NCBI GenBank assembly: GCA_963748825.1
Contig: CAVVKN010000002.1
Span: 32,001 to 96,000, forward strand
DNA: 64,000 bases
Direction: 5' to 3'
DNA from: Methanotrichaceae archaeon
GTDB taxonomy: Archaea > Halobacteriota > Methanosarcinia > Methanotrichales > Methanotrichaceae
Part shown: piece after piece, positions 1-64,000 of the stretch
Position numbering within the stretch: the first letter of the stretch is position 1
Layout: each line of letters begins with the position of its first letter
Notes under the pieces: model-generated
What the model was told of the DNA's origin: nothing
What the model saw: the letters and a program-made list of their open reading frames with translations, nothing else
Database searches by the model: none
Made by a program: the position numbers and the translations under genes

Positions 1-729
1 CCTGGCAAATCCCGGCCCCTGGGCAAAGAAAAGAGACATGCCCTTTCCGCCCGTGGGTGAGGATACATAGCTTGGTATTGCTGCACTGGGGCCGGCCATG
101 AGATGGCCCATGGGAAGTGCCTGATTAAACCTTCTAAATGCCACCTTGCCCTGATGGCCCAGGAGCCTCATGGTGCTCTCCACAACGACGGCCAGATCTA
201 TCTCCCGCATTCCCTCACGAAGGTGGTCCGCAACGGTTGCGATACCTGCATCCAAAATCCGGGCCGCCTCGCGGATGAGCCGAACCTCAAAATCGGACTT
301 CACAGAGCGAATGTGCTTGATGATCTCCGAGATATCAGAAAATTGGACATCTTCTCCCAGAGCCTTTGTTAGCCGGGCATAATTATTGTAGGGGAGCACA
401 TCCAGCTCCAGGCCAATCTTGGCGTTGGCGGGCAGATCCAGATCTTTTTTGAGGAACTTGAGGCTTTTTTGCGGCTGCACGGTGAGAGGCGATTCCTGAC
501 TGGCCCTCTCCAGACTCTTTCTTATCATGAGTGATGGCAGACCGTCCCTGGGAATGTAGATCAGACCTTCCTGAGCTGTGCCTGAGAAATAGCCCAGGTC
601 CGTGGATTCAAACAATATGACACCGTTCAGTTCGCCCATCCGGTCCTGCAGTCTCTTTATCCTGGCATCGATCTCCGACCGGGGATGCAAAACGTACTCC
701 ATCGATTCCACCTTATCCATATTACCCAT
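1..729 (-). CDS. Xaa-Pro peptidase family (M24) protein, 5' part (runs off window)
   Basis: Manual translation from ATG at 729: MGNMDKVESMEYVLHPRSEIDARIKRLQDRM...DLGYFSGTAQEGLIYIP...IRSVKSDFEVRLIREAA...LREGMREIDLA; creatinase-N plus RxVKS motif; open to base 1; not in ORF track. Confidence 0.8.
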   Translation of the reverse strand, partial: MGNMDKVESMEYVLHPRSEIDARIKRLQDRMGELNGVILFESTDLGYFSGTAQEGLIYIPRDGLPSLMIRKSLERASQESPLTVQPQKSLKFLKKDLDLPANAKIGLELDVLPYNNYARLTKALGEDVQFSDISEIIKHIRSVKSDFEVRLIREAARILDAGIATVADHLREGMREIDLAVVVESTMRLLGHQGKVAFRRFNQALPMGHLMAGPSAAIPSYVSSPTGGKGMSLFFAQGPGFAR

Positions 730-803
730 GTCTTATCGTGTCCCTTCTTCTATTCTGGGATTTCAGATCCATACTTGTCACTCAGGTTCTCTTGGTTCTC
801 TTA

Positions 804-1454
804 TCACTCATAATTGGTTCCGATCTCTTCTTCCAGGTCCAGGAGGTATCTTCTCAGTACAGCCGTCCTTGCAGCGGCAAGCTTCTTGGCGCTCTCTGTA
901 TGCATTCCCAATTCCAGTTTGAGCAGCTTTCTGTAGAAATGATCCAGATTCCATTTTCCGTCATCCGGCTCTCTGGACCGGCAGAAGGGATCGTCAGGAT
1001 GGTAAAGCTCTCTTCCCAAAGTTCCACCCGTAAGAAATACCCGGGCAATTCCAATGGCACCCAGGGCATCCAACCGGTCGGCATCCTGAAGTATCCTGGC
1101 CTCCAGAGTAACCGGAACAATTCCCTTAGAAAAGCGGTGCACATCTACAGCATAGTGCACCTTCTCTCTTGCTTCCTCCTCCAGCCCGATCGACTCCAGG
1201 AAAGCCTCCACTGCCCTTTTGCCCTGGCCCTTAGACTCGCCCTGCTTCGAGGTGTGCTTTTTTTCCGATCCCACATCATGCAGCAGGGCGGCTAGCAGCA
1301 GCACCTGCATATCCGCGCCTTCCTCCTGGCCAATGATCCGGGCATTTTTGTAAACTCTTAAGATATGCGATAAATCGTGGGCGGGATCAGCTACCTGGTA
1401 CATGGGCCGGATATCATTCAGCCAGGATTCGGGATCAAATTTATGGGGGGCCAT
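804..1454 (-). CDS. HD domain metal-dependent phosphohydrolase
   Basis: AHDLSHILRV, LLHDVG, LQDADRLDALGAIGIAR, HFYRKLLKL motifs (YedJ-like). Confidence 0.88.
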   Translation of the reverse strand: MAPHKFDPESWLNDIRPMYQVADPAHDLSHILRVYKNARIIGQEEGADMQVLLLAALLHDVGSEKKHTSKQGESKGQGKRAVEAFLESIGLEEEAREKVHYAVDVHRFSKGIVPVTLEARILQDADRLDALGAIGIARVFLTGGTLGRELYHPDDPFCRSREPDDGKWNLDHFYRKLLKLELGMHTESAKKLAAARTAVLRRYLLDLEEEIGTNYE

Positions 1455-1489
1455 CAAGAGATATATACTCCGTTGGTACAATTAATATG

Positions 1490-1960
1490 TTAGCTAATCG
1501 GCGCATAGATGATGGTGAGAATATCTTCTGGGGCAACCTCTCCGGGATCGTTCAGGTAAGCCTCTCTGACAGGCCCCGTTAGCGGAAGGCCGTTTTCCAG
1601 AAGCCAGGCAAAGAGCCTCTCGTAAACCGGTCCACTTGCTTCGTATGGACCCTTGTGAATTATCTGGGCCATCTTTTCGCCGGAAAGCTCGTAGCACTTG
1701 ATCTCCTCATTCTCGGGTATCTTTTCGGCAATGGGAACGCAGACCTCTATGTCGGCATTGCCTGCCTCATCGGCTTTCAGGGCTTCCTCTACGCTCTTTT
1801 CATGCCAGAGGTAGAGGGGCGGCCCGGCAATTATGGCTTCGTGGCTCATGGCATATTCAAAGAGAGCGGGCAGCATCTTTGCGATCTCTTTGTAATGCCC
1901 CCTCCGTCTCAATCCCGCTACGATTTGGGGCTTTTCTTCGACAATTGTAATTTCGATCAT
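1490..1960 (-). CDS. GyrI-like small-molecule-binding domain protein
   Basis: AGPP, IEVCVP, HKGPYE, GPVREAYLNDP, TIIYAPI motifs. Confidence 0.85.
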   Translation of the reverse strand: MIEITIVEEKPQIVAGLRRRGHYKEIAKMLPALFEYAMSHEAIIAGPPLYLWHEKSVEEALKADEAGNADIEVCVPIAEKIPENEEIKCYELSGEKMAQIIHKGPYEASGPVYERLFAWLLENGLPLTGPVREAYLNDPGEVAPEDILTIIYAPIS

Positions 1961-2064
1961 ACTCAACAACCATTTCGTCAATTCAGCAATACTGCCAAAC
2001 TTTTTATAAGATCCGGTGCCAATTAGCAGCGATTATTTCTCATTGTCAAAGAGGTGTTCTTTGC

Positions 2065-2481
2065 ATGTTGCATAAAGATAAAAATAAAAGATTAATAAGT
2101 ACAAAGGCTTCGTCTATCTGGACCATTAAAGCGCTTGCAGCTGTGATGCTGCTTATCATGCTGGCATTGCCCGTTACTGCTCATCCGCCTGCCCAGGTAA
2201 GTCTCGCCTATGACAGCCAGAATCAGAGCTTAAATGTAACAACGACCCATGTCGTATCAAATCCCGCCAGCCATTATGTCTTCAAGATTGCCGTCCAGAA
2301 AAATGGAGAGCAAGTCTTAACTAAAGAATACACGAGCCAGCCCACTTCTTCCACATTCAGCTACGACTATCCCATAAATGCCACCAAGGGTGATGTTCTC
2401 AAAGCTACCGCCTACTGCAGCATTGCGGGAAGCAGATCCGGAGAGATCAAAGTTATGGAGGATGCAAAGCTCGCTGTTTAA
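2065..2481 (+). CDS. secreted hypothetical protein (desulfoferrodoxin/SOR-like beta-sandwich?)
   Basis: Signal peptide ending VTA-HPP, then H..HY..YCSIAG; start uncertain. Confidence 0.6.
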   Translation: MLHKDKNKRLISTKASSIWTIKALAAVMLLIMLALPVTAHPPAQVSLAYDSQNQSLNVTTTHVVSNPASHYVFKIAVQKNGEQVLTKEYTSQPTSSTFSYDYPINATKGDVLKATAYCSIAGSRSGEIKVMEDAKLAV

Positions 2482-2502
2482 CAGGCAGGATAAGGGATCA
2501 AA

Positions 2503-2910
2503 TCAGCCTTCCCAGACCTCCATGGTCATATCATGATAGTACTCGATCCTCTGGGGGACGAATTTGAGAACTACGTATTCAGGGTTCTCCGGCTTCTGGA
2601 AATAGACTTCCATCTTAGGATTCCAGAACTTCTTTTTCGTCTCCAGGTCTTCATGGACGATGCCTTTGCCCTGGATCATCACATAAGGATCGTTAAAGTT
2701 CTTTCCGGACCAGATGGTGAGGGCAACTTCCGGGTTCTTCTTGATCTGCTCAACCTTGCGAGAGCTCTTCATGGTGGCCCCAATCAGGGTTAGATCGTCC
2801 AGACCAAAAAGGGCCATGAACCTCACAGCAGGCTTTCTTTCCTGTACGGTGGCAACGGCAGCCACGCGCTCGCCTCCCGTGACCTTAAGGATGTTTTCTT
2901 TTAGTGACAT
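2503..2910 (-). CDS. pyridoxamine 5'-phosphate oxidase family protein (general stress protein 26-like)
   Basis: ATV..KPAVRFM, SRKVEQIKKNPEV, FWNP..YF..PENPEY. Confidence 0.85.
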   Translation of the reverse strand: MSLKENILKVTGGERVAAVATVQERKPAVRFMALFGLDDLTLIGATMKSSRKVEQIKKNPEVALTIWSGKNFNDPYVMIQGKGIVHEDLETKKKFWNPKMEVYFQKPENPEYVVLKFVPQRIEYYHDMTMEVWEG

Positions 2911-2958
2911 GATTAATAGTATTGGTAACAACTTATTAATAAACTGTGGGGTAGAGAA

Positions 2959-3435
2959 CTATACCTTAATTTCCCGTTTGATCATCTCCGCCGAGATGGC
3001 GATCCCCTTGCAGGTGTGCATGTTTAGCGAGAGCAGAAGTCCCACCACATGGCCGTCCTGAATCAAGGGGCTGCCGCTGTCTCCCGGCCCAGGAAGATTG
3101 CCTAGCGGCAGCACCACATAGGCAATAGACCAGGTGGTGTCGGAGATGCGGCATAACAGGCTGCGCTGAGAATTTTTTAGCTCAGCTTCGCCCAGCCGGG
3201 GCTTTCCCAGATCGGTGGGTTGGCAGGCTCCCAGAAGGGGAAAGAAGGCCAGGTCGGCGTCGCTAGGCATGTAGGCTACCTTGCAGGCCAGGCCACCCAC
3301 GCGCAGATTGTGAGTGCCTGCTGCGTGAAAGATGTGCGCCGGAGCTACGCCTGCAAAGGCCCCTCGCCAGGGGACGACGGCACCGACCACTCCGCCGGAG
3401 CGACCCGCGATGAACTGGTCACCGGATTTGATCAT
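2959..3435 (-). CDS. small trypsin-like (PA clan) serine protease
   Basis: APAHIF, DADLA, PGDSGSP...VVGLL give a His/Asp/Ser triad pattern. Confidence 0.6.
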   Translation of the reverse strand: MIKSGDQFIAGRSGGVVGAVVPWRGAFAGVAPAHIFHAAGTHNLRVGGLACKVAYMPSDADLAFFPLLGACQPTDLGKPRLGEAELKNSQRSLLCRISDTTWSIAYVVLPLGNLPGPGDSGSPLIQDGHVVGLLLSLNMHTCKGIAISAEMIKREIKV

Positions 3436-3544
3436 TGCTAATTAATCGAATCTGCTAAGTAATTAGGATTTTCTAACCTGCTTGTGATATATAGTTCCAG
3501 CCAGGGAAAAGATATTTGTCCGTCACCAGCCAACTGCACTGAAG

Positions 3545-4129
3545 GTGAACGAAGTATTGCATTCTCGAATTCTAGCTTTATCCCTTCTCCTTTTGCTCGC
3601 CGCCGCATCCCCCGCCTTTGCCTACGGCAAGAGCGTGGAGGACCTGGTGGGCTCTTTTTCCATTGAGAAGACCATAAAGATTGGGAGCAGCAGCGAATGC
3701 TTTTCCTCCGCTGGCGCAGCCGATCCCCTTACCCCGCCCCAAAGCGGCGGCGCGAGCGCCCTGGCCGACGACCAGCCGCCGAGCGTTGCGGGCTTCGCTT
3801 TCCTGCCGCAGCAGATATCCGCCGCTACGCCGGAGCCCATCAACCTGACCGCTCACCTCATCGATGACCAGGGGGTTTGGGCGGCAGAGGCGACATTTTC
3901 CGGCCCGCTGGGAGAGGAAGCTGCCGCACTCTTTTCTTCCCAGAACCTCACCTCGGGAAATGCCAAAGATGGATATTATGGCGCACAGATGCTTCTTCCC
4001 CCGAGCAATGAGACGGGCGAGTGGCATCTGCAGAATTTGACCCTCGTGGACAGGGAAGGCAACCGCAGGGTCTTGATTGAGAAGGACTTGCAGGGCCTGG
4101 GTTTGCCCACGGTGATAACGGTCGCCTAG
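3545..4129 (+). CDS. secreted hypothetical protein (Ig-like beta domain)
   Basis: Signal peptide (LALSLLLLLAAASPAFA); SG...DG.Y, GEW.L..LTLVDREGN pattern. Confidence 0.65.
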   Translation: MNEVLHSRILALSLLLLLAAASPAFAYGKSVEDLVGSFSIEKTIKIGSSSECFSSAGAADPLTPPQSGGASALADDQPPSVAGFAFLPQQISAATPEPINLTAHLIDDQGVWAAEATFSGPLGEEAAALFSSQNLTSGNAKDGYYGAQMLLPPSNETGEWHLQNLTLVDREGNRRVLIEKDLQGLGLPTVITVA

Positions 4130-4153
4130 TAAAGTAATGGAAGAGGGCAGCAG

Positions 4154-4576
4154 CTACTCGCCAATGATCTGCACAATCACTTTTCTCTGCCTGGGCCGAT
4201 TGTCCAGCTCCAGGAAGACGATCTGCTGCCAGGTGCCCAGCATCAGCCTCCGCTCGCAAAAGGGCACGCTGAGGCTTGGCCCCAGCAGCGCTGCTCGGAT
4301 GTGGGAATGGCCGTTGCCGTCATGCCAGCACTCATTATGGGCGTAATTGATCTCCATCGGTGCCAGCCTCTGCAGGGCCTCGCCGAGATCCGCCACCAGC
4401 CCATCCTCGAACTCGATGGTGGTAACGGCTCCTGTGGCCCCGGGAACAAAGACGGTGACCACGCCCGCATGCAGAGACGTGCTCTGCAATGCCTCTTGCA
4501 CTTCATCTGTAATGTCCAACACTTCGCCGCTTAGCGTCTCAAACTCCAAGTATCTGGTTACAATCAAAGTTGTCAA
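4154..4576 (-). CDS. YjbQ/UPF0047 family protein
   Basis: DITDEV, GATGAVTTIE, HDGNGHSHIRA, LGTWQQIVFLELD. Confidence 0.92.
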   Translation of the reverse strand: MTTLIVTRYLEFETLSGEVLDITDEVQEALQSTSLHAGVVTVFVPGATGAVTTIEFEDGLVADLGEALQRLAPMEINYAHNECWHDGNGHSHIRAALLGPSLSVPFCERRLMLGTWQQIVFLELDNRPRQRKVIVQIIGE

Positions 4577-4622
4577 CTCCTGAGTGTCAAAAAATTATTT
4601 ATCGCTTCCCAGTAGATCTATC

Positions 4623-5516
4623 ATGATGGCCTACTATGAGGCAGTCCGGCGCATTCTGATAATAATATTCGTAATTAACATAGCCACTGCCTTCGCCAAG
4701 GGAGGCTATGGCCTTCTCACCAACTCCCTGAGCATGAGCGCAGACGGCCTGCATTCCATCTTCGATAGCACCTCCAACATCATCGGCCTGGTGGGCATCT
4801 CTCTGGCAGCCCGTCCTCCTGATAAGGAGTACCCCTACGGCCATGCCAAGTTCGAAACCTTTGCCTCTTTGGGAATAGCCGTGCTGCTATTTGCCAGCTC
4901 TATTCAACTGGTCCTGGCGGCCGTAAATCGCTTGCAAAGCCAGTCCACACCTCAGATAACCGAGCTATCTTTCGGCATTATGGGCATAACCCTGCTCATC
5001 AATATTGGCGTCTCGGCTTACGAATACATTCTGGGCAAAAGGCTGAAGAGCAGCATACTGGTGGCCGATTCCATGCATACGCGAAGCGACATTTTCGCTT
5101 CTGTGGGCGTCATCCTGGGACTTGTCGCCGTCAAGATGGGCTATCCTCTGGCCGATCCGATCATAGCTATGTTTATCTGCGGCCTGATCCTCTTGACTGG
5201 TCTCGAGATTGTAAAAGACAGCTCTAAGGTATTGCTGGACAAAGCTCTGGTCGAAGAGAGAGTGATTGTCGATCTGGCAAAGTCGGTAGATGGCGTTTGC
5301 ACCTGCCACCGCGTGCGCACGCGCGGCATGACAGGAGAGATTTATGTGGATCTGCATATCGGAGTTGACTCGTCGCTTTCCATAGATGCAGCTCATAAAG
5401 TGGGCGAGAGTGTGGTGAGTATGATAAAAAGCAAGATCCCAGAGGTCAGGGATGTGGTCGTGCATCTGGAGCCCAAGGACTACTGCGAGATAAAGGCCCG
5501 GACGGCTTTGAAATAG
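4623..5516 (+). CDS. cation diffusion facilitator family transporter
   Basis: ADGLHSIFD, PPDKEYPYGHAKFE, ADSMHTRSD, VDLHI, VHLEP. Confidence 0.93.
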   Translation: MMAYYEAVRRILIIIFVINIATAFAKGGYGLLTNSLSMSADGLHSIFDSTSNIIGLVGISLAARPPDKEYPYGHAKFETFASLGIAVLLFASSIQLVLAAVNRLQSQSTPQITELSFGIMGITLLINIGVSAYEYILGKRLKSSILVADSMHTRSDIFASVGVILGLVAVKMGYPLADPIIAMFICGLILLTGLEIVKDSSKVLLDKALVEERVIVDLAKSVDGVCTCHRVRTRGMTGEIYVDLHIGVDSSLSIDAAHKVGESVVSMIKSKIPEVRDVVVHLEPKDYCEIKARTALK

Positions 5517-5591
5517 AAAATAATAAAAATTAAAATGCAAAATTAATGAAATAAAGAAATAAAGAAGATAAAGAACGGAGTATGAGCAAAT

Positions 5592-8500
5592 ATGCAAAAT
5601 ATCACAATCACAGTCTCGGAGGCGGGAACTGCTGCCGCCAGGACCTTTGCCTACAAAATTCTGGTCGAGGGTAATGTCGTGGCAGAGAGAACGCTCACGC
5701 CAGTTCAAACTTCGCAGGTGCTAGAGACTTCATCTCAGTACTTCTCTCTTCTGCAGGGCACAGGGCAGGCCTCATCGAAAAGCTATCTGCCCATCCTCAG
5801 TGACGGGCTATTTCATCTCTTCTTAGAGAAAGGCTGGCAGGATTTCCAGGCCAAGATCTTGCCGGGTGCCAGACTTACTATCGCTTCGCCCATCCCGGAG
5901 GTGCTCCAGCTTCCCTGGGAGCTTCTTCCGCTTTTCGACCGGCAGATGGGCGACAGTGACAGCTTCGGCATCATTCGCCTGCCCAGGGCCACAGACGGGC
6001 TTATTGCCTCCTCGGTGAAGCTTTCGCCGGGGCCTTTGCGCGTACTTTTCCTGGCAGCCGAGCCGTTAGACTTTGAAGAAGAAGAGCAGTCGATCCAAAA
6101 GGTGTCAGAGGGCCTGGACATATCTCTCACGATCTGTGAAAGTGGCACCTGGGAAGAGTTGAAGAGCCTGGCTGAATCCTTCCAGCCTCATCTGGTGCAC
6201 CTGGCGGGCCAGGGAAAGATGTCCAGTGGCATTGTGGCATTCACTTTGCAGGGACCGGCGGGCCGGGTGGATCTGCGCTCGGCTGAGGAGATGGCCTTCG
6301 CCCTGAAGGACTCTGGCCTTGCGGGCATCATCCTGAGCGGCAAGCAGAGCGAGTCCGCTTCATCTCTACATCTGCTCTGCCAGAGGCTGGCGGAGAGCAT
6401 TCCACTGGCCGTGGCCTGGAATGCACCTACCGCGGCTACCCTGCCCTTATACCGGGCCCTGGCCGCGGGTCAATCAATGGATGAAGCGCTGCTATCCGTG
6501 CGCCGGGAGATCTCTGTAGCTCCTGTCCCTGCTCTTTCTCCGGTTTCCGTTCCAGTTCCCGCTCTGTACTCGATCTATGATCAACAAGGAATCTTCGACA
6601 TCCAAAAGAGAGAAGCTGCGCCTGCTTCCCTATGCCAGGAGTTCGCCGCCTTGCCGGGCCTGACGGAAGGCCGGGCGGAGTGCTTTGTGGACCGGAGACG
6701 GGATTTGCAGAAACTCCTTCCCGCTCTGCGAGAGGGTGGAGCGCAGGCTCTGATCATCACCGGCCCGGATGGCGTGGGCAAGAGCGCTCTGGCAGTTCAT
6801 CTCGCCCGCCTGCTGGCGCCCGCCGGCTACAGCATTCTGCCCATTTACAGCTCGCCGCATAATCGAATAAGCTCTGCCCGGCTCTTGGAGGCGGCTGTCG
6901 GCCATTTGAGCGGAATTGGAGAGGAAGCTGCTGCAAAAAGCCTCAAAGACCCGAGGCGCTCCGTCAGAGAGCGGCTACAGAATTTGATGGATGTGCTGAA
7001 AGCCTCTCGCATTCTGATGGTTTGGGATGGTCTGGACCTGGACGGGAAGACCGGCAAAATTTCTGACCCAGATTTGGCCGAGTTCTACAAGCTCATGATA
7101 AAAGGCATGACAGCAGGCCGCGTCATCATCACCTGCATGGCTTTGCCAGCCGATGCCCTGACCCTGCCCGCTCGCACCTGGCAGTGGAAGCTGGAGGGGC
7201 TTGGCCAGGCCGCATTCATTAGATATCTTCTCCGGGACGAGGCTGTGGTGGATCGCTATCGAAAAGGCGAGATCTCTTATGCCGAACTTGCCAAGCATCA
7301 CCTTGCGGCCTTGGGCCATCCGGCTCACCTGGCCCAAACAGGCAAAGCCTTGAGCTGGGGAGATCTCGCCGCCGACGAGGATCCGCTGGTAAAGCTCACT
7401 TCCCGGTTGGGCTCTGCCTCTAGCCACGCCCTCTTCCAGGCAGCGATCTTTAGCATAGCCATGAGCCCGGCTGGCCTGGCAGCCGTTTTCGGTGTAACAG
7501 AAGAGCAGTCCGCGGCCAATGCCCGTGAGTGGCAAGATCTCTCGTTGGCCTATGCAGTGGGAAAGCTGTGGGCAGTGCCATCAGCCCTTCGCGCTTCTCT
7601 CCTGGCGGCTTTGAGCCCGCAGGAACAGCGAGCTGCACAAAAGGCGGCCGGCGATTTTCTTAGAGACCTGGCCGTGGCCGGGCGCTCTGCAGAGCTCGGG
7701 CTCTCTCGCTTAGATGTCTTGCTGGAGGCGCGCGGGCACTATCTGTCGGCAGAGGATCTGGACGATGCAATCGCCGTAACTGCCCGCATCAGCGGCTATC
7801 TGCAAAGGCGCGGCTACTACTCTGAGCTGATGAGGCTAAACCAGGAGCTTTTGGATCTGGATAAGCAATCCGGCAGGCCTACGATCTGGATCGCCCAAGC
7901 CCATCTGGATCAGGGCGAATACAGAAAAGCGGCCGAATGGTACGGGCGAGCTCTGCAGATCGCCCCTGACGCTGCCGCTCAACACGGCCTGGGCACGGCT
8001 CTCCTGCACCAGGAAAAATATGACCTGGCAAAAGAGAGCCTGCAAAAGGCTGCGGATGCATTTCATGCAGCAGGTGACCCATCTGGGGAAGCGGCCAGCC
8101 TGAGTAGCCTGGCTGCCATTGACATGATGAAAAACGAAAATGAGGCCGCGAAAGAAAAGCTGCAGAAGATAGTAGAGATCATGAATAGCCTGGGGGATAT
8201 TAAGGGCGAGGCTGCAGCTTTGCAGGAGATGGCCCGACTGGATATGAATAGGTGTGATTATGACGGCGCGCGCCAGAGGCTCGTGAAATCATGTGAGCTA
8301 CTGGAAGAAGCCGGAGACAGGAAGGGCGCTGCTTTTGCCATCTTTAACCTGGCCAGCCTCGATCTGGAGAAGGGCGACTTCCAGCCAGCTGGCGCGGAGT
8401 TTGCGAAGGCTCTGCCACTTTTTCAGGAGATGGGCGATCGGGCCGGCGAAGCCGCCATCCTGCACAGCCTCGGCATGATCCATTCTCAGGCCGGAGAGAA

Positions 8501-8831
8501 AGAGAAGGCGATGCAAAGCTTCCGGAAAGCCCTGCAGATCAATCAAGAGCTGGCCGATAGACCCGCGGAAGCGGGAGCCTTCTTCCAGCTCGGAGCTTTG
8601 GCCGTGCAGCAGGATAAGATGCAAGAAGGCCTGCGGCTCATGGCCCTGGCTGCTATAGTTTTAAGGAGCATCAAGAGCGATGATGTGAAGAACGTCGAGC
8701 CGCTGGTGGAGAGGCTGGCTGCGCAGCTTAGCTTAACTCAGGAGCAGTTCATGGTCCTGGTGCAGGAGGTCCTGCAAAGCTACGCCAGGGACCGGGGCTG
8801 GGGTCTGGTGGAGAGGGCCTGGGGCAAGTAG
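5592..8831 (+). CDS. CHAT-like domain + P-loop (STAND/NB-ARC-like) + TPR protein
   Basis: LPWELL, PLRVLFLAAEP, HLVHLAGQG (CHAT-like); GPDGVGKS Walker A, LMVWDGLD Walker B; C-terminal GD..GEAA.L..L TPR repeats. Confidence 0.8.
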   Translation: MQNITITVSEAGTAAARTFAYKILVEGNVVAERTLTPVQTSQVLETSSQYFSLLQGTGQASSKSYLPILSDGLFHLFLEKGWQDFQAKILPGARLTIASPIPEVLQLPWELLPLFDRQMGDSDSFGIIRLPRATDGLIASSVKLSPGPLRVLFLAAEPLDFEEEEQSIQKVSEGLDISLTICESGTWEELKSLAESFQPHLVHLAGQGKMSSGIVAFTLQGPAGRVDLRSAEEMAFALKDSGLAGIILSGKQSESASSLHLLCQRLAESIPLAVAWNAPTAATLPLYRALAAGQSMDEALLSVRREISVAPVPALSPVSVPVPALYSIYDQQGIFDIQKREAAPASLCQEFAALPGLTEGRAECFVDRRRDLQKLLPALREGGAQALIITGPDGVGKSALAVHLARLLAPAGYSILPIYSSPHNRISSARLLEAAVGHLSGIGEEAAAKSLKDPRRSVRERLQNLMDVLKASRILMVWDGLDLDGKTGKISDPDLAEFYKLMIKGMTAGRVIITCMALPADALTLPARTWQWKLEGLGQAAFIRYLLRDEAVVDRYRKGEISYAELAKHHLAALGHPAHLAQTGKALSWGDLAADEDPLVKLTSRLGSASSHALFQAAIFSIAMSPAGLAAVFGVTEEQSAANAREWQDLSLAYAVGKLWAVPSALRASLLAALSPQEQRAAQKAAGDFLRDLAVAGRSAELGLSRLDVLLEARGHYLSAEDLDDAIAVTARISGYLQRRGYYSELMRLNQELLDLDKQSGRPTIWIAQAHLDQGEYRKAAEWYGRALQIAPDAAAQHGLGTALLHQEKYDLAKESLQKAADAFHAAGDPSGEAASLSSLAAIDMMKNENEAAKEKLQKIVEIMNSLGDIKGEAAALQEMARLDMNRCDYDGARQRLVKSCELLEEAGDRKGAAFAIFNLASLDLEKGDFQPAGAEFAKALPLFQEMGDRAGEAAILHSLGMIHSQAGEKEKAMQSFRKALQINQELADRPAEAGAFFQLGALAVQQDKMQEGLRLMALAAIVLRSIKSDDVKNVEPLVERLAAQLSLTQEQFMVLVQEVLQSYARDRGWGLVERAWGK

Positions 8832-9019
8832 AGACCGGGATAAAGAAAAAGCATTTCGGCACCCCATTCGTCCTGTTGGCGGCGATCTTCCCCGCGACTG
8901 TTGGCGAAGGAAGCCCCACCATTTTCTGGTGCCGGTCGAGTACTGCGAAATCAGGCCGCAAATATGCTCAAGCCTTTTCACAATGGCTTGAATAGCTTCA
9001 TTGCACTTGTCCTGTTTAC

Positions 9020-9394
9020 CTAGAGCGATGCCCTTGTTGCTTTATTCTCGCCGTCTTCTGCTTTGGGGTTAGCATCAGCTGTCGTACCCCTGGCGATGTT
9101 ATCCATCCTGGCTATAGTATCCACACAAACCCCCTCCCTGACCTCCTTATCTATCCTGGCTGTGGCGGCTTGCTCCTGAGCCTTGAAATGTGAATTATAG
9201 GCCACGGAAACGATCGCAATAACGGCACCCAAGATCGTGGTCAACAAGCCCATTAATCCTTCTGAGATATCGACCTTTGGCATCGTAACGATTATAACTA
9301 CAATAGCAACTCCAAAAAGCGCCAAAAGACTTACCGCCAGCACCGTCAAGATAAAACGGGTGTTTTTAATTTCTTGCGTGAATATATTAAACAT
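9020..9394 (-). CDS. hypothetical membrane protein (2 TM)
   Basis: Two hydrophobic segments; AT-rich TATA-like upstream region. Confidence 0.55.
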   Translation of the reverse strand: MFNIFTQEIKNTRFILTVLAVSLLALFGVAIVVIIVTMPKVDISEGLMGLLTTILGAVIAIVSVAYNSHFKAQEQAATARIDKEVREGVCVDTIARMDNIARGTTADANPKAEDGENKATRASL

Positions 9395-9719
9395 AATCTA
9401 TCAACTCTATCTGCTTGTTCCAAACCCATTTCTTTCTTATGGGCCCGATTTTTGACTGAGGATAACTTGTATCTTATGCGATTGCTTAATACTTTAAATT
9501 ATTGGTTTTTTTAGAAGTTTGCATCCAATGTGATTTTAACAATCCCGAGAATCCGATTTTGCGGTTGTATTTGTTCACATGTTTGAGCATGTGGATGGCG
9601 ACATAGGCCTGCTCTCCGGGGAAGCTTTCTGCCGCAGTGCTGAGAATGATTGAGAGAGCGTAAATCAAGAGTATACACTCCCGATAAAGAAAAGACGCCA
9701 GGGGCCTCTGTCCCGTCGT

Positions 9720-11858
9720 CTATCCGCCTTTCGCCGCCGGAACCTCGTCCACCCCGCAGGCGGCGATCTTCTCGGCAAGCTTTGCCAGCACATCCTTTCT
9801 CATGCCGCCTACGAATTTGATTGATCCCACTACCAGATGCCCGCCTCCGGAGACGCCGCCATTGGGGATCTCCTCCATCAGTTCTTTTACCATTCTAGGA
9901 ATGTTCATTTTTACGGCCTTACTGCGCAGCACGGCAAAGTCCGGGCCGTAGCCAATGGTGACAACGGGCTTTCCGGCATACTTCTTGCAGAGTCGATCGT
10001 GCACCTCGCCACTGGTCTTGCCGGGCGGAGGGAAGGTGAACTTGTGGGCGAAGTTCTCCACATCCAGCACATTCATTATGATGCCATTGGGCAGTTTTGT
10101 GCTCTTCACATTGCCCATGCTGGCCCTCAGTTGCTCGTCAATGGCGGCATTGGCCTGCTCGCACAAAAGCTCCACGATCCTTTGATGCCGATCCAGCCGG
10201 CCCAGGCATAAGATGTCGTTTATCAGCCCCCGCCCGTCATTGAAGCGCTGCCAGAATGCCTCGTAGTCCAGGGCCAGAGCGACCTTCTTCAGGTCCTCCC
10301 GGCTGTACTTGTCCTCGACCAGCTTTATGTAAGCTGCCGCCTCCGGCGCTTCGCTTCTGTCGCCCACGGCTGAAACCGCCGGGAAGTGCTTGATCTTGCT
10401 CTCCACGGCAGGGTAGATCATGCGGGCGATCTCTGTGGCCAGCATGCCCGTGGTCAGCCCGAAGTCGCCGCCTGCGTGCGCGGGATTGACATGAGCGATA
10501 AGATACTGGTCCACGATCTTGTGGGGATGATGGTGATCTACGACCAGCATCTCCATTCCGTAGACCTGAGCCTGGCGCATGGCCGGAACATCCTCTTCCG
10601 TGGAGCCGTTGTCCATCAAAACTATGAGCGGCATCTTCTGGCCGTGCCGGGTCTGATCCTCCAGAGCATAGGTCAGATCCTTTGTCACATCCTCCAGCTC
10701 ATAAAAGGGCGCTTTGCTGGGAGCACGCCGGTAGTTGTGGTACTCGGCATCAGGCCCGCCTACCTCCGTGATGAGCGGCAAGATCGCCATCTCGATGGCT
10801 ACCGCCGCGGTGATGCCGTCGGCATCGGCGTGATGGCGCACCACTATGGGCTGGGACTTGAGAACCGCCCGGCGAATCTCCTTGGCCACTTGCTTCATGG
10901 CCGGCAAGAGCTTTGTCATGATCTCGCTTTTCACCAGAAACTCGGTCTCTGAGGGCTCGGCGCGCCGGTCAATCGCCTGTTCAATCAGGTCCTTGACAGT
11001 GGATGCTTCTCCGCCCCAAAGGCGCTTCATGGACTTGATCTCGACCTGAACCTGATTGTTGCGCAGGCTTACCTCGCCAATGACGCGCACCATCATCTCG
11101 TTGTCAATATCGGCGTAGGCCCGCACACCGGCCCGCTCAAAGGCGGCACAAAAGACCAGCCCGCAATCGTCCGCGATGGTGAAGATGGTCGGGCCCCCCG
11201 TCTGCTTGACCTGGATGACCTCCCCCTTGATCATGATCTGCTTTCCCACCAGCTTTTGCAGATCCGAGGTCTTGGATATTGGAAGCTCCTTTTCCACCTC
11301 AAAAGTGTTGTACTCCTTCAGCTCGGCCGGCTCCAGCTCAATGTTGCCGTTTGCAAGAATATTTCGCACCGTGACGAAGATGCTGTCGCCCACCTCAGGC
11401 TTGCTTTTCAGGTATTTGTTGTGGGCGAGGCCCCTCACGCTCTCGGATAGATCCACAAAGGCCCCAAAGCTGGCCAGGCCATTGACCTTTCCCTGATAAA
11501 TCTCGCCTACAACGACATCTCTGACATCACAAGCAGGATCGAGAATGTGCACGAGCGGCTTTTTGGCACAGCGCTCGCATAGCTCCTTTTTGCTAGTGAG
11601 CTTGGATTTGCACACGACGCACAGGTACTCGCGCCCCAGGCCCTCGCAGGTCGGGCAGCTCTCTGTAACCGGCATCTTGCCCGAGCCCTGGCAGACGCTG
11701 CATTTCGTGGAGCCGCTATCAATAAGCTCCTTCATATCCTTATCCGACGCCTCTCCCAGGGAGATGGATCCGGTCTTTCCGCTGCCACTGCAGTTGGGAC
11801 AGGGCTTCTCTCCTACCACCAGGTAGCCCTTGCCCCGACAAATCTCGCACAGGTTCAT
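9720..11858 (-). CDS. RecJ-like DHH phosphoesterase with DnaJ-type zinc finger, S1 and OB domains
   Basis: CxxCxGxG repeats, S1 (FGAFVDL), HHADADG, DNGS, VDHH, GGGH. Confidence 0.92.
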   Translation of the reverse strand: MNLCEICRGKGYLVVGEKPCPNCSGSGKTGSISLGEASDKDMKELIDSGSTKCSVCQGSGKMPVTESCPTCEGLGREYLCVVCKSKLTSKKELCERCAKKPLVHILDPACDVRDVVVGEIYQGKVNGLASFGAFVDLSESVRGLAHNKYLKSKPEVGDSIFVTVRNILANGNIELEPAELKEYNTFEVEKELPISKTSDLQKLVGKQIMIKGEVIQVKQTGGPTIFTIADDCGLVFCAAFERAGVRAYADIDNEMMVRVIGEVSLRNNQVQVEIKSMKRLWGGEASTVKDLIEQAIDRRAEPSETEFLVKSEIMTKLLPAMKQVAKEIRRAVLKSQPIVVRHHADADGITAAVAIEMAILPLITEVGGPDAEYHNYRRAPSKAPFYELEDVTKDLTYALEDQTRHGQKMPLIVLMDNGSTEEDVPAMRQAQVYGMEMLVVDHHHPHKIVDQYLIAHVNPAHAGGDFGLTTGMLATEIARMIYPAVESKIKHFPAVSAVGDRSEAPEAAAYIKLVEDKYSREDLKKVALALDYEAFWQRFNDGRGLINDILCLGRLDRHQRIVELLCEQANAAIDEQLRASMGNVKSTKLPNGIIMNVLDVENFAHKFTFPPPGKTSGEVHDRLCKKYAGKPVVTIGYGPDFAVLRSKAVKMNIPRMVKELMEEIPNGGVSGGGHLVVGSIKFVGGMRKDVLAKLAEKIAACGVDEVPAAKGG

Positions 11859-11967
11859 CCTGGAGATTGACGCACCTTTGGAATTTAGCTATTTTGCAAG
11901 GGTCCGGCTACGGCGCAAAAAAAGCAAGCCAATTAAGACTAAATAAGATGCCAGCCCTCCCGTGGGC

Positions 11968-12510
11968 ATGCGAGTCGTGGTTTTACGCATCGGCCACCGG
12001 CCGGAGAGAGACAAGAGGATCACCACCCACGTGGGCCTGGTGGCCAGGGCCTTCGGAGCGGAAGAGATGCTCCTCTCCGGGCGCGACTCTCACGTAGAAG
12101 AGAGCCTGGCTGATGTGGCAGAGCGCTGGGGAGGAGGCTTTCGTCTCCAGTCGGATGTCTCCTGGAAGGGAGAGACGGTGCGCTGGAAGGAGGCGGGAGG
12201 AAAGGTGGTTCACCTCACCATGTACGGCTCCAACCTGCCCGATGTGATCGACGAGATTCGCGAATGTGAGAACATCCTGGTAGCTGTGGGTGCAGAAAAG
12301 GTTCCGGCCGAGATGTACGATCTGGCGGACTGGAATGTGGCCGTGGGCAACCAGCCCCATTCCGAGGTGGCGGCACTGGCGGTCTTCCTGGATCGGCTCT
12401 TTATGGGTCGGGAGCTTCATGATGCATTTGAGGGCGGCCTTAAGATTGTGCCCTCTCCACACGGAAAACAGGTCTTGTATCCGGAATACTGCCCGGAAAA
12501 AGAAAAGTGA
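11968..12510 (+). CDS. trm56: tRNA (cytidine(56)-2'-O)-methyltransferase
   Basis: LRIGHRPERDKRITTHV, VHLTMYG, GAEKVP, NQPHSEVAALA. Confidence 0.95.
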   Translation: MRVVVLRIGHRPERDKRITTHVGLVARAFGAEEMLLSGRDSHVEESLADVAERWGGGFRLQSDVSWKGETVRWKEAGGKVVHLTMYGSNLPDVIDEIRECENILVAVGAEKVPAEMYDLADWNVAVGNQPHSEVAALAVFLDRLFMGRELHDAFEGGLKIVPSPHGKQVLYPEYCPEKEK

Positions 12511-12516
12511 AACTCT

Positions 12517-13587
12517 ATGAGAATATTAGTAATAGGCATCAACATCAGACACATTGCCCGTTCCGCCAGCTTGGCCGGCCATGAGGTCTTCGCGGTCGAT
12601 TGTTACTGCGATGTGGACCTGGCCAGATGGGCAAAAGAGACGGCTAAAATGCCTCGCGAAGGGGCAAAAGAGCGTCTCCCGTTTTATGTGGAAAAGTTTC
12701 GCCCTGATGCGGTTGTCTTGGGGCCTGGCCTGGAAGAAGCATCCGTCCAGGGAGTGCCTGTGCTCAATAACCCGCCAAAAAAAACGGCTCAGGTCTCAGA
12801 TAAGCTCTGGCTGGCTCGTTGGCTGGAAGAGATGGGCTTTCCCTTCATAAAGACAAAGCCCTTCGCGATCAGGGATCGCCTGAGCTTTCCCTTTCTAGTC
12901 AAGCCGCGCAAGGGCGCTGGAGGCGTGGGATGCAGAGTTGTAAGCTCCTCCTCCGAACTAAAATGGGAAGAGGGCCTAATCGCCCAGGAGCTGATCATTG
13001 GCCGGCCCGCCAGCGTCTCGGTCATTGGGAACGGTCGCGAGGCGCGCGCCATCGCCGTCAACGAGCAGCTCATCGGCGTGCCCTGGGCTGGGGCGAAAGG
13101 ATTCAGGTACAGCGGGAACATCACGCCCCTCGAACCTCCGCAGTACGAGATAGGGCAGATGGCGGAAGAGATTATCGCGAAGCTGGGTCTCGTGGGCAGC
13201 AATGGAGTTGATTTTTTGCTCACCGAAAAAGGTCCCGTGGTGGTCGAGGTCAATAGCCGCTTTCAGGGCAGCCTGGATACTGTGGAATTGTCCGGCGGAG
13301 ACAATGTCTTCCAGGCTCATCTGCAATCCTTTTTGGGAAGGTTGCCAAGGCTGCCTGCTCCAACTAGTTGCACAGCAGGCAGAATCATAGTCTATGCCCC
13401 CTGCGATCTGACCATTGAGGCGGAACTGGTCAGAGACTGGACGGCAGATGTGCCTGGGAAGGGATCGCGAATAGCCGCAGACGATCCAATCCTGTCCATA
13501 TTGGCCCTGGGATCAAGCAGAGACGAGGTAATAGCCCGGCTAAAGACGAGAGCGGCAATTCTAGGCGAGATAATAAAAACAAAATGA
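12517..13587 (+). CDS. ATP-grasp domain protein (methanogen/H4MPT-linked type)
   Basis: VDCYCDVDL, VKPRKGAGG, YSGNITP, GSNGVDF, EVNSRFQGS. Confidence 0.85.
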   Translation: MRILVIGINIRHIARSASLAGHEVFAVDCYCDVDLARWAKETAKMPREGAKERLPFYVEKFRPDAVVLGPGLEEASVQGVPVLNNPPKKTAQVSDKLWLARWLEEMGFPFIKTKPFAIRDRLSFPFLVKPRKGAGGVGCRVVSSSSELKWEEGLIAQELIIGRPASVSVIGNGREARAIAVNEQLIGVPWAGAKGFRYSGNITPLEPPQYEIGQMAEEIIAKLGLVGSNGVDFLLTEKGPVVVEVNSRFQGSLDTVELSGGDNVFQAHLQSFLGRLPRLPAPTSCTAGRIIVYAPCDLTIEAELVRDWTADVPGKGSRIAADDPILSILALGSSRDEVIARLKTRAAILGEIIKTK

Positions 13588-13591
13588 TCGA

Positions 13592-13720
13592 TTACCAGGA
13601 TACTACCCTGTAGAGCCAGTTGCTGACCAGTGTCCAGACCTTGACAAAGCCTGAGCCTTTCTCCAGCTTTTTTTTGTCATTTTCGCTATACTTTTTTCCA
13701 TCCTTCATCCACGAGTCCAT
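13592..13720 (-). CDS. possible small protein (42 aa)
   Basis: Manual translation MDSWMKDGKKYSENDKKKLEKGSGFVKVWTLVSNWLYRVVSW; fills the gap; no clear RBS. Confidence 0.3.
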   Translation of the reverse strand: MDSWMKDGKKYSENDKKKLEKGSGFVKVWTLVSNWLYRVVSW

Positions 13721-13894
13721 GATATAGGATTATTTCTCGTTTGAATTTAACAATGTCGGTCTACAGCGATAGTGCCATTGGAGCCAGGAGGGCTAGGAAT
13801 AGCCGTTCCGGCATCAGTATAAAAAGATGATGCTTGATAAAGATAATATAACATAAGGGGGAAGGTACTGGTAGAGAGAAATGTTGGGGATTAA

Positions 13895-14443
13895 ATGAAG
13901 TCACCGGAAAGAATTACCATCGCTTTAGACGAAGAGACTGCTGGCCTGTTCAAGAAGATGAAGGAAGACCTGGGCATGTCCCAGAGCGAGCTGATGCGAG
14001 AATCCCTGAAGTTCTTTGGCAAACACAAGATGCTCTTTGACTTCGCCGAGGACAAGAAGGTTTACACCCATGCGGAAATGCTCTCAGCAGGCGAGCATGT
14101 AATCCTGGATATCGATCACTGGATAATGTTTCTAAGCTTCATTGAAACTCATCCGGACAAGGAAAAGTTCTGGAATATGCATAAAGAGGTCTGCCAGGCT
14201 CATGCCGAGCAGTTCAAACACAAGCTCTTCAATGCGGAGAGCATCTTGAAAAGACTTGAGATCTGCAACCTCTTTAATATGAGCAAGACAGGCAAGAATG
14301 AGTTCACTCTCATCTTCGGCTCGAATGCGCCCAAGAAATTCGTGCGCATTGAGCTGGAGGAGATCTTTGCCGGCATGGGCTTCCTGGTTGAGATCAAAGA
14401 TGACTTCTCAAAGCTGAGGATCAAGGTAATTCATGATCTTTAG
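13895..14443 (+). CDS. CopG/ribbon-helix-helix transcriptional regulator
   Basis: RITIALDEE...SQSELMRESL N-terminal RHH pattern. Confidence 0.8.
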   Translation: MKSPERITIALDEETAGLFKKMKEDLGMSQSELMRESLKFFGKHKMLFDFAEDKKVYTHAEMLSAGEHVILDIDHWIMFLSFIETHPDKEKFWNMHKEVCQAHAEQFKHKLFNAESILKRLEICNLFNMSKTGKNEFTLIFGSNAPKKFVRIELEEIFAGMGFLVEIKDDFSKLRIKVIHDL

Positions 14444-14463
14444 CACCATTACGAATTTATGGA

Positions 14464-14967
14464 ATGAATAAAACAGCACCATCCATGGATCTCAAAGCCC
14501 ATGTACAGGGATTCATGGCCAAAAGAGAGGTGCAGCTTAGCGATGAGCTGGCCGAAAAGTACGGCGTTCCTCCCGAGGAAGTAGCCGGTGTGGTAAATTC
14601 CTTTTTGAAGGATACCTACGGACCGGCGATAAGGCTGGCCCAGGACATTGATGGCAAAGAGGGGGTAGTGCTTCTCTTTATCGGCAGAAAAGACTGCAAC
14701 ATCTGCAGGAGAAGCGAGCCGATTCTAGAGAGCTTTCTGTCTTGTCACAAGAATTTAGAGCTGGTAAAACTGGACTATTCCCAGCCTTCTGGCCTGCTCT
14801 ACCATATGATTCATGGCCGGGAGAATGGCATGCTCCCTTTGATTGCTTTTATCTTTCGGGGAGCCATAAGGATGATCTTTACCGGAGAGTGCCTTCACAA
14901 TGAAGTTTATGAAAAATATTATAATGACGTGCTAGCAGAATGCAGCCAAAATATATATGCTCACTGA
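14464..14967 (+). CDS. thioredoxin-fold protein
   Basis: FIGRKDCNIC CxxC motif and LP (cis-Pro) motif. Confidence 0.65.
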   Translation: MNKTAPSMDLKAHVQGFMAKREVQLSDELAEKYGVPPEEVAGVVNSFLKDTYGPAIRLAQDIDGKEGVVLLFIGRKDCNICRRSEPILESFLSCHKNLELVKLDYSQPSGLLYHMIHGRENGMLPLIAFIFRGAIRMIFTGECLHNEVYEKYYNDVLAECSQNIYAH

Positions 14968-14994
14968 GATTACAGAAGTGCTGCGAGGGAGATT

Positions 14995-15663
14995 ATGACC
15001 ATAATCGTGCTCAACTTCAAGACCTATCGTGAATCGACCGGCCCGGAGGCTCTACGCTTGGCGGAGATATGCGAGGACATTTCCCAGGATTATTCTGTGC
15101 AAATAGTGGTAGTGCCCCAGGTAGCCGATATCCAGATCATCTCTAAGGCCGTAAAGATACCAGTCTATGCTCAGCATGTGGACGGTGTGGGATATGGCGG
15201 CTTTACGGGCCATGTGACTGCCGCGTCTTTGAAAGCTGCGGGAGCGGCCGGATCTCTCATCAACCACTCCGAGCGAAGGCTCAAGCTGGCTGATATTGAG
15301 GCCTCCATTTCTGCCTGTCGTCAGGCCGGCATAAAAACAATAGTCTGTACCAACAACGTGGCCACAACACGTGCCTCGGCCGCACTGGAGCCGGATTATG
15401 TGGCGGTAGAGCCGCCCGAGCTAATCGGCAGCGGCATTCCCGTATCCAAGGCGAATCCACAGGTCATTTCTCTGTCCGTTGATGCCGTCAAACGCATCGC
15501 ACCGGAGGTAGGTGTGCTCTGCGGGGCGGGAATAACACACGGCGAGGATCTGAGAAGCGCGCTGGAGCTAGGATCGGTTGGGGTCTTGCTAGCTTCCGGA
15601 ATTATCAAGGCAAAAGACCAGCGCAAGGCTTTAGAAGATCTGGTGACGGGAGCTAGGAAATGA
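14995..15663 (+). CDS. tpiA: triosephosphate isomerase (archaeal type)
   Basis: LNFKTY, AQHVD, LINHSERR, VEPPELIGSG, GVLLASG. Confidence 0.97.
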   Translation: MTIIVLNFKTYRESTGPEALRLAEICEDISQDYSVQIVVVPQVADIQIISKAVKIPVYAQHVDGVGYGGFTGHVTAASLKAAGAAGSLINHSERRLKLADIEASISACRQAGIKTIVCTNNVATTRASAALEPDYVAVEPPELIGSGIPVSKANPQVISLSVDAVKRIAPEVGVLCGAGITHGEDLRSALELGSVGVLLASGIIKAKDQRKALEDLVTGARK

Positions 15664-15926
15664 TAGCGGTGCACGTTCGTGTCTCAGGCCGAGTGCAGGG
15701 CGTTTTCTATCGCGCCTTTACCCAAGAGCGGGCACGGGCTCTGGGGGTAAAAGGCTTTGTGAGAAACATTCCTGGCGGAGGAGTGGAAGCTGTGTTGGAG
15801 GGAGAGAGAAAGCAAGTTGGCGAGCTGCTCAAAGCCATGAAGTCGGGACCTACTGGAGCCATAATCCTGGGAATGGAGTTCTCCGAGCTGGAAAGCAAAG
15901 GGTACGAGGATTTTGAAATAGAATAG
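15660..15926 (+). CDS. acyP: acylphosphatase
   Basis: SGRVQGVFYR, GFVRN, VEAVLEG. Confidence 0.93.
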   Translation: MIAVHVRVSGRVQGVFYRAFTQERARALGVKGFVRNIPGGGVEAVLEGERKQVGELLKAMKSGPTGAIILGMEFSELESKGYEDFEIE

Positions 15927-15937
15927 GATGTGATCTC

Positions 15938-16108
15938 ATGCTTACCATCAACAGATACAAATGCTGCTACTGTGGTGCCTGCGTCGGAGTCTGCCCGACA
16001 TGTGCCCTGGAGCTTGTGGAGACCTGGCTCGAGGTCTCGGCAGAGTGTAAGGAGTGCAGCCTGTGCACCAAGATATGCCCCGTGGGGGCCCTGGAGGTCA
16101 AGGCATGA
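15938..16108 (+). CDS. 2x[4Fe-4S] ferredoxin (56 aa)
   Basis: Manual translation MLTINRYKCCYCGACVGVCPTCALELVETWLEVSAECKECSLCTKICPVGALEVKA; two CxxCxxCxxxCP; stop overlaps ATG of the reductase (ATGA); missed by ORF track. Confidence 0.9.
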   Translation: MLTINRYKCCYCGACVGVCPTCALELVETWLEVSAECKECSLCTKICPVGALEVKA

Positions 16109-17280
16109 AGTGCGACTTGATTGTGGTAGGTGGGGGCCCCGGCGGATCTATGGCCGCAAAGACGGCCGCCTTGGCTGGCCTCAAGGTAGTCATGCTGGAG
16201 AAACGCCAGGAGATCGGTGATCCTGTGCGCTGCGCGGAGGGCGTCAGCAAGAGGGCCTTATGCCGCATGATGAAGCCCGAGCCGGAATGGATATCCTCCG
16301 AGGTAAAGGGTGCCAGAATCTATGCTCCGGACGGAAAAAGCATAGTCATGTCCGAGGACAAGAGCGGCGGCGAGGTGGGCTACGTCCTGGAGAGAAAGGT
16401 CTTCGATCGAGGCCTTGCCATGCAGGCTGCCCAGGCGGGGGCAACGGTTCTGGTCAAGACCAGAGCTTTGGGTCTGCTAAGGAAGGATAAAGCAATCTGT
16501 GGAGTTTCGTGCTTACGCATTGGTGAGCCCCTGCAGATCGAGGCGCCCCTCATCATCGGTGCGGACGGTGTGGAGTCCAAGGTGGGACGCTGGGCGGGCA
16601 TTGACACTACATTGAAGTTGCAGGATATCGAATCTTGCGCCCAGTTCCTGGTGCATGATGCATCTATTGATGATGAATACACAGAGTTCTTTTTGGGAAA
16701 CAGCATCGCTCCCTCAGGATACGCCTGGTCGTTTCCCAAGGGTAATAAGCTAGCCAACATCGGCCTGGGAATTCAGGGCTCCCGGTCCAAGCCCGGCGAA
16801 GCAATGCGTCTGCTACGGCAGTTCATGAGGACCCGCTTTCCCAATGGCAAGGTGGTGGAGATGGTAGTGGGAGGAGACCCCTGTTCCGGGCCCATCGACT
16901 CTGCAATTGCGGACGGTGTGATGCTGGTGGGTGATGCGGCTCATCAGACCGATCCGCTCACGGGAGGAGGCATTCTCAATGCCATGCAGGCGGGAATCAT
17001 CGCTGGTGAGGTAGCAGCAAAGGCCATAGCTGCAGGCAATGTCCGCCGGTCCGGGCTGCAAGAGTATGAAGACCGCTGGCGAGACGATTTTGGTAAGGTT
17101 ATAGCCCGGAGCTTCCAGTTCAAAGAGTTCTTCGTCAAGCTTACTGATAACGACCTAAACCAGCTCATCGGATCTCTGGCCAAGGAGGACATAACCAAGA
17201 TGGACCTGCCCGGCATGCTGCGCGTTCTCTTCCGGCTCAACCCCAAACTGCTTTGGGGGCTAAAAAGCATGATAGTTTAG
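16105..17280 (+). CDS. digeranylgeranylglycerophospholipid reductase (geranylgeranyl reductase family)
   Basis: VVGGGPGG, PVRCAEG, PSGYAWSFPKG, GDAAHQTDPLTGGGI. Confidence 0.92.
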   Translation: MKCDLIVVGGGPGGSMAAKTAALAGLKVVMLEKRQEIGDPVRCAEGVSKRALCRMMKPEPEWISSEVKGARIYAPDGKSIVMSEDKSGGEVGYVLERKVFDRGLAMQAAQAGATVLVKTRALGLLRKDKAICGVSCLRIGEPLQIEAPLIIGADGVESKVGRWAGIDTTLKLQDIESCAQFLVHDASIDDEYTEFFLGNSIAPSGYAWSFPKGNKLANIGLGIQGSRSKPGEAMRLLRQFMRTRFPNGKVVEMVVGGDPCSGPIDSAIADGVMLVGDAAHQTDPLTGGGILNAMQAGIIAGEVAAKAIAAGNVRRSGLQEYEDRWRDDFGKVIARSFQFKEFFVKLTDNDLNQLIGSLAKEDITKMDLPGMLRVLFRLNPKLLWGLKSMIV

Positions 17281-17290
17281 CTCTTTGGTC

Positions 17291-17325
17291 TTAGGGGAGA
17301 ATAGTTCACGATTATTCTCTCCTAA
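17291..17325. terminator. hairpin between convergent genes
   Basis: TTAGGGGAGAATA-N9-TATTCTCTCCTAA inverted repeat. Confidence 0.55.
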
Positions 17326-17356
17326 AGGGGCTTCTTGTCTTTGCGCTTTGCCTCAT

Positions 17357-17905
17357 CTACACCAGAACCGATGAGCCGTCCTCTCTCTTGGGCAGCCGAT
17401 CCATATCGAAAATTACCACTATTTTCTCCTTATCTGCATCAATAGCTGCCACACCCATGTGGAAGATGTAGCGCATCGTCCGCCGTCCGTCCGGAATCTG
17501 CAGTTTGTGCTCCCGGCGCAGGATAATGGCGCTGGCCGTCTGGAGAGAGGGGGCGCTTTGCAGGAATAAGAGGCCGGGCAGGTTGAGGCGATGGTGGCTC
17601 GTTGTTGGATATTTCTCGCCAATCAACTCGCCCAGCTCTTCGCGACGAATCATCACTTCCTTCTCGCCGCTATTCACGACAATCTGGCTCTCGTCTGCAT
17701 GCACCTGGTCGATGTGAGAATGGAGTGCATAGAGCACGTAGCTGTCCCCGCGTCCCTTGTTTTCCGGGGGTAGAAGGGCTTCCAGCTTCTTCATAAAGGG
17801 TCGCAGAAGAGGACTGGTCCCGGCAAAGAGAGCCCCGGGGAGGTTTTCAACCTCGGTCCTGGCCAGCTCATTGAGGTCCTTCTCGCGGACCATTATGGAT
17901 ATCAT
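17357..17905 (-). CDS. hypothetical protein
   Basis: Uninterrupted ORF with normal composition; no motif recognised. Confidence 0.65.
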   Translation of the reverse strand: MISIMVREKDLNELARTEVENLPGALFAGTSPLLRPFMKKLEALLPPENKGRGDSYVLYALHSHIDQVHADESQIVVNSGEKEVMIRREELGELIGEKYPTTSHHRLNLPGLLFLQSAPSLQTASAIILRREHKLQIPDGRRTMRYIFHMGVAAIDADKEKIVVIFDMDRLPKREDGSSVLV

Positions 17906-18321
17906 GATGATACATTCGCCTGCTGGGAAATATATCTTGCTCAAGTCCCGGGGGCTATCTCATTTGAGGTGATCCAGCTACATGCAATCTGCATTCTACA
18001 TCACTTTTTCTTTATAAATAATCTAACAATTGAATACATATCTATTCTCTTTAAATTAATCATTTAATCTCATGTGGTGATATGATCCGTAAAAGGCAGG
18101 CAAAATCACCCTGGCTGTGCAACTCCATTAGTGGGCGTTTGGAAATTGCCACAAATATAAAATCTCAACTCACTACATTCGTGGCTGCAAAGTCATCTAA
18201 ATGTAAATGCCACTTGCTTTTTAAGTTATTATCTAAAGTATTAGTCTAATTAAGTAAAATTAAAGACATTCCCTTTCAAAACAAATTATTTATATCATTA
18301 AGTATTTGTGACAAGAAAAAT

Positions 18322-18711
18322 ATGGTGACGATTATGAAAGAGTCCACCGTAAAGATCCTGGATGACAAGGACATGGAATTTGTCGAAACGCTTCGATCCC
18401 TGAGCGTTCCGCGCAACGTTGCAACGCTCATAACCTTTCTGGCTAATGTGGATGAAGCCTCATCTCGCGAAATAGAGATGGGCTCTGACCTCCGGCAGCC
18501 GGAAGTGAGCATTGCCATGCGCACTCTGCGTGACAATAATTGGATAGAAGAGAAAGAAATCAAGCGCGAAGGCAAAGGCAGACCAATGAAGGTCTACTCG
18601 CTAAAAGCGGGCATTGATGCAATCATAAAGCATTTCGAGGAGGAGAAGCTGAATGAGTCTGCCCAGGCTATGGAGAGCATCCAGAGGCTAAAGCAACTCA
18701 TAGCAACCTAG
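18322..18711 (+). CDS. winged-helix transcriptional regulator (archaeal ArsR/TrmB-like)
   Basis: SREIE...LRQPEVSIAMR...GKGRPMKVYSL. Confidence 0.85.
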   Translation: MVTIMKESTVKILDDKDMEFVETLRSLSVPRNVATLITFLANVDEASSREIEMGSDLRQPEVSIAMRTLRDNNWIEEKEIKREGKGRPMKVYSLKAGIDAIIKHFEEEKLNESAQAMESIQRLKQLIAT

Positions 18712-18743
18712 ATAAAAAAACCGGGAGGGGAGCGGGCCTAAAA

Positions 18744-18989
18744 CTAACAGGAGGGACTGACAAGTACCTCCACCTCGATTTTTGCAGCAATATTGCGGCC
18801 TAATGATATCTTCGAACCGTTTATCTCAATTACTACCGGCCCGCCAAAGGGCTGAGAGGCAATTTTGCGGATGTGCTTTCCTTTTCGTATGCCCATGGAC
18901 TCAAACCTCTTCTCCCAACTGGCATCACTAACTGCCGTGACTTCCAGGGTCTGATTGCAGGGCGCCTTGGTAATATCTATGTACTCCAT
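18744..18989 (-). CDS. FeoA family protein
   Basis: RFESMGIRKG, PFGGPVVIEING.KISLGRNIAAKI. Confidence 0.85.
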   Translation of the reverse strand: MEYIDITKAPCNQTLEVTAVSDASWEKRFESMGIRKGKHIRKIASQPFGGPVVIEINGSKISLGRNIAAKIEVEVLVSPSC

Positions 18990-19078
18990 TTCTGATATTT
19001 CCTCTCCGTTCGACTGTTTTCTAGCTCTTCGTCCAATCCCGCTCCTTTGGATAAACCTTACGCAGCTATGAGAATGAC

Positions 19079-19891
19079 TCAGATGCGCACGTTCACACCC
19101 CTCTCGTTGAGGTATGTCTTCACGTTTCGGATATTCCACTCTCCGAAGTGAAAGATGCTCGCAGCCAGCGCAGCCGACGCATCGGTCTTCTTGAATACCT
19201 CCAGCATGTGATCAGGGCTGGCGCAGCCTCCCGAGGCGATCACAGGCACTTTTACCCTTTTGGCCACAGTGCCTGTGAGGGGGATGTCGAAGCCATCATA
19301 GGTCCCATCCCGGTCCATGCTGGTGAGAAGAATCTCCCCTGCCCCCAAGGATACCGCTCTGCTTGCCCAGGCGATGGCGTCAATACCTGTAAACTGCCTG
19401 CCCCCATAAAAGGAGCATTCAAACCAGCAGGGGCCTTGCTCGGTCTCTACGATCTGCCTGCCTTCTTCTAGGGTGTAGCGCCGCTTGGCATCAATAGCCA
19501 ATACGACGGCCTGATTTCCATATCGATCGGATATCTCGCTGATTAGCTCAGGACGTTTTAGTGCGGAGGTGTTCACAGTGATCTTGTCTGCCCCGGCATT
19601 GAAGACCTCTCTTGCCTGCTCCACGCTATTTATGCCGCCGCCTACGGCTAAAGGCACAAAGACCGATCGCGAGGTCTTTTTAATGACGCTCGTCATGGTC
19701 TCCCGTCGCTCGTGAGATGCCGTGATGTCCAAAAAGACGATCTCATCGGCACCGTCCTCATAGTATTGGCCGGCCAGCTCCCAAGGAACACCAGCATATC
19801 TTATCTGCTTGAACTCGATGCCCTTGACTACTCGCCCTCCCGGCACACCCAGGTCGCAGTCCAAACAGGGAATGATCCTTCTCGCTAACAT
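19079..19891 (-). CDS. hisF: imidazole glycerol phosphate synthase cyclase subunit
   Basis: [39 protein letters not shown]. Confidence 0.97.
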
Positions 19892-20490
19892 CGTATGGAC
19901 CTCACAAAGTTCTCCAGGATTCTCAGGCCCTTGGCGCCCGACTTTTCGGGGTGAAACTGGGTGGCAAAGAGGTTATCTTTGCTTACAGCAGCCGTCACTT
20001 CCACCCCGTGCTCCGTGGTGGCGGCAATCACAGACCTGTCTTTTGGCAGGCCATAGTAGGAATGCACAAAATAGAACATGTCTCCATCAGAGATTCCATC
20101 CAGCATCTCCACAGGACGCTTGATGGAAAGGCCGTTCCAGCCCATCTGGGGAATCATCACGCCATCAGGCAGGCGCACCACTTTGCCGCCTATCCAGCCT
20201 AGGCCCGCAGCGCCGGGACTCTCTTCGCTCTCCTCGAAGAGCACCTGCATGCCAACGCAAATGCCGAGCATCGGTTTCCCTTCCCTGAAGTTCCGTAAAA
20301 GCGAGCTTTCGAATCGGGAGAGCTGACTCATGCAGCTTCCAAAGGCGCCCACCCCCGGAACTACTATGCCGTCTGCACCGTCCAGGCCCTCCGGATCGCG
20401 AACGATTCTGGGATTTCCTCCCACATAGTCCAGGGCGTTGTAGATGGAAAACAGGTTTCCCATACCGTAATCTACTATGACTATTGCCAT
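19885..20490 (-). CDS. hisH: imidazole glycerol phosphate synthase glutaminase subunit
   Basis: DYGMGN, PGVG, GICVGMQ, YFVHSY, QFHPEKS. Confidence 0.97.
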
Positions 20491-20660
20491 CTTTGTTATC
20501 CTTCTTTCACCAGCTATTTTAGATATCTCTATTTACGATCTTTGCATCACACCAGCCGGGAAAAGATCGTCATTCTTCTTGTCGCCTCTTTGGCGGGATG
20601 CTATTCTGTCCAGGCACAATTTTTCGGGAAATCAACTATATCGCTTTTGGTAGGCCCGCC

Positions 20661-20700
20661 GGAAAAGCTTTTCCTTTGGCCAAATTCATATAAGTTATGA
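20661..20700. promoter_or_regulatory. candidate operators: GGAA-N6-TTCC (NrpR-type) and TCATAT-N3-TTATGA
   Basis: GGAAAAGCTTTTCC at 20661-20674 and TCATATAAGTTATGA at 20686-20700, upstream of the glutamate synthase family gene. Confidence 0.45.
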
Positions 20701-20904
20701 TAAATTCATAAAAATCTTTTTGTATTCGAATGTCAGCATAACGTTCAGATCATACAATATCATAAAACCTGTCTCAGTTGCTGCAAAATTGGATCGATCT
20801 TGGGGAATTTTGATAATAGTACACCGCGCCAACGGCATCTTTCCCCTACTCCATTCTGCAGATTACCTACTGTCTGATATTACACAGCTAAAAGGTGGCA
20901 TTAA

Positions 20905-22512
20905 ATGAATCTTAGAAGGCCGAACGCCAATGAAGCAACGGGGACCTTCAATCGCTCCAGAGATGTCGTCCCCATGTCCGGAATTTGCACACGATGCATA
21001 GATGGATGTAAAGGCGGATGCGAAACCTGGCTTGCCTCTTTCCGGGGCAGAGAGGTGCTTTACCCCGGCCCCTTTGGAGAGATGACAGCTGGAGCCGATA
21101 AGAACTACCCACTTGACTATTCTCATCTCAACATTCAGGGTTATGCTGTCGGCGCACACGGTCTCCCTGAAGGGGTAAAACCGGGGCCGGACACATCCAT
21201 CTTCCCTAATGTGGACGTTACTACGGAATACGGCTGGTCTAAAAAGGTGAAGATGAAGCTGCCCATATTCACAGGCGCTCTGGGGTCCACGGAAATTGCC
21301 AGAAAGAACTGGGAGCACTTTGCCGTGGGAGCGGCCATATCTGGCATCACCCTTGTCTGCGGCGAGAACGTCTGTGGAGTGGATCCGGAGCTGGTTCTAG
21401 ACGGCAAAGGCAAGGTGCAAAAGTCTCCGGAGATGGATCGCAGGATTGAGACCTACAAGAGATTCCACGAGGGCTTCGGTGAGATTCTGGTCCAGATGAA
21501 TGTTGAGGACACGCGCCTGGGCGTTGCCGAATACGTCTCCTCCCGACACAACCTGGAGACCATTGAGCTGAAGTGGGGCCAGGGAGCCAAGTGCATCGGC
21601 GGCGAGATAAAGGTGGACACCCTGGAGAGAGCACTGGAGCTGAAGAGCAGGGGCTATGTGGTGCAGCCCGATCCCAGCAATCTAGAGGTGCAGATGTCCT
21701 ACAAGGCAGGGGCCATTAAAGAGTTCGAGAGGCACTCTCGCCTGGGCTTCGTCTCAAGGGATGGGTTCTTCGATGAGATCGACAGGCTGCGAGATTTAGG
21801 CTTCAAGCGCATCACCCTCAAGACGGGTGCCTACAGCATGGCCGAGCTGGCCATGGCCATACGATACGGTGCTGAGGCCAAGATCGATCTTCTCACCATC
21901 GACGGCGCTCCGGGAGGAACCGGCATGAGTCCATGGCCCATGATGAATGAATGGGGCATTCCCACCTTCTATCTGCAGGCTTTGGCCTATGAGTTCTGCG
22001 GCAAGCTCTCCAGAAGGGGTATGAAGGTACCGGACATCGCCATGGCGGGCGGATTTTCCTCGGAGGACGGAGTCTTCAAATCCATTGCCATGGGCGCGCC
22101 CTTTGTTAAAGCGGTGTGCATGGGAAGGGCCCTCATGATCCCGGGAATGGTAGGAAAGAACATCGGCAACTGGCTGGAGAAGGGCGAACTGCCTAAGAGC
22201 GTCTCCAAGTACGGCAGCAAGGCCGAAGAGATCTTTGTCTCCTATGAGGACCTCAAGGCCAGGTTCGGCCAGGAGGTAAAGCAGATTCCATGGGGTGCTA
22301 TCGGCCTTTATACCTACTGCCAGAAGTTCAAGACGGGAATACAGCAGCTCATGGCCGGATCTCGGAACTTCAACCTGGGCACCATCTCCAGAAAGGATCT
22401 CATGGCCCTCTCTGAAGAGGCGGCCTATGTCTCAGGCATACCTTACGTCATGGATGCCTACCGTGATGAAGCGGAAGAGATCCTGGACGCCTGGATCACT
22501 GTGACCGAGTGA
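20905..22512 (+). CDS. FMN-binding glutamate synthase family protein
   Basis: CTRCIDGCKGGC, ELKWGQGAK.IGGE, TIDGAPGGTGMSP, MAGG, CMGR. Confidence 0.9.
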   Translation: MNLRRPNANEATGTFNRSRDVVPMSGICTRCIDGCKGGCETWLASFRGREVLYPGPFGEMTAGADKNYPLDYSHLNIQGYAVGAHGLPEGVKPGPDTSIFPNVDVTTEYGWSKKVKMKLPIFTGALGSTEIARKNWEHFAVGAAISGITLVCGENVCGVDPELVLDGKGKVQKSPEMDRRIETYKRFHEGFGEILVQMNVEDTRLGVAEYVSSRHNLETIELKWGQGAKCIGGEIKVDTLERALELKSRGYVVQPDPSNLEVQMSYKAGAIKEFERHSRLGFVSRDGFFDEIDRLRDLGFKRITLKTGAYSMAELAMAIRYGAEAKIDLLTIDGAPGGTGMSPWPMMNEWGIPTFYLQALAYEFCGKLSRRGMKVPDIAMAGGFSSEDGVFKSIAMGAPFVKAVCMGRALMIPGMVGKNIGNWLEKGELPKSVSKYGSKAEEIFVSYEDLKARFGQEVKQIPWGAIGLYTYCQKFKTGIQQLMAGSRNFNLGTISRKDLMALSEEAAYVSGIPYVMDAYRDEAEEILDAWITVTE

Positions 22513-22612
22513 GGATTTCGAATCGAAACAAAATCAGATGTTTAAGCAAGATAGCAATAACGAAAGCAAGCATGCACGGAATTAAGAATAATTAAGACCT
22601 GCAATTTTTTCA

Positions 22613-22646
22613 GGCATGGCGCAGATTTTAGTGCCATGCCCCTTTT
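22613..22646 (+). terminator. GC hairpin + T tract
   Basis: GGCATGGCGC-N8-GTGCCATGCC followed by CCTTTT. Confidence 0.55.
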
Positions 22647-22975
22647 GCTTGCCGGCAAAATCCTCTTCTCTGCGATGCTGCTTCTTGAGGGGCGACTCAT
22701 TTATTCTTACAATCAAAATCAATTTATTAAGTTTTTTTATGATTTATTATGAATTCGCACACTAAGGACAATATTTAAATTCAATGAGGCCGTATTAAGA
22801 ATATAGCTTTTATGAAATTTATTAATCGCAAAAGTTTAAATAGGCCGACACAACATTTCCGGCCCCCTTAGTCATTTATAAATTTAACTCAGAATAGTTA
22901 AATAGCTAAGGATGGACCTGTGCATCCACCAGTCAAACATAAAGATTTGGGTAGATGCAAAACGGAGATGCAATA

Positions 22976-24223
22976 ATGTCCAAACCGAATCCCTTTGAGA
23001 TAGCCCAAAAACAACTCGACGATTGTGCTAAGATTCTGAACCTGGATGCCGGAGTGCACGAGTTCCTCAAGCACCCCAGGCGAGAATTCCACATATCTAT
23101 CCCGGTACGAATGGACGACGGCAGCATGAAGATGTTCCAGGGTTACAGAGTTCAGTATAATGATGCTCTTGGCCCCTGCAAGGGCGGCATAAGATACCAT
23201 CCTGACGAGACCATCGACACGGTGCGAGCCCTATCTGCCTGGATGACCTGGAAGTGTTCTCTTCTCGGCCTGCCCCTGGGCGGAGGCAAAGGCGGAGTCA
23301 TATGCAATCCCAAGGAGTTGTCCATGGGTGAGCAGGAGCGCCTCTGCCGTGGCTACATTGACATGATCTGGCAGAATGTAGGTCCCGAGAAGGACATTCC
23401 CGCACCTGACGTATATACCACTCCCCAGATGATGGCCTGGATGATGGATGAGTACTCAAAACTGACTGGCTCCAACAACTTCGGATGCATAACCGGCAAG
23501 CCCCTCTGCGTGGGCGGCTCTTGCGGCAGAAGCGATGCTACCGCCCGAGGGGGCATGTACGCTCTGCGAGAGGCTGCCAAAGAGTTCAACATCGATCTAT
23601 CGAAGGCAACCGTGGCCATTCAGGGATACGGCAATGCGGGAAGCTACGCCCATTCTCTGGCCAAGGAGCTTTTCGGCAGCAAGGTTGTCGCCGTCAGCGA
23701 CTCCAAGGGGGGAGTATTCAATGCAGCCGGCATAGATGCCGATGAGGCCGCCAAGGTTAAGGCCGAGACCTCAAGCGTGGCCAATATTCCCAACTCAAAG
23801 AAGATAAGCAATGAAGAGCTCTTAGAGCTGGATGTGGATATTCTCGTTGCTGCTGCCTTAGAGAACGTGATCACCAAGGAGAACGCAGGAAGGATCAAGG
23901 CCAAGGTCATTGTGGAGCTGGCCAATGGCCCCACCACACCGGAAGCTGACGCCATACTCTTCCAAAACAAAGTGCACGTCATTCCCGACTTCCTGGCCAA
24001 TGCCGGCGGTGTAACCGTCTCCTATTTCGAGATGGTGCAGAACATCATGCGCTACTGCTGGTCCTTCGATGAGGTCTACCAGAAGCTAGATGAGAGGATG
24101 ACCATGGCCTACCAGGGCGTCCTTGCCGCCTCAAAGAAGTACAAGGTAAACATGCGCCAGGCAGCCTACACCGTAGCTGTGGCAAGGGTCGTCGAGGCCA
24201 TGAAGATGCGCGGCTGGGTATAG
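22976..24223 (+). CDS. gdhA: glutamate dehydrogenase
   Basis: GPCKGGIRYHP, GGGKGG, DIPAPDV, ATARG, QGYGNAG, ELANGP, PDFLANAGGV. Confidence 0.96.
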   Translation: MSKPNPFEIAQKQLDDCAKILNLDAGVHEFLKHPRREFHISIPVRMDDGSMKMFQGYRVQYNDALGPCKGGIRYHPDETIDTVRALSAWMTWKCSLLGLPLGGGKGGVICNPKELSMGEQERLCRGYIDMIWQNVGPEKDIPAPDVYTTPQMMAWMMDEYSKLTGSNNFGCITGKPLCVGGSCGRSDATARGGMYALREAAKEFNIDLSKATVAIQGYGNAGSYAHSLAKELFGSKVVAVSDSKGGVFNAAGIDADEAAKVKAETSSVANIPNSKKISNEELLELDVDILVAAALENVITKENAGRIKAKVIVELANGPTTPEADAILFQNKVHVIPDFLANAGGVTVSYFEMVQNIMRYCWSFDEVYQKLDERMTMAYQGVLAASKKYKVNMRQAAYTVAVARVVEAMKMRGWV

Positions 24224-24531
24224 GAGCGAGGCAAATTCCTGATTGGTTCAAAACCACCATGCATAGGTGCTTTGCGTTCTACTCGGGCTAGGGCCCATCA
24301 TAGGGGCGCAAAGGCCTCTTATTTTTGTATATATATGATATATTTAATTTTCAAAATGATTGTCTAGCAGCTTGCTGCGCTGGTACGCCGTTGCAGTTTT
24401 ACTAAATAGTTTTATTATATAATAAAACCCGAAAATGGATGCTATATCCATTTTATACAAATTAAATTAATATATTGTGATTTAAAAAAGTTCTACTCGC
24501 TTAAAATAGGTGGAAAAATTTGTAAAATGAC

Positions 24532-24786
24532 TCAAACCCGCACCTTCTCCGGTCTCTCTTCTCCTGCCCCCAATGGCCAATGCGCCGCCACATCCGCGCT
24601 TTCCGCCGGTAGATACCTCTCCCAAGGCCTCCAGAGCGGCTGCGTGCTGGCCATTCTCTCTTCCACGCCTTCTTCGGGCAGAATCTGATCCCAGGGCTTC
24701 ATGCACAGTACGGCAGCCCCTGCCCTCGTCTCCACCATTGCCGAGGGTAAATACCTCTCCCAAGTTGTCCAGTTTCTAGCTTTCAT
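24532..24786 (-). CDS. small protein with repeated (P)WERYLP motif
   Basis: 84 aa; WERYLP, PWDQILP, PWERYLP; GGAGA RBS; promoter layout shared with glnA/glt. Confidence 0.6.
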   Translation of the reverse strand: MKARNWTTWERYLPSAMVETRAGAAVLCMKPWDQILPEEGVEERMASTQPLWRPWERYLPAESADVAAHWPLGAGEERPEKVRV

Positions 24787-25093
24787 TTGCCTATCTCCTG
24801 ATACTTTTCTTGCTCTCTTCTATTTAGCTATTTTTAAGAATTGTTCATAATTATTCATAACATATTGCGTATGAAAAATTCATAAAATCATAACAAAATC
24901 ATTATGAGAATTGCCCACATGCCAATCCCTGACATCTAAACTCAGGTGTTGTGTGGATGAGGTACATCGAGTTCACGCTTCACCCCGACGTCTACAGGTT
25001 TAGAATGATGAAGAAGGCCAGTAAAAAGCAATAATCAACAAATATCAAAAATTAATAATAAGAGGAACAAAGAATGCCGATTTTCTCGCGCTT

Positions 25094-25386
25094 TCACGGG
25101 CTCTTTCTGCTCCTTCCCAGCACCATCTGCCGTGTTGCCCTATCCGCCTCTATATTGCGCCGGCAGATCGGGCAGACCCGGACCCATTCCAGGCCCTCAG
25201 AGTCCTTCTGCATGTTGGCAGGCAGAGAGGATTCGATCCTCCTCAACATGGGCTCCGTGGCATAGCGCGATGTGCAGATCTTGCAGGCCACCAGATCAAA
25301 GGACACATCAGGCTCCGGCACGGCCTCATCGAAAAGCACCAGAGTCAGAGCCTTGGCAGGGCAAAACTCCACGCAAAGATCGCACT
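25094..25386 (-). pseudogene. 5'-truncated duplicate of the 4Fe-4S gene at 32530-32949
   Basis: Colinear with 32530-32822 (CDLCVEFCPAKALTL...RQMVLGRSRK); lacks the N-terminal ~42 aa. Confidence 0.85.
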
Positions 25387-25529
25387 TGTATGCCGAGCTT
25401 GTCAGTCCAGACGACTTCGATGAGACTGGCCAATATGCAACTTATGCAGGAACAGAGAGCGCTTTAGGGAAAGCGTTCAATGCGATCAATAAAATAGAAG
25501 CTTTCAGTTAGCAGAGCTTATATAACCTA

Positions 25530-25549
25530 ATGTAACACAAGGTTAACAT
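25530..25549. promoter_or_regulatory. candidate operator ATGTAA-N8-TAACAT
   Basis: Between TATA-like TTATATAA and the DUF2178 start; same motif at 30471-30490. Confidence 0.5.
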
Positions 25550-25558
25550 AGTGATATC

Positions 25559-25960
25559 ATGGATGTAAACGAGTCGAAAATTTGCAGAATGACGATCATC
25601 GTATCCATGGTAGCTTTGGTTGGCTGGTTTATGGCTGCTGGAAATGCTTATTTAGTGGCGATTTCTATAACTGCAGGTGCAGTTCTTTTCTATTTATGTA
25701 AATCTGAAATCAAAGAGGTCGTAGAGGATGAGAGGGATGTAAAAGTAAGCGAAAAGGCATCCAAGCTGGCCATAGGGATCTTCGCTGCGGCAAACATCTT
25801 GACCGGCGTTATCTTAATTGCGCTTAGATATAGATACCCTGAGTATATATATATCGGCTTTATCCTAGCATTCTCTGCCTCCTCTTTGATGGTATTATAT
25901 TCGCTTCTGTATGGATACTACAACAAGAAATATGGATACGAGCCTCTAAATGAAGAATAA
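25559..25960 (+). CDS. DUF2178-family membrane protein
   Basis: 4 TM; VVEDER...SEKAS motif; coupled to an XRE gene. Confidence 0.75.
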   Translation: MDVNESKICRMTIIVSMVALVGWFMAAGNAYLVAISITAGAVLFYLCKSEIKEVVEDERDVKVSEKASKLAIGIFAAANILTGVILIALRYRYPEYIYIGFILAFSASSLMVLYSLLYGYYNKKYGYEPLNEE

Positions 25961-26174
25961 AGTCAAGGTTTACCGGGCCATACACGATCTAACACAGGAG
26001 GAACTTGCCCAAAAGATGGGAGTGACCAGGCAGACAGTACTTGCCATCGAAAAGGGCAAATATAGCCCATCTTTAGACCTTGCCTTTAAAATGGCGAAGA
26101 TCTTTGGCGTTGAAATTGAGGATATTTTCACCTATGAAGCCCCTCAGGAGAATAACGACTTAGAAGGCGTTTAG
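25950..26174 (+). CDS. XRE-family HTH transcriptional regulator
   Basis: LTQEELAQKMGVTRQTVLAIEKGKYSPSLDLAFK. Confidence 0.93.
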   Translation: MKNKVKVYRAIHDLTQEELAQKMGVTRQTVLAIEKGKYSPSLDLAFKMAKIFGVEIEDIFTYEAPQENNDLEGV

Positions 26175-26275
26175 ATTATTATAATTAGCTTCTGGATGAG
26201 TTTGGCATCGATCGAAGCTGGAAATATGGTCATAAATTCACGGAGAAATGCTCTCTCGATGGAGTTGATCTATAG

Positions 26276-27526
26276 GTGAACAAAGAGTCTCATGTCCGTC
26301 ACCTTATCCGTAAAATAAAGGCATCCACCGCATCTACAAAGTTCAGCGAGGAGCCGTTAATATTAGGGCTAGCCCTATTACTAATGCTATTACTACTGTA
26401 TGCCTTTGGGGCCTTTGCGCCTCAGGAGGGGATGTGGAATGGAACCTATGGCGGTACTGGGTCGGATGTTGGAAACTCAGTCTTACAGGCCAAAGATGAC
26501 GGATATGTCATTGCAGGCACCACCAGTTCCTATGGTGTTGGTAAAGGTGATGCCTGGCTGATAAAGACGAATCAAAAGGGCAACGAGAAGTGGAACAGGA
26601 CTTTCGGCGGATCTAGCGATGACTCTGGTGAAGTAGTGTTGCAGATCGAAGACAGCAGCTATTTGCTCGCCGGCGCGACAAGCTCCTTTGGTGCTGGAGA
26701 TTTTGATGCCTGGCTGATAAAGACCAACTTTGATGGGAAAGAGCATTGGAATAAAACCTATGGAGGGTCCAGCTACGATTGGGGTTACTCGGTTCAGGAG
26801 ATAAAAGATGGTGGCTATATCATCGCTGGTGAGACGAGATCCTATGGGGCCGGTGGAAGCGATGTTTGGCTGATAAAAACCGATGCGTCCGGTAATGAGG
26901 ATTGGAATAGAACCTTCGGAGGGTCGAAGGACGACGGCGGTCGTGCGGTACAAAGGACTAAGGATGACGGCTATGTTATCGCAGGTTTCACAGAGTCTTA
27001 TGGTGCAGGCGGCAAAGATGTCTGGCTGATAAAGACGGATGCTGCGGGCAAAGAGCAATGGAATATAACTTTTGGGGGATCGAGAGACGACTGCGGAGAA
27101 TCAGTCCAGCAGGTAAAAGATGGTGGCTACATCATCGCAAGCGGTGCAAATGCTCCTCTGACTAATAAATCCCTCACGGGTGATGCCTGGCTGATAAGGA
27201 CTGATTCCAATGGCACCATGCAATGGGGCAAGATCTTCAGCTTCGGGAATTCGGACTATAATCTTGGCACCGCAGCGCAAGAGACAAAAGATGGCGGCTA
27301 TATCCTCGCAGGTTACGGCTTAGGTACTGAGATAGACGCATGGCTGATAAAAACCGATAACGTGGGAATGAAGAAATGGGATAGAGTCCTCGATGAATCG
27401 GGCAGAAATGAAGGCTCATCGGTCCAGCAAGCTAATGATGGCAGTTACATCAGTACTGGTTGGACGATCTCTTCCGGAAATGTCGATGCCTGGCTAATGA
27501 AAATAGCGGAGAGAATGGAGTCTTAA
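26276..27526 (+). CDS. secreted/membrane-anchored 7-repeat beta-propeller protein
   Basis: N-terminal hydrophobic helix; 7 ~50-aa repeats WNxTFGG...DGGYIIAG.T.SYGAG..D.WLIKTD. Confidence 0.85.
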   Translation: MNKESHVRHLIRKIKASTASTKFSEEPLILGLALLLMLLLLYAFGAFAPQEGMWNGTYGGTGSDVGNSVLQAKDDGYVIAGTTSSYGVGKGDAWLIKTNQKGNEKWNRTFGGSSDDSGEVVLQIEDSSYLLAGATSSFGAGDFDAWLIKTNFDGKEHWNKTYGGSSYDWGYSVQEIKDGGYIIAGETRSYGAGGSDVWLIKTDASGNEDWNRTFGGSKDDGGRAVQRTKDDGYVIAGFTESYGAGGKDVWLIKTDAAGKEQWNITFGGSRDDCGESVQQVKDGGYIIASGANAPLTNKSLTGDAWLIRTDSNGTMQWGKIFSFGNSDYNLGTAAQETKDGGYILAGYGLGTEIDAWLIKTDNVGMKKWDRVLDESGRNEGSSVQQANDGSYISTGWTISSGNVDAWLMKIAERMES

Positions 27527-27546
27527 GTGGATTTTGCATTCTCTCC
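27508..27546 (+). terminator. hairpin at end of propeller gene
   Basis: GGAGAGAATG...CATTCTCTCC. Confidence 0.4.
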
Positions 27547-27784
27547 ATTCATAGCCATTTTTCAGGCAGTTCTCTTTTCCAGCTTTCTCTGTGCTAAATA
27601 CTTGTGTGAAATAATTTCAGAATGATGGCACTTGAAAAGAGTTATGCCGTCCACTTATTCAGTTTGCATAGTTGCAATATGCTACGATATTAGTAATAAA
27701 ATATCTGCTGCATGCATGCTAAAGCTAAAATCCCTATCAGTGGCAAGCTGGAATGAAGATGCCTTTATTTAAACCTTTTCTTTT

Positions 27785-27856
27785 TGTTCAGAAAATCCGA
27801 ACAAACTGGTTAATATAGTATTTAAATCTTCTCTTTATGTTCGGAAAATCCGGGCA
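27785..27856 (+). promoter_or_regulatory. promoter with two 19-bp palindromic operators flanking the TATA box
   Basis: TGTTCAGAAAATCCGAACA (27785-27803) and TGTTCGGAAAATCCGGGCA (27838-27856) around TTTAAAT at 27821. Confidence 0.65.
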
Positions 27857-27944
27857 ATTTCAATAGATTTATCTAGTTATGAGTGGTATCAGTGGTTGTG
27901 CTTCCAAAAAGCACAGTTGAGCGAGTAAAGAGTGGGGAAATGTT

Positions 27945-28877
27945 ATGGAAGAAAAAGAAGCAAAGGATAAGCTGGCAAGCCTGCCTGTGAACCAGGCACC
28001 TTGCCAGGAGAGCCAAGAAAACAAAGCATCCTCCTCTCAGGAAATGGCAAAGCGTAGCTGTGGATGCGGAGAAGGTGCGAAAGCCAAGGGCACAAATGCG
28101 CCCCAATACGTCTACGCCCTTGGAAAGATCGAACCTCGCTTTCGAAGCATGGCCGTGGAAAGAGAGTTTGCCCAGGCCACTGGCAGGGCGGAGACAACCG
28201 GACTTACGGATCAACAGGCCTTCTATTCGGTTCTGTCAAAGAAGGAAAATAGGTATCTGGTACGTGATCTGTGTTGGGCCCTGGCCATAGGGGGTGTGGC
28301 CGCCTATATCCTGTTGCCGAAGGACCCATTGGATTTTGATCGTCTGGTGGAATCTGTCAATCCTCAACAGAATAAAGCGGACATAGATATCGTGGTCGGA
28401 TTAAAGGGACCAGTTGCTCCGCCTGAAATGTGCGCCGGGCTGCAGGTTCCCATAGTTGGGTTCGATCAGCTCTTCTCATTCAATAGAGAAGAGTTCATAA
28501 GGTCTATTCCACGTCCTGAGTCGATCCCTGAAAAGCAGGAGGAGAAGTTCAGAGCTGCCGCCAATGAGCTGTTCGACAGGATCCTGCAAATGGCGGACAA
28601 TACTGGAGCCACTGATGAACATAGGGCGCTGAATTACCTTTCAGTCCGATATCCAGCAATCTATGCCAAGGCGGCAGAGGAGTTCGAGTACAACTTTTCC
28701 CTGACAGGCGTAGAAGCCAGGCTATCGAGGCTAAGCGGAGCGCGAAAGATAGTCTCTGTGATCTTCACCTACACTAACAGGGAGACCGATGTCGTTGAGA
28801 AGTACTTCGTGCGCGTGGATGTGAGCGAAGAGTTTCCATTCCTGGTCACCAAGATGGCGCCGTACTACGACAGGTGA
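27945..28877 (+). CDS. stand-alone cyanobactin PatA/PatG C-terminal (DUF) domain protein
   Basis: SCGCG; YVYALGKIEPRF..VEREFAQ; RYL.RDLCW; NTGATDEHRALNYL..RYPAIY; SRLSG.R; KYFVRVDVSEEFPFLVTK..PYYDR; no subtilisin domain. Confidence 0.85.
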   Translation: MEEKEAKDKLASLPVNQAPCQESQENKASSSQEMAKRSCGCGEGAKAKGTNAPQYVYALGKIEPRFRSMAVEREFAQATGRAETTGLTDQQAFYSVLSKKENRYLVRDLCWALAIGGVAAYILLPKDPLDFDRLVESVNPQQNKADIDIVVGLKGPVAPPEMCAGLQVPIVGFDQLFSFNREEFIRSIPRPESIPEKQEEKFRAAANELFDRILQMADNTGATDEHRALNYLSVRYPAIYAKAAEEFEYNFSLTGVEARLSRLSGARKIVSVIFTYTNRETDVVEKYFVRVDVSEEFPFLVTKMAPYYDR

Positions 28878-28901
28878 ATAAATAAAACGGAGGTGAAATA
28901 T

Positions 28902-29078
28902 ATGACATGTTATTGCTGCTATAAATCCAATGGATCCTGTAGCTCTGGCCTCTTTTGTGCCTGGAACAACGTGGGCGCAGCATGCTCTGCTGCAGCTTCT
29001 GATTTTGCACGACGTTGTGGCAGTGGAGGGGGCTCTCTCTACTGGGGAATATACCCAGATTATTACTGCGGTTATTAG
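28902..29078 (+). CDS. Cys/Gly/Ser/Tyr-rich small peptide (58 aa)
   Basis: GGAGGTGA RBS at 28889-28896; MTCYCCYKSNGSCSSGLFCAWNNVGAACSAAASDFARRCGSGGGSLYWGIYPDYYCGY; T-rich tract follows. Confidence 0.75.
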   Translation: MTCYCCYKSNGSCSSGLFCAWNNVGAACSAAASDFARRCGSGGGSLYWGIYPDYYCGY

Positions 29079-29237
29079 GGAAATATGTATTAAAAATTTT
29101 TATTTTTTATTTTAAAAGTTATCTATTTATGATATATTTGTGAAATATTCTACATTAGGATTAAAAAATAATTGCCATCTTGCGATGACAATCTGATGAC
29201 AATCCACTTACTATGGACTATTCTTCCTACAACAATT

Positions 29238-30446
29238 TCACGTCTCTTTTAGTTTTATTAGCCAAGTATCAATATCGTATGAAGTGCGGCGATGCGCATT
29301 TGTGCTGCCCGCAATTATATATCCATCTTTTATCTCTTGAACGGAATTTGCACTCTGTGTTCCCTGTCCTCCAAAGGCTTTGGTCCATTTTAAAGTCCCA
29401 TCGGAATCAATCTTTATCAGTAGAGCGTCACCTGGATCCGTGGCATTAGTGTTTGTGTAACCTGCGATGATATACCCGCCATCCTTTGTCTCCTTTATCC
29501 AATCGCCTTCATCTCTGCCAGGTCCACCAAATGTTTTATTCCACTCTACAATACCCTTTGAATTAGTTTTCACTACTAAGACATCGCTTTCCAGCTCAGC
29601 TTCATTAAACAACGCATTCGTCCATCCTGTAATAATATATCCTTTACCTTTTATTTCTTGAACAGATCTGCCAACATCCCCACTAGATCCGCCAAAAGTT
29701 TTATCCCATTCTTTATTTCCATCTGAATCTGTCTTTATCAGCCATGCATCAGCACTACCTGCACCATACGATTCAGTAAGACCTGTTACGATAAAACCAC
29801 TATCTTCTGTTTCAACTACTGACCACCCTTCATCATCCCCTGGCCCACCGAACGTTTTGTTCCACTGCTCTTTACCTGTTGAATCAGTCTTTATAAGCCA
29901 CAGATCGTCCTTTCCAAAGCCGTATGAGCTAGTAGCACCTGCAATGATATACCCGTCGTCTTTTGTCTCTTGGACCGAGTAGCCAGCATCATTATCCCGG
30001 CCTCCGAAAGTATTATCCCATTTTTTATTTCCCTTTGAATCCGTCTTTATTAGCCATGTATCGCTTTTTCCATTTCCATAGGACTCAGTGTAGCCTGTAA
30101 TAATGTATCCGCCATCTTTTGCCTGTTGGACGGACATACCTACATCAAGATTTACTCCACCAATGGTCTTATTCCACTCCTCAGTGCCATTTGAATCGGT
30201 CTTTATCAGCCAGAGATCACCGCCTCCCGCACCATAAGACTCTGTTAAACCTGTTAAGATGTACCCACTATCTCTTGTTACTTGGACTGAACCTCCTGGG
30301 TCGTTGCCATTGCCGCCGAAAGTTTTGTTCCATACCTCTTCAGGCTGAGCTGAAGCACCTAATATACTTAGCATCAGCATTGCTAACCCCAATATTACTA
30401 CTATCTTCAAAATATATCGCCTCTCAAAGTTGGTTGCATTTTTCAT
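29238..30446 (-). CDS. secreted 7-repeat beta-propeller protein (paralogue of 26276-27526)
   Basis: Signal peptide ending ASA-Q; 7 WNKTFGG...WLIKTDS repeats. Confidence 0.85.
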   Translation of the reverse strand: MKNATNFERRYILKIVVILGLAMLMLSILGASAQPEEVWNKTFGGNGNDPGGSVQVTRDSGYILTGLTESYGAGGGDLWLIKTDSNGTEEWNKTIGGVNLDVGMSVQQAKDGGYIITGYTESYGNGKSDTWLIKTDSKGNKKWDNTFGGRDNDAGYSVQETKDDGYIIAGATSSYGFGKDDLWLIKTDSTGKEQWNKTFGGPGDDEGWSVVETEDSGFIVTGLTESYGAGSADAWLIKTDSDGNKEWDKTFGGSSGDVGRSVQEIKGKGYIITGWTNALFNEAELESDVLVVKTNSKGIVEWNKTFGGPGRDEGDWIKETKDGGYIIAGYTNTNATDPGDALLIKIDSDGTLKWTKAFGGQGTQSANSVQEIKDGYIIAGSTNAHRRTSYDIDTWLIKLKET

Positions 30447-30470
30447 TTAACCTGGAGTCATGTCACTCCT

Positions 30471-30490
30471 ATGTAAGTTGCATATAACAT
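30471..30490. promoter_or_regulatory. candidate operator ATGTAA-N8-TAACAT
   Basis: ATGTAAGTTGCATATAACAT upstream of propeller gene 2; matches 25530-25549. Confidence 0.5.
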
Positions 30491-31041
30491 TATGTAATAT
30501 AAACTTTACTATTAGTAAAGAATAGCTCTCATAGGCAATATAGAAAACAGTTTAAATTATATTACTAATTTCATCGATAGCATTTAATTCCCTAAATGCC
30601 TCAATACAAGTAATTATTCTTTCAAATTTCAACCAACTAATATAATCTATAAAATTAATTAGATATATAATTTTCAAACATTGATATCTCAATCGCTAAT
30701 TAGATGCGGGCATCTCTGCTTGATTCAAGCTAATTCTAATTGAATTATACCTACATAGCTTTAAGCTGAACGTTATTTTAATATTCTCAAAGATCGCATC
30801 TAATATTAGAATTATGATCTAAAATTTATCTATCTAATAAAATCTAAAAAAACGAAAAGGTGTATCTATGAGCGATCTGCTATCCGATAAAGTTCTTGGC
30901 AGCAAAACACTCAAGGCCTTGGCCTCAAGTAAGAGAACTACAATTATCAAAAATCTTTCTTCGAGGCGTATGACTGTGACTGAGCTATCTAAAATCTCTG
31001 GCCTTCCAAAATCGACGATCTATGACAATTTGAGCGTACTA

Positions 31042-32360
31042 GTACAGCTGGGCTGATATAAACCAACGTATAAGGTTTTATATATAATCATTGATAGATA
31101 CTCTGCAACAGGGGAGTATCAATGCCGGGTCCGAAACCATCAGCAATCAACTTGAACGACATCGAGCGCCAAGGTTTGGAATTGCTTGTTCGTCGTTATA
31201 ATACAGGACAGCAAAAAGTTATCCGAGCACGGATTGTTTTGTTGGCTGCAATGGGGAAAAATAATCGCGAAATCGCTAATGAATTAGAGGTGTCCTTGGA
31301 CACTGCTCGATTATGGCGGCAACGATGGCTGGACTTGCAGCCGATTTCTTTGGACGATCTGAGCATTGAAGAACGCTTGGATGACCTGCCAAGACCTGGA
31401 GCCCCATCTCGTTTAACCGCAAACCAAATTTGTCAGATCCAACAGCTGGCTTGTGAGAAACCTGAAAAATCGGGCCGTCCAATTAGCCAATGGACAAGTC
31501 GTGAGATTGCGGCTGAAATAATGAAGCGGGGCATTGTAGATACGATTTCTGCTCGTCATTCTGCCAGGATTTTAAAAAAAATGGTCTCCAACCACACTTG
31601 ATTCGTTACTGGCTAACACCTGCACCGGACGAACGGTTCGACGAAAAGGTAGACGACATCAATTCATTGTATCAACAAGCGCAGAATTTGGCTCAAAAAG
31701 GTGAAGTTGTAATGAGCATCGATGAAATGACAGGGGTGCAAGCTCTCGAACGCAAACACCCTGGATTGCCAATGGCACCAGGAAAAGTGGAACGAAGAGA
31801 GTTTGAATACATCAGGCATGGAACTCAATCATTCATCGTGAGCTTTGCGGTAGCCAGCGGAAGGGTTGACACCATTTCTTGCGGCGATACGCGCAATGAG
31901 GATGACTTCGTATCGCATATCAAGAAGGTGGTTGAAAGCACTTTAGACGCATCCCGCTGGCACTTTGTAGCCGACAACCTCAATATCCATAAATCAGAAT
32001 CCCTCGTGAGGTATGTGGCAGAAGTATCTGACTTGGACATCGACTTAGGAATCAAAGGCAAAAGCGGTGTTTTGCAGTCGATCGATACTCGTGAATCATT
32101 CTTGACCGATCCATCCCACTCTATCGTCTTTCACTACACGCCGATACACGCTTCTTGGATGAACCAAGTTGAAATATGGTTTAGCATCTTAGTCCGGAAG
32201 CTGCTCAGGCGAGCCTCCTTTGCTTCCATCAATGATTTGAAAGCAAAGGTTTTGGCGTTTGTCGAGTACTTCAACCAGACAATGGCAAAGCCGTTCAAAT
32301 GGACATATCGAGGGAGAGCACTTACTGCCTAAAATTAGGCTTATTTAAGCCCAGATGTAC
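31042..32360 (+). mobile_element. IS630-family insertion sequence
   Basis: TA duplication within CTAG target; imperfect TIRs GTACAGCTGGGCTGATATAAACC / GGCTTATTTAAGCCCAGATGTAC; two transposase ORFs. Confidence 0.93.
31122..32332 (+). CDS. IS630 transposase (orfA 31122-31601, orfB to 32332; probable -1 frameshift)
   Basis: HTH (RARIVLL, PRPGAP) + DDE ([21 protein letters not shown]); A8 run at 31574-31581 joins frames to give [14 protein letters not shown]. Confidence 0.88.
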
Positions 32361-32529
32361 TAGTTAAGGCCGGATTGGTAGTGAAAGAAGATAAAATAAA
32401 TCAATGGGTTTATTATGAGCTGACAAAGAAAGGGAAAAGGTCAGCCCAAGGCATCGAACTAAAATAGTTCAAAATGAAATAGAAGAAAGACGCCCATGCG
32501 ATGTAAAAGGCGCTTTACTATTAATATTA

Positions 32530-32949
32530 TTATGGATTCTTGCGGCTGCGCCCCAGCACCATCTGCCGGGTAGCCCTCTCCGCCTCTATATTGCGCCGAC
32601 AAACCGGGCAGACCCGGATCCATTCCAGGCCCTCAGAGTCCTTCTGCAAATTGGCAGGAAGAACTGACTCAATCCTTCTCAGCATGGGCTCCGTGGCATA
32701 ACGCGATCCACAGATCTTGCAGGCCACCAGATCAAAGGACACATCAGGTTCAGGCACGGTCTCATCGAAAGGCATCAGAGTCAGAGCTTTGGCAGGGCAA
32801 AACTCCACGCAAAGATCGCACTCCTCTTTGCACCTCTTCCAGTGAATGCTCCGCATCTCTCCCGTCTCGGTACGGACGATATTTTGACTGGGACAGACAG
32901 TGGAACAGGATAGGCAGCCCAGACACAGGCTGGCATCAACTTTGATCAT
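32530..32949 (-). CDS. 4Fe-4S binding protein
   Basis: CLGCLSCSTVCP, CDLCVEFCP, CKIC, CPVC. Confidence 0.88.
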   Translation of the reverse strand: MIKVDASLCLGCLSCSTVCPSQNIVRTETGEMRSIHWKRCKEECDLCVEFCPAKALTLMPFDETVPEPDVSFDLVACKICGSRYATEPMLRRIESVLPANLQKDSEGLEWIRVCPVCRRNIEAERATRQMVLGRSRKNP

Positions 32950-33386
32950 CTCTTACCTCCATGGGCAGCAGCCCGAGCAGCGCGCGAGCGTGCCCGGCGA
33001 GACGCAATCTCAAAATCAGTGGATAGAGCATTGGCAGGACAGGTGGTAACGCAGGTGGGCTCCTCCGCGAGCCCTTCACATAGATCGCACTTGTGAGCGA
33101 TCTTGTTCGCCCGGACCACTCCGAAGGGACAGGCCAGCTGGCACAGGCCGCAGCCGGTGCACTTTTCCACATCAAAAGCCGTGCGCTCTCCCTCTTTATG
33201 CAAAGCCCCGCTAAAGCAGGCCATGGTGCAGCTGGCCTCCTCACAGTGATGACAAAATATGGGGACCGAGGCAGAGTCTCCCACAAAATGCACATTGATG
33301 TGTCCGCTGCCTCCGTGCACGCGCTGGCAGGCCACCTCGCAGGAGCGGCAGCCAATGCATCTACTGATGTCAATGTAAACGGGCAT
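32946..33386 (-). CDS. 4Fe-4S dicluster protein (FdhB/HydN-like electron-transfer subunit)
   Basis: CIGCRSCEVAC, CHHCEEASC, CTGCGLCQLACP, KCDLC...CVTTCP. Confidence 0.9.
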   Translation of the reverse strand: MPVYIDISRCIGCRSCEVACQRVHGGSGHINVHFVGDSASVPIFCHHCEEASCTMACFSGALHKEGERTAFDVEKCTGCGLCQLACPFGVVRANKIAHKCDLCEGLAEEPTCVTTCPANALSTDFEIASRRARSRAARAAAHGGKR

Positions 33387-35429
33387 TTAATCCCTCCGGG
33401 AAATCTTGCAGGCCGATACCTTGAACTCGGGTATCCTGGCTTCAGGATCTGTAACCTCTGTAGTGAGGATATTGGTTCCTGGGAAATGGAAGGGCATGAA
33501 CACCACTCCTCTTTTCACTTTATCCGTGAGGCGGGCATAAGCCTCGGTCTCACCCCGCTGCGTAGCAATGGTAACCTCATCGCCATCAGCCACCTTGAGC
33601 CGCGTGGCATCGGCTGGGTTGATCTCCACATAGAGATCCGGCTCGCGCTCCATGAGCGAGGGGCTTCTCCTGGTCATGGACCCGGCATTGTGATGCACAG
33701 CTACACGCCCGGTAGTCAGGATAAAGGGATAATCCCAGCTGGCGTCTTCTGCCGCCGGCCGGTAGGGGACGGGCACAATGAAGGCACGCCCCTCGGCAAA
33801 CTTGAAACCGGAGGAGTGAAGTATGGGCGTTCCCGGATGATCGGGACTGGGGCAGGGCCAGATGAGTCCGCCTTTATCGAGCCTTTCCCGGGTTATACCT
33901 GCGTACTGGGGAACGGTCCGGTTGATCTCCGCTAAAACTGATGCCGCATCAGGATAATCAAAATCAAGCCCCAGGCTGCCTGCAACCCGGCACACGATCT
34001 CCAGGTCGGAGAGTGCCGCTCCCGGCGGCTCAATGGCTTTGCTGCTCCACTGCACGCGCCTTTCCGTGTTGGTGAAGCTTCCTTCCTTCTCCGCCCAGGC
34101 CGCCGCCGGCAAAACGACATCTGCAAGCTGAGCAGTAGCCGTCATGAAAATATCCTGCACTACTAAAAAATCCAGATTTTCCAGCCCATCCCGGACATGC
34201 CGGCTACAGGGATCAGAGTTGGCCGGATCTTCGCCCACAATGTACATGGCCTTGATATCACCTGTGGCAGCAGCATCTATCATCTCCGTGGCTGTGAGGC
34301 CTGGGCCTGAGGGCAGGCTTTTTGCCCCCCAGGCAGAAGAGAAGAACTTGATGGTCTCAGGATCGTCTGCCTTTTTATAGCCGGGATAAAACTCTGCCAG
34401 TGCCCCCATATCGCAGGCACCCTGAACATTGTTCTGGCCGCGCAGAGGCATGACCCCTGTACCTGGCTTTCCCATATGCCCACAGATGAGGGCCAGATTG
34501 GAAACGGCCTGCACATTGTCTGTGCCCGTGCTGTGCTGAGTGATCCCCATAGAATAGAGTATAGAGGAAGCAGGAGATATGGCATAAGAACGCGCCGCCC
34601 TTACAATGTCGCCTGCGGCAACCCCAGTGATCTCGGCCACCTTTTCCGGAGAATAATCTTTGACCGACTCTGCCAGAGCCTCAAAGCCGCGGGTTCTTTG
34701 GGTGATGTAATCTCTATCTATCAGGCCCTCTTTGATTATCACATGAGCCATGCCGTTTAAGAGAGCCACATCCGTTCCAGGCTTAAGCTGCAAGAAGACA
34801 TCCGCCATCCAGGAGGTATGCGTTACACGAGGATCAGCTACGATTACCACGGCACCTGCATCCTTAGCCCTGTGGATCCAGCGGGAGATAACAGGATGAT
34901 TTTCCGCCAGATTTGATCCTATGATGAATATGCACTTGGAGTTAGCGATATCTGGGATGGGATTGGTCATTCCGGCTGCGCCGAGAGTACGATTCAATCC
35001 CACCACCGAGGGGGCATGACAGAGCCGGGCGCAGTTGTCCACATTGGGCGAGCCTAAAAGACGGGCCAGCTTCTCGATCAGATAGTCCTCCTCATTGCTG
35101 CATTTGGAAGAGGCCAGAAGGGCAATGCTGCCAGGACCGTACTTCTTGATGGCATCACCGATCCCCCGGGCCACCAGATCGATAGCTTCCTCCCAGGATA
35201 TCCTGGCCCAGCCTTCGCCTTTCCTCTTCAGAGGAGATGTAAGTCGCTCCTGGTGGTAGAGGATCTCCAAAGCGGCATTTCCCTTAGAGCATAAAGCACC
35301 CTCGCTGACAGGATGATCCGGCATATATTCTATCCCGGTGGCGCGATCCTTTTCTACTGCAATGAAAAATCCGCAGCCTGCACCGCAATATGGACAGACC
35401 GTTGGAACAAGCACTTTTGTCATCTTCAT
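33387..35429 (-). CDS. fdhF: formate dehydrogenase alpha subunit (FdhF-type, Cys ligand)
   Basis: CPYCGAGC, CARLCHAPS, MGITQH, LRGQNNVQGACDMG, PEFK. Confidence 0.88.
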   Translation of the reverse strand: MKMTKVLVPTVCPYCGAGCGFFIAVEKDRATGIEYMPDHPVSEGALCSKGNAALEILYHQERLTSPLKRKGEGWARISWEEAIDLVARGIGDAIKKYGPGSIALLASSKCSNEEDYLIEKLARLLGSPNVDNCARLCHAPSVVGLNRTLGAAGMTNPIPDIANSKCIFIIGSNLAENHPVISRWIHRAKDAGAVVIVADPRVTHTSWMADVFLQLKPGTDVALLNGMAHVIIKEGLIDRDYITQRTRGFEALAESVKDYSPEKVAEITGVAAGDIVRAARSYAISPASSILYSMGITQHSTGTDNVQAVSNLALICGHMGKPGTGVMPLRGQNNVQGACDMGALAEFYPGYKKADDPETIKFFSSAWGAKSLPSGPGLTATEMIDAAATGDIKAMYIVGEDPANSDPCSRHVRDGLENLDFLVVQDIFMTATAQLADVVLPAAAWAEKEGSFTNTERRVQWSSKAIEPPGAALSDLEIVCRVAGSLGLDFDYPDAASVLAEINRTVPQYAGITRERLDKGGLIWPCPSPDHPGTPILHSSGFKFAEGRAFIVPVPYRPAAEDASWDYPFILTTGRVAVHHNAGSMTRRSPSLMEREPDLYVEINPADATRLKVADGDEVTIATQRGETEAYARLTDKVKRGVVFMPFHFPGTNILTTEVTDPEARIPEFKVSACKISRRD

Positions 35430-35433
35430 CCCT

Positions 35434-36243
35434 TTAGTAAGCATAAAGATTGCTGTAGGGCCTCTTCGACTTGGGCGTGAGCCTGACGAACTGAGAATTC
35501 AAGATCTCATCTTTGCTCTTGTTGACCTTCGGAAAGCGCTCCACGAACCTGGAGACAAATTTATCCAGGACTGCCCTGTCGGACTCGTCTATGGGTGAAA
35601 TGTCCACCTGCCCGCCGACCTGAGACTGCTCTACATTGCCGCGCAGATAGATCACCCCTCCATGCATGCCTGAGCCTATGAAGTTGGCTTTATGGGTCAG
35701 GCCATGCAGGTCCAGGACTATCACAATTCCGCCCGCCATGTACTCGCCCAAAAAGTCCTGCGAGATGCCGCCTACGACCAGAACGGGCCTCTTGTCCTCG
35801 TACTCCTTCATGTGCAGCGCCGTTCTGTAGCCACAATTGTCTCGCACATAGATCTCGCCTCCGCGCATGGAAAAACCCAGTACATCTCCGGCCCGTCCCT
35901 TTACGACTATCTCTCCGCCGTCCATGGTGTTTCCCACGCCATCCTGAGCATTGCCGTGCACAGTTATCTTATGGCCGTAAAGAAAGGCGGCCAGGTCGTT
36001 GCCGGGAGTCCCGAAGATCTCGATCTCCATTTTAAGATGCTCGGGAGTGTAAAGGCGGGTGCCTATGTACCTCTGGCCGCAAACATTTGTGATGTTGACC
36101 TTTTTCACGCCGGAGAGCATCAAGTCCCTGAGCCGGCCATTTAGCTCTTTTGTCTCCAGATCTGTAGCATCGATCAGAGCGCACTTCCTCTCATCAGCCT
36201 GATCTGAATCGAGATTCGATTGGGATGCCGCTGCTCTCGCCAT
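35434..36243 (-). CDS. glutamate synthase domain 3 (GltB C-terminal GXGXG) subunit
   Basis: GQRYIG, GTPGNDL, GNAQDGVGNTM, DFLGEYMAGG, GMHGG. Confidence 0.9.
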   Translation of the reverse strand: MARAAASQSNLDSDQADERKCALIDATDLETKELNGRLRDLMLSGVKKVNITNVCGQRYIGTRLYTPEHLKMEIEIFGTPGNDLAAFLYGHKITVHGNAQDGVGNTMDGGEIVVKGRAGDVLGFSMRGGEIYVRDNCGYRTALHMKEYEDKRPVLVVGGISQDFLGEYMAGGIVIVLDLHGLTHKANFIGSGMHGGVIYLRGNVEQSQVGGQVDISPIDESDRAVLDKFVSRFVERFPKVNKSKDEILNSQFVRLTPKSKRPYSNLYAY

Positions 36244-36250
36244 TCTTCTC

Positions 36251-37765
36251 TCACTCTCCCGCACCCTTGATTCCTAATACATCAAGCTCCCACTCATACA
36301 GCCCCACGCCCCGCAGGTGGTCTCGGTTGCCGCGCAGGCTCTCCAGGGCGTTGATGCCCATGCCGCCCAGCATCTCGCTGATCTCATGCGACCAGGCAGT
36401 AATGAGGTTGGACAGCCTCTGCGAGGCGATATCCACATTCAGCCTGCCGGACAGGCGCGGGTCCTGAGTGCATATTCCCCAGTTGCACTTTCCGGTATAG
36501 CATTTCTGGCAGAGAGTGCAGCCCATGGCAATTAGAGCCGCTGATCCGATATAAACGGCATCAGCGCCCAGGGCTATGGCCTTGATTACGTCGCTGCTAC
36601 AGCGAATTCCGCCCGCGGCCACGATGGAGCATCTGTTCCTGATACCCTCTCTACGCAGGCGTCGGTCCAACGATGATATGGCAAGCTCTATTGGTATACC
36701 CACATTGTCCCGGATGGCTTTGGGGGCCGCTCCCGTTCCGCCCCGAAGACCATCGATGGCGATGATGTCCGCACCGGCTCGCACAATTCCCGAGGCTATG
36801 GCGGCAAAGTTATGCACGGCTGCGATCTTCACGGATATGGGCTTTTCGTAGTTGGTAGCCTCCTTCAGAGCGAAGATGAGCATGGATAGATCTTCAATGG
36901 AGTAGATATCATGATGCGGCGCTGGTGAGATGGCATCCGTGCCCATGGGGATCATGCGCGTCTCTGCCACCGCAGCCGAGACCTTCTCGCCGGGCAAGTG
37001 GCCGCCGATGCCGGGCTTGGCCCCCTGGCCCACCTTGATCTCCACGGCCTGGGCACAGTTCAGGTACTCAGCATCTATGCCGAAGCGGCCCGATGCCACC
37101 TGCACAATGGCACATCTTCCAAACTCTTCCCTCATCTCCCTGGGAAGGCCACCTTCACCGGTATTGAAATAGGTTCCCGACTTGCAGGCAGCCGTCGCCA
37201 GGGAACGGAAGGCGTTGTAGCTTATGGCTCCGTAGGACATGGCCGAGAAAAGGATAGGAGTTTCCACCATCAGATTGGGAGAGAGCTCGGTCTTAATCTC
37301 CACATCTCCGTCCTTTGCTGAAATGTCCATCAAGTCGGGCTTGGCGCCCAGGAAGGTGCGCAGCTCCATCGGTTCGCGCAATGGATCGATGGAGGGATTG
37401 GTGACCTGAGAGGCATTGAGCACGATATGGTCCCAGTAGATACGGAATGGCTTGTCGCTCCCGCATCCGGTAAGGATCACTCCTCCAGTCTCCGCTTGCT
37501 TCTTGAGGTCTTCCAGCTTCTCGCGAGACCAAGAGGCATTGGGCCGGTAGAACGAGGGCGTGGGCCGAACCACTATGGCATTTTTGGGACAGAAGATGAC
37601 GCATCTCTGGCAGCCGACGCACTTGTAGTCATCGGATGTCAGCCGGTCAGACACCGGATCGTAAGTATGGGTGCCAAAGGCGCACTGCCTCTCGCAGCCC
37701 CTACACTGGCCGCATTTTTCTTCGTCCCTGGTGATCTGAAACTCTGGAAAGACGAATGATTTCAT
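36251..37765 (-). CDS. archaeal glutamate synthase FMN subunit with ferredoxin domain
   Basis: N-terminal 2x4Fe-4S; MSYGA, NTGEGG, QVASGRFG, KVGQGAKPGIGGHLPG, SPAPHHDIYSIEDL, CTLCQKC...C. Confidence 0.93.
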   Translation of the reverse strand: MKSFVFPEFQITRDEEKCGQCRGCERQCAFGTHTYDPVSDRLTSDDYKCVGCQRCVIFCPKNAIVVRPTPSFYRPNASWSREKLEDLKKQAETGGVILTGCGSDKPFRIYWDHIVLNASQVTNPSIDPLREPMELRTFLGAKPDLMDISAKDGDVEIKTELSPNLMVETPILFSAMSYGAISYNAFRSLATAACKSGTYFNTGEGGLPREMREEFGRCAIVQVASGRFGIDAEYLNCAQAVEIKVGQGAKPGIGGHLPGEKVSAAVAETRMIPMGTDAISPAPHHDIYSIEDLSMLIFALKEATNYEKPISVKIAAVHNFAAIASGIVRAGADIIAIDGLRGGTGAAPKAIRDNVGIPIELAISSLDRRLRREGIRNRCSIVAAGGIRCSSDVIKAIALGADAVYIGSAALIAMGCTLCQKCYTGKCNWGICTQDPRLSGRLNVDIASQRLSNLITAWSHEISEMLGGMGINALESLRGNRDHLRGVGLYEWELDVLGIKGAGE

Positions 37766-38907
37766 TGCAAAACCTTCCTCATACTATTTAGTTCGCCTAT
37801 GACCGGTTCTCCTCCGTTGGGCGTCCAGACGCGGTCAAGCTGTGGCGAAATAAGTCTAATCGACGCTTCCTCTGAGGAGAGGTAGAACATCTCTCCTCTC
37901 GTGGCTGCGGTAATGGGTCGAAGCCTGATTCTGTCCGTGAGACCGATTATTCTCCCCGTCTGACCGATGATTATGGCAAAAGGCCCGTTCATGAGCAGAG
38001 GCGCATAGACCATCCTCAAAGTTGTGAGCAGCTTTTTCTCCTTCTCATTCATCCGGTCGATCGCATTCCAGATGGGTGGTGCGAGAATTTTGGCCACAAT
38101 CTCAATGGGAAGCTTTTGCCTTCTCATGAGAAGGTCCGCAGCATAAGCTATTACCTCAGTGTCCGTTTGCAGGGTGCAGGCATAGCCGTACATCTCCAGA
38201 TACCAGCGATTGGTGCCGTAAGAGGAGATCTCGCCGTTGTGAACGATGGTTGTATCCAGGAGGCTGAAGGGATGAGCCCCGCCCCACCAGGCCTGGGTGT
38301 TTGTGGGAAAGCGACCGTGCACCGTCCAGGCGTAGGCTGAGTAGAGCTTGTCGAGCATGAAGTACTCCCCGATATCCTCAGGATAGCCAACGCCCTTGAA
38401 GCAGCCCATGTTCTTGCCGGAAGAGAACACATGAGCATTCTCGATCCTGGTGTTCACCAGCATGATCTTCTCCACGATGTAATCCTCATCGGAGAGCGAA
38501 GCGTCTTCGCCCTGCTTTTTGGGAAGGACAAAGTAGCGCCAGACTAAGGGAGGATCGCTTACAGTTGCCTCATCACCATGAGGGATCTCTTCATCGTGGA
38601 CAACATCGAAGTTCTGGCAGAGAAAGGCATCCAGCTCCTTTTTTGCGTATACTTTATCCTGGGGGCTCTTGCCGGTGAACATAAGATGGAAGGCATAGTA
38701 ATCCTGGTACTGCGGGTATATGCCATAGGCTGCAAACCCCCCACCCAGACCATTGCCGCGTACGTGCATGTTGGCTATGGCCTTCATGACGCCCTCTCCG
38801 GTAAAGCGCTCCCCGTCTCGGTTCATGGCACCGAAGATGGAGCAGGCACAGATCTCTTTATTGTACAGCTCCCTTCTAATCCTTGGCATAGTAATCTTAG
38901 ACTCCAT
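37762..38907 (-). CDS. glutamate synthase glutamine amidotransferase (class II) subunit
   Basis: ACSIFG, RGNGLGGG, HGRFPTNT, AHPF, HNGE, DRIRLRP; start uncertain. Confidence 0.9.
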   Translation of the reverse strand: MESKITMPRIRRELYNKEICACSIFGAMNRDGERFTGEGVMKAIANMHVRGNGLGGGFAAYGIYPQYQDYYAFHLMFTGKSPQDKVYAKKELDAFLCQNFDVVHDEEIPHGDEATVSDPPLVWRYFVLPKKQGEDASLSDEDYIVEKIMLVNTRIENAHVFSSGKNMGCFKGVGYPEDIGEYFMLDKLYSAYAWTVHGRFPTNTQAWWGGAHPFSLLDTTIVHNGEISSYGTNRWYLEMYGYACTLQTDTEVIAYAADLLMRRQKLPIEIVAKILAPPIWNAIDRMNEKEKKLLTTLRMVYAPLLMNGPFAIIIGQTGRIIGLTDRIRLRPITAATRGEMFYLSSEEASIRLISPQLDRVWTPNGGEPVIGELNSMRKVLQ

Positions 38908-39002
38908 CCATCGACCTTTCTGCTGTTTTAACGCTAACCTTACCCATGTAAGTCTTGCTCGATTAGATGATGTGTGGGCAAGAAGTGATCGCAATAAATG
39001 TC

Positions 39003-39038
39003 TTATATCTATTTAAGAAACATTCATAATACTTATGA
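39003..39038 (-). promoter_or_regulatory. glt operon promoter with TCATAA-N3-TTATGA palindrome
   Basis: TTATATCTATTTAAG-N6-TCATAATACTTATGA. Confidence 0.6.
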
Positions 39039-39155
39039 TAGAAGCTAGTCGATGCAGGCACATTTCCTCTCACGATTTTTCCTCACTTTTTTTCAAGGTG
39101 ATTTTCTTGATGTAAGGCTAACAGCAAATAAAAAGGTGAGCCCGGATAAGGGGCT

Positions 39156-40490
39156 CTAGAGCAGAGGCAAGTACCTCTCCAACTCCCACTGGGTGACATT
39201 GGTGCGGTAGGCATCCCACTCCGCTTTCTTGTTGGTGATGAAAGCTCTGAAGACGTGCTCGCCGAGTGCCTCGCGAATGAGCTTGCTTCCCTCTGTAAGC
39301 TGAATGGCATCGTTCAAGCTTCCCGGCAGAGAGGTGATTCCTGCTTTCTTTCTCTCATCATCGCTCATGTGGTAGATGTCCTGCTCCTGGGGAGCGGGCA
39401 GATCGTACTTGTTAGCGATTCCGGCTAGGCCCGCGGCTAGCATGACGGAGAAGGCCAGGTAGGGGTTGGTGGCTGGATCGGGGCTTCTGAACTCGACTCG
39501 GGTGGCAGCCTCCTTTCCGGGCTTGTACATGGGTACTCTGACCAGGGCAGATCTGTTTCTTCTCGCCCAGCAGATGTAGACGGGGGCCTCGTAGCCGGGG
39601 ACCAGGCGCTTGTAGGAGTTGACCCACTGGTTGGTGACGGCTGTGATCTCGGGCGCGTGCTTGAGAAGGCCGGCAATGTAGTACTTGCCCTCATCGGAGA
39701 GATGATATTTGTCTCCGGCATCGAACATCACATTTCTCTTTCCCTGGAAGAGGGACTGGTGTACGTGCATGCCGCTGCCGTTCTGGCCGAAGATGGGCTT
39801 GGGCATGAAGCTGGCGTGGTAGCCGTACCGGCGGGCGATCTCCTTGACGGTGATCTTGTACGTCATCACCGTATCGGCCATATTCAGAGCGTCCTTGTAG
39901 CGTAGATCGATCTCATGCTGAGAAGGAGCAACCTCATGGTGGCTGTACTCCACATCTATGCCCATAGAATCCAGGGCAAGGATTGTGTCCCGGCGCAGAT
40001 CGGAGGCGTTGTCGGCAGTGGTCAGATCGAAGTATCCGCCGTTGTCCAGGACCTCCGTGCAGTGCTCGTTTTTGAAGTAAAAGAACTCCAGCTCCGGGCC
40101 TACCAGGAAGCTGTAGCCTTTATCCTTGATGCGCTCCAGATTTCTCTTCAGGACGTACCTGGGATCGCCCTCATACGGGCTGCCATCGGGATTCTGGATG
40201 TCGCAGAACATCCTGGCCACGCCGTTCTCCTGTTGCCTCCAGGGGATAAGCTGGAAGGTGGTTGGGTCGGGCTTGGCGACCATGTCTGATTCGTGGATTC
40301 GGGCAAAGCCCTCAATAGAGGAGCCGTCAAAGCCCATGCCCTCGGAGAATGCCCCCTCCAGCTCGCTGGGATTAATAGCAAAGCTCTTAGGGACACCCAG
40401 GATATCAGTGAACCAAATTCGGACAAATCTCACATTATATTTGTCAATTGCCTCAAAGACTTCATCTTTTGACTTAATTTGCATGGCCAT
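39156..40490 (-). CDS. glnA: glutamine synthetase type I
   Basis: FDGSSIEGF, GPELEF, HHEVAPSQHEI, FMPKP, NGSGMH, NSYKRLVPGYEAP, RVEFRSPD. Confidence 0.97.
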   Translation of the reverse strand: MAMQIKSKDEVFEAIDKYNVRFVRIWFTDILGVPKSFAINPSELEGAFSEGMGFDGSSIEGFARIHESDMVAKPDPTTFQLIPWRQQENGVARMFCDIQNPDGSPYEGDPRYVLKRNLERIKDKGYSFLVGPELEFFYFKNEHCTEVLDNGGYFDLTTADNASDLRRDTILALDSMGIDVEYSHHEVAPSQHEIDLRYKDALNMADTVMTYKITVKEIARRYGYHASFMPKPIFGQNGSGMHVHQSLFQGKRNVMFDAGDKYHLSDEGKYYIAGLLKHAPEITAVTNQWVNSYKRLVPGYEAPVYICWARRNRSALVRVPMYKPGKEAATRVEFRSPDPATNPYLAFSVMLAAGLAGIANKYDLPAPQEQDIYHMSDDERKKAGITSLPGSLNDAIQLTEGSKLIREALGEHVFRAFITNKKAEWDAYRTNVTQWELERYLPLL

Positions 40491-40530
40491 TTCACTTAGC
40501 CTCCTGAAACCAAAAAGTTATGTTGATTAT

Positions 40531-40566
40531 TTATATGTATTTAAGATCGAGTCTTAATAGTTATGA
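40531..40566 (-). promoter_or_regulatory. glnA promoter with TCTTAA-N3-TTATGA box
   Basis: TTATATGTATTTAAG-N6-TCTTAATAGTTATGA; same spacing as at 39003. Confidence 0.6.
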
Positions 40567-40628
40567 AAGATTATGATCGCATCGCAGAACGTCTATTCGA
40601 ATTCGAAGAAGGGACTAATCTATTCCAT

Positions 40629-40670
40629 TTCCAGAACAAGGTGCACGTCATACCCGACTTCATCGGCAAT
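40629..40670 (+). pseudogene. short glutamate dehydrogenase relic
   Basis: 36/42 nt identical to gdhA 23960-24001 (FQNKVHVIPDFIGN vs FQNKVHVIPDFLAN). Confidence 0.6.
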
Positions 40671-40723
40671 AAGGGCTTGCGACACGAGCTGGCTGCCCAC
40701 CACGCTTGGTGGTTCACCCACTT

Positions 40724-41428
40724 TCAGTAATCCCAATGCTCATGTCGAACCGGCAGGCGGTTTAGTGCTTCCCGGTAGAATTGCCACTTGGGCACGAAGC
40801 TGTCCATCAGCGAGACGAAGCGAGCATTGTGTGTGGGTTCCAACAGGTGCACCATCTCGTGAACAAGGATGTATTCGAGGCACTCGTGTGGTTTCTTGGC
40901 GAGATCGGTATTGAGCCGGATATTTCCAGACTTGGGTGTGCAGCTTCCCCATTTGGTTTTCATCTGTTGCACGAATAAGCGTTCCACCTTCACGCCTATT
41001 AGCGGTTCCCATTTGGTGACCAATGGCGTCACGGCTTGCTTGAGTTGAGCACGATACCATTCTTCAACGATGGCCTGTCTTTTGCTCTCATCGGTTCCAG
41101 GGCGCACCCGTAGAATCATATTTCCGTGCTTCAGTTCCCGTGCCTCATAGATCAGGTCAAGCATCACCCCGTCTTCCACCGCTTCGTCGAATTTGTAGGT
41201 GTGGATGTAGCCGCCGAAGACCTCCAGGGTGGTCTTCTTGTCCTTCTTCAAGAGCGGCGTGCCTGTGAAGCCAATAAAGACCGCGTCCGGCATCATCGCC
41301 TTCATCGTGCGATGCAGCTTGCCGCTCTGAGTGCGGTGGCATTCGTCGACGAAGACGAAGACCTCGCCCACGGGTTGGCTTGGCTGGGCTTTCAATTCTC
41401 TGATAAGATGTAAAGTATGGCAGATCAA
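40724..41428 (-). pseudogene. chimeric remnant: type I RM HsdR fragment fused to YgjP/M48-like metallopeptidase C-terminus
   Basis: VDECHRTQSG, FTGTP, YIHTY...AVEDG (HsdR), then MKTKWGSC, YILVHEMVHL..H...F. Confidence 0.8.
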
Positions 41429-41645
41429 TATCCAAAGCGTTGTTTTCCCTTAGGCGGAGATCTTGAAAAAGCAGGCAATCAGTTTGTTAAGGATCTATTT
41501 GGGATCGGGATCGAAAAAAATATTGGTTAGAGTTGCATAGCGAATCTCGCATCAAACTGCGCATGAGAATGGCAGGTGGCCGAAATCGACATCTCTGCGA
41601 ACTTGCAGGGGGTGTGATCTGCCACTCCATTCGATTTATTGACTC

Positions 41646-42506
41646 TTATACCGTCGCCCTTTGGCTATAATCGACAAGCGCCATCAAGATGTCCTTGTCT
41701 TTGAGCATCCCCATCAGCCTTCCGCTGGATGTGACCACAGGCATCTGGTCTATTCTATTTTTTTGCATTGTCGCCGCGCATTTGCCTACCTCATCCTTTT
41801 TATAAGCCGTGATGGGTGGCACCATAGCCTCGGAGACAAGAATATTTTTCAGTTTGATCCGGGAAACCGTGTAATATTTGCTGATGCTCTGCATCACCCG
41901 GTCCCACATCCATTTGTCCTCTCCGTCATCGGCGGACATGTCCGTCTTCTCGACCGTATCCTCGATGACACTGGTCTTGATGAGATCGCGGTCGGAGATC
42001 ATGCCCACCAGCTTGAGGCTGCTATCGATGACTGGGCAAGCCTCCACTGCGGCAAATTCCATAATCGATCCGGCCACAGATAATGGCATCTCGCTCCACA
42101 GAACCACAGTCTCTTTCTCTAAATAGGGCTCGATGCTCTCTTTTATTCCCAGGTCCGCGGCCACCCGGACGATATCGGCAACCGTGATGATGCCCACCAG
42201 CTTTTTGTCTTCCACCACGGGAAGCCGTCTTATATCGTGCTTGATCAGCAGCCTTGAGGCTTCGATTATGCTCTTGTCCGGGCTTATAACTACCGGATCG
42301 CGAGTCATGAGCAGAGCCGTCTGGTCCTCTTCCCGATTGCGGAGCAGGTCGGTCCTGGTTATCATGCCCACGACCTCGTCCTTCTTTATTACGGGAACGC
42401 CGGAGACCTTGTGGTCCTGCAGCGTCTTCAAGACATCGTCCCTGCTGCCGGGGATGGCGACATAGGCCACATCCCGGACCATTACGTCCCTGACGAGAAT
42501 GCTCAA
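41646..42506 (-). CDS. CBS domain protein (4 CBS)
   Basis: VRDVM, VSGVPV, IRRLPVV, VGIIT..D, IDQMPVV. Confidence 0.9.
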   Translation of the reverse strand: MSILVRDVMVRDVAYVAIPGSRDDVLKTLQDHKVSGVPVIKKDEVVGMITRTDLLRNREEDQTALLMTRDPVVISPDKSIIEASRLLIKHDIRRLPVVEDKKLVGIITVADIVRVAADLGIKESIEPYLEKETVVLWSEMPLSVAGSIMEFAAVEACPVIDSSLKLVGMISDRDLIKTSVIEDTVEKTDMSADDGEDKWMWDRVMQSISKYYTVSRIKLKNILVSEAMVPPITAYKKDEVGKCAATMQKNRIDQMPVVTSSGRLMGMLKDKDILMALVDYSQRATV

Positions 42507-42940
42507 GTCCTCTCCCTCGGAATTGTCAGTACGGGAATCTTTGAGCTTCTAACCACTTTTTCGGCCACACTGCCCAGCAGGAACTTGTCGAGACCGGTGC
42601 GTCCCACAGCTCCCAGGATGATTATGTCCATGTCTGCTGACTGCGCATAGCTGACGATCTCGCTGCCGGGATTTCCCTCAACCACAACGTCCTCAAAGGC
42701 AACGCCCATATCCTTGGCCAGCGTTTCCACATGTTTCAAGGCCTCTTTTCCTTCTTTGAGCAGAAGCTCTCGGATGCTGAATAGTAGCATATCATCCGGC
42801 AGGTGACTCGTCCTGTTGGTGTCGGCCACATAGATGGCGGTGACCTTTCCACCTGATATCTTTCCCAGCTCTAATGCCACTTTGGCCGCTCTGTATCCGT
42901 GCTCTGATCCGTCGGTTGCAACTAGAATCTTCTCAAACAT
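42503..42940 (-). CDS. universal stress protein
   Basis: KILVATDGS, GAVGRTG..FLLGSVAEKVVR. Confidence 0.93.
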   Translation of the reverse strand: MFEKILVATDGSEHGYRAAKVALELGKISGGKVTAIYVADTNRTSHLPDDMLLFSIRELLLKEGKEALKHVETLAKDMGVAFEDVVVEGNPGSEIVSYAQSADMDIIILGAVGRTGLDKFLLGSVAEKVVRSSKIPVLTIPRERT

Positions 42941-42948
42941 GATTAACC

Positions 42949-44004
42949 TCAAAAGATAGCGATTATGTCAGACGGCCAGGCCCTTCTCACAATGCTGGAA
43001 AGAGGGCGCATAGACCCCCACATGTTATCAGATTTTTTGTCTATGACCATCACTCTTGCCTCTTTTCCTTCCAGGATGGACCCCAGCCTCTGATCGAGAC
43101 CTGTTACTTTAGCACCATTTAGCGTGCACATCTTAAATACCTGTCTATCGTCATGCAGCAGAGCCTTACTGATGAAATGCATCTCCTCAAAGATGTCCGG
43201 CGAGTTCATCATAACGTTATCTGTTCCAACGGCAATTGTAATGCCCAGCTCTACCATCCGCTTCACATTGGGCAGGCCCACGCCGGTCACCAGATTGGAT
43301 CTGGGACAGACCACCACGGGAAGGCAGGAGTGGGCCACATCCCTCAGATCCGCCTCGTCGGCCCGGTTCATGTGCACCAGGAAATCCGGATGAAGGGCAA
43401 GGGCATCGCCGATATCATCATTAGCGGCTTCGCCGGCGTGCACTCCCACGGCCTGGCCGGCCTTTCTGGCTGCAGCCACTGTCGCTCGGAGTTGGTCCGG
43501 ATCATGGTCTCTGGTGCTGCTTATCCCCAGGCCCCAGCAGCTCTCCGGGATATTTATCTGCCCTGGGCCTGGCCGTCCCAGGATTCTGGCAAGAATGGGC
43601 AGACCGCGCACGGCCTCTTCCAGCATGCTTACACCCTCTGCCCCTCCCTCCCGAAAATCGGCAAAAGCGCAAGTACCCGACGCCGTCATCTGTTGCAGGC
43701 TTCTTCTCATGCCCTCTATGAGAACCGCTCGCGGCATTTGGGCCAGCATTCGTGCCTTCAGTCCACCAGGACCGACCAGCTCCGAGAGCGGCAAAAAGGG
43801 CGGATCCTTGAAAGCAGAGTCGCCCACATGAACGTGTGCGTTCACGAAGCGCGGGCAGACAATACCCTCATAGTCTGCGTCTACATGCTCTGAGCCAAAC
43901 TCCCGGATGATGCCATCACGGATGCTGATGTAGCCATCCTGTGTTATGAAATCATCTCCATAGATTATTGTTCCTTGCAGCAGGATCTCGCGTGCCTGAG
44001 GCAT
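42949..44004 (-). CDS. amidohydrolase family protein
   Basis: FVNAHVHVGD, FADFREGG, HAGE, CPRSN, GTDN. Confidence 0.9.
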   Translation of the reverse strand: MPQAREILLQGTIIYGDDFITQDGYISIRDGIIREFGSEHVDADYEGIVCPRFVNAHVHVGDSAFKDPPFLPLSELVGPGGLKARMLAQMPRAVLIEGMRRSLQQMTASGTCAFADFREGGAEGVSMLEEAVRGLPILARILGRPGPGQINIPESCWGLGISSTRDHDPDQLRATVAAARKAGQAVGVHAGEAANDDIGDALALHPDFLVHMNRADEADLRDVAHSCLPVVVCPRSNLVTGVGLPNVKRMVELGITIAVGTDNVMMNSPDIFEEMHFISKALLHDDRQVFKMCTLNGAKVTGLDQRLGSILEGKEARVMVIDKKSDNMWGSMRPLSSIVRRAWPSDIIAIF

Positions 44005-44071
44005 ATCCTAAAAATGGACCGGCAAGCTATTTAGCACCTCTTTGCCCAAATAACAAGATAAACAAACAAAG

Positions 44072-44749
44072 GTGGCAGAAGCATTGACCAGGCCCTTCGT
44101 ATTCATCAACAGCGCCATGAGCGCAGACGGCAAGATCAGCTCCTTTGAGCGCAGCCAGGTGAGAATTTCCGGCAAGGCGGACAAGGCCAGGGTCGACCTT
44201 CTCAGGGCGGAGAGCGACGCCGTCATGGTCGGAGTGGGAACGGTGCTGGCAGACGATCCCAGCCTGAGGGTGAAATCGGCAAGCTCTCGCGAGGTGAGAC
44301 GAGCAAAGGGCTGGCCGGAAGACCCACTTCGCATTATTGCCGATAGCCGGGCAAGAACGCCTCCCTCGGCCAAGGTCCTGGGACCGGGATGCCTCGCGAT
44401 CGTCACCGGTTCTGCGCCGCAGGAACGACTGGATCAGCTTTCCTCAAAGTGCGAGATAATAGTATGTGGGAAAGAGCAGGTCGATCTGACGGAGCTGTTT
44501 TCCCGGCTTTATGATCGGGGCGTCAAGCGTATCATGGTGGAGGGAGGGGCTACTCTCAACTGGTCGCTTCTCAAGCTCGGCCTGGTGGATGAGCTTTACG
44601 TCTACATGGGAGCGATGCTCATCGGAGGAGAGAATGCACCCACCCTGGTGGATGGGCCGGGATTCAAAGAGGATTTTCCCCGGCTGACCCTAAGCTCTGT
44701 GCAGCGGCTGGACGAGGGAGTACTTCTCAAGTGGAGCCTGCCCAGGTGA
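44072..44749 (+). CDS. arfC: 2,5-diamino-6-(ribosylamino)-4(3H)-pyrimidinone 5'-phosphate reductase
   Basis: AMSADGKI, VMVGVGTVLADDPSL, DSRARTP, MVEGG. Confidence 0.9.
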   Translation: MAEALTRPFVFINSAMSADGKISSFERSQVRISGKADKARVDLLRAESDAVMVGVGTVLADDPSLRVKSASSREVRRAKGWPEDPLRIIADSRARTPPSAKVLGPGCLAIVTGSAPQERLDQLSSKCEIIVCGKEQVDLTELFSRLYDRGVKRIMVEGGATLNWSLLKLGLVDELYVYMGAMLIGGENAPTLVDGPGFKEDFPRLTLSSVQRLDEGVLLKWSLPR

Positions 44750-44808
44750 GCGGCCCATAAGATCATAGCGAACTGAGCGGGTATTCTCCGGATCAAGTGG
44801 CTCCAGGC

Positions 44809-45261
44809 CTACTCTTTTCTCACCACCAGCACGGGAATTTTAGAGCTTCTGACCACTTTATCAGCCACGCTGCCCAGGAGGAACCTTTCCAGGCCAGTGG
44901 CTCCGATTCCGCCCATGACGATGAGGTTCATATCGCCTTCTGTTGCAATGCGGATGATGTCCTCTGCAGGATAGCCCTCCGTGATCTTTCTGGTCACGAC
45001 GATACCAGCCTTCTCTGCCATCTCTTCGACTCTTTTTGTAGCCTCATCGCCCTGATTTTGCAGATTGCTTCTTATGCCCGCGATCAGGTCGTCTGCAACC
45101 TTCGAGATCAGGTCTCCCAGGGGGGCATACTCCTTGCCGATATCTACGACAAAAAGGGCTGTGACGGCTGAGCCGTAGAGCTTGGCCATTTCTAACCCCG
45201 CTTCTGCGGCTCTCTCGCTATGCTTGGAGCCGTCGGTTGCGATCAAGATCTTTTTAAACAT
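44809..45261 (-). CDS. universal stress protein
   Basis: KILIATDGS, GGIGATG..FLLGSVADKVVR. Confidence 0.93.
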   Translation of the reverse strand: MFKKILIATDGSKHSERAAEAGLEMAKLYGSAVTALFVVDIGKEYAPLGDLISKVADDLIAGIRSNLQNQGDEATKRVEEMAEKAGIVVTRKITEGYPAEDIIRIATEGDMNLIVMGGIGATGLERFLLGSVADKVVRSSKIPVLVVRKE

Positions 45262-45275
45262 GATCTATTCCTACT

Positions 45276-45977
45276 TCAGCCTCTCATGAACTTGTCCCAG
45301 CCCTGGTAGTGCGTCTTGAGAACGGTGCAGATGTCCTCCATCATCGCAAAGGGAATGCCAACCACGACATCATCATCCAGCAGGCCGGAGTTTTTCGCAG
45401 ATCCGTCGCAGCCCAGGGAGACATTCACCTCTCCTTTCAGGTAGGGTGAGGCCGTGGCATCCACACAGAGGGACTGAATTCCAGCCGTAGTGAATGTGGA
45501 CCTGCCCCCCTCTTTGAACATGACCGCTTGCACAATTCGCCGGGCTTTAAGCGGATTGCCTACTATTATTACCACATCGGGACGCATGACCATCTTGTCC
45601 AGCGGGGCCACGTAGGTGGCAATTGTGCTGCCGGGAAGGAGGCGCGGCATGTTGGAGGCTATGTTGATGCCTACATCCTTGGTCTCGCACTTATGCAGCT
45701 TGTCGAAATACAGAGACCCGGTGGCAATGTTCTCCGGGCACTGCATGATGCCCAGGCCCGAGGCTCCGCCCTTGCATGCGTGATAGTCAGCCCGGGCCAG
45801 GAAGCTTTTTCCCTCCAGCCTCGCCCCCTGAATCATGCCGCAGTAATGGAAGGGCCTCTCCACGGAGTCGAGATCTTGGGGAATCTCCGCTTCGCTTTTA
45901 AACAGTCTTACACCCACTATATTGTCGCGAATTCCTAAGGAGGACTTCAATATATCCGACATTTCTTCAAGATTCAT
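45276..45977 (-). CDS. DUF169 family protein
   Basis: VGVRL, YCG.I..AR, ACKGGA..LG, PDVV, QSLC.D, SLGCDG. Confidence 0.85.
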   Translation of the reverse strand: MNLEEMSDILKSSLGIRDNIVGVRLFKSEAEIPQDLDSVERPFHYCGMIQGARLEGKSFLARADYHACKGGASGLGIMQCPENIATGSLYFDKLHKCETKDVGINIASNMPRLLPGSTIATYVAPLDKMVMRPDVVIIVGNPLKARRIVQAVMFKEGGRSTFTTAGIQSLCVDATASPYLKGEVNVSLGCDGSAKNSGLLDDDVVVGIPFAMMEDICTVLKTHYQGWDKFMRG

Positions 45978-46195
45978 CTGAATACACCGCATAACAGGAG
46001 GGCCGGATGGCATTTCTTACTTGCGCTCTGGACTGGAGCAAGAGATGTGGTGGATGATGTCAGTTTAAAGAGATTGAGGGCTTACCAATAGATGAGTGGG
46101 GCCGGAAGGAAAATGAAGAACCTTAAGTCCGATTATGTGAGGAATATATTTAGTCCAAGCCTCGCTTCTTATTGGCTCTTCGCTGTTTCATGTGG

Positions 46196-46333
46196 CTAAC
46201 CTCAAGTTATCATGAAATGCAATCTGGAGCATGGATAAAGTCGCCCTCAAAAGGGACTTTACATGCAAAGCCCCCCCCCATTCCGCTCATTCGAAAGGTA
46301 TAAATATAAAGCCTATCACTAACTTGAGGTTAG
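46196..46333. promoter_or_regulatory. two HSR1-type CTAAC-N5-GTTAG boxes around the cdc48 promoter
   Basis: CTAACCTCAAGTTAT (46196-46210) and CTAACTTGAGGTTAG (46319-46333); TATAAATATA just upstream of the second. Confidence 0.6.
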
Positions 46334-46509
46334 TAATGTCATGTATACAATGCTCAAATATCAATCGTAAAGGGTGTTATCAGCCCCAATAGCAGGATGG
46401 ATACCAAAATCCCAGTGAATGGTTTTGGCAAAGGCATTAATCCATCTCGTAAAGAACAGACGAAAAAATTACTTAAGCTTTGCATGAACATATACCTTGG
46501 AGGATTTTG

Positions 46510-48681
46510 ATGGCAGGAGAAATTACACTCAAAGTCATTGAAGCGCGTCCCACTGATGTCGGACGTGGCATCGCTCGCATAGATCCGGCAGTATTTAGCG
46601 AGATGGGCTGGCAGGCCGGAGACGTAGTCAGCATTCATGGAAAGAAGAAGACCGCTGCACTACTCTGGCCCGGCTATCCCGAGGACATGGGAACCGGAAT
46701 CGTGCGTCTGGACGGCAATACCCGCCGAAACGCAGGCGCGAGCATAGATGATAAAGTCCCCGTGAAGATAGCCCAGGCAGCAGCAGCGGAGTCGGTGGTC
46801 TTTGCTCCCACCGTGCCCCTGCGCATCACCGGCGCCGAGGCCTATCTGCAAAGATACATGGAAGGGCGGGTCATCACCAGAGGGGACATCATTGAGATCC
46901 CTGTCATGGGCAGAAAGATCGAGCTCATGGCCACGCGCGTCTCCCCTGCCAAAGAAGCGGCAGTGATCGGTGACAAGACCAGGATCGAGATGTCGGAGAA
47001 GCCCGCCAAGGAAGAGAAAGCAGGGCCCCGTGTCACCTACGAGGATCTCGGCGGATTGTCTGCAGAGATCAAGAAGGTGCGGGAGATGATTGAGCTGCCC
47101 ATGAAGCACCCTGAGCTCTTCGAGCGGCTGGGCGTGGAAGCTCCCAAGGGCGTGCTGCTCTATGGACCTCCGGGCACCGGCAAGACATTGCTCGCCAAGG
47201 CTCTGGCCTCAGAGACCAATGCTCACTTCGAGACACTGAGCGGCCCGGAGATCATGTCCAAGTACTATGGCGAATCCGAGGAAAAGCTGCGAAGCCTCTT
47301 CAAGACGGCTGAGGAGCAGGCGCCGTCCATCATCCTCATCGACGAGATCGATTCCATCGCCCCCAAGAGAGAAGAGGTGACGGGCGAGGTAGAGCGGCGC
47401 GTAGTGGCTCAGATGCTGGCCCTCATGGACGGCATGGAGACGCGCGGCAGAGTGGTGGTCATCGGCGCCACCAACCGACCTGATTCCCTGGACCCCGCGC
47501 TGCGGCGCCCCGGCAGATTCGACCGGGAGATCGAAATCGGCGTTCCCAACCGGCAGTCCCGTCTGGAAGTCCTGCAGATCCACACCCGCAGCATGCCTCT
47601 CTCCAAAGATGTGAACCAGGAGAAGCTGGCCGATGTGACGCACGGCTTCGTGGGCGCTGATCTGGCGGCACTAGCACGCGAGGCAGGCATGCGCGCTATC
47701 CGGCGAGTTTTGCCTGAAATCGACCTGGAGGTTGAATCCATACCAGCCGAGACCCTGAATAAGATAGAGGTCAACAACGACGACTTCCTGGAGGCGCTGC
47801 GCGAGATGGAGCCGTCCGCCATGCGTGAGGTCATGGTGGAGTCGCCCAATGTGCACTGGGATGAGATCGGAGGTCTGGCGGATGTCAAGCAGCAGCTTGT
47901 CGAGTCCGTGGAGTGGCCGCTGACCTATGCCAAGCTCTTCACTCACATGGATGCCAAGGCTCCCAAGGGCATACTGCTCTACGGCCCGCCGGGCACCGGC
48001 AAAACCATGCTGGCCAAGGCGGTAGCCACGGAGAGCCAGGCCAACTTCATCAGCATCAAGGGCCCGGAGTTTCTCAGCAAGTGGGTGGGCGAGTCCGAGA
48101 AGGCCGTGCGCGAGACCTTCAGGAAAGCCCGTCAGTCCGCGCCTTCCGTGATCTTCCTGGATGAGATCGACTCCATTGCCCCGGCCCGGGGAGGATCGAC
48201 CAGCGACTCGCACGTCACGGAGCGCGTCATATCACAGATCTTAACCGAGCTGGACGGACTGGAATCGCTCAATAGCGTCATGGTAATCGCGGCTACCAAC
48301 CGGCCGGACATCATCGATTCGGCGCTCCTGCGACCCGGGCGCTTTGATCGGCTCATCGAGATCGGTCTGCCGGACGAGCTGGCCCGCCAGGAGATCCTGA
48401 AGATCCACACGGCTAAAAAGCCCCTGGCCGATGATGTCAAGATAGAGGATCTGGCCAGGAGGACAGAGGAATACTCCGGAGCTGACCTGGGTGCATTGGT
48501 AGGCGAGGCGGTTATGCTGGCCATCCGGGAGTGCGTCCTGGGCGGAAAAGCCAAGGAAGATGCGCAGTTCTGCGAGTATAAGCTGGAAAACAAGCACTTT
48601 GAAGCGGCCTTGAAGACGGTCAAGCCTACCGCTTCGGAGATGGACATCTACAAGAGGTTTGCCGGAGCCAAGGCAGTATAA
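46510..48681 (+). CDS. cdc48: CDC48/VAT family AAA+ ATPase
   Basis: N domain ([10 protein letters not shown]); two GPPGTGKT; DEID; RRPGRFDR. Confidence 0.96.
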
Positions 48682-48928
48682 GCCCAGGGCAGGGCAACCA
48701 TGGCCTGAGGCCGGAAATTCCGGTCTCAATTCACTTTTTCCTTATTATTATACAATCTCAATAGCATCTTTTGCTGTAATCTTTGGCATCAATAATCCAC
48801 CCCCTTTTTGCCATGAGAATTTTTCATCGAATATTCATGAAACTTATAGAAAAGTTCTGAATAACTGAATAGAGGAAACAGTCTCCAATCGCTTAGCTTA
48901 AGAATGAAAAAACAAGGAATTAAGAGCT

Positions 48929-49465
48929 ATGTCGGCATCGAGAAAAAGGGAGACAAAAGAGACGAGCATTGAAGTCGTTCTCAAGACTGAGGGCGCGGGC
49001 ATTATCCAGGTCGATACTGGAATTGAACTCTTGGATGAGATCCTGTCGGCCATAGCCAGAGGCGCGGGATTTGATCTGACTGTCAAGGCCAGGGGCGATT
49101 TGGAAACGGGCGACCACCACACGACTGAAGATACAGCAATCACTCTGGGCAGCACTTTAGCTCAGGCGATAAAGAGCGGCATCGGAAGCTCAATGGTTCC
49201 CTCTGGCCAATCAGTGGCCGTCGCAGCTGTGCGCTTCGGCGAGTCGGGCTATCAGGGTAATTTTATTCTGCAGTCGCAGAACTTGGGCGGCATGTGCCTG
49301 GAAAACTTCAGCCATTTCCTGCGCGCTTTAGCTTACAACGGCAAGTTCAATCTGGCCATTTCCGCAGAAAGAGGCGACGATCGGAGCAAGATTGAGGCTA
49401 TGAGCACGGCGATCGGAAGAGCGATAAAGAAAGCAGCACGAGACGAACAGATGCTAATAAAATAA
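48929..49465 (+). CDS. imidazoleglycerol-phosphate dehydratase-like protein (degenerate HisB paralogue)
   Basis: RETKETSI, GDL...HHTTED..I.LG retained; DHM and second HH motifs replaced (DEIL, DDRSKIEA). Confidence 0.7.
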   Translation: MSASRKRETKETSIEVVLKTEGAGIIQVDTGIELLDEILSAIARGAGFDLTVKARGDLETGDHHTTEDTAITLGSTLAQAIKSGIGSSMVPSGQSVAVAAVRFGESGYQGNFILQSQNLGGMCLENFSHFLRALAYNGKFNLAISAERGDDRSKIEAMSTAIGRAIKKAARDEQMLIK

Positions 49466-49470
49466 AAGGA

Positions 49471-52389
49471 TTACCACACCCTGCGCCGGGCATAGACTCC
49501 CGTTGCCAGGGCAACAAGGGTGGCCAAAAAGCCCAGGGCAGGGCTCTTCTTTGCCCCGTTATCGCTGGCAGCAATGGTTATGGTGCCGTTTGAGATTGTC
49601 TCGGGCTTAAAGCCGCTCGTGCCTGTCACCAACAGATCTATGGTCTCATTCACCTGGCTTTTTTTGTTGACCGCAAAGGTGAGATTAGCTGCCCCGCAGC
49701 CTGCCGGCAATATAACGCCTATCTTTCCCAGCTTCGTGTCCACCTGCCAGGAGGCTTTGCACTCCCCGGAAATGCTCGTGGGCTTCAGCTTGGCGGCATC
49801 ATAAGAGATGTTAATCCTCTTCTCACCACTGGAATTGGGGGCAAGGAGGGGAATGGATACATCGTCCCCGGCAAATGCCTGTGCAATGCCCAGGGATACG
49901 CCGCGCATTTCGGCAGGAGTGACATTGAAGAACTCTCCGAATGTCTGAATGGCATTGACGACATTTTCCACCCTAACCCGTAGCTCGTATCGGCCGGGCT
50001 TGGCCCCTACTACATTAATATGTGGCTCTAAAAACTCAAGATTGCCTTGCAGGGTATGATTTATGCCGCTTGGAGCCAATCTGCCATTGATAACATCAAG
50101 AAACTGCAGAATGCTCTTTCCAGGCTCAATCTTGATGAATTGCATTCGGGCAGTGCTGTTGCCTAGCATGGCATCATAATCAAGCGAACTATTGAGTCGT
50201 TTATATTCGCCGCGGGAAACGTAATATGTGGACGCACTGTCCAATATTGCACCAATTCTTCCCTTCGAATCAAATATCACGCCAACCTGCAAAGGAGGTT
50301 TAGATGAACTCAAGTACAGCAATCCCGGTACAGGGCTGCCGCCCGCATCCAGGACGAGGCTCCTGTCATCACCTAGCTGCATCGTCGTAGCATTCCATCT
50401 CCAGGCAAAGCCCCATAAATCACCCGAACCCTGGGCGAGCCTGGTGATATCCCTAGAGAAGACAGTCCTGTTGCTCGAATCCAAGACGTCTGCAGTTACC
50501 TGACGAATCTCGGCGGCTTTGACAACCATAGAGAAATTGGCAGATGTCGAAGAGATAACATTTGCGGGAAGTGCTATTTTCGGAGGCGCAGGTCTCGGAA
50601 CAACATATTTTTGGGAATAGAGATAGTATCGAAGAGAATCGTTATCTGCAATCCGAATATTCATATTCGGGCCCAGGGAAATGGTAGAGTCGCTATTTAA
50701 ATTGACGATTTCGTCGTTAGCCATAATTATTACATAGGGTATGGATGTAGACATGATCTGAAGCTTTCCGATACCAAGCCCTGCTTCCACTGGCAGCAAA
50801 AACTGATCTGAGATTTGGAAGATTCCGTCGATGGTCGCAAATCGAATGCTTCCATTGCTGAAGATATTATTTACATGCAGCTTGATTATCGGCATGTCTT
50901 TTACATCATCCAAATCCTTCGTGTAGATGTAAGTTGAATTCGATCTTACGATAGAGCTGTCCTGTAAAACACCGTTCTTTGTGAGCTGGACAAAGATCTT
51001 ATCCTTTTCAACATCCCTGATCCAGACTTCATAACCTTCTTGCAGCGAATAATTTCCCGCAGCAACATTTCCCTGAACTACTTCGCTATCAATCAGCACT
51101 CGTCCGATCTTTTCATGATCAAAGAGATTTAATGATGATTGCTTGCCATCCATTGACCGGTCATATCCGGCAAACCACATATCGCCAAGGAAAGGCACGA
51201 CATAATAGGATCCCCATGGCAAAAAATCATACTCTTTAGACCTCATGGTTGCTGTATACTGAAATCCATCCAAAATTACCGTTCCATTCAAAACTTTAGG
51301 GCCGGTGGGCGGCAGAACCGTTCTTCCATTTACATTATGAAGCGACAGCGTCTCAGAACCGAATTGATCATCTGAGCCGAATTGATTTTCAGAACCAAGC
51401 TTATTCTCCGGGTCCATGAAAAAGTTAGTATAATTCCCTGAGTTCCATCTTGCTGCCAGAGGTGAAGGATATTTACCATACATGCCGGCAATTACTCGAC
51501 TGCCGTTGAACGTCGGGCCCCTAATTTCATGCACACCGTAATCGTAGATGCCCCCTTCCGGATAGTAAATCAAATCAGGACTGTCCGTAACTCTCAACAC
51601 AAATCCAGTTGCCAGAAGGACCTGGCTGTTCTTTATCAGAGTCAGAGACATGTCATTATGAAATTCAATGCCATCATCGGAGAGGGATGTCAGCTTCATA
51701 TTACCGAGCCTGCCTCCTTCAAAAAGCGTGACAATGGGATTATCACTGACCTGAAAAATCCCATCCACCTCGGCAAATCCAGAATCTTCGCCGCGCATGG
51801 CATTGACCAGATGAACCAAAATTATGGGTACTCCATCAATTTTATATACATAGGTTCCGCCCATGCTGACTATTGCGGCGTGGACTGGTTTGCCATTCTT
51901 CAAGAGAACGAAATTGACAACATTGCTTTTCTTAGAGACCTCTGTCACAGCCAGAACGTAGCCATCCATAAGTGGCAGTGTTTTATTGTAGGTCAGAGTG
52001 TACTCATCTCTCGCATCTAAGAGCACCTTTCTGAGTGCTCCTTTTTCAAGAGAGCTCACTTCTTTCGTGAAGTTGCTTTCTGGATAGCCGGCAAAATAGG
52101 GCTTGCCCATAAATGCCACTGCCTGGAAGCTGCCCCAGGGTCCATACTCAAACCGCTGCGACCATGTCTTTGAGGAATAGACAATATGCTCTTTCTCTGC
52201 GGTCCTTCCCTGCAGATCGATGCGCAGCTCTTCGCCGCCCTGATCCTTGTCCAGGTCATAGAAGAACCAACCGAAGTCATTCGCCCGCCAGATCCCACTA
52301 CCTTCACTGAAATGGCCCCGCACAAAGGCCGCTTCCACCGGCTCTTGTGCGAAGGCGCTCGAAACTAGCCCAAAGAGCATTGCCAACAT
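49471..52389 (-). CDS. S-layer domain protein with C-terminal cohesin-like domain and PGF-CTERM-like sorting signal
   Basis: Two VRG..W....F..FFYD..GxE repeats with VDGIFQ.SD; C-terminal INISYD...LTFAV...NGTITI; KKSPALG-hydrophobic-RRR; true start may be slightly upstream. Confidence 0.8.
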   Translation of the reverse strand: MLAMLFGLVSSAFAQEPVEAAFVRGHFSEGSGIWRANDFGWFFYDLDKDQGGEELRIDLQGRTAEKEHIVYSSKTWSQRFEYGPWGSFQAVAFMGKPYFAGYPESNFTKEVSSLEKGALRKVLLDARDEYTLTYNKTLPLMDGYVLAVTEVSKKSNVVNFVLLKNGKPVHAAIVSMGGTYVYKIDGVPIILVHLVNAMRGEDSGFAEVDGIFQVSDNPIVTLFEGGRLGNMKLTSLSDDGIEFHNDMSLTLIKNSQVLLATGFVLRVTDSPDLIYYPEGGIYDYGVHEIRGPTFNGSRVIAGMYGKYPSPLAARWNSGNYTNFFMDPENKLGSENQFGSDDQFGSETLSLHNVNGRTVLPPTGPKVLNGTVILDGFQYTATMRSKEYDFLPWGSYYVVPFLGDMWFAGYDRSMDGKQSSLNLFDHEKIGRVLIDSEVVQGNVAAGNYSLQEGYEVWIRDVEKDKIFVQLTKNGVLQDSSIVRSNSTYIYTKDLDDVKDMPIIKLHVNNIFSNGSIRFATIDGIFQISDQFLLPVEAGLGIGKLQIMSTSIPYVIIMANDEIVNLNSDSTISLGPNMNIRIADNDSLRYYLYSQKYVVPRPAPPKIALPANVISSTSANFSMVVKAAEIRQVTADVLDSSNRTVFSRDITRLAQGSGDLWGFAWRWNATTMQLGDDRSLVLDAGGSPVPGLLYLSSSKPPLQVGVIFDSKGRIGAILDSASTYYVSRGEYKRLNSSLDYDAMLGNSTARMQFIKIEPGKSILQFLDVINGRLAPSGINHTLQGNLEFLEPHINVVGAKPGRYELRVRVENVVNAIQTFGEFFNVTPAEMRGVSLGIAQAFAGDDVSIPLLAPNSSGEKRINISYDAAKLKPTSISGECKASWQVDTKLGKIGVILPAGCGAANLTFAVNKKSQVNETIDLLVTGTSGFKPETISNGTITIAASDNGAKKSPALGFLATLVALATGVYARRRVW

Positions 52390-52498
52390 TATGGCAGTGG
52401 CTATAAACCAGATTGTCCTGATTTCTATCTACCTCTCAAGAATCATTCCTGGATAAGCTGTATATCCTATGGCGGATCTACATGCGGAGCGGAGTTAG

Positions 52499-53299
52499 AT
52501 GTCATCTATTAAACACGTTGCGATATACGGCAAAGGCGGTATCGGCAAGTCGTGCACGGCCTCGAACATAGCCGCCGCCTGTGCCGAAGAGGGCCACAGG
52601 GTGCTTGTGGTGGGCTGCGATCCCAAGAGCGACTCGAGCATAACACTGGTGGGCAGAAGAATTCCCACCATGATGGACCTCATCCAAGCCGGAGGAGAGA
52701 TCCGGGAGAAGGATGTCGTTTTTGAGGGATACAAGGGCGTTAAGTGCATTGAGGTAGGAGGCCCGGAGCCGGGAGTGGGCTGTGCCGGGCGGGGCATAAT
52801 TGTCGCCATTGATTTCCTGCGGAAAGTCTCCAAGGCGATGGAGAATGTGGACCTGGTGCTGTACGATGTACCGGGAGATATCGTCTGCGGCGGATTTTCC
52901 GCGCCCATTCGAAAGGGACTGGTCAGCCAGGCTTACATCATCACCTCCGGGGAGTACATGCCGCTTTATGCTGCGAACAACATCAGTAAGGGCCTGCGCC
53001 GCCTGAAAACGCCTCTGGCAGGCGTGATCTGCAACTCACGGGAGGCTGCCGCCGGGCGGGAGAAGGAGATTGCTGAAAAATTTGCCCAGGAGCTGAACAG
53101 CCGACTGGTGGCCTTCATCCCCAAAGATCCCATAGTGCAGCAGTGCGAGAGGAGAGCGGTGACTGTGATAGAGGGCGCGCCTGACTCAGAGATAGCGGAC
53201 GTCTACCGTGCCCTGGCCAGGGAAATCATGTCGGGGGCCGAGCCGAAGGTGCCTGAGCCCCTCAGCGATGAGAGACTTAGAGAACTCTCCATGGAATGA
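52499..53299 (+). CDS. cfbC: Ni-sirohydrochlorin a,c-diamide reductive cyclase, NifH-like reductase subunit
   Basis: [44 protein letters not shown]; adjacent to cfbB; no nifDK in window. Confidence 0.85.
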
Positions 53300-53303
53300 T
53301 AAA

Positions 53304-54680
53304 ATGCGAGCCGACTGTCCACGAATCCTTATAGCTGGCGATCGAAGCTCCAGCGGCAAGACCACCATCGTAGCTGGCCTGCTCTCTGCCCTTTGCGGCA
53401 AAGGCCAGAAGGTGCAGCCCTTCAAGGTGGCCATGGACTACATCGATCCCAGCTACCACACCTGGATCACTGGCAGAAGCTGCCGCAATCTGGACGGCTA
53501 CCTCATGACACAGGCAGCCGTTATGGAGATCTACAATCACGCGGCAGAGAGCGCCGACATAGCAGTAATCGAGGGCGTGCGCGGCCTTTACGAGGGGTAC
53601 GACGGAGATCTGGGCAGCACGGCGCAGATCGCCAAGATGCTTCATGTCCCGGTCATCTTCGTGGTCGACGCCAGAAGCATCACGAGGAGCGCAGCGGCTA
53701 TAGTCAAAGGCTACATGGACTTTGACCCCCAGGTGCAATTCAAGGGTGTAATTCTCAACAAGGTGGGATCGGAGAGGCACGCCCAAAAAGCGATCAAGGA
53801 GATAGAGCGCTACGCGGGAGTGGAAGTGGTGGGCGTGATCCGGCGAAATGAGGAGATGCACCTGGCTATGCGCCACCTGGGTCTGGTGCCCGTGCTGGAA
53901 GGCAAGACCCGGCACGAGGGCTTCCCGGAGCGGGTAGATAAAATCCGCCAGATCGTGGAAGAGGGCCTGAACCTGGACCGCATTCAGGAGATCGCGAAGG
54001 AGGCACAGCCGCTGCCTGAGGTCGAGACGGACCTCTACCGGCAAAATGCCCTGGGCCAGGGTCTACGTATCGGCGTGGCCAGGGATGAGGCCTTCAACTT
54101 CTACTATCGGGACAACCTGGAGCTGATGGAGCTGGCTGGGGCGAAGGTCGTGCCCTTCAGCCCGGTGCACGACTCCGCATTGCCGGATGTGGACGGCATC
54201 TACATCGGCGGAGGATACCCGGAGCTTTATGCCCGGGAGCTGTCTGAGAATGCGGGCATGCGCCGGGCACTGGAGCGTGCGCACGAGAGAGACCTGCCCA
54301 TCTTCGCGGAGTGCGGCGGGCTGATGTACCTAGGCCGTGAGATCGAGTGGGATGGCGAAAAAAGAGAGATGGTGGGGCTGGTTCCAGGGAAGACAAGGCG
54401 CGGCAAGGTGCGAGTGGTCAGCTACGTGCACGGGGCTTTTGCCCGCGATTGTGCTCTGGGAAAAGCGGGCGAGGCGATCATGGGGCATGAGTTTCACCAC
54501 TCGGAGATGCTGATGGATGAGAACGTGAAGTACGCCATTCGCCTGGAGCGGGGCACGGGCATCAAAGATGGCTGGGACGGCATGTGCGAGGGAAATTTAG
54601 TGGCCAGCTATACCCACATTCACAGCGCGTCTTTCCGGGGATTTCCGGCCAACTTCATCAAGGCCTGCAAAAATAGATAG
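53304..54680 (+). CDS. cfbB: Ni-sirohydrochlorin a,c-diamide synthase (CbiA/CobB family)
   Basis: AGDRSSSGKTT, DYIDP, EGVRGLYEG, RHLGL, GGGYPE, ECGGLMYL, GHEFH. Confidence 0.85.
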   Translation: MRADCPRILIAGDRSSSGKTTIVAGLLSALCGKGQKVQPFKVAMDYIDPSYHTWITGRSCRNLDGYLMTQAAVMEIYNHAAESADIAVIEGVRGLYEGYDGDLGSTAQIAKMLHVPVIFVVDARSITRSAAAIVKGYMDFDPQVQFKGVILNKVGSERHAQKAIKEIERYAGVEVVGVIRRNEEMHLAMRHLGLVPVLEGKTRHEGFPERVDKIRQIVEEGLNLDRIQEIAKEAQPLPEVETDLYRQNALGQGLRIGVARDEAFNFYYRDNLELMELAGAKVVPFSPVHDSALPDVDGIYIGGGYPELYARELSENAGMRRALERAHERDLPIFAECGGLMYLGREIEWDGEKREMVGLVPGKTRRGKVRVVSYVHGAFARDCALGKAGEAIMGHEFHHSEMLMDENVKYAIRLERGTGIKDGWDGMCEGNLVASYTHIHSASFRGFPANFIKACKNR

Positions 54681-54750
54681 GGCTCGAAAAACTGTTCATA
54701 GATCCAAGAAGGATTCTATTCAAGGAGATATATTCGCCAGGCATCGGGAA

Positions 54751-55302
54751 CTACATTATTCCTATCTTGTTCTTGATGACCCGGATATCCTTTCCCATCC
54801 TCATTAGTCGATCCGTGTTGCTGTGATATACCATGTCGTCGCGCAGATCACGGATTTCGCCAGTGGTCTCATCTTGCTTCACCAGCATCTGATCCATCTT
54901 TTTATTTATTCCCCTGACTTCGGCGACGGTTTCGTCTTGCTTCTCCAGCATCCGATCCATTTTGTTGTTCATTCCTAATAGTAGGGGAATTGCCTTGTTC
55001 AACTGCGCTGATGTATTTATTGCCGCATACTTTTCCAGTGAAATGACTTTTCCAGAGAACTCCGATACCTCAATAGCATCTACCACGGCCAGCTCGGGCT
55101 TATTCGATCTCACCAAATCGTCAAAATATGATACGCACCCTTCATCTCCTTCAGCCAAGACTACGACCACAGGATTTCCGTTCTCAATGCGGTTGCTGGC
55201 CTGAAAGCCGAACAGCCCACAACCTATGGCCACATCAGTAAGCCAGGGTCGATAGCCTACTCCGTGCACTTTGCTGCCCGAGATTGTCATTTTGATCTTC
55301 AT
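54751..55302 (-). CDS. acylphosphatase-like domain + coiled-coil repeat protein
   Basis: GSKVHGVGYR N-terminus; MD.ML.KQDET repeated twice. Confidence 0.75.
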   Translation of the reverse strand: MKIKMTISGSKVHGVGYRPWLTDVAIGCGLFGFQASNRIENGNPVVVVLAEGDEGCVSYFDDLVRSNKPELAVVDAIEVSEFSGKVISLEKYAAINTSAQLNKAIPLLLGMNNKMDRMLEKQDETVAEVRGINKKMDQMLVKQDETTGEIRDLRDDMVYHSNTDRLMRMGKDIRVIKNKIGIM

Positions 55303-55524
55303 GCTAAAGTATTGTTTGGTTTGAAGCTATTTAGCTATTTCCGGCCCCCCACGTCACTGTGGTTGAGAAGTCGTTAGGCGCTGCTGGTTATAACCAATGG
55401 TTACGAACTTCCACTACAGTGCCACAGAGCGTACGAAGAACTCACAGAGGACTCGATTATTCTATTACTTACTCTATACAGCTAAGAACCAAACATCTTC
55501 CACGTTCATAGAACCTCATCTTTT

Positions 55525-55550
55525 CTTCGCGTCTTCGCGGCTTCGCGTGA
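55525..55550. repeat. (CTTCGCGK)x3 short tandem repeat
   Basis: CTTCGCGT CTTCGCGG CTTCGCGT GA. Confidence 0.6.
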
Positions 55551-55609
55551 GACCGTCGATCTTCCGCCGCCTTCAGTCTCTCGCAGGCCTCCCACTATCG
55601 TTCCACCCC

Positions 55610-56203
55610 TCACCTGATCTTCGCTAGCCTCTCGTTCACCCTATCCGCGTCGAAATACTCGGGATTGTATTCATCTCCCGCCCAAGTCTGCAAATCCGCG
55701 TGCTCCGGGTGTTTCGGGTTCCTCAGGGCTTTCAGGAGATTGTAGTATCCACCCTCTCCGCCACAGTCCTCATGAGGGGCGGCACGCTTGCCCTTCAGGC
55801 ATACAGGCACCTTCAGCTCCTCTTGAGGCCTGAAGATCTTCTCTACCAGGATTGTGTGACGCCAGTTGTCCCCAAAGTCGTACTCATAGCTGAACTTGAA
55901 CTTCTCCCCTGGGATTACTCTATTCAGCCTGACCTTCTTCTCATCCGTAAAATCGTCGCCCAACATATCCGCCTCTCTGCAGATGACGCTGTAGTCCTCG
56001 CCCTCTATCACGAACTTGTGCAGATGGTAGTCATCCCATCCCATGACCACTTGCAGAATCTTATGAAGCTTGAATAGAGTTATGTCCCCGCGAACCTGAA
56101 TTCTCCGCCAGATGAGCGGCCTTATTCCATCAAGGGTCACCTTTAGCTGGTAGACTGCCTCAGGCTCAGACTGAACTGAAGAATCCTTCGCTTTTTTTGC
56201 CAT
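55610..56203 (-). CDS. plasmid pRiA4b ORF-3 family protein
   Basis: YQLKVTL, IWRRI, LH..LQ..MGW.DYHLH.F, YEYDFGDNWRH, P.EDCGG. Confidence 0.92.
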   Translation of the reverse strand: MAKKAKDSSVQSEPEAVYQLKVTLDGIRPLIWRRIQVRGDITLFKLHKILQVVMGWDDYHLHKFVIEGEDYSVICREADMLGDDFTDEKKVRLNRVIPGEKFKFSYEYDFGDNWRHTILVEKIFRPQEELKVPVCLKGKRAAPHEDCGGEGGYYNLLKALRNPKHPEHADLQTWAGDEYNPEYFDADRVNERLAKIR

Positions 56204-56318
56204 AGTTCACGATTAAGGATCCTCTGTGGATTTCATCTTTGCTGAGCGATCGAGATCTGATGCAAAAAACGATAGAGCTAAATAAATTGCATCCTATCCA
56301 TTTAGCTGGTGATTTGAA

Positions 56319-56723
56319 ATGGTGAAGATGTCAGCGGAAGTTCGAGAGACCTTGGAAAAGCAAAAGCCAATACCCATTGCCACAGCCAGCAAGTCTGGAA
56401 TGCCCAATGTGGTCTTTGTGGGGCTGATGAAGATCATAGACGATGAAACCATCATGCTTGCGGACAACTTCTTCTACAAGACCTCCCAGAACCTGGCCGA
56501 GAATCCCAAGATCTCCATACTCTGCTACAACAGCGAGACCAAGAAGTCCTTCCAGATCAAGGGCAATGTCACTGTTACCAAGGAAGGGCCGGACTTCGTG
56601 GCGATGAGGGCCTGGGTGCACGGCATCAACAACAAGCTGCCGGCCAAGAGCTGCGCCGTGGTCAAGATCACGGAGATCTACAACGCCATGTGGGGACCGG
56701 CTGCTGGAAAACAGATTGCCTGA
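56319..56723 (+). CDS. pyridoxamine 5'-phosphate oxidase family FMN-binding protein
   Basis: ATASKSGMPNV, DNFFYKT..NL.ENP, FQIKG. Confidence 0.88.
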   Translation: MVKMSAEVRETLEKQKPIPIATASKSGMPNVVFVGLMKIIDDETIMLADNFFYKTSQNLAENPKISILCYNSETKKSFQIKGNVTVTKEGPDFVAMRAWVHGINNKLPAKSCAVVKITEIYNAMWGPAAGKQIA

Positions 56724-56826
56724 ACATAATACATTAATTTTAGTATATTTTTTAAAGAAAAGATTAAGTCCGGCCAAGGCAGCATGCTTGGGCCGGCACG
56801 AAACTTCTTTGGGTCCACATAACGTG

Positions 56827-58290
56827 TTATAAGCTTTTAAGCCTCTTATCTAGCCTCTCCGCCTTGGTCTTCACATCCAGGTGCGCGATATTTGAGAACT
56901 GCAACCACGGCTTCTCGCCAGGGTGGACTAAATTATTGATCCTTTTATAGAAGGGGCTTTGCGTTGTGCACTCATGCAGATGTCTGACGCCAACCCGACA
57001 GCGATCAGGTTCATCATACTCGCGATACATCTCCAGCAAGCATGCATCCAAATTTTCATCCATTAGCAGGACGGCACCTCCAAAGACATCTTCACGCTTG
57101 ACCTTATCAACTACCCAGCCGCCGGTGTTGTAAACTGCCACGGGCCTTTTGAATCCTTCAATGTAAGACTCCTCTAGGAACGGCTTGTGGGTATGGCCGA
57201 AGACAAAGGCCAGTTCTGAAGGAAGTGGGGCACCTTGACGTTCATCGATGATCTGATTTCTTACAGCCATTAGATACTGAGCCACGCCCGCTTCAGTCTG
57301 CTCACCCAGAGGCTTATCTTTCAATTTTCGTTCCCCATCAGAGATTCTGCAAAAGACAGATTCAAGAATATTCTTCAAGATCCGCTCTTCCACCAAGTCA
57401 GCACAGCCTGTGAAGCCGTATTTTTTTGCCAGGTTTTTGGCAGCTTTGGCGATAAAGATCTTCATCTGTCCTTCGTCAAGCATGTGCTCGTAAAGGGTCT
57501 CAGTGAGCGCTCCCACCTCGCCGGAACGTCCCAGGGCGGACCAGAGGAAATCAATCCATGCGAAGTTCTCAGACTCAATCAACTGTATGTCGCTGGGCAT
57601 CTCACAGTCTAGATTCAACAGATCCGCTTTCAATTTGCTCATGATGTAGTATTTCGACTCGACGAAGTGGCCGTGATGAATGACGACGCATTTCTCTTTG
57701 CTCTTCGAGAGGATACCAAAGTTCGGATAGGCAATTTTAATAAGGATGTTATCGCGCAGCTTGTACTTCTCTTCGATATCAAGTTTGGAGCGTCGCTTCA
57801 GGATTTTATCCAGGAAATATGAAGAGACCTGGTTCTTGTCGCTGTCGTCCTCCTTTCCTTCCAGGAGAAACATCTCCGTCTTGTGCCATGGCAGATCCAG
57901 ATGTTTATCAGGATGCCTGTCAATATACTCAACGTACTGTGTCTCTCTGGCCATCTCCCATAAGTGGTGGTCGTGGTTGCCCGGAATGTAAATGATCCCA
58001 TCAAAGAGTTCTCTGCCTTTTGCCATGACAAGCTCCATGAACCGCTCGAAGATCATAGCTGAGGTATTGTACTCAGAGAGAGCCAGCTCCAAAATGTCGC
58101 CGTTCAGAATCAATGTGGGCTTCTCAGGCCCTTCGTTATTGGAGATCAGCTCGCGCAGACATTCGACGAGACGAAACATTACGGAGTTTGCCTTAAGGGG
58201 ATCTACATTATTGCCATTCACCTCGGTGAGAAGGCTGTCCTCCTCGCCGAGGTGCATATCTGATAAGCATACATAGCGAATATCATTCAT
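56827..58290 (-). CDS. calcineurin-like metallophosphoesterase
   Basis: SDMHLG, NGD, PGNHD, HHGH, FGHTH, NTGGW. Confidence 0.85.
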   Translation of the reverse strand: MNDIRYVCLSDMHLGEEDSLLTEVNGNNVDPLKANSVMFRLVECLRELISNNEGPEKPTLILNGDILELALSEYNTSAMIFERFMELVMAKGRELFDGIIYIPGNHDHHLWEMARETQYVEYIDRHPDKHLDLPWHKTEMFLLEGKEDDSDKNQVSSYFLDKILKRRSKLDIEEKYKLRDNILIKIAYPNFGILSKSKEKCVVIHHGHFVESKYYIMSKLKADLLNLDCEMPSDIQLIESENFAWIDFLWSALGRSGEVGALTETLYEHMLDEGQMKIFIAKAAKNLAKKYGFTGCADLVEERILKNILESVFCRISDGERKLKDKPLGEQTEAGVAQYLMAVRNQIIDERQGAPLPSELAFVFGHTHKPFLEESYIEGFKRPVAVYNTGGWVVDKVKREDVFGGAVLLMDENLDACLLEMYREYDEPDRCRVGVRHLHECTTQSPFYKRINNLVHPGEKPWLQFSNIAHLDVKTKAERLDKRLKSL

Positions 58291-58802
58291 ACCTAGCGCC
58301 TCCGGCCTGAGCCTCTCCGGGAAAAAGAGAGAAATGACCTAAATTTAACTGAAACTTATGACAGAATGTGGGCACTACAGCTTTATTAAGTCTTCTAAAA
58401 GACCCATGCATTTTCTTTTCATAAGTTGAAGCTCATTGATTGCCAGAGCATTATTGAACAGGTCAGCTCCCACATCAAGCGCTGCAAGCAACAAATTCAA
58501 ATTACCACGTCACATCATATCCCAGCCCGCTATGTGGGCGCTCCGGACAGCTCAATCACCCGGCTCTGCCATCTCATCCTCGCATCCGGCGCCTGCAGGT
58601 AGAGGTACGTGAGACACGCGCTTTGCGCCCTGGTTTTCGATCAGGTTGCCCAATTTTTTTGGGCGTGCTGTGGTTGGTGACATCAAAGGGCTCGGGAAAG
58701 GAGCATTCGTGAATTGAGCAGGTCGGCTCCCTTTGCCAGAGCTGCCACGCGCGGGCAGGGCTTCGGTGTCTCCGGATTAAAAGACTTAGGCGTCTTTTCC
58801 TG

Positions 58803-59651
58803 CTAAATCACTCCCCGGTAGTACGCCATCCTCCTGGCATGGGGCCGGAAAAGCTCCAGCAGCCTCTTCTCTTCCTCTTCAGCTAGCGGCTGGAACTCCC
58901 TGCCCACCTGGGCCAGCGTCTGCACCTCTCTGGGGCTGGAGCAGCCCACGATGGCCGTGCTGATCTCCCGGGAAAGGGCAAACCGCAGGAGCAGCTCTGC
59001 CGTCACTCCATCCTGCGGGGAGATGTAATGCGAGGCCCCCAGCACCTTCATGCCGATAACGGCCAGGCCTCTGTCCTTTGCAGCGGCCATTACTCGGTCC
59101 AGAAATCCGCCCAAGACGGCTTCTGCCGGATTGACGGGCATGAGCACGGCGTCCACCGGCCAGTTTTTCACGGCGTGCTCCAGGATTTTCGGGGCATGGT
59201 GACCGGTGACGCCCAGGAAGCGCACCAGTCCTGCGTCTTTGGCCTCAACAAACGCCTGCAGGGCTCCGCCTGGTCCCTCGATCTCCTCGATATCCTGGCG
59301 TGTCCGAACGTCATGAATCTGCCACAGGTCCAGGCGCTCCAGGCCCATTGTCTCCAGGGACTCTGCCAGATCGGCCCTGGCACCCCGGTAGTCGCGGGCG
59401 GCGGACTTGCTGGTCTGAAAGATGCTGAAGCGTTGCTGTGCGTGGCTGCGCCAAAAACTGCCATAGTAGCCCTGGCTGCCCGCGTAAGCCTGCGCCGAGT
59501 CGAAGTAGGTTATGCCTTGGGCTGCTGCCTCCTCGATCACGGCCTTGGCCTCCTTCTCGCGCCCGTAGGTTCGCAGCACGCCCTCCCCGCCCAGTCCCAC
59601 CTGAGTGATGGCCGGGCCCGACTTTCCGAAGAGCCTCGTAGTAATAGTCAC
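58803..59651 (-). CDS. aldo/keto reductase
   Basis: VGLGG, YFDSA..Y, DLWQIH, LGVTGH, IGMK; GTG start assumed. Confidence 0.88.
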   Translation of the reverse strand: MTITTRLFGKSGPAITQVGLGGEGVLRTYGREKEAKAVIEEAAAQGITYFDSAQAYAGSQGYYGSFWRSHAQQRFSIFQTSKSAARDYRGARADLAESLETMGLERLDLWQIHDVRTRQDIEEIEGPGGALQAFVEAKDAGLVRFLGVTGHHAPKILEHAVKNWPVDAVLMPVNPAEAVLGGFLDRVMAAAKDRGLAVIGMKVLGASHYISPQDGVTAELLLRFALSREISTAIVGCSSPREVQTLAQVGREFQPLAEEEEKRLLELFRPHARRMAYYRGVI

Positions 59652-59810
59652 AATAATCCCAGCAAGTATATTTGGCCGGCAGAGTATAAAAAAGGAGGCT
59701 CTTGGCCGTTTAGTATTATTGTGGGCAAGGTTATGATTCGATTCCAATCGTTTTGTCTCGTGCCCGCAAGCATCAAATGCCATCGGCAATGATTATCTAA
59801 GGCGAAGTGC

Positions 59811-60662
59811 ATGGACGCTGATCTCTGGGCAAAAGAAGCAGATGAACTGTATCAACATGGCCAATTCGATGAAGCCATCCCATTTTACGAGAGGGTCATA
59901 GAGCAAGATCCGGAAAATGCAGAATTGTGGAACCGCAGAGGTTTGACCCTATGTCGCCTGGGCAGGCACCAGGAGGCCATTGATTCATTTGAGACCGCCC
60001 TGAAGATAGACCCGAAGTACACCGATGCCCAGAATAATAAAGGCGTTGTTTTCTACAAACAGAAGAGATACGATGAGGCCATGGCATATTTTGACGGGAT
60101 AATCAGGACGAATCCCCGGTACGTTAGAGCCTGGTACAACAAGGGCGTGGTCTTAGACAGGCAGGGAATGTACCGAGAGGCCGTCAATTATTACGATAGA
60201 ACCCTTGAGATGAATCCCGGCGGAGCTCGAGTATGGTGCAATCGAGGAGCGGCTCTGGGAAATATGGGCGACTACGAAGCAGCCTTGGACAGCTTTGACA
60301 GGTCCATAGCCCTGCAGCCAGAAAGAAGTGAGTTCTGGAACAACAAGGGAGCCGCTTTGGCAAAGCTGCACAGATACGATGAGGCAGTGGCGCATTTTGA
60401 CAGGGCACTTCAGATCGATCCAGAAAATGCCGATGCCTGGTACAACAGGGGCGAGGCTCTACGGCGTCTGAATCAGTTTGCGGAAGCGATCGAAGATTTT
60501 GATAGGGTCATTGAGATCGATGACCGGCATGCCAGAGCCTGGAACAGCAAAGGCCTTGCTCTCAAGGCTTTGGGCAAGGATAACGAGGCGGATGCAGCCT
60601 TTGCTAAAGGCTCAGAGCTAATGCTGAATGGGAGCAAGAGACAAGAAGCGCAGGAGATCTGA
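59811..60662 (+). CDS. tetratricopeptide repeat protein
   Basis: About 7-8 34-aa repeats AWYNKG..L...G.Y.EA...FD.AL.IDP. Confidence 0.93.
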   Translation: MDADLWAKEADELYQHGQFDEAIPFYERVIEQDPENAELWNRRGLTLCRLGRHQEAIDSFETALKIDPKYTDAQNNKGVVFYKQKRYDEAMAYFDGIIRTNPRYVRAWYNKGVVLDRQGMYREAVNYYDRTLEMNPGGARVWCNRGAALGNMGDYEAALDSFDRSIALQPERSEFWNNKGAALAKLHRYDEAVAHFDRALQIDPENADAWYNRGEALRRLNQFAEAIEDFDRVIEIDDRHARAWNSKGLALKALGKDNEADAAFAKGSELMLNGSKRQEAQEI

Positions 60663-61274
60663 TGCAGCGATGAATAGGAGGGAGGCAAAAGTCTTAGTGT
60701 AGGAGGGAAGAAAAGAGGTGCTTCGACTTTTGCCGATTAGACTATAAGCATTCGCCGATATTTAAGGATTTCGCCACGATAACTAATTGAGCAATCATAC
60801 CTCCGGAAAAGAACTACCAGATAATTACAAACCAGCCTAGTGTAATGCGCTCAGTGTCGTGGTGTACAAATACAAAGTTTTTATCATATCTGCTTTTGCG
60901 CTTGCTTTGTCAAGTAGCAACTCATTTGCTGGTTTGGAATATGGAAGAGCGAATCCTTATGCTTACTCTAGAATGCAATATGATCGCCTTGGCCACCTGC
61001 GAAGCCTGCGAAGAGTCCAACTAAGCAAAATCTTCTATATCAATCACAACCCTGAGCTTCCACTTTGCGGCTAGAATACGCAGCATACTCTCCTATCGAG
61101 CTTGCGTGGCTACCGCATGGCCCATCTTTCCAAAAGCCTCAACGTATTAGCCAAACCGACCTGCTGCAAGTTCGTCCGTCAATATTTATAAAGATTCTTG
61201 ATATATTCATCTGGAACTATAACGCCCTATTGTATGCACATTATTTTAGTTATATTTAAAGCATATATAAATTT

Positions 61275-63926
61275 CTACATTCGTTTTTCGGGTTTTTTTA
61301 TTATCATATCGGGATAGACCTTAAGTGGTCTACCATCAACGGTTCCAATTTCATAAGCATTTTTATCCCTGTAACGTGACGCATTTAATATTTCATCTAC
61401 TGTTATCCCCCAGAATTTTGCCAATGATTCGAGAACTACCCCACCAATTCCCTCTGCGAAAAATCGTTTACCAAACTCCTCAGCATTATGCTCTTCTAGA
61501 TAGTGAGGTTCTAACCAGATGTAATCCAGAGACCCTACCAAAATACCTTGTAAACCATCCTCTACCGCAATTACATTTGAGTTTAAATTAACTAATTTGT
61601 ATTTTTTTATTTCTTCCATCAATTCAAGTCGATCTATGATAAAAATCTCATCTTGGGAACCATGAAATTCAATTATTTGCTGAGAATTTATCCAGCCATG
61701 TGCATCATAAGCCACTGTAAGAGTTCCAATATCGCCGTTTAATTTTCTTATTATTAAAGATAGTGATGCTTGATCCTCTTGATTTTTGATCTTATCAAAA
61801 ATTAATTTAGCTTGTTCGGATGCCCATTTAGCCATATTTACTTTATCTGCAATTGGAATTGCTGAATCTCTTGATAATTTTGTTGTGTTGCCAATAAAAA
61901 TGCCCGCTAATCCATGTAAATCTGCAGCTCGCAAGCCGCCTACAGTGACAACACCTGATAAATATCTTCCAAATATTCGCATCATGTCTGAAGAGATACA
62001 ACCACGCGCAATAATATTTCCTGATTGATCATGCATTGTGCGCAAGTTATTTTTCATCAAATTGATAATATCTATTTTATTGGATCTTTTTTTGCTAAAC
62101 TCCGCAAATAACCAAACCCTCTCAAGAAATTTTTCCGGATCAAGATCTACCCAATCCGATGAGCGGATAACTAATCTTCGCTCACAATTCTCGTTTTCTA
62201 CAAATATATTAACATCTATGCTTGGACAAAGCCAAGTGCACAAATCCTCAAGAGAGCAAGCTGAACAACTTCGTTCAAGAGGAAATCGGGATATCATCGA
62301 TTTTAACGGATTTTTAAGCCATACGCGAACTCGTGTTCCGCCATCTCGAAGGATTTCAGAAGTTGTTGCTTTTCTCAATATAGGTCGTGAGCTTAGGCCA
62401 CAATCGAATTCTAATACTTGTGTATCGCGCTGAGCTGCATCGTATCGACGTGTGGTCACGGATATATGATCCCCCCACATGAATGCGGAGAAAAATCCTA
62501 TGCCAAACTTTCCGGTGCATTGGAGACCTTTAGACAACAACCCTGGAAATTCATTTATCATTAAGGTTGATCCCCAATAAGAACTGCCAAAATCTAATAA
62601 AGGCCCTGTCAGCACTTCTGTGGACATTCCTATGCCAGTATCCTCGATTTCTATCCAATCGCCTTCAGAATCCCTTCCCGTTCGGATACAAATATCACCC
62701 CAATCATTTGGACGTTCTTCAACTATCCTGCGAGTCCGAATTGCATCAGATCCATTCTGTATTAGTTCTCTAAGTGGAACTGTGAAATCTGGCCCATACA
62801 GATCTTCGCCACCAAATTTTTTAATAAGTTCTGGGACATCAGTAATTTTTATTCTTGCATCAATTGGAATCCAATTTTCGGTAGGGATTTGTTCTGCCAT
62901 CCTTATCGCGTCATTCACATTAGCTACTCCGCGAGCTGCAAATCGCTGTCGTCCTGAATCAGATAGAAGAGAATCAACTTGACTTAATTCGCGATCTATC
63001 ATGGTCAACGTATCAAAGCAAAGCCACCAAGAAGATGCTTCATTATTTGGAAATCTCGAACCAGATGTGAATACCAAGCGATCATTTTTAAGTAATGGTT
63101 GATGTAGATGGTCTTGAAAAACCCAGTGATCTCTTGAGCCTTGACTAGGTCTCCGAATGGATCTGAGGTAACATGGAGCCCTACTTGAATCTACATGACT
63201 AGCATCAGCAACCCTTAGCAGACATGCAAGTTTTAGGGGATCGATTTCCCATTCTTGAGGATATGGATGAAATGATCCAATTTTGCTTGGAAAACTCTCT
63301 TTTAGTTTCGAAACTGGCCACCAATGACTTTGTGCAAGCTTTCCAATAATGGGGCCATATTTATCGCGAAGTTCTACATTCTCTATTAAATGATACTCGT
63401 GATCATTTTCTTTCCATGAAATAAGGCATAGGCATTCTGCATATTTTGCATGTAAATTTCGCAATATTTGCTCTTTAGTCTTGAGAATGACTTCGTTATC
63501 CGCTTTTTGGATTTTGTCTCTATTCGGGATATGACCGATTTCATCCTTTAATATGGATGCTATAGTGTCACTCCAATTCGGTTCTCTACGCAGCTGATCA
63601 ATACCCTCTGGATAGGCTGCCAAACCCAAGCCCAAATCATGGATCAAGAAAGATCCACCTAGAACAAAGGCCTCCATCGGATTTAGCTCAAAATCATTTC
63701 CAGCAATTAAATCAGCAAGCTTCCATAATTTATCAAAATGGCTTGAATCATGAATTGTAAAGTCAGGCAAATCTCGCGCAATCTCATTTGCTAGTAAATT
63801 TGCATGTTTTCTAAATTCTCTATATTCATTCCTGAGTGATTCATAATGTATATAATATTTATCATCGTGATTATTTATTTTGCCTAACGATTTTTTCCAA
63901 ATGCCGGTTTCTTCATATTCAGACAT
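61275..63926 (-). CDS. HD-domain + HSP90-like (GHKL) ATPase protein
   Basis: FTIHDSSH, LIHDLG, HAK, SHW, LRVADA (HD); LYG...LRELIQNGSDA, DTGIGM, GKFGIGFFS.FM, GT.V (HSP90-type); AT-rich. Confidence 0.85.
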   Translation of the reverse strand: MSEYEETGIWKKSLGKINNHDDKYYIHYESLRNEYREFRKHANLLANEIARDLPDFTIHDSSHFDKLWKLADLIAGNDFELNPMEAFVLGGSFLIHDLGLGLAAYPEGIDQLRREPNWSDTIASILKDEIGHIPNRDKIQKADNEVILKTKEQILRNLHAKYAECLCLISWKENDHEYHLIENVELRDKYGPIIGKLAQSHWWPVSKLKESFPSKIGSFHPYPQEWEIDPLKLACLLRVADASHVDSSRAPCYLRSIRRPSQGSRDHWVFQDHLHQPLLKNDRLVFTSGSRFPNNEASSWWLCFDTLTMIDRELSQVDSLLSDSGRQRFAARGVANVNDAIRMAEQIPTENWIPIDARIKITDVPELIKKFGGEDLYGPDFTVPLRELIQNGSDAIRTRRIVEERPNDWGDICIRTGRDSEGDWIEIEDTGIGMSTEVLTGPLLDFGSSYWGSTLMINEFPGLLSKGLQCTGKFGIGFFSAFMWGDHISVTTRRYDAAQRDTQVLEFDCGLSSRPILRKATTSEILRDGGTRVRVWLKNPLKSMISRFPLERSCSACSLEDLCTWLCPSIDVNIFVENENCERRLVIRSSDWVDLDPEKFLERVWLFAEFSKKRSNKIDIINLMKNNLRTMHDQSGNIIARGCISSDMMRIFGRYLSGVVTVGGLRAADLHGLAGIFIGNTTKLSRDSAIPIADKVNMAKWASEQAKLIFDKIKNQEDQASLSLIIRKLNGDIGTLTVAYDAHGWINSQQIIEFHGSQDEIFIIDRLELMEEIKKYKLVNLNSNVIAVEDGLQGILVGSLDYIWLEPHYLEEHNAEEFGKRFFAEGIGGVVLESLAKFWGITVDEILNASRYRDKNAYEIGTVDGRPLKVYPDMIIKKPEKRM

Positions 63927-64000
63927 CTAAGCATCCATTGTATAATTAGGTATTAAATAGAGTATCGCATCATTTCAAAATCTTAAATGTTTTCTACAAC

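Follow-up and report, generated by a model that had tools for sequence, protein, structure and literature searches.

A stand-alone PatA/PatG C-terminal domain paired with variable cysteine-rich peptides in Methanotrichaceae

The C-terminal domain of the PatA and PatG proteases (hereafter DUF) is part of the cyanobactin pathways that have been characterised to date, but no function is known for it. A locus in a Methanotrichaceae archaeon, a relative of Methanothrix, where such a domain is encoded on its own directly ahead of a short cysteine-rich peptide, raises the question of what the domain may do for that peptide. We analysed this locus within a 64,000-nucleotide stretch of contig CAVVKN010000002.1 (the window; contig C2 of the genome), in which an earlier note, made from the sequence alone, had seen a minimal archaeal module of a DUF and its peptide.

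A free-standing DUF ahead of a cysteine-rich peptide

The DUF gene (27945..28877, + strand) encodes 310 amino acids. Pfam assigned PatG_D (PF18047) to residues 55-154 (E = 4.2e-34, 117.8 bits, cut-off 27) and PatG_C (PF18065) to residues 196-307 (E = 5.6e-39, 133.2 bits, cut-off 25.9), which confirms the identity that the earlier note had read from motifs such as YVYALG, visible in the translation. As it had also stated, neither a subtilase nor an oxidase domain was matched by Pfam in the 310-residue ORF. The protein falls outside the PatA/PatG family of cyanobactin maturation proteases: the family model TIGR03895 gave 22.6 bits, short of its cut-off of 421, its alignment was restricted to model positions 294-526, and Pfam found no Peptidase_S8 match in the polypeptide. 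The closest named protein, 93% identical and from Methanothrix soehngenii, is called ‘cyanobactin maturation protease PatG family protein’ at NCBI. Because the DUF protein has no protease domain, this name is misleading, and it affects thousands of database proteins. The DUF is a single-copy gene in the source genome.

An AlphaFold2 model of the DUF (mean pLDDT 81) comprises a folded core (residues 51-310, pLDDT about 90) and a disordered tail that contains a CGC motif (residues 1-50, pLDDT below 50). Foldseek matched the model to the cyanobactin DUF structure 4UVQ (E = 1.8e-14, TM 0.65/0.75), the sole match at E ≤ 0.001, the next best having E = 0.03. A single-sequence search of the PDB returned nothing, 4UVQ included, while a profile search reached 4UVQ at E = 7.5e-5. 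The two proteins share both Pfam halves and the same fold, and both adjoin genes for short peptides; however, the window DUF is free-standing, shows only 19% identity to 4UVQ when the structures are aligned, and carries C163, C110 and the disordered N-terminal tail, PatG-DUF having other residues at both cysteine positions.

Conservation of the DUF extends across domains of life, with 60% mean column identity and 28 invariant columns in 87 sequences. The many invariant polar residues include D218, N219, R227, N230, R235, Y236, R290 and D292; C163 is likewise invariant and C110 near-invariant in the stand-alone family. H226 was considered as an invariant metal ligand and rejected, being replaced in 10 of the 87 sequences. 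A redox-active CGC tail as the functional key was also weakened, in that a tail CxC or CxxC is present in 74 of 103 homologues but absent from 29, and is missing from the DUF of genome G020, although the G020 cassette is otherwise complete.

The DUF stop codon (28875-28877) is followed by a 24-nt intergenic stretch (28878-28901) and then by the peptide gene (28902..29078, + strand), which encodes 58 residues with eight cysteines and no leader. A Shine-Dalgarno-like site, GGAGGTGA, lies at 28889..28896 (+ strand), 5 nt ahead of the ATG at 28902, in agreement with the ribosome-binding site of the earlier reading. Upstream of the DUF, two tandem promoter-like units (27766..27857, + strand) form a 39-nt direct repeat whose copies, 27766-27804 and 27819-27857, are 85% alike; each combines TATTTAAA and a T-rich stretch with an inverted repeat of 10 nt (a palindrome of the TTGTTCAGA..TCCGAACAA type), so the doubled palindrome described before is real. 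The units probably represent archaeal TATA boxes accompanied by an operator. The T-rich tail past the peptide stop (29079..29125, + strand), also noticed previously, is likely an archaeal oligo-T terminator region, and T-runs follow the peptide in the cassettes of genome G049 as well. The region of about 230 nt upstream of the DUF shows 89% column-wise identity between the window and five G049 cassettes. A bacterial promoter and terminator scan was disregarded as not meaningful for an archaeon.

Two genes for SBBP-repeat β-propellers flank the pair. The upstream one (26276..27526, + strand) encodes 416 residues with a hydrophobic N-terminal segment and matches the NCBIfam SBBP β-propeller lipoprotein family at E = 1.3e-8, far under the model cut-off. 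Its downstream paralogue (29238..30446, - strand) is convergent to the peptide gene, encodes 402 residues with a Sec-type signal peptide in which no lipobox cysteine is found, and matches the NCBIfam SBBP family at E = 1.3e-13, again under the cut-off. An IS630-type transposase adjoins the cassette.

The peptide itself starts M-T-C, with a cysteine cluster at residues 3, 5 and 6, and is 19% aromatic. It belongs to a ‘CYCC...YPDxYC’ family: aligned with four relatives, taken from G049 and from three further genera, it shares 13 invariant columns, six of which are cysteines. It is absent as a called protein from a large protein collection, where a shared-word homologue search found nothing, and a protein atlas search with it was equally empty; Pfam and NCBIfam gave only chance-level matches for it and six other peptides. 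By these searches, the peptides are unrelated in sequence to any known family. We found no signal peptide in the window’s peptide and no PatE-like leader or recognition sequences flanking a core. PADLOC matched no family to the DUF, the peptide or the SBBP protein. When the DUF core and the peptide were co-folded, the score was 0.02 against a mark of 0.32, evidence in neither direction.

A probable reduced form of a widespread split PatA-like cassette

Like the patellamide-type cyanobactin RiPP pathway, the window places a ribosomal peptide gene beside a PatA/PatG-derived protein. Unlike that pathway, the locus is devoid of a protease, macrocyclase, oxidase, heterocyclase, leader and recognition sequences. 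The only YcaO gene of the genome lies on contig C25 and its two Pfam S8 genes on C4 and C10, and C2 carries neither; the YcaO and PatA/PatG proteases that mark a cyanobactin cluster are thus not assembled here, in agreement with the earlier remark that YcaO, protease and PatE leader are missing.

The closer comparison is with stand-alone homologues of the DUF, of which there are more than 7,500, 55-68% identical to the window DUF over the full length. In 72 of 81 loci, the gene upstream of the stand-alone DUF encodes a PatA-like S8 protease, for which the PatA model, TIGR03895, gives E = 2.7e-30. A CxxC mini-protein motif lies between the S8 gene and the DUF in at least 44 of 80 loci, a lower bound obtained with a looser motif; the strict motif, found in 34 of the 80, misses visible cases. 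Downstream of the DUF lie cysteine-rich peptides with a shared MPGFTAEASLY-type leader; 177 distinct peptides with this leader were counted across 70 of 80 loci. The cysteine number is even in 145 and odd in 29 of the 174 cysteine-containing canonical peptides, and one bacterial DUF serves several different peptides. Close relatives exist in which the S8 domain is fused to the DUF, and a JmjC_2-DUF fusion was also seen. The module is therefore minimal in Methanotrichaceae, as the earlier note had it, but not specific to archaea, the full cassette being very widespread and mostly bacterial.

The Methanotrichaceae form and the canonical cassette share an orthologous stand-alone DUF and cysteine-rich, highly variable cores with mostly even cysteine counts, whereas the S8 gene, mini-protein and leader of the canonical cassette are absent from the former. 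No S8 gene lies directly upstream of the DUF in the window or at loci L002 and L004, and the source genome has no dedicated S8 protease, the best match being 31% identical and on another contig. Neither strand of the window holds the mini-protein motif, nor do six further Methanotrichaceae loci (best match in the source genome E = 0.05), and the MPGFTAEASLY-type leader is absent from all 16 Methanotrichaceae peptides. In addition, each peptide of the window form has a DUF to itself, whereas a canonical DUF is shared by several, and the form has acquired a new neighbour, which is a co-varying SBBP propeller or, for a second type of cassette, a TPR protein. The DUF itself has changed little: of the 73 script-classed columns with a conservation of 95% or more among 48 canonical DUFs, 65 are kept and 8 largely changed in 12 Methanotrichaceae DUFs, which suggests that DUF function is independent of the lost parts. 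A literature search returned no paper on the Methanotrichaceae or the split PatA-like cassette, and the accessible part of the preprint ‘Bacteriocins in archaea’ makes no mention of the cassette. The novelty lies in the Methanotrichaceae form without protease, mini-protein and leader.

Constant pairing, variable alleles and a co-varying propeller

A peptide ORF follows the DUF 3′ end in all 16 Methanotrichaceae cases examined, and the ORF is therefore more than a chance reading frame; the small cysteine-rich ORF that the earlier note had suspected behind stand-alone homologues is a conserved partner in this family. The 16 peptides have 39-71 residues, no leader and six or eight cysteines, an even number in every case, with a cysteine cluster within the first 3-12 residues and an aromatic content of 7-21%. 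The gap between the genes measures about 25-30 nt and contains a GGAGGTG-type site, which precedes all 16 ORFs and reads TGAGGTG in one cassette.

While the Methanotrichaceae DUFs are 84-94% identical, the peptide alleles differ completely between cassettes, and DNA identity drops exactly at the peptide ATG. One allele (195/195 nt) is found behind DUFs that are only 91.7% identical, unrelated peptides follow DUFs that are 97.1% identical, and the DUF tree, a quick and unrooted one, is discordant with peptide type. In this mosaic pattern, DUFs are exchanged between cassettes. Identical peptide alleles recur across independent metagenomes.

The cassette is patchily distributed, being present in 8 of 61 genomes of the family and in 3 of the 401 that sample the phylum. 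Genome G049 holds seven cassettes; intact DUFs occur in five genera, and the DUF of G038 is split over two frames. No exporter gene lies within the cassette, although ABC exporter fragments adjoin the second, TPR-associated type in G049. Contigs from RNA libraries of four studies span relatives of the DUF and continue past its 3′ end into peptide paralogues; these contigs may include DNA and derive from relatives. At ≥ 90% likeness they end near 28923 and leave 28924-29200, with the window’s own peptide, uncovered. Since the contigs derive from relatives and the sequence of the peptide region is specific to each allele, this gap says nothing on expression.

The SBBP family occurs at only three loci in the source genome, two of which flank the cassette. 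The order DUF, peptide, convergent SBBP recurs, amid unrelated surroundings, in four cassettes of G049 and in G020, G041 and G038. Within one peptide allele the SBBP proteins are 99-100% identical, versus 48-67% between alleles, and a quick, unrooted SBBP tree clusters by peptide type. The earlier view of a two-gene operon thus holds in so far as the pair looks like a single unit with its own conserved upstream region, but it had left out a third, co-varying member. We propose the convergent propeller as a candidate allele-specific partner of the peptide. The identity break at the ATG, the allele swaps and the SBBP co-variation together indicate that the DUF is generic, the peptide and propeller specific.

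Possible roles of the DUF, the peptide and the propeller

We give roughly even odds (probability about 0.5) to a three-gene cassette in which the DUF handles peptide cores generically and without need of a leader, the peptide is a product with paired cysteines and the propeller is its allele-specific partner. The cassette would consist of the stand-alone DUF and the leaderless peptide on one transcript together with the convergent gene of the secreted propeller, and would be a reduced form of the widespread ‘split PatA’ peptide system. As leader, protease and mini-protein are missing, the ribosome would make the core directly. The DUF would act on this core most likely as a binding or docking (chaperone-like) protein, not as a catalyst. 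The earlier suggestion that the DUF may bind, scaffold or chaperone the peptide agrees with the comparative data. Fusion of DUFs to enzymes of different chemistry (S8, JmjC_2 and a reported kinase-bearing PatG-type protein (PMC12639078)) is the pattern expected of a docking module. The even cysteine counts, in Methanotrichaceae and in most canonical peptides, argue that the cysteines are used in pairs; export of the peptide is probable, and the propeller may be its receptor, binder or immunity protein.

Several observations count against this explanation. In the available portion of the structural study of PatG-DUF, which is also the sole biochemical work on such a domain, no ligand was found and the protein did not bind the linear precursor with or without heterocycles (PMC4259220); that DUF is only 19% identical, and processed cores lay outside that study. 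The cassette has no exporter and the peptide no signal peptide, and disulfides would be unexpected around a strict anaerobe. Moreover, block duplication and physical linkage alone could produce both the 1:1 ratio of DUF to peptide and the peptide-SBBP co-variation, and the many invariant polar residues of the DUF, together with C163, would equally suit an active site.

The last point leads to the possibility that the stand-alone DUF is an enzyme that modifies the core, for example by cysteine cross-linking or oxidative folding, instead of a passive binder. Its extreme conservation, the presence of C163 and a polar cluster among the invariant columns, the restriction of C110 and C163 to the stand-alone family, the tail motif of most homologues, the even cysteine counts of the peptides and the persistence of the 65 columns without a partner enzyme would all fit. 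Still, we consider catalysis unlikely, as no cofactor or catalytic motif was recognised in the DUF and Foldseek linked its fold to 4UVQ only, without an enzymatic relative. The tail motif is also missing from 29 homologues and from the G020 DUF, H226 is replaced in some sequences, and fusion to several unrelated enzymes better suits an accessory module. A metal-binding role, with an intracellular metallothionein-like or cluster-carrying peptide, the DUF as its metallochaperone and no export, appears quite improbable. Such a role is suggested by six to eight cysteines with N-terminal CxC and CC motifs, by the lack of a signal peptide and of an exporter, and by the reducing cytoplasm, in which thiolate-metal sites are favoured over disulfides. 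Metallothioneins, however, are poor in aromatics, and the window peptide, cysteine-rich as they are, is 19% aromatic, other alleles spanning the 7-21% range. Hypervariable alleles and multiple paralogous cassettes, seven in G049, would be unexpected for metal homeostasis; the co-varying partner is a secreted propeller, the canonical cognate peptides have a cleavable leader and a dedicated protease, and exporter fragments lie beside the second cassette type. In favour of a metal-binding role, PatG-DUF was crystallised with bound Zn (PMC4259220). The residues that bind Zn in 4UVQ are reported to show poor conservation, also within the cyanobactin DUFs (PMC4259220).

Tight 1:1 gene coupling and a small, variable product in multiplied cassettes also recall a toxin-antitoxin-like pair, with the DUF as specific antidote or immunity protein of a toxic peptide. 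We give this very little credence: immunity proteins co-vary with their toxins, and the DUF does not, as DUFs 97.1% identical accompany unrelated peptides, DUFs 91.7% identical accompany identical ones, and the branching of the DUF tree does not follow peptide type. A single bacterial DUF serves several different peptides, and PADLOC matched no family. Equally little credence goes to the idea that a transferred bacterial system is decaying here and has left a remnant, with an untranslated small ORF and a DUF without a role. The patchy distribution, the neighbouring IS630-type transposase, the split DUF of G038 and the fragmentary ABC exporter genes of G049 could be read as decay, but intact DUFs in five genera keep the 65 conserved columns, and every peptide ORF is open, with a strong ribosome-binding site and an even cysteine count. 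The cysteine framework is conserved across genera, identical alleles occur in independent metagenomes, and RNA-library contigs span the DUF of relatives and extend into the start of peptide paralogues.

The three-gene reading allows a bolder, tentative extension, which we regard as possible but would not presume: a polymorphic peptide-receptor system in Methanothrix and relatives, with the DUF as universal, interchangeable core-handling factor. Each cassette’s leaderless, cysteine-paired peptide and its matching secreted propeller would have diversified together; they could form a code by which kin or filaments are recognised, or else an archaeocin and its surface immunity protein. Leaderless bacteriocins and LanI-type lantibiotic immunity proteins offer a likeness, in that they involve a small peptide without leader, polymorphic alleles and an adjoining extracytoplasmic protein that varies with the peptide, as here. 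In contrast to leaderless bacteriocins, the cassette has no exporter, ABC fragments being found only beside the second cassette type in G049.

If this extension is true, the cyanobactin DUF, unexplained since the discovery of the pathway, would turn out to be a module for docking core peptides, and a class of ribosomal peptides not seen before would be added to those of methanogens. Nature provides in the Methanotrichaceae cassette a minimal system of DUF and peptide, with no leader, protease or tailoring enzyme, so that the action of the DUF, whatever its nature, must be on the core itself, and its role becomes directly testable with two small proteins. In digesters and wetlands, Methanothrix is a major methanogen that uses acetate, and to our knowledge essentially no peptide-based interactions have been described for it. 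In this genus, the locus uncovers a family of unannotated, hypervariable cysteine-rich peptides together with a co-varying secreted propeller.

The stand-alone domain and its peptide

In the 310-aa product of the window ORF at 27945..28877 (+ strand), Pfam finds PatG_D (residues 55-154, E = 4.2e-34) and PatG_C (residues 196-307, E = 5.6e-39), both far above the cut-off, and no protease or oxidase domain. This bears out the earlier note, which had placed a stand-alone PatA/PatG-type domain without subtilisin or oxidase at 27945-28877 (here called the DUF). The NCBIfam PatA/PatG protease model matches weakly (22.6 bits; cut-off 421), through its C-terminal part. NCBI names the closest named relative, a Methanothrix soehngenii protein 93% identical to the DUF, “cyanobactin maturation protease PatG family protein”, which does not suit stand-alone DUFs because they have no protease domain. 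An AlphaFold2 model, with 87 homologues as input, has a mean pLDDT of 81, with a core (51-310) near 90 and a disordered stretch of 50 residues at the start. The PatG-DUF structure 4UVQ was not found from the window DUF by single-sequence search and was reached by the DUF family profile only at E = 7.5e-5; C110 and C163 of the stand-alone DUF are missing in PatG-DUF.

The DUF stop codon is separated by 24 nt from a 58-codon ORF (28902..29078, + strand) encoding 8 Cys and 19% aromatic residues, which is preceded by the ribosome-binding site GGAGGTGA (28889-28896, + strand). Two direct repeats of 39 nt each (27766-27804 and 27819-27857), both with a TATTTAAA box and a palindrome, lie upstream of the DUF, and a T-rich stretch follows the peptide. 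The observation made earlier, of a two-gene unit with a 58-aa, 8-Cys peptide 24 nt behind the DUF, its own ribosome-binding site, a doubled palindrome upstream and a T-rich end, was right in each checkable detail. For relatives of the DUF gene, 90-99% alike, there are contigs from the RNA libraries of four studies, and past 28898 the loose ends of these contigs continue into the beginnings of two further peptide alleles. This agrees with DUF-peptide co-transcription in relatives, in libraries that may contain DNA and that leave the window's own peptide uncovered. Two neighbouring ORFs at 31122-32332, with HTH_32/HTH_29 domains and a DDE_3 endonuclease domain, constitute an IS630-type transposase ~0.7 kb past the downstream gene for a secreted beta-propeller (SBBP); the cassette thus adjoins a mobile element.

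Distribution and the canonical cassette

The window's genome has one DUF copy; the DUF occurs in 8 of 61 genomes of its family, in only 1 of 15 others of its genus, and PatG_C in 3 of 401 genomes of an even phylum sample (the window's genome included). Among 8,000 scored proteins of a large collection, at least 7,564 (170-543 aa) match the DUF at E <= 0.001, the best 120 being 55-94% identical to that of the window. At the same threshold 1,966 clusters match in a 50%-identity representative library, and a one-genome-per-species collection encodes a relative at 305 loci. The best 80 of these 305, our sample of loci, belong to Acidobacteriota, Nitrosomonadaceae, Cyanobacteriota, Nitrospirota, Planctomycetota, Methanoperedens and others. 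Patchy occurrence, together with 55-68% identity between methanogen and soil bacteria, suggests horizontal spread and strong constraint on the DUF. In another methanogen lineage of the same class (G427, L118/L120), PatG_C matches the last part of a 690-aa open frame and also the 59-aa frame after it, which may represent a frameshifted fused PatA-like gene.

Most DUF homologues are followed by one to several small ORFs with a common leader of MPGFTAEASLY type and then a variable Cys-rich part, giving 177 distinct leader-bearing peptides. The check proposed earlier, whether small Cys-rich ORFs stand behind stand-alone homologues, comes out positive at 70/80 loci; the peptides there bear leaders, unlike that of the window. 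In 72 of 81 loci the DUF is preceded, in the same orientation, by a ~290-aa gene for an S8 protease, which matches the PatA model (E = 2.7e-30). Among the nine S8-less loci, four (L008, L032, L041, L048) break off less than 150 nt before the DUF and two (L034, L002) extend only about 1 kb upstream; L080 is a second copy within a MAG whose other copy has S8, and the remaining two are L004 and the window. All three Methanothrix loci, namely L002, L004 and the window, are S8-less. At least 44 of 80 loci have a CxxC mini-protein between S8 and DUF; cyanobacterial loci are without it, their S8-DUF gap being 7-21 nt. In the mini-protein (e.g. L011:3376-3591, L014:5750-5968) an L-P-G-F motif, resembling P-G-F of the precursor leaders, precedes a CGGC-type motif, and the mini-protein may be a precursor mimic or competitor. 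No published description of the canonical cassette was found in our literature search.

The Methanotrichaceae form and its mosaic cassettes

No S8 gene lies within the window. When its genome is searched with the Methanoperedens S8, the best match is an ORF of 633 aa and 31% identity that lies on a different contig; the two S8 genes recognised by Pfam in the genome belong to contigs C4 and C10. The mini-protein was found neither by similarity in this genome (best E 0.05) nor by motif on either strand of the window, and the window peptide has no leader; S8, mini-protein and leader are missing across Methanotrichaceae too. The complete genome G049, of the window's genus, has seven DUF genes in two arrays: four cassettes run DUF, peptide, convergent SBBP, and in three a 303-aa DUF precedes the peptide, with a TPR protein and an ABC exporter ATPase fragment close by. 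These HlyB/MsbA-type ATPase ends (59-182 aa; L102, 4361-4852, 7852-8400 and 11466-11645, minus strand) each stand directly upstream of a second-type DUF, with the TPR protein nearby, and the damaged exporter seems to have been copied along with the cassette. Elsewhere in G049 (L101:540-1224), the conserved promoter-like region of DUF cassettes precedes, without a DUF gene, a different ORF (Tyr/Trp-rich, <=156 aa, several Cys), which may be another product under the same control.

Six genomes of other genera (G020, G041, G038, G046, G004, G009) have one or two cassettes each. Behind each of the 16 Methanotrichaceae DUF 3' ends that lie on a contig stands an ORF of 39-71 codons; every one of these ORFs has a GGAGGTG-type ribosome-binding site and encodes 6 or 8 Cys, with a Cys cluster within the first 3-12 residues. 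Five aligned sequences of the window peptide's cross-genus subfamily share 13 invariant columns, including M, CYCC, three more Cys and P-D near the C-terminus, which shows the small ORF to be a conserved gene rather than a frame open by chance.

Between the window and G049 cassettes, ~230 nt upstream are 89% identical column-wise, and the DUF 3' end and ribosome-binding site are almost identical as well; identity breaks down exactly at the peptide start codon. The discrete peptide alleles of G049 recur unchanged on metagenome contigs, in a mosaic pattern: G049 cassette 1 and L108 share 91.7% nt identity in the DUF and an identical peptide (195/195 nt), and L108 and L110 share 97.1% in the DUF with unrelated peptide alleles. 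The convergent SBBP tracks the peptide and not the DUF, with 99-100% identity within a peptide allele and 48-67% between alleles, and the nearest relative of the window SBBP (60%) is the one that accompanies the most similar peptide type. In a quick SBBP tree, the groups correspond to peptide types and the branches are long; a tree of the DUFs from these cassettes is shallow (paths <=0.1 within genus) and discordant. All trees come from quick searches, are unrooted and have SH-aLRT support only; one of them, of 58 rows, leaves out 12 of 70 collected rows, whose core start the motif filter missed. Only three loci of this propeller family exist in the window's genome, two of them flanking the cassette, and the DUF-peptide-SBBP order recurs in three other genera in unrelated chromosomal surroundings. 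Physical linkage alone could be the source of peptide-SBBP co-inheritance. The contrast with the adjacent DUF nevertheless shows that the DUF is interchangeable among cassettes and that peptide and propeller have deeply diverged together.

Proposed function of the DUF and reading of the locus

Of the columns at least 95% conserved in 48 canonical DUFs, 65 persist in at least 90% of 12 Methanotrichaceae DUFs, and 8 have largely changed. The conserved function is therefore independent of protease, mini-protein and leader, and must involve either the core of the peptide or something generic. Among the invariant residues are C163 and the polar D218, N219, R227, N230, R235, Y236, R290 and D292. A CxC or CxxC motif occurs in the disordered tail of 74 of 103 homologues and is not essential, since the G020 DUF is without it. 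That the DUF is catalytic, acting as an enzyme on the peptide, seems rather unlikely; a docking or chaperone-like role is more probable, given its fusion to enzymes of unrelated chemistry. Seventeen of the best 150 members of the representative library are fused proteins (559-730 aa) that close with the DUF. Of five scanned, two are full-length and combine S8 with the DUF, two are shorter and keep the last part of an S8 domain, and the fifth, P0211 (710 aa), has JmjC_2 (cupin oxygenase-type) before C-terminal PatG_D and PatG_C; JmjC_2 was not found named as a DUF partner in the literature searched. A kinase-bearing PatG-type protein carrying the DUF is described in a passage of PMC12639078.

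Cysteine counts are even in 16/16 Methanotrichaceae peptides and in 145 canonical ones, against 29 odd and 3 without Cys, in related sequences that permit no formal test; pairwise cysteine use, in disulfides or other two-cysteine links, predicts such a bias. We consider it improbable that the peptide is an intracellular metal peptide, and would give still less credence to the DUF being an antidote to it. A decaying remnant seems to us just as improbable. The G038 DUF (L124:9882-10700 / L087), in an otherwise complete cassette, is matched by two segments that lie in separate frames (residues 14-105 and 101-310), owing either to a frameshift, which may mean decay, or to a sequencing error.

With a probability of about 0.5, we read the locus as a split PatA-type peptide system in reduced form and without a leader, in which the ribosome would make the peptide core directly. 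PatG-DUF did not bind linear precursors according to the relevant passages of PMC4259220; this is no contradiction, because those passages cover linear precursors and not processed cores, and here the core would be made as such. In this reduced system, the DUF would be a generic, leader-independent handler of the core, the variable peptide would be the product, and the secreted propeller would be its specific partner.
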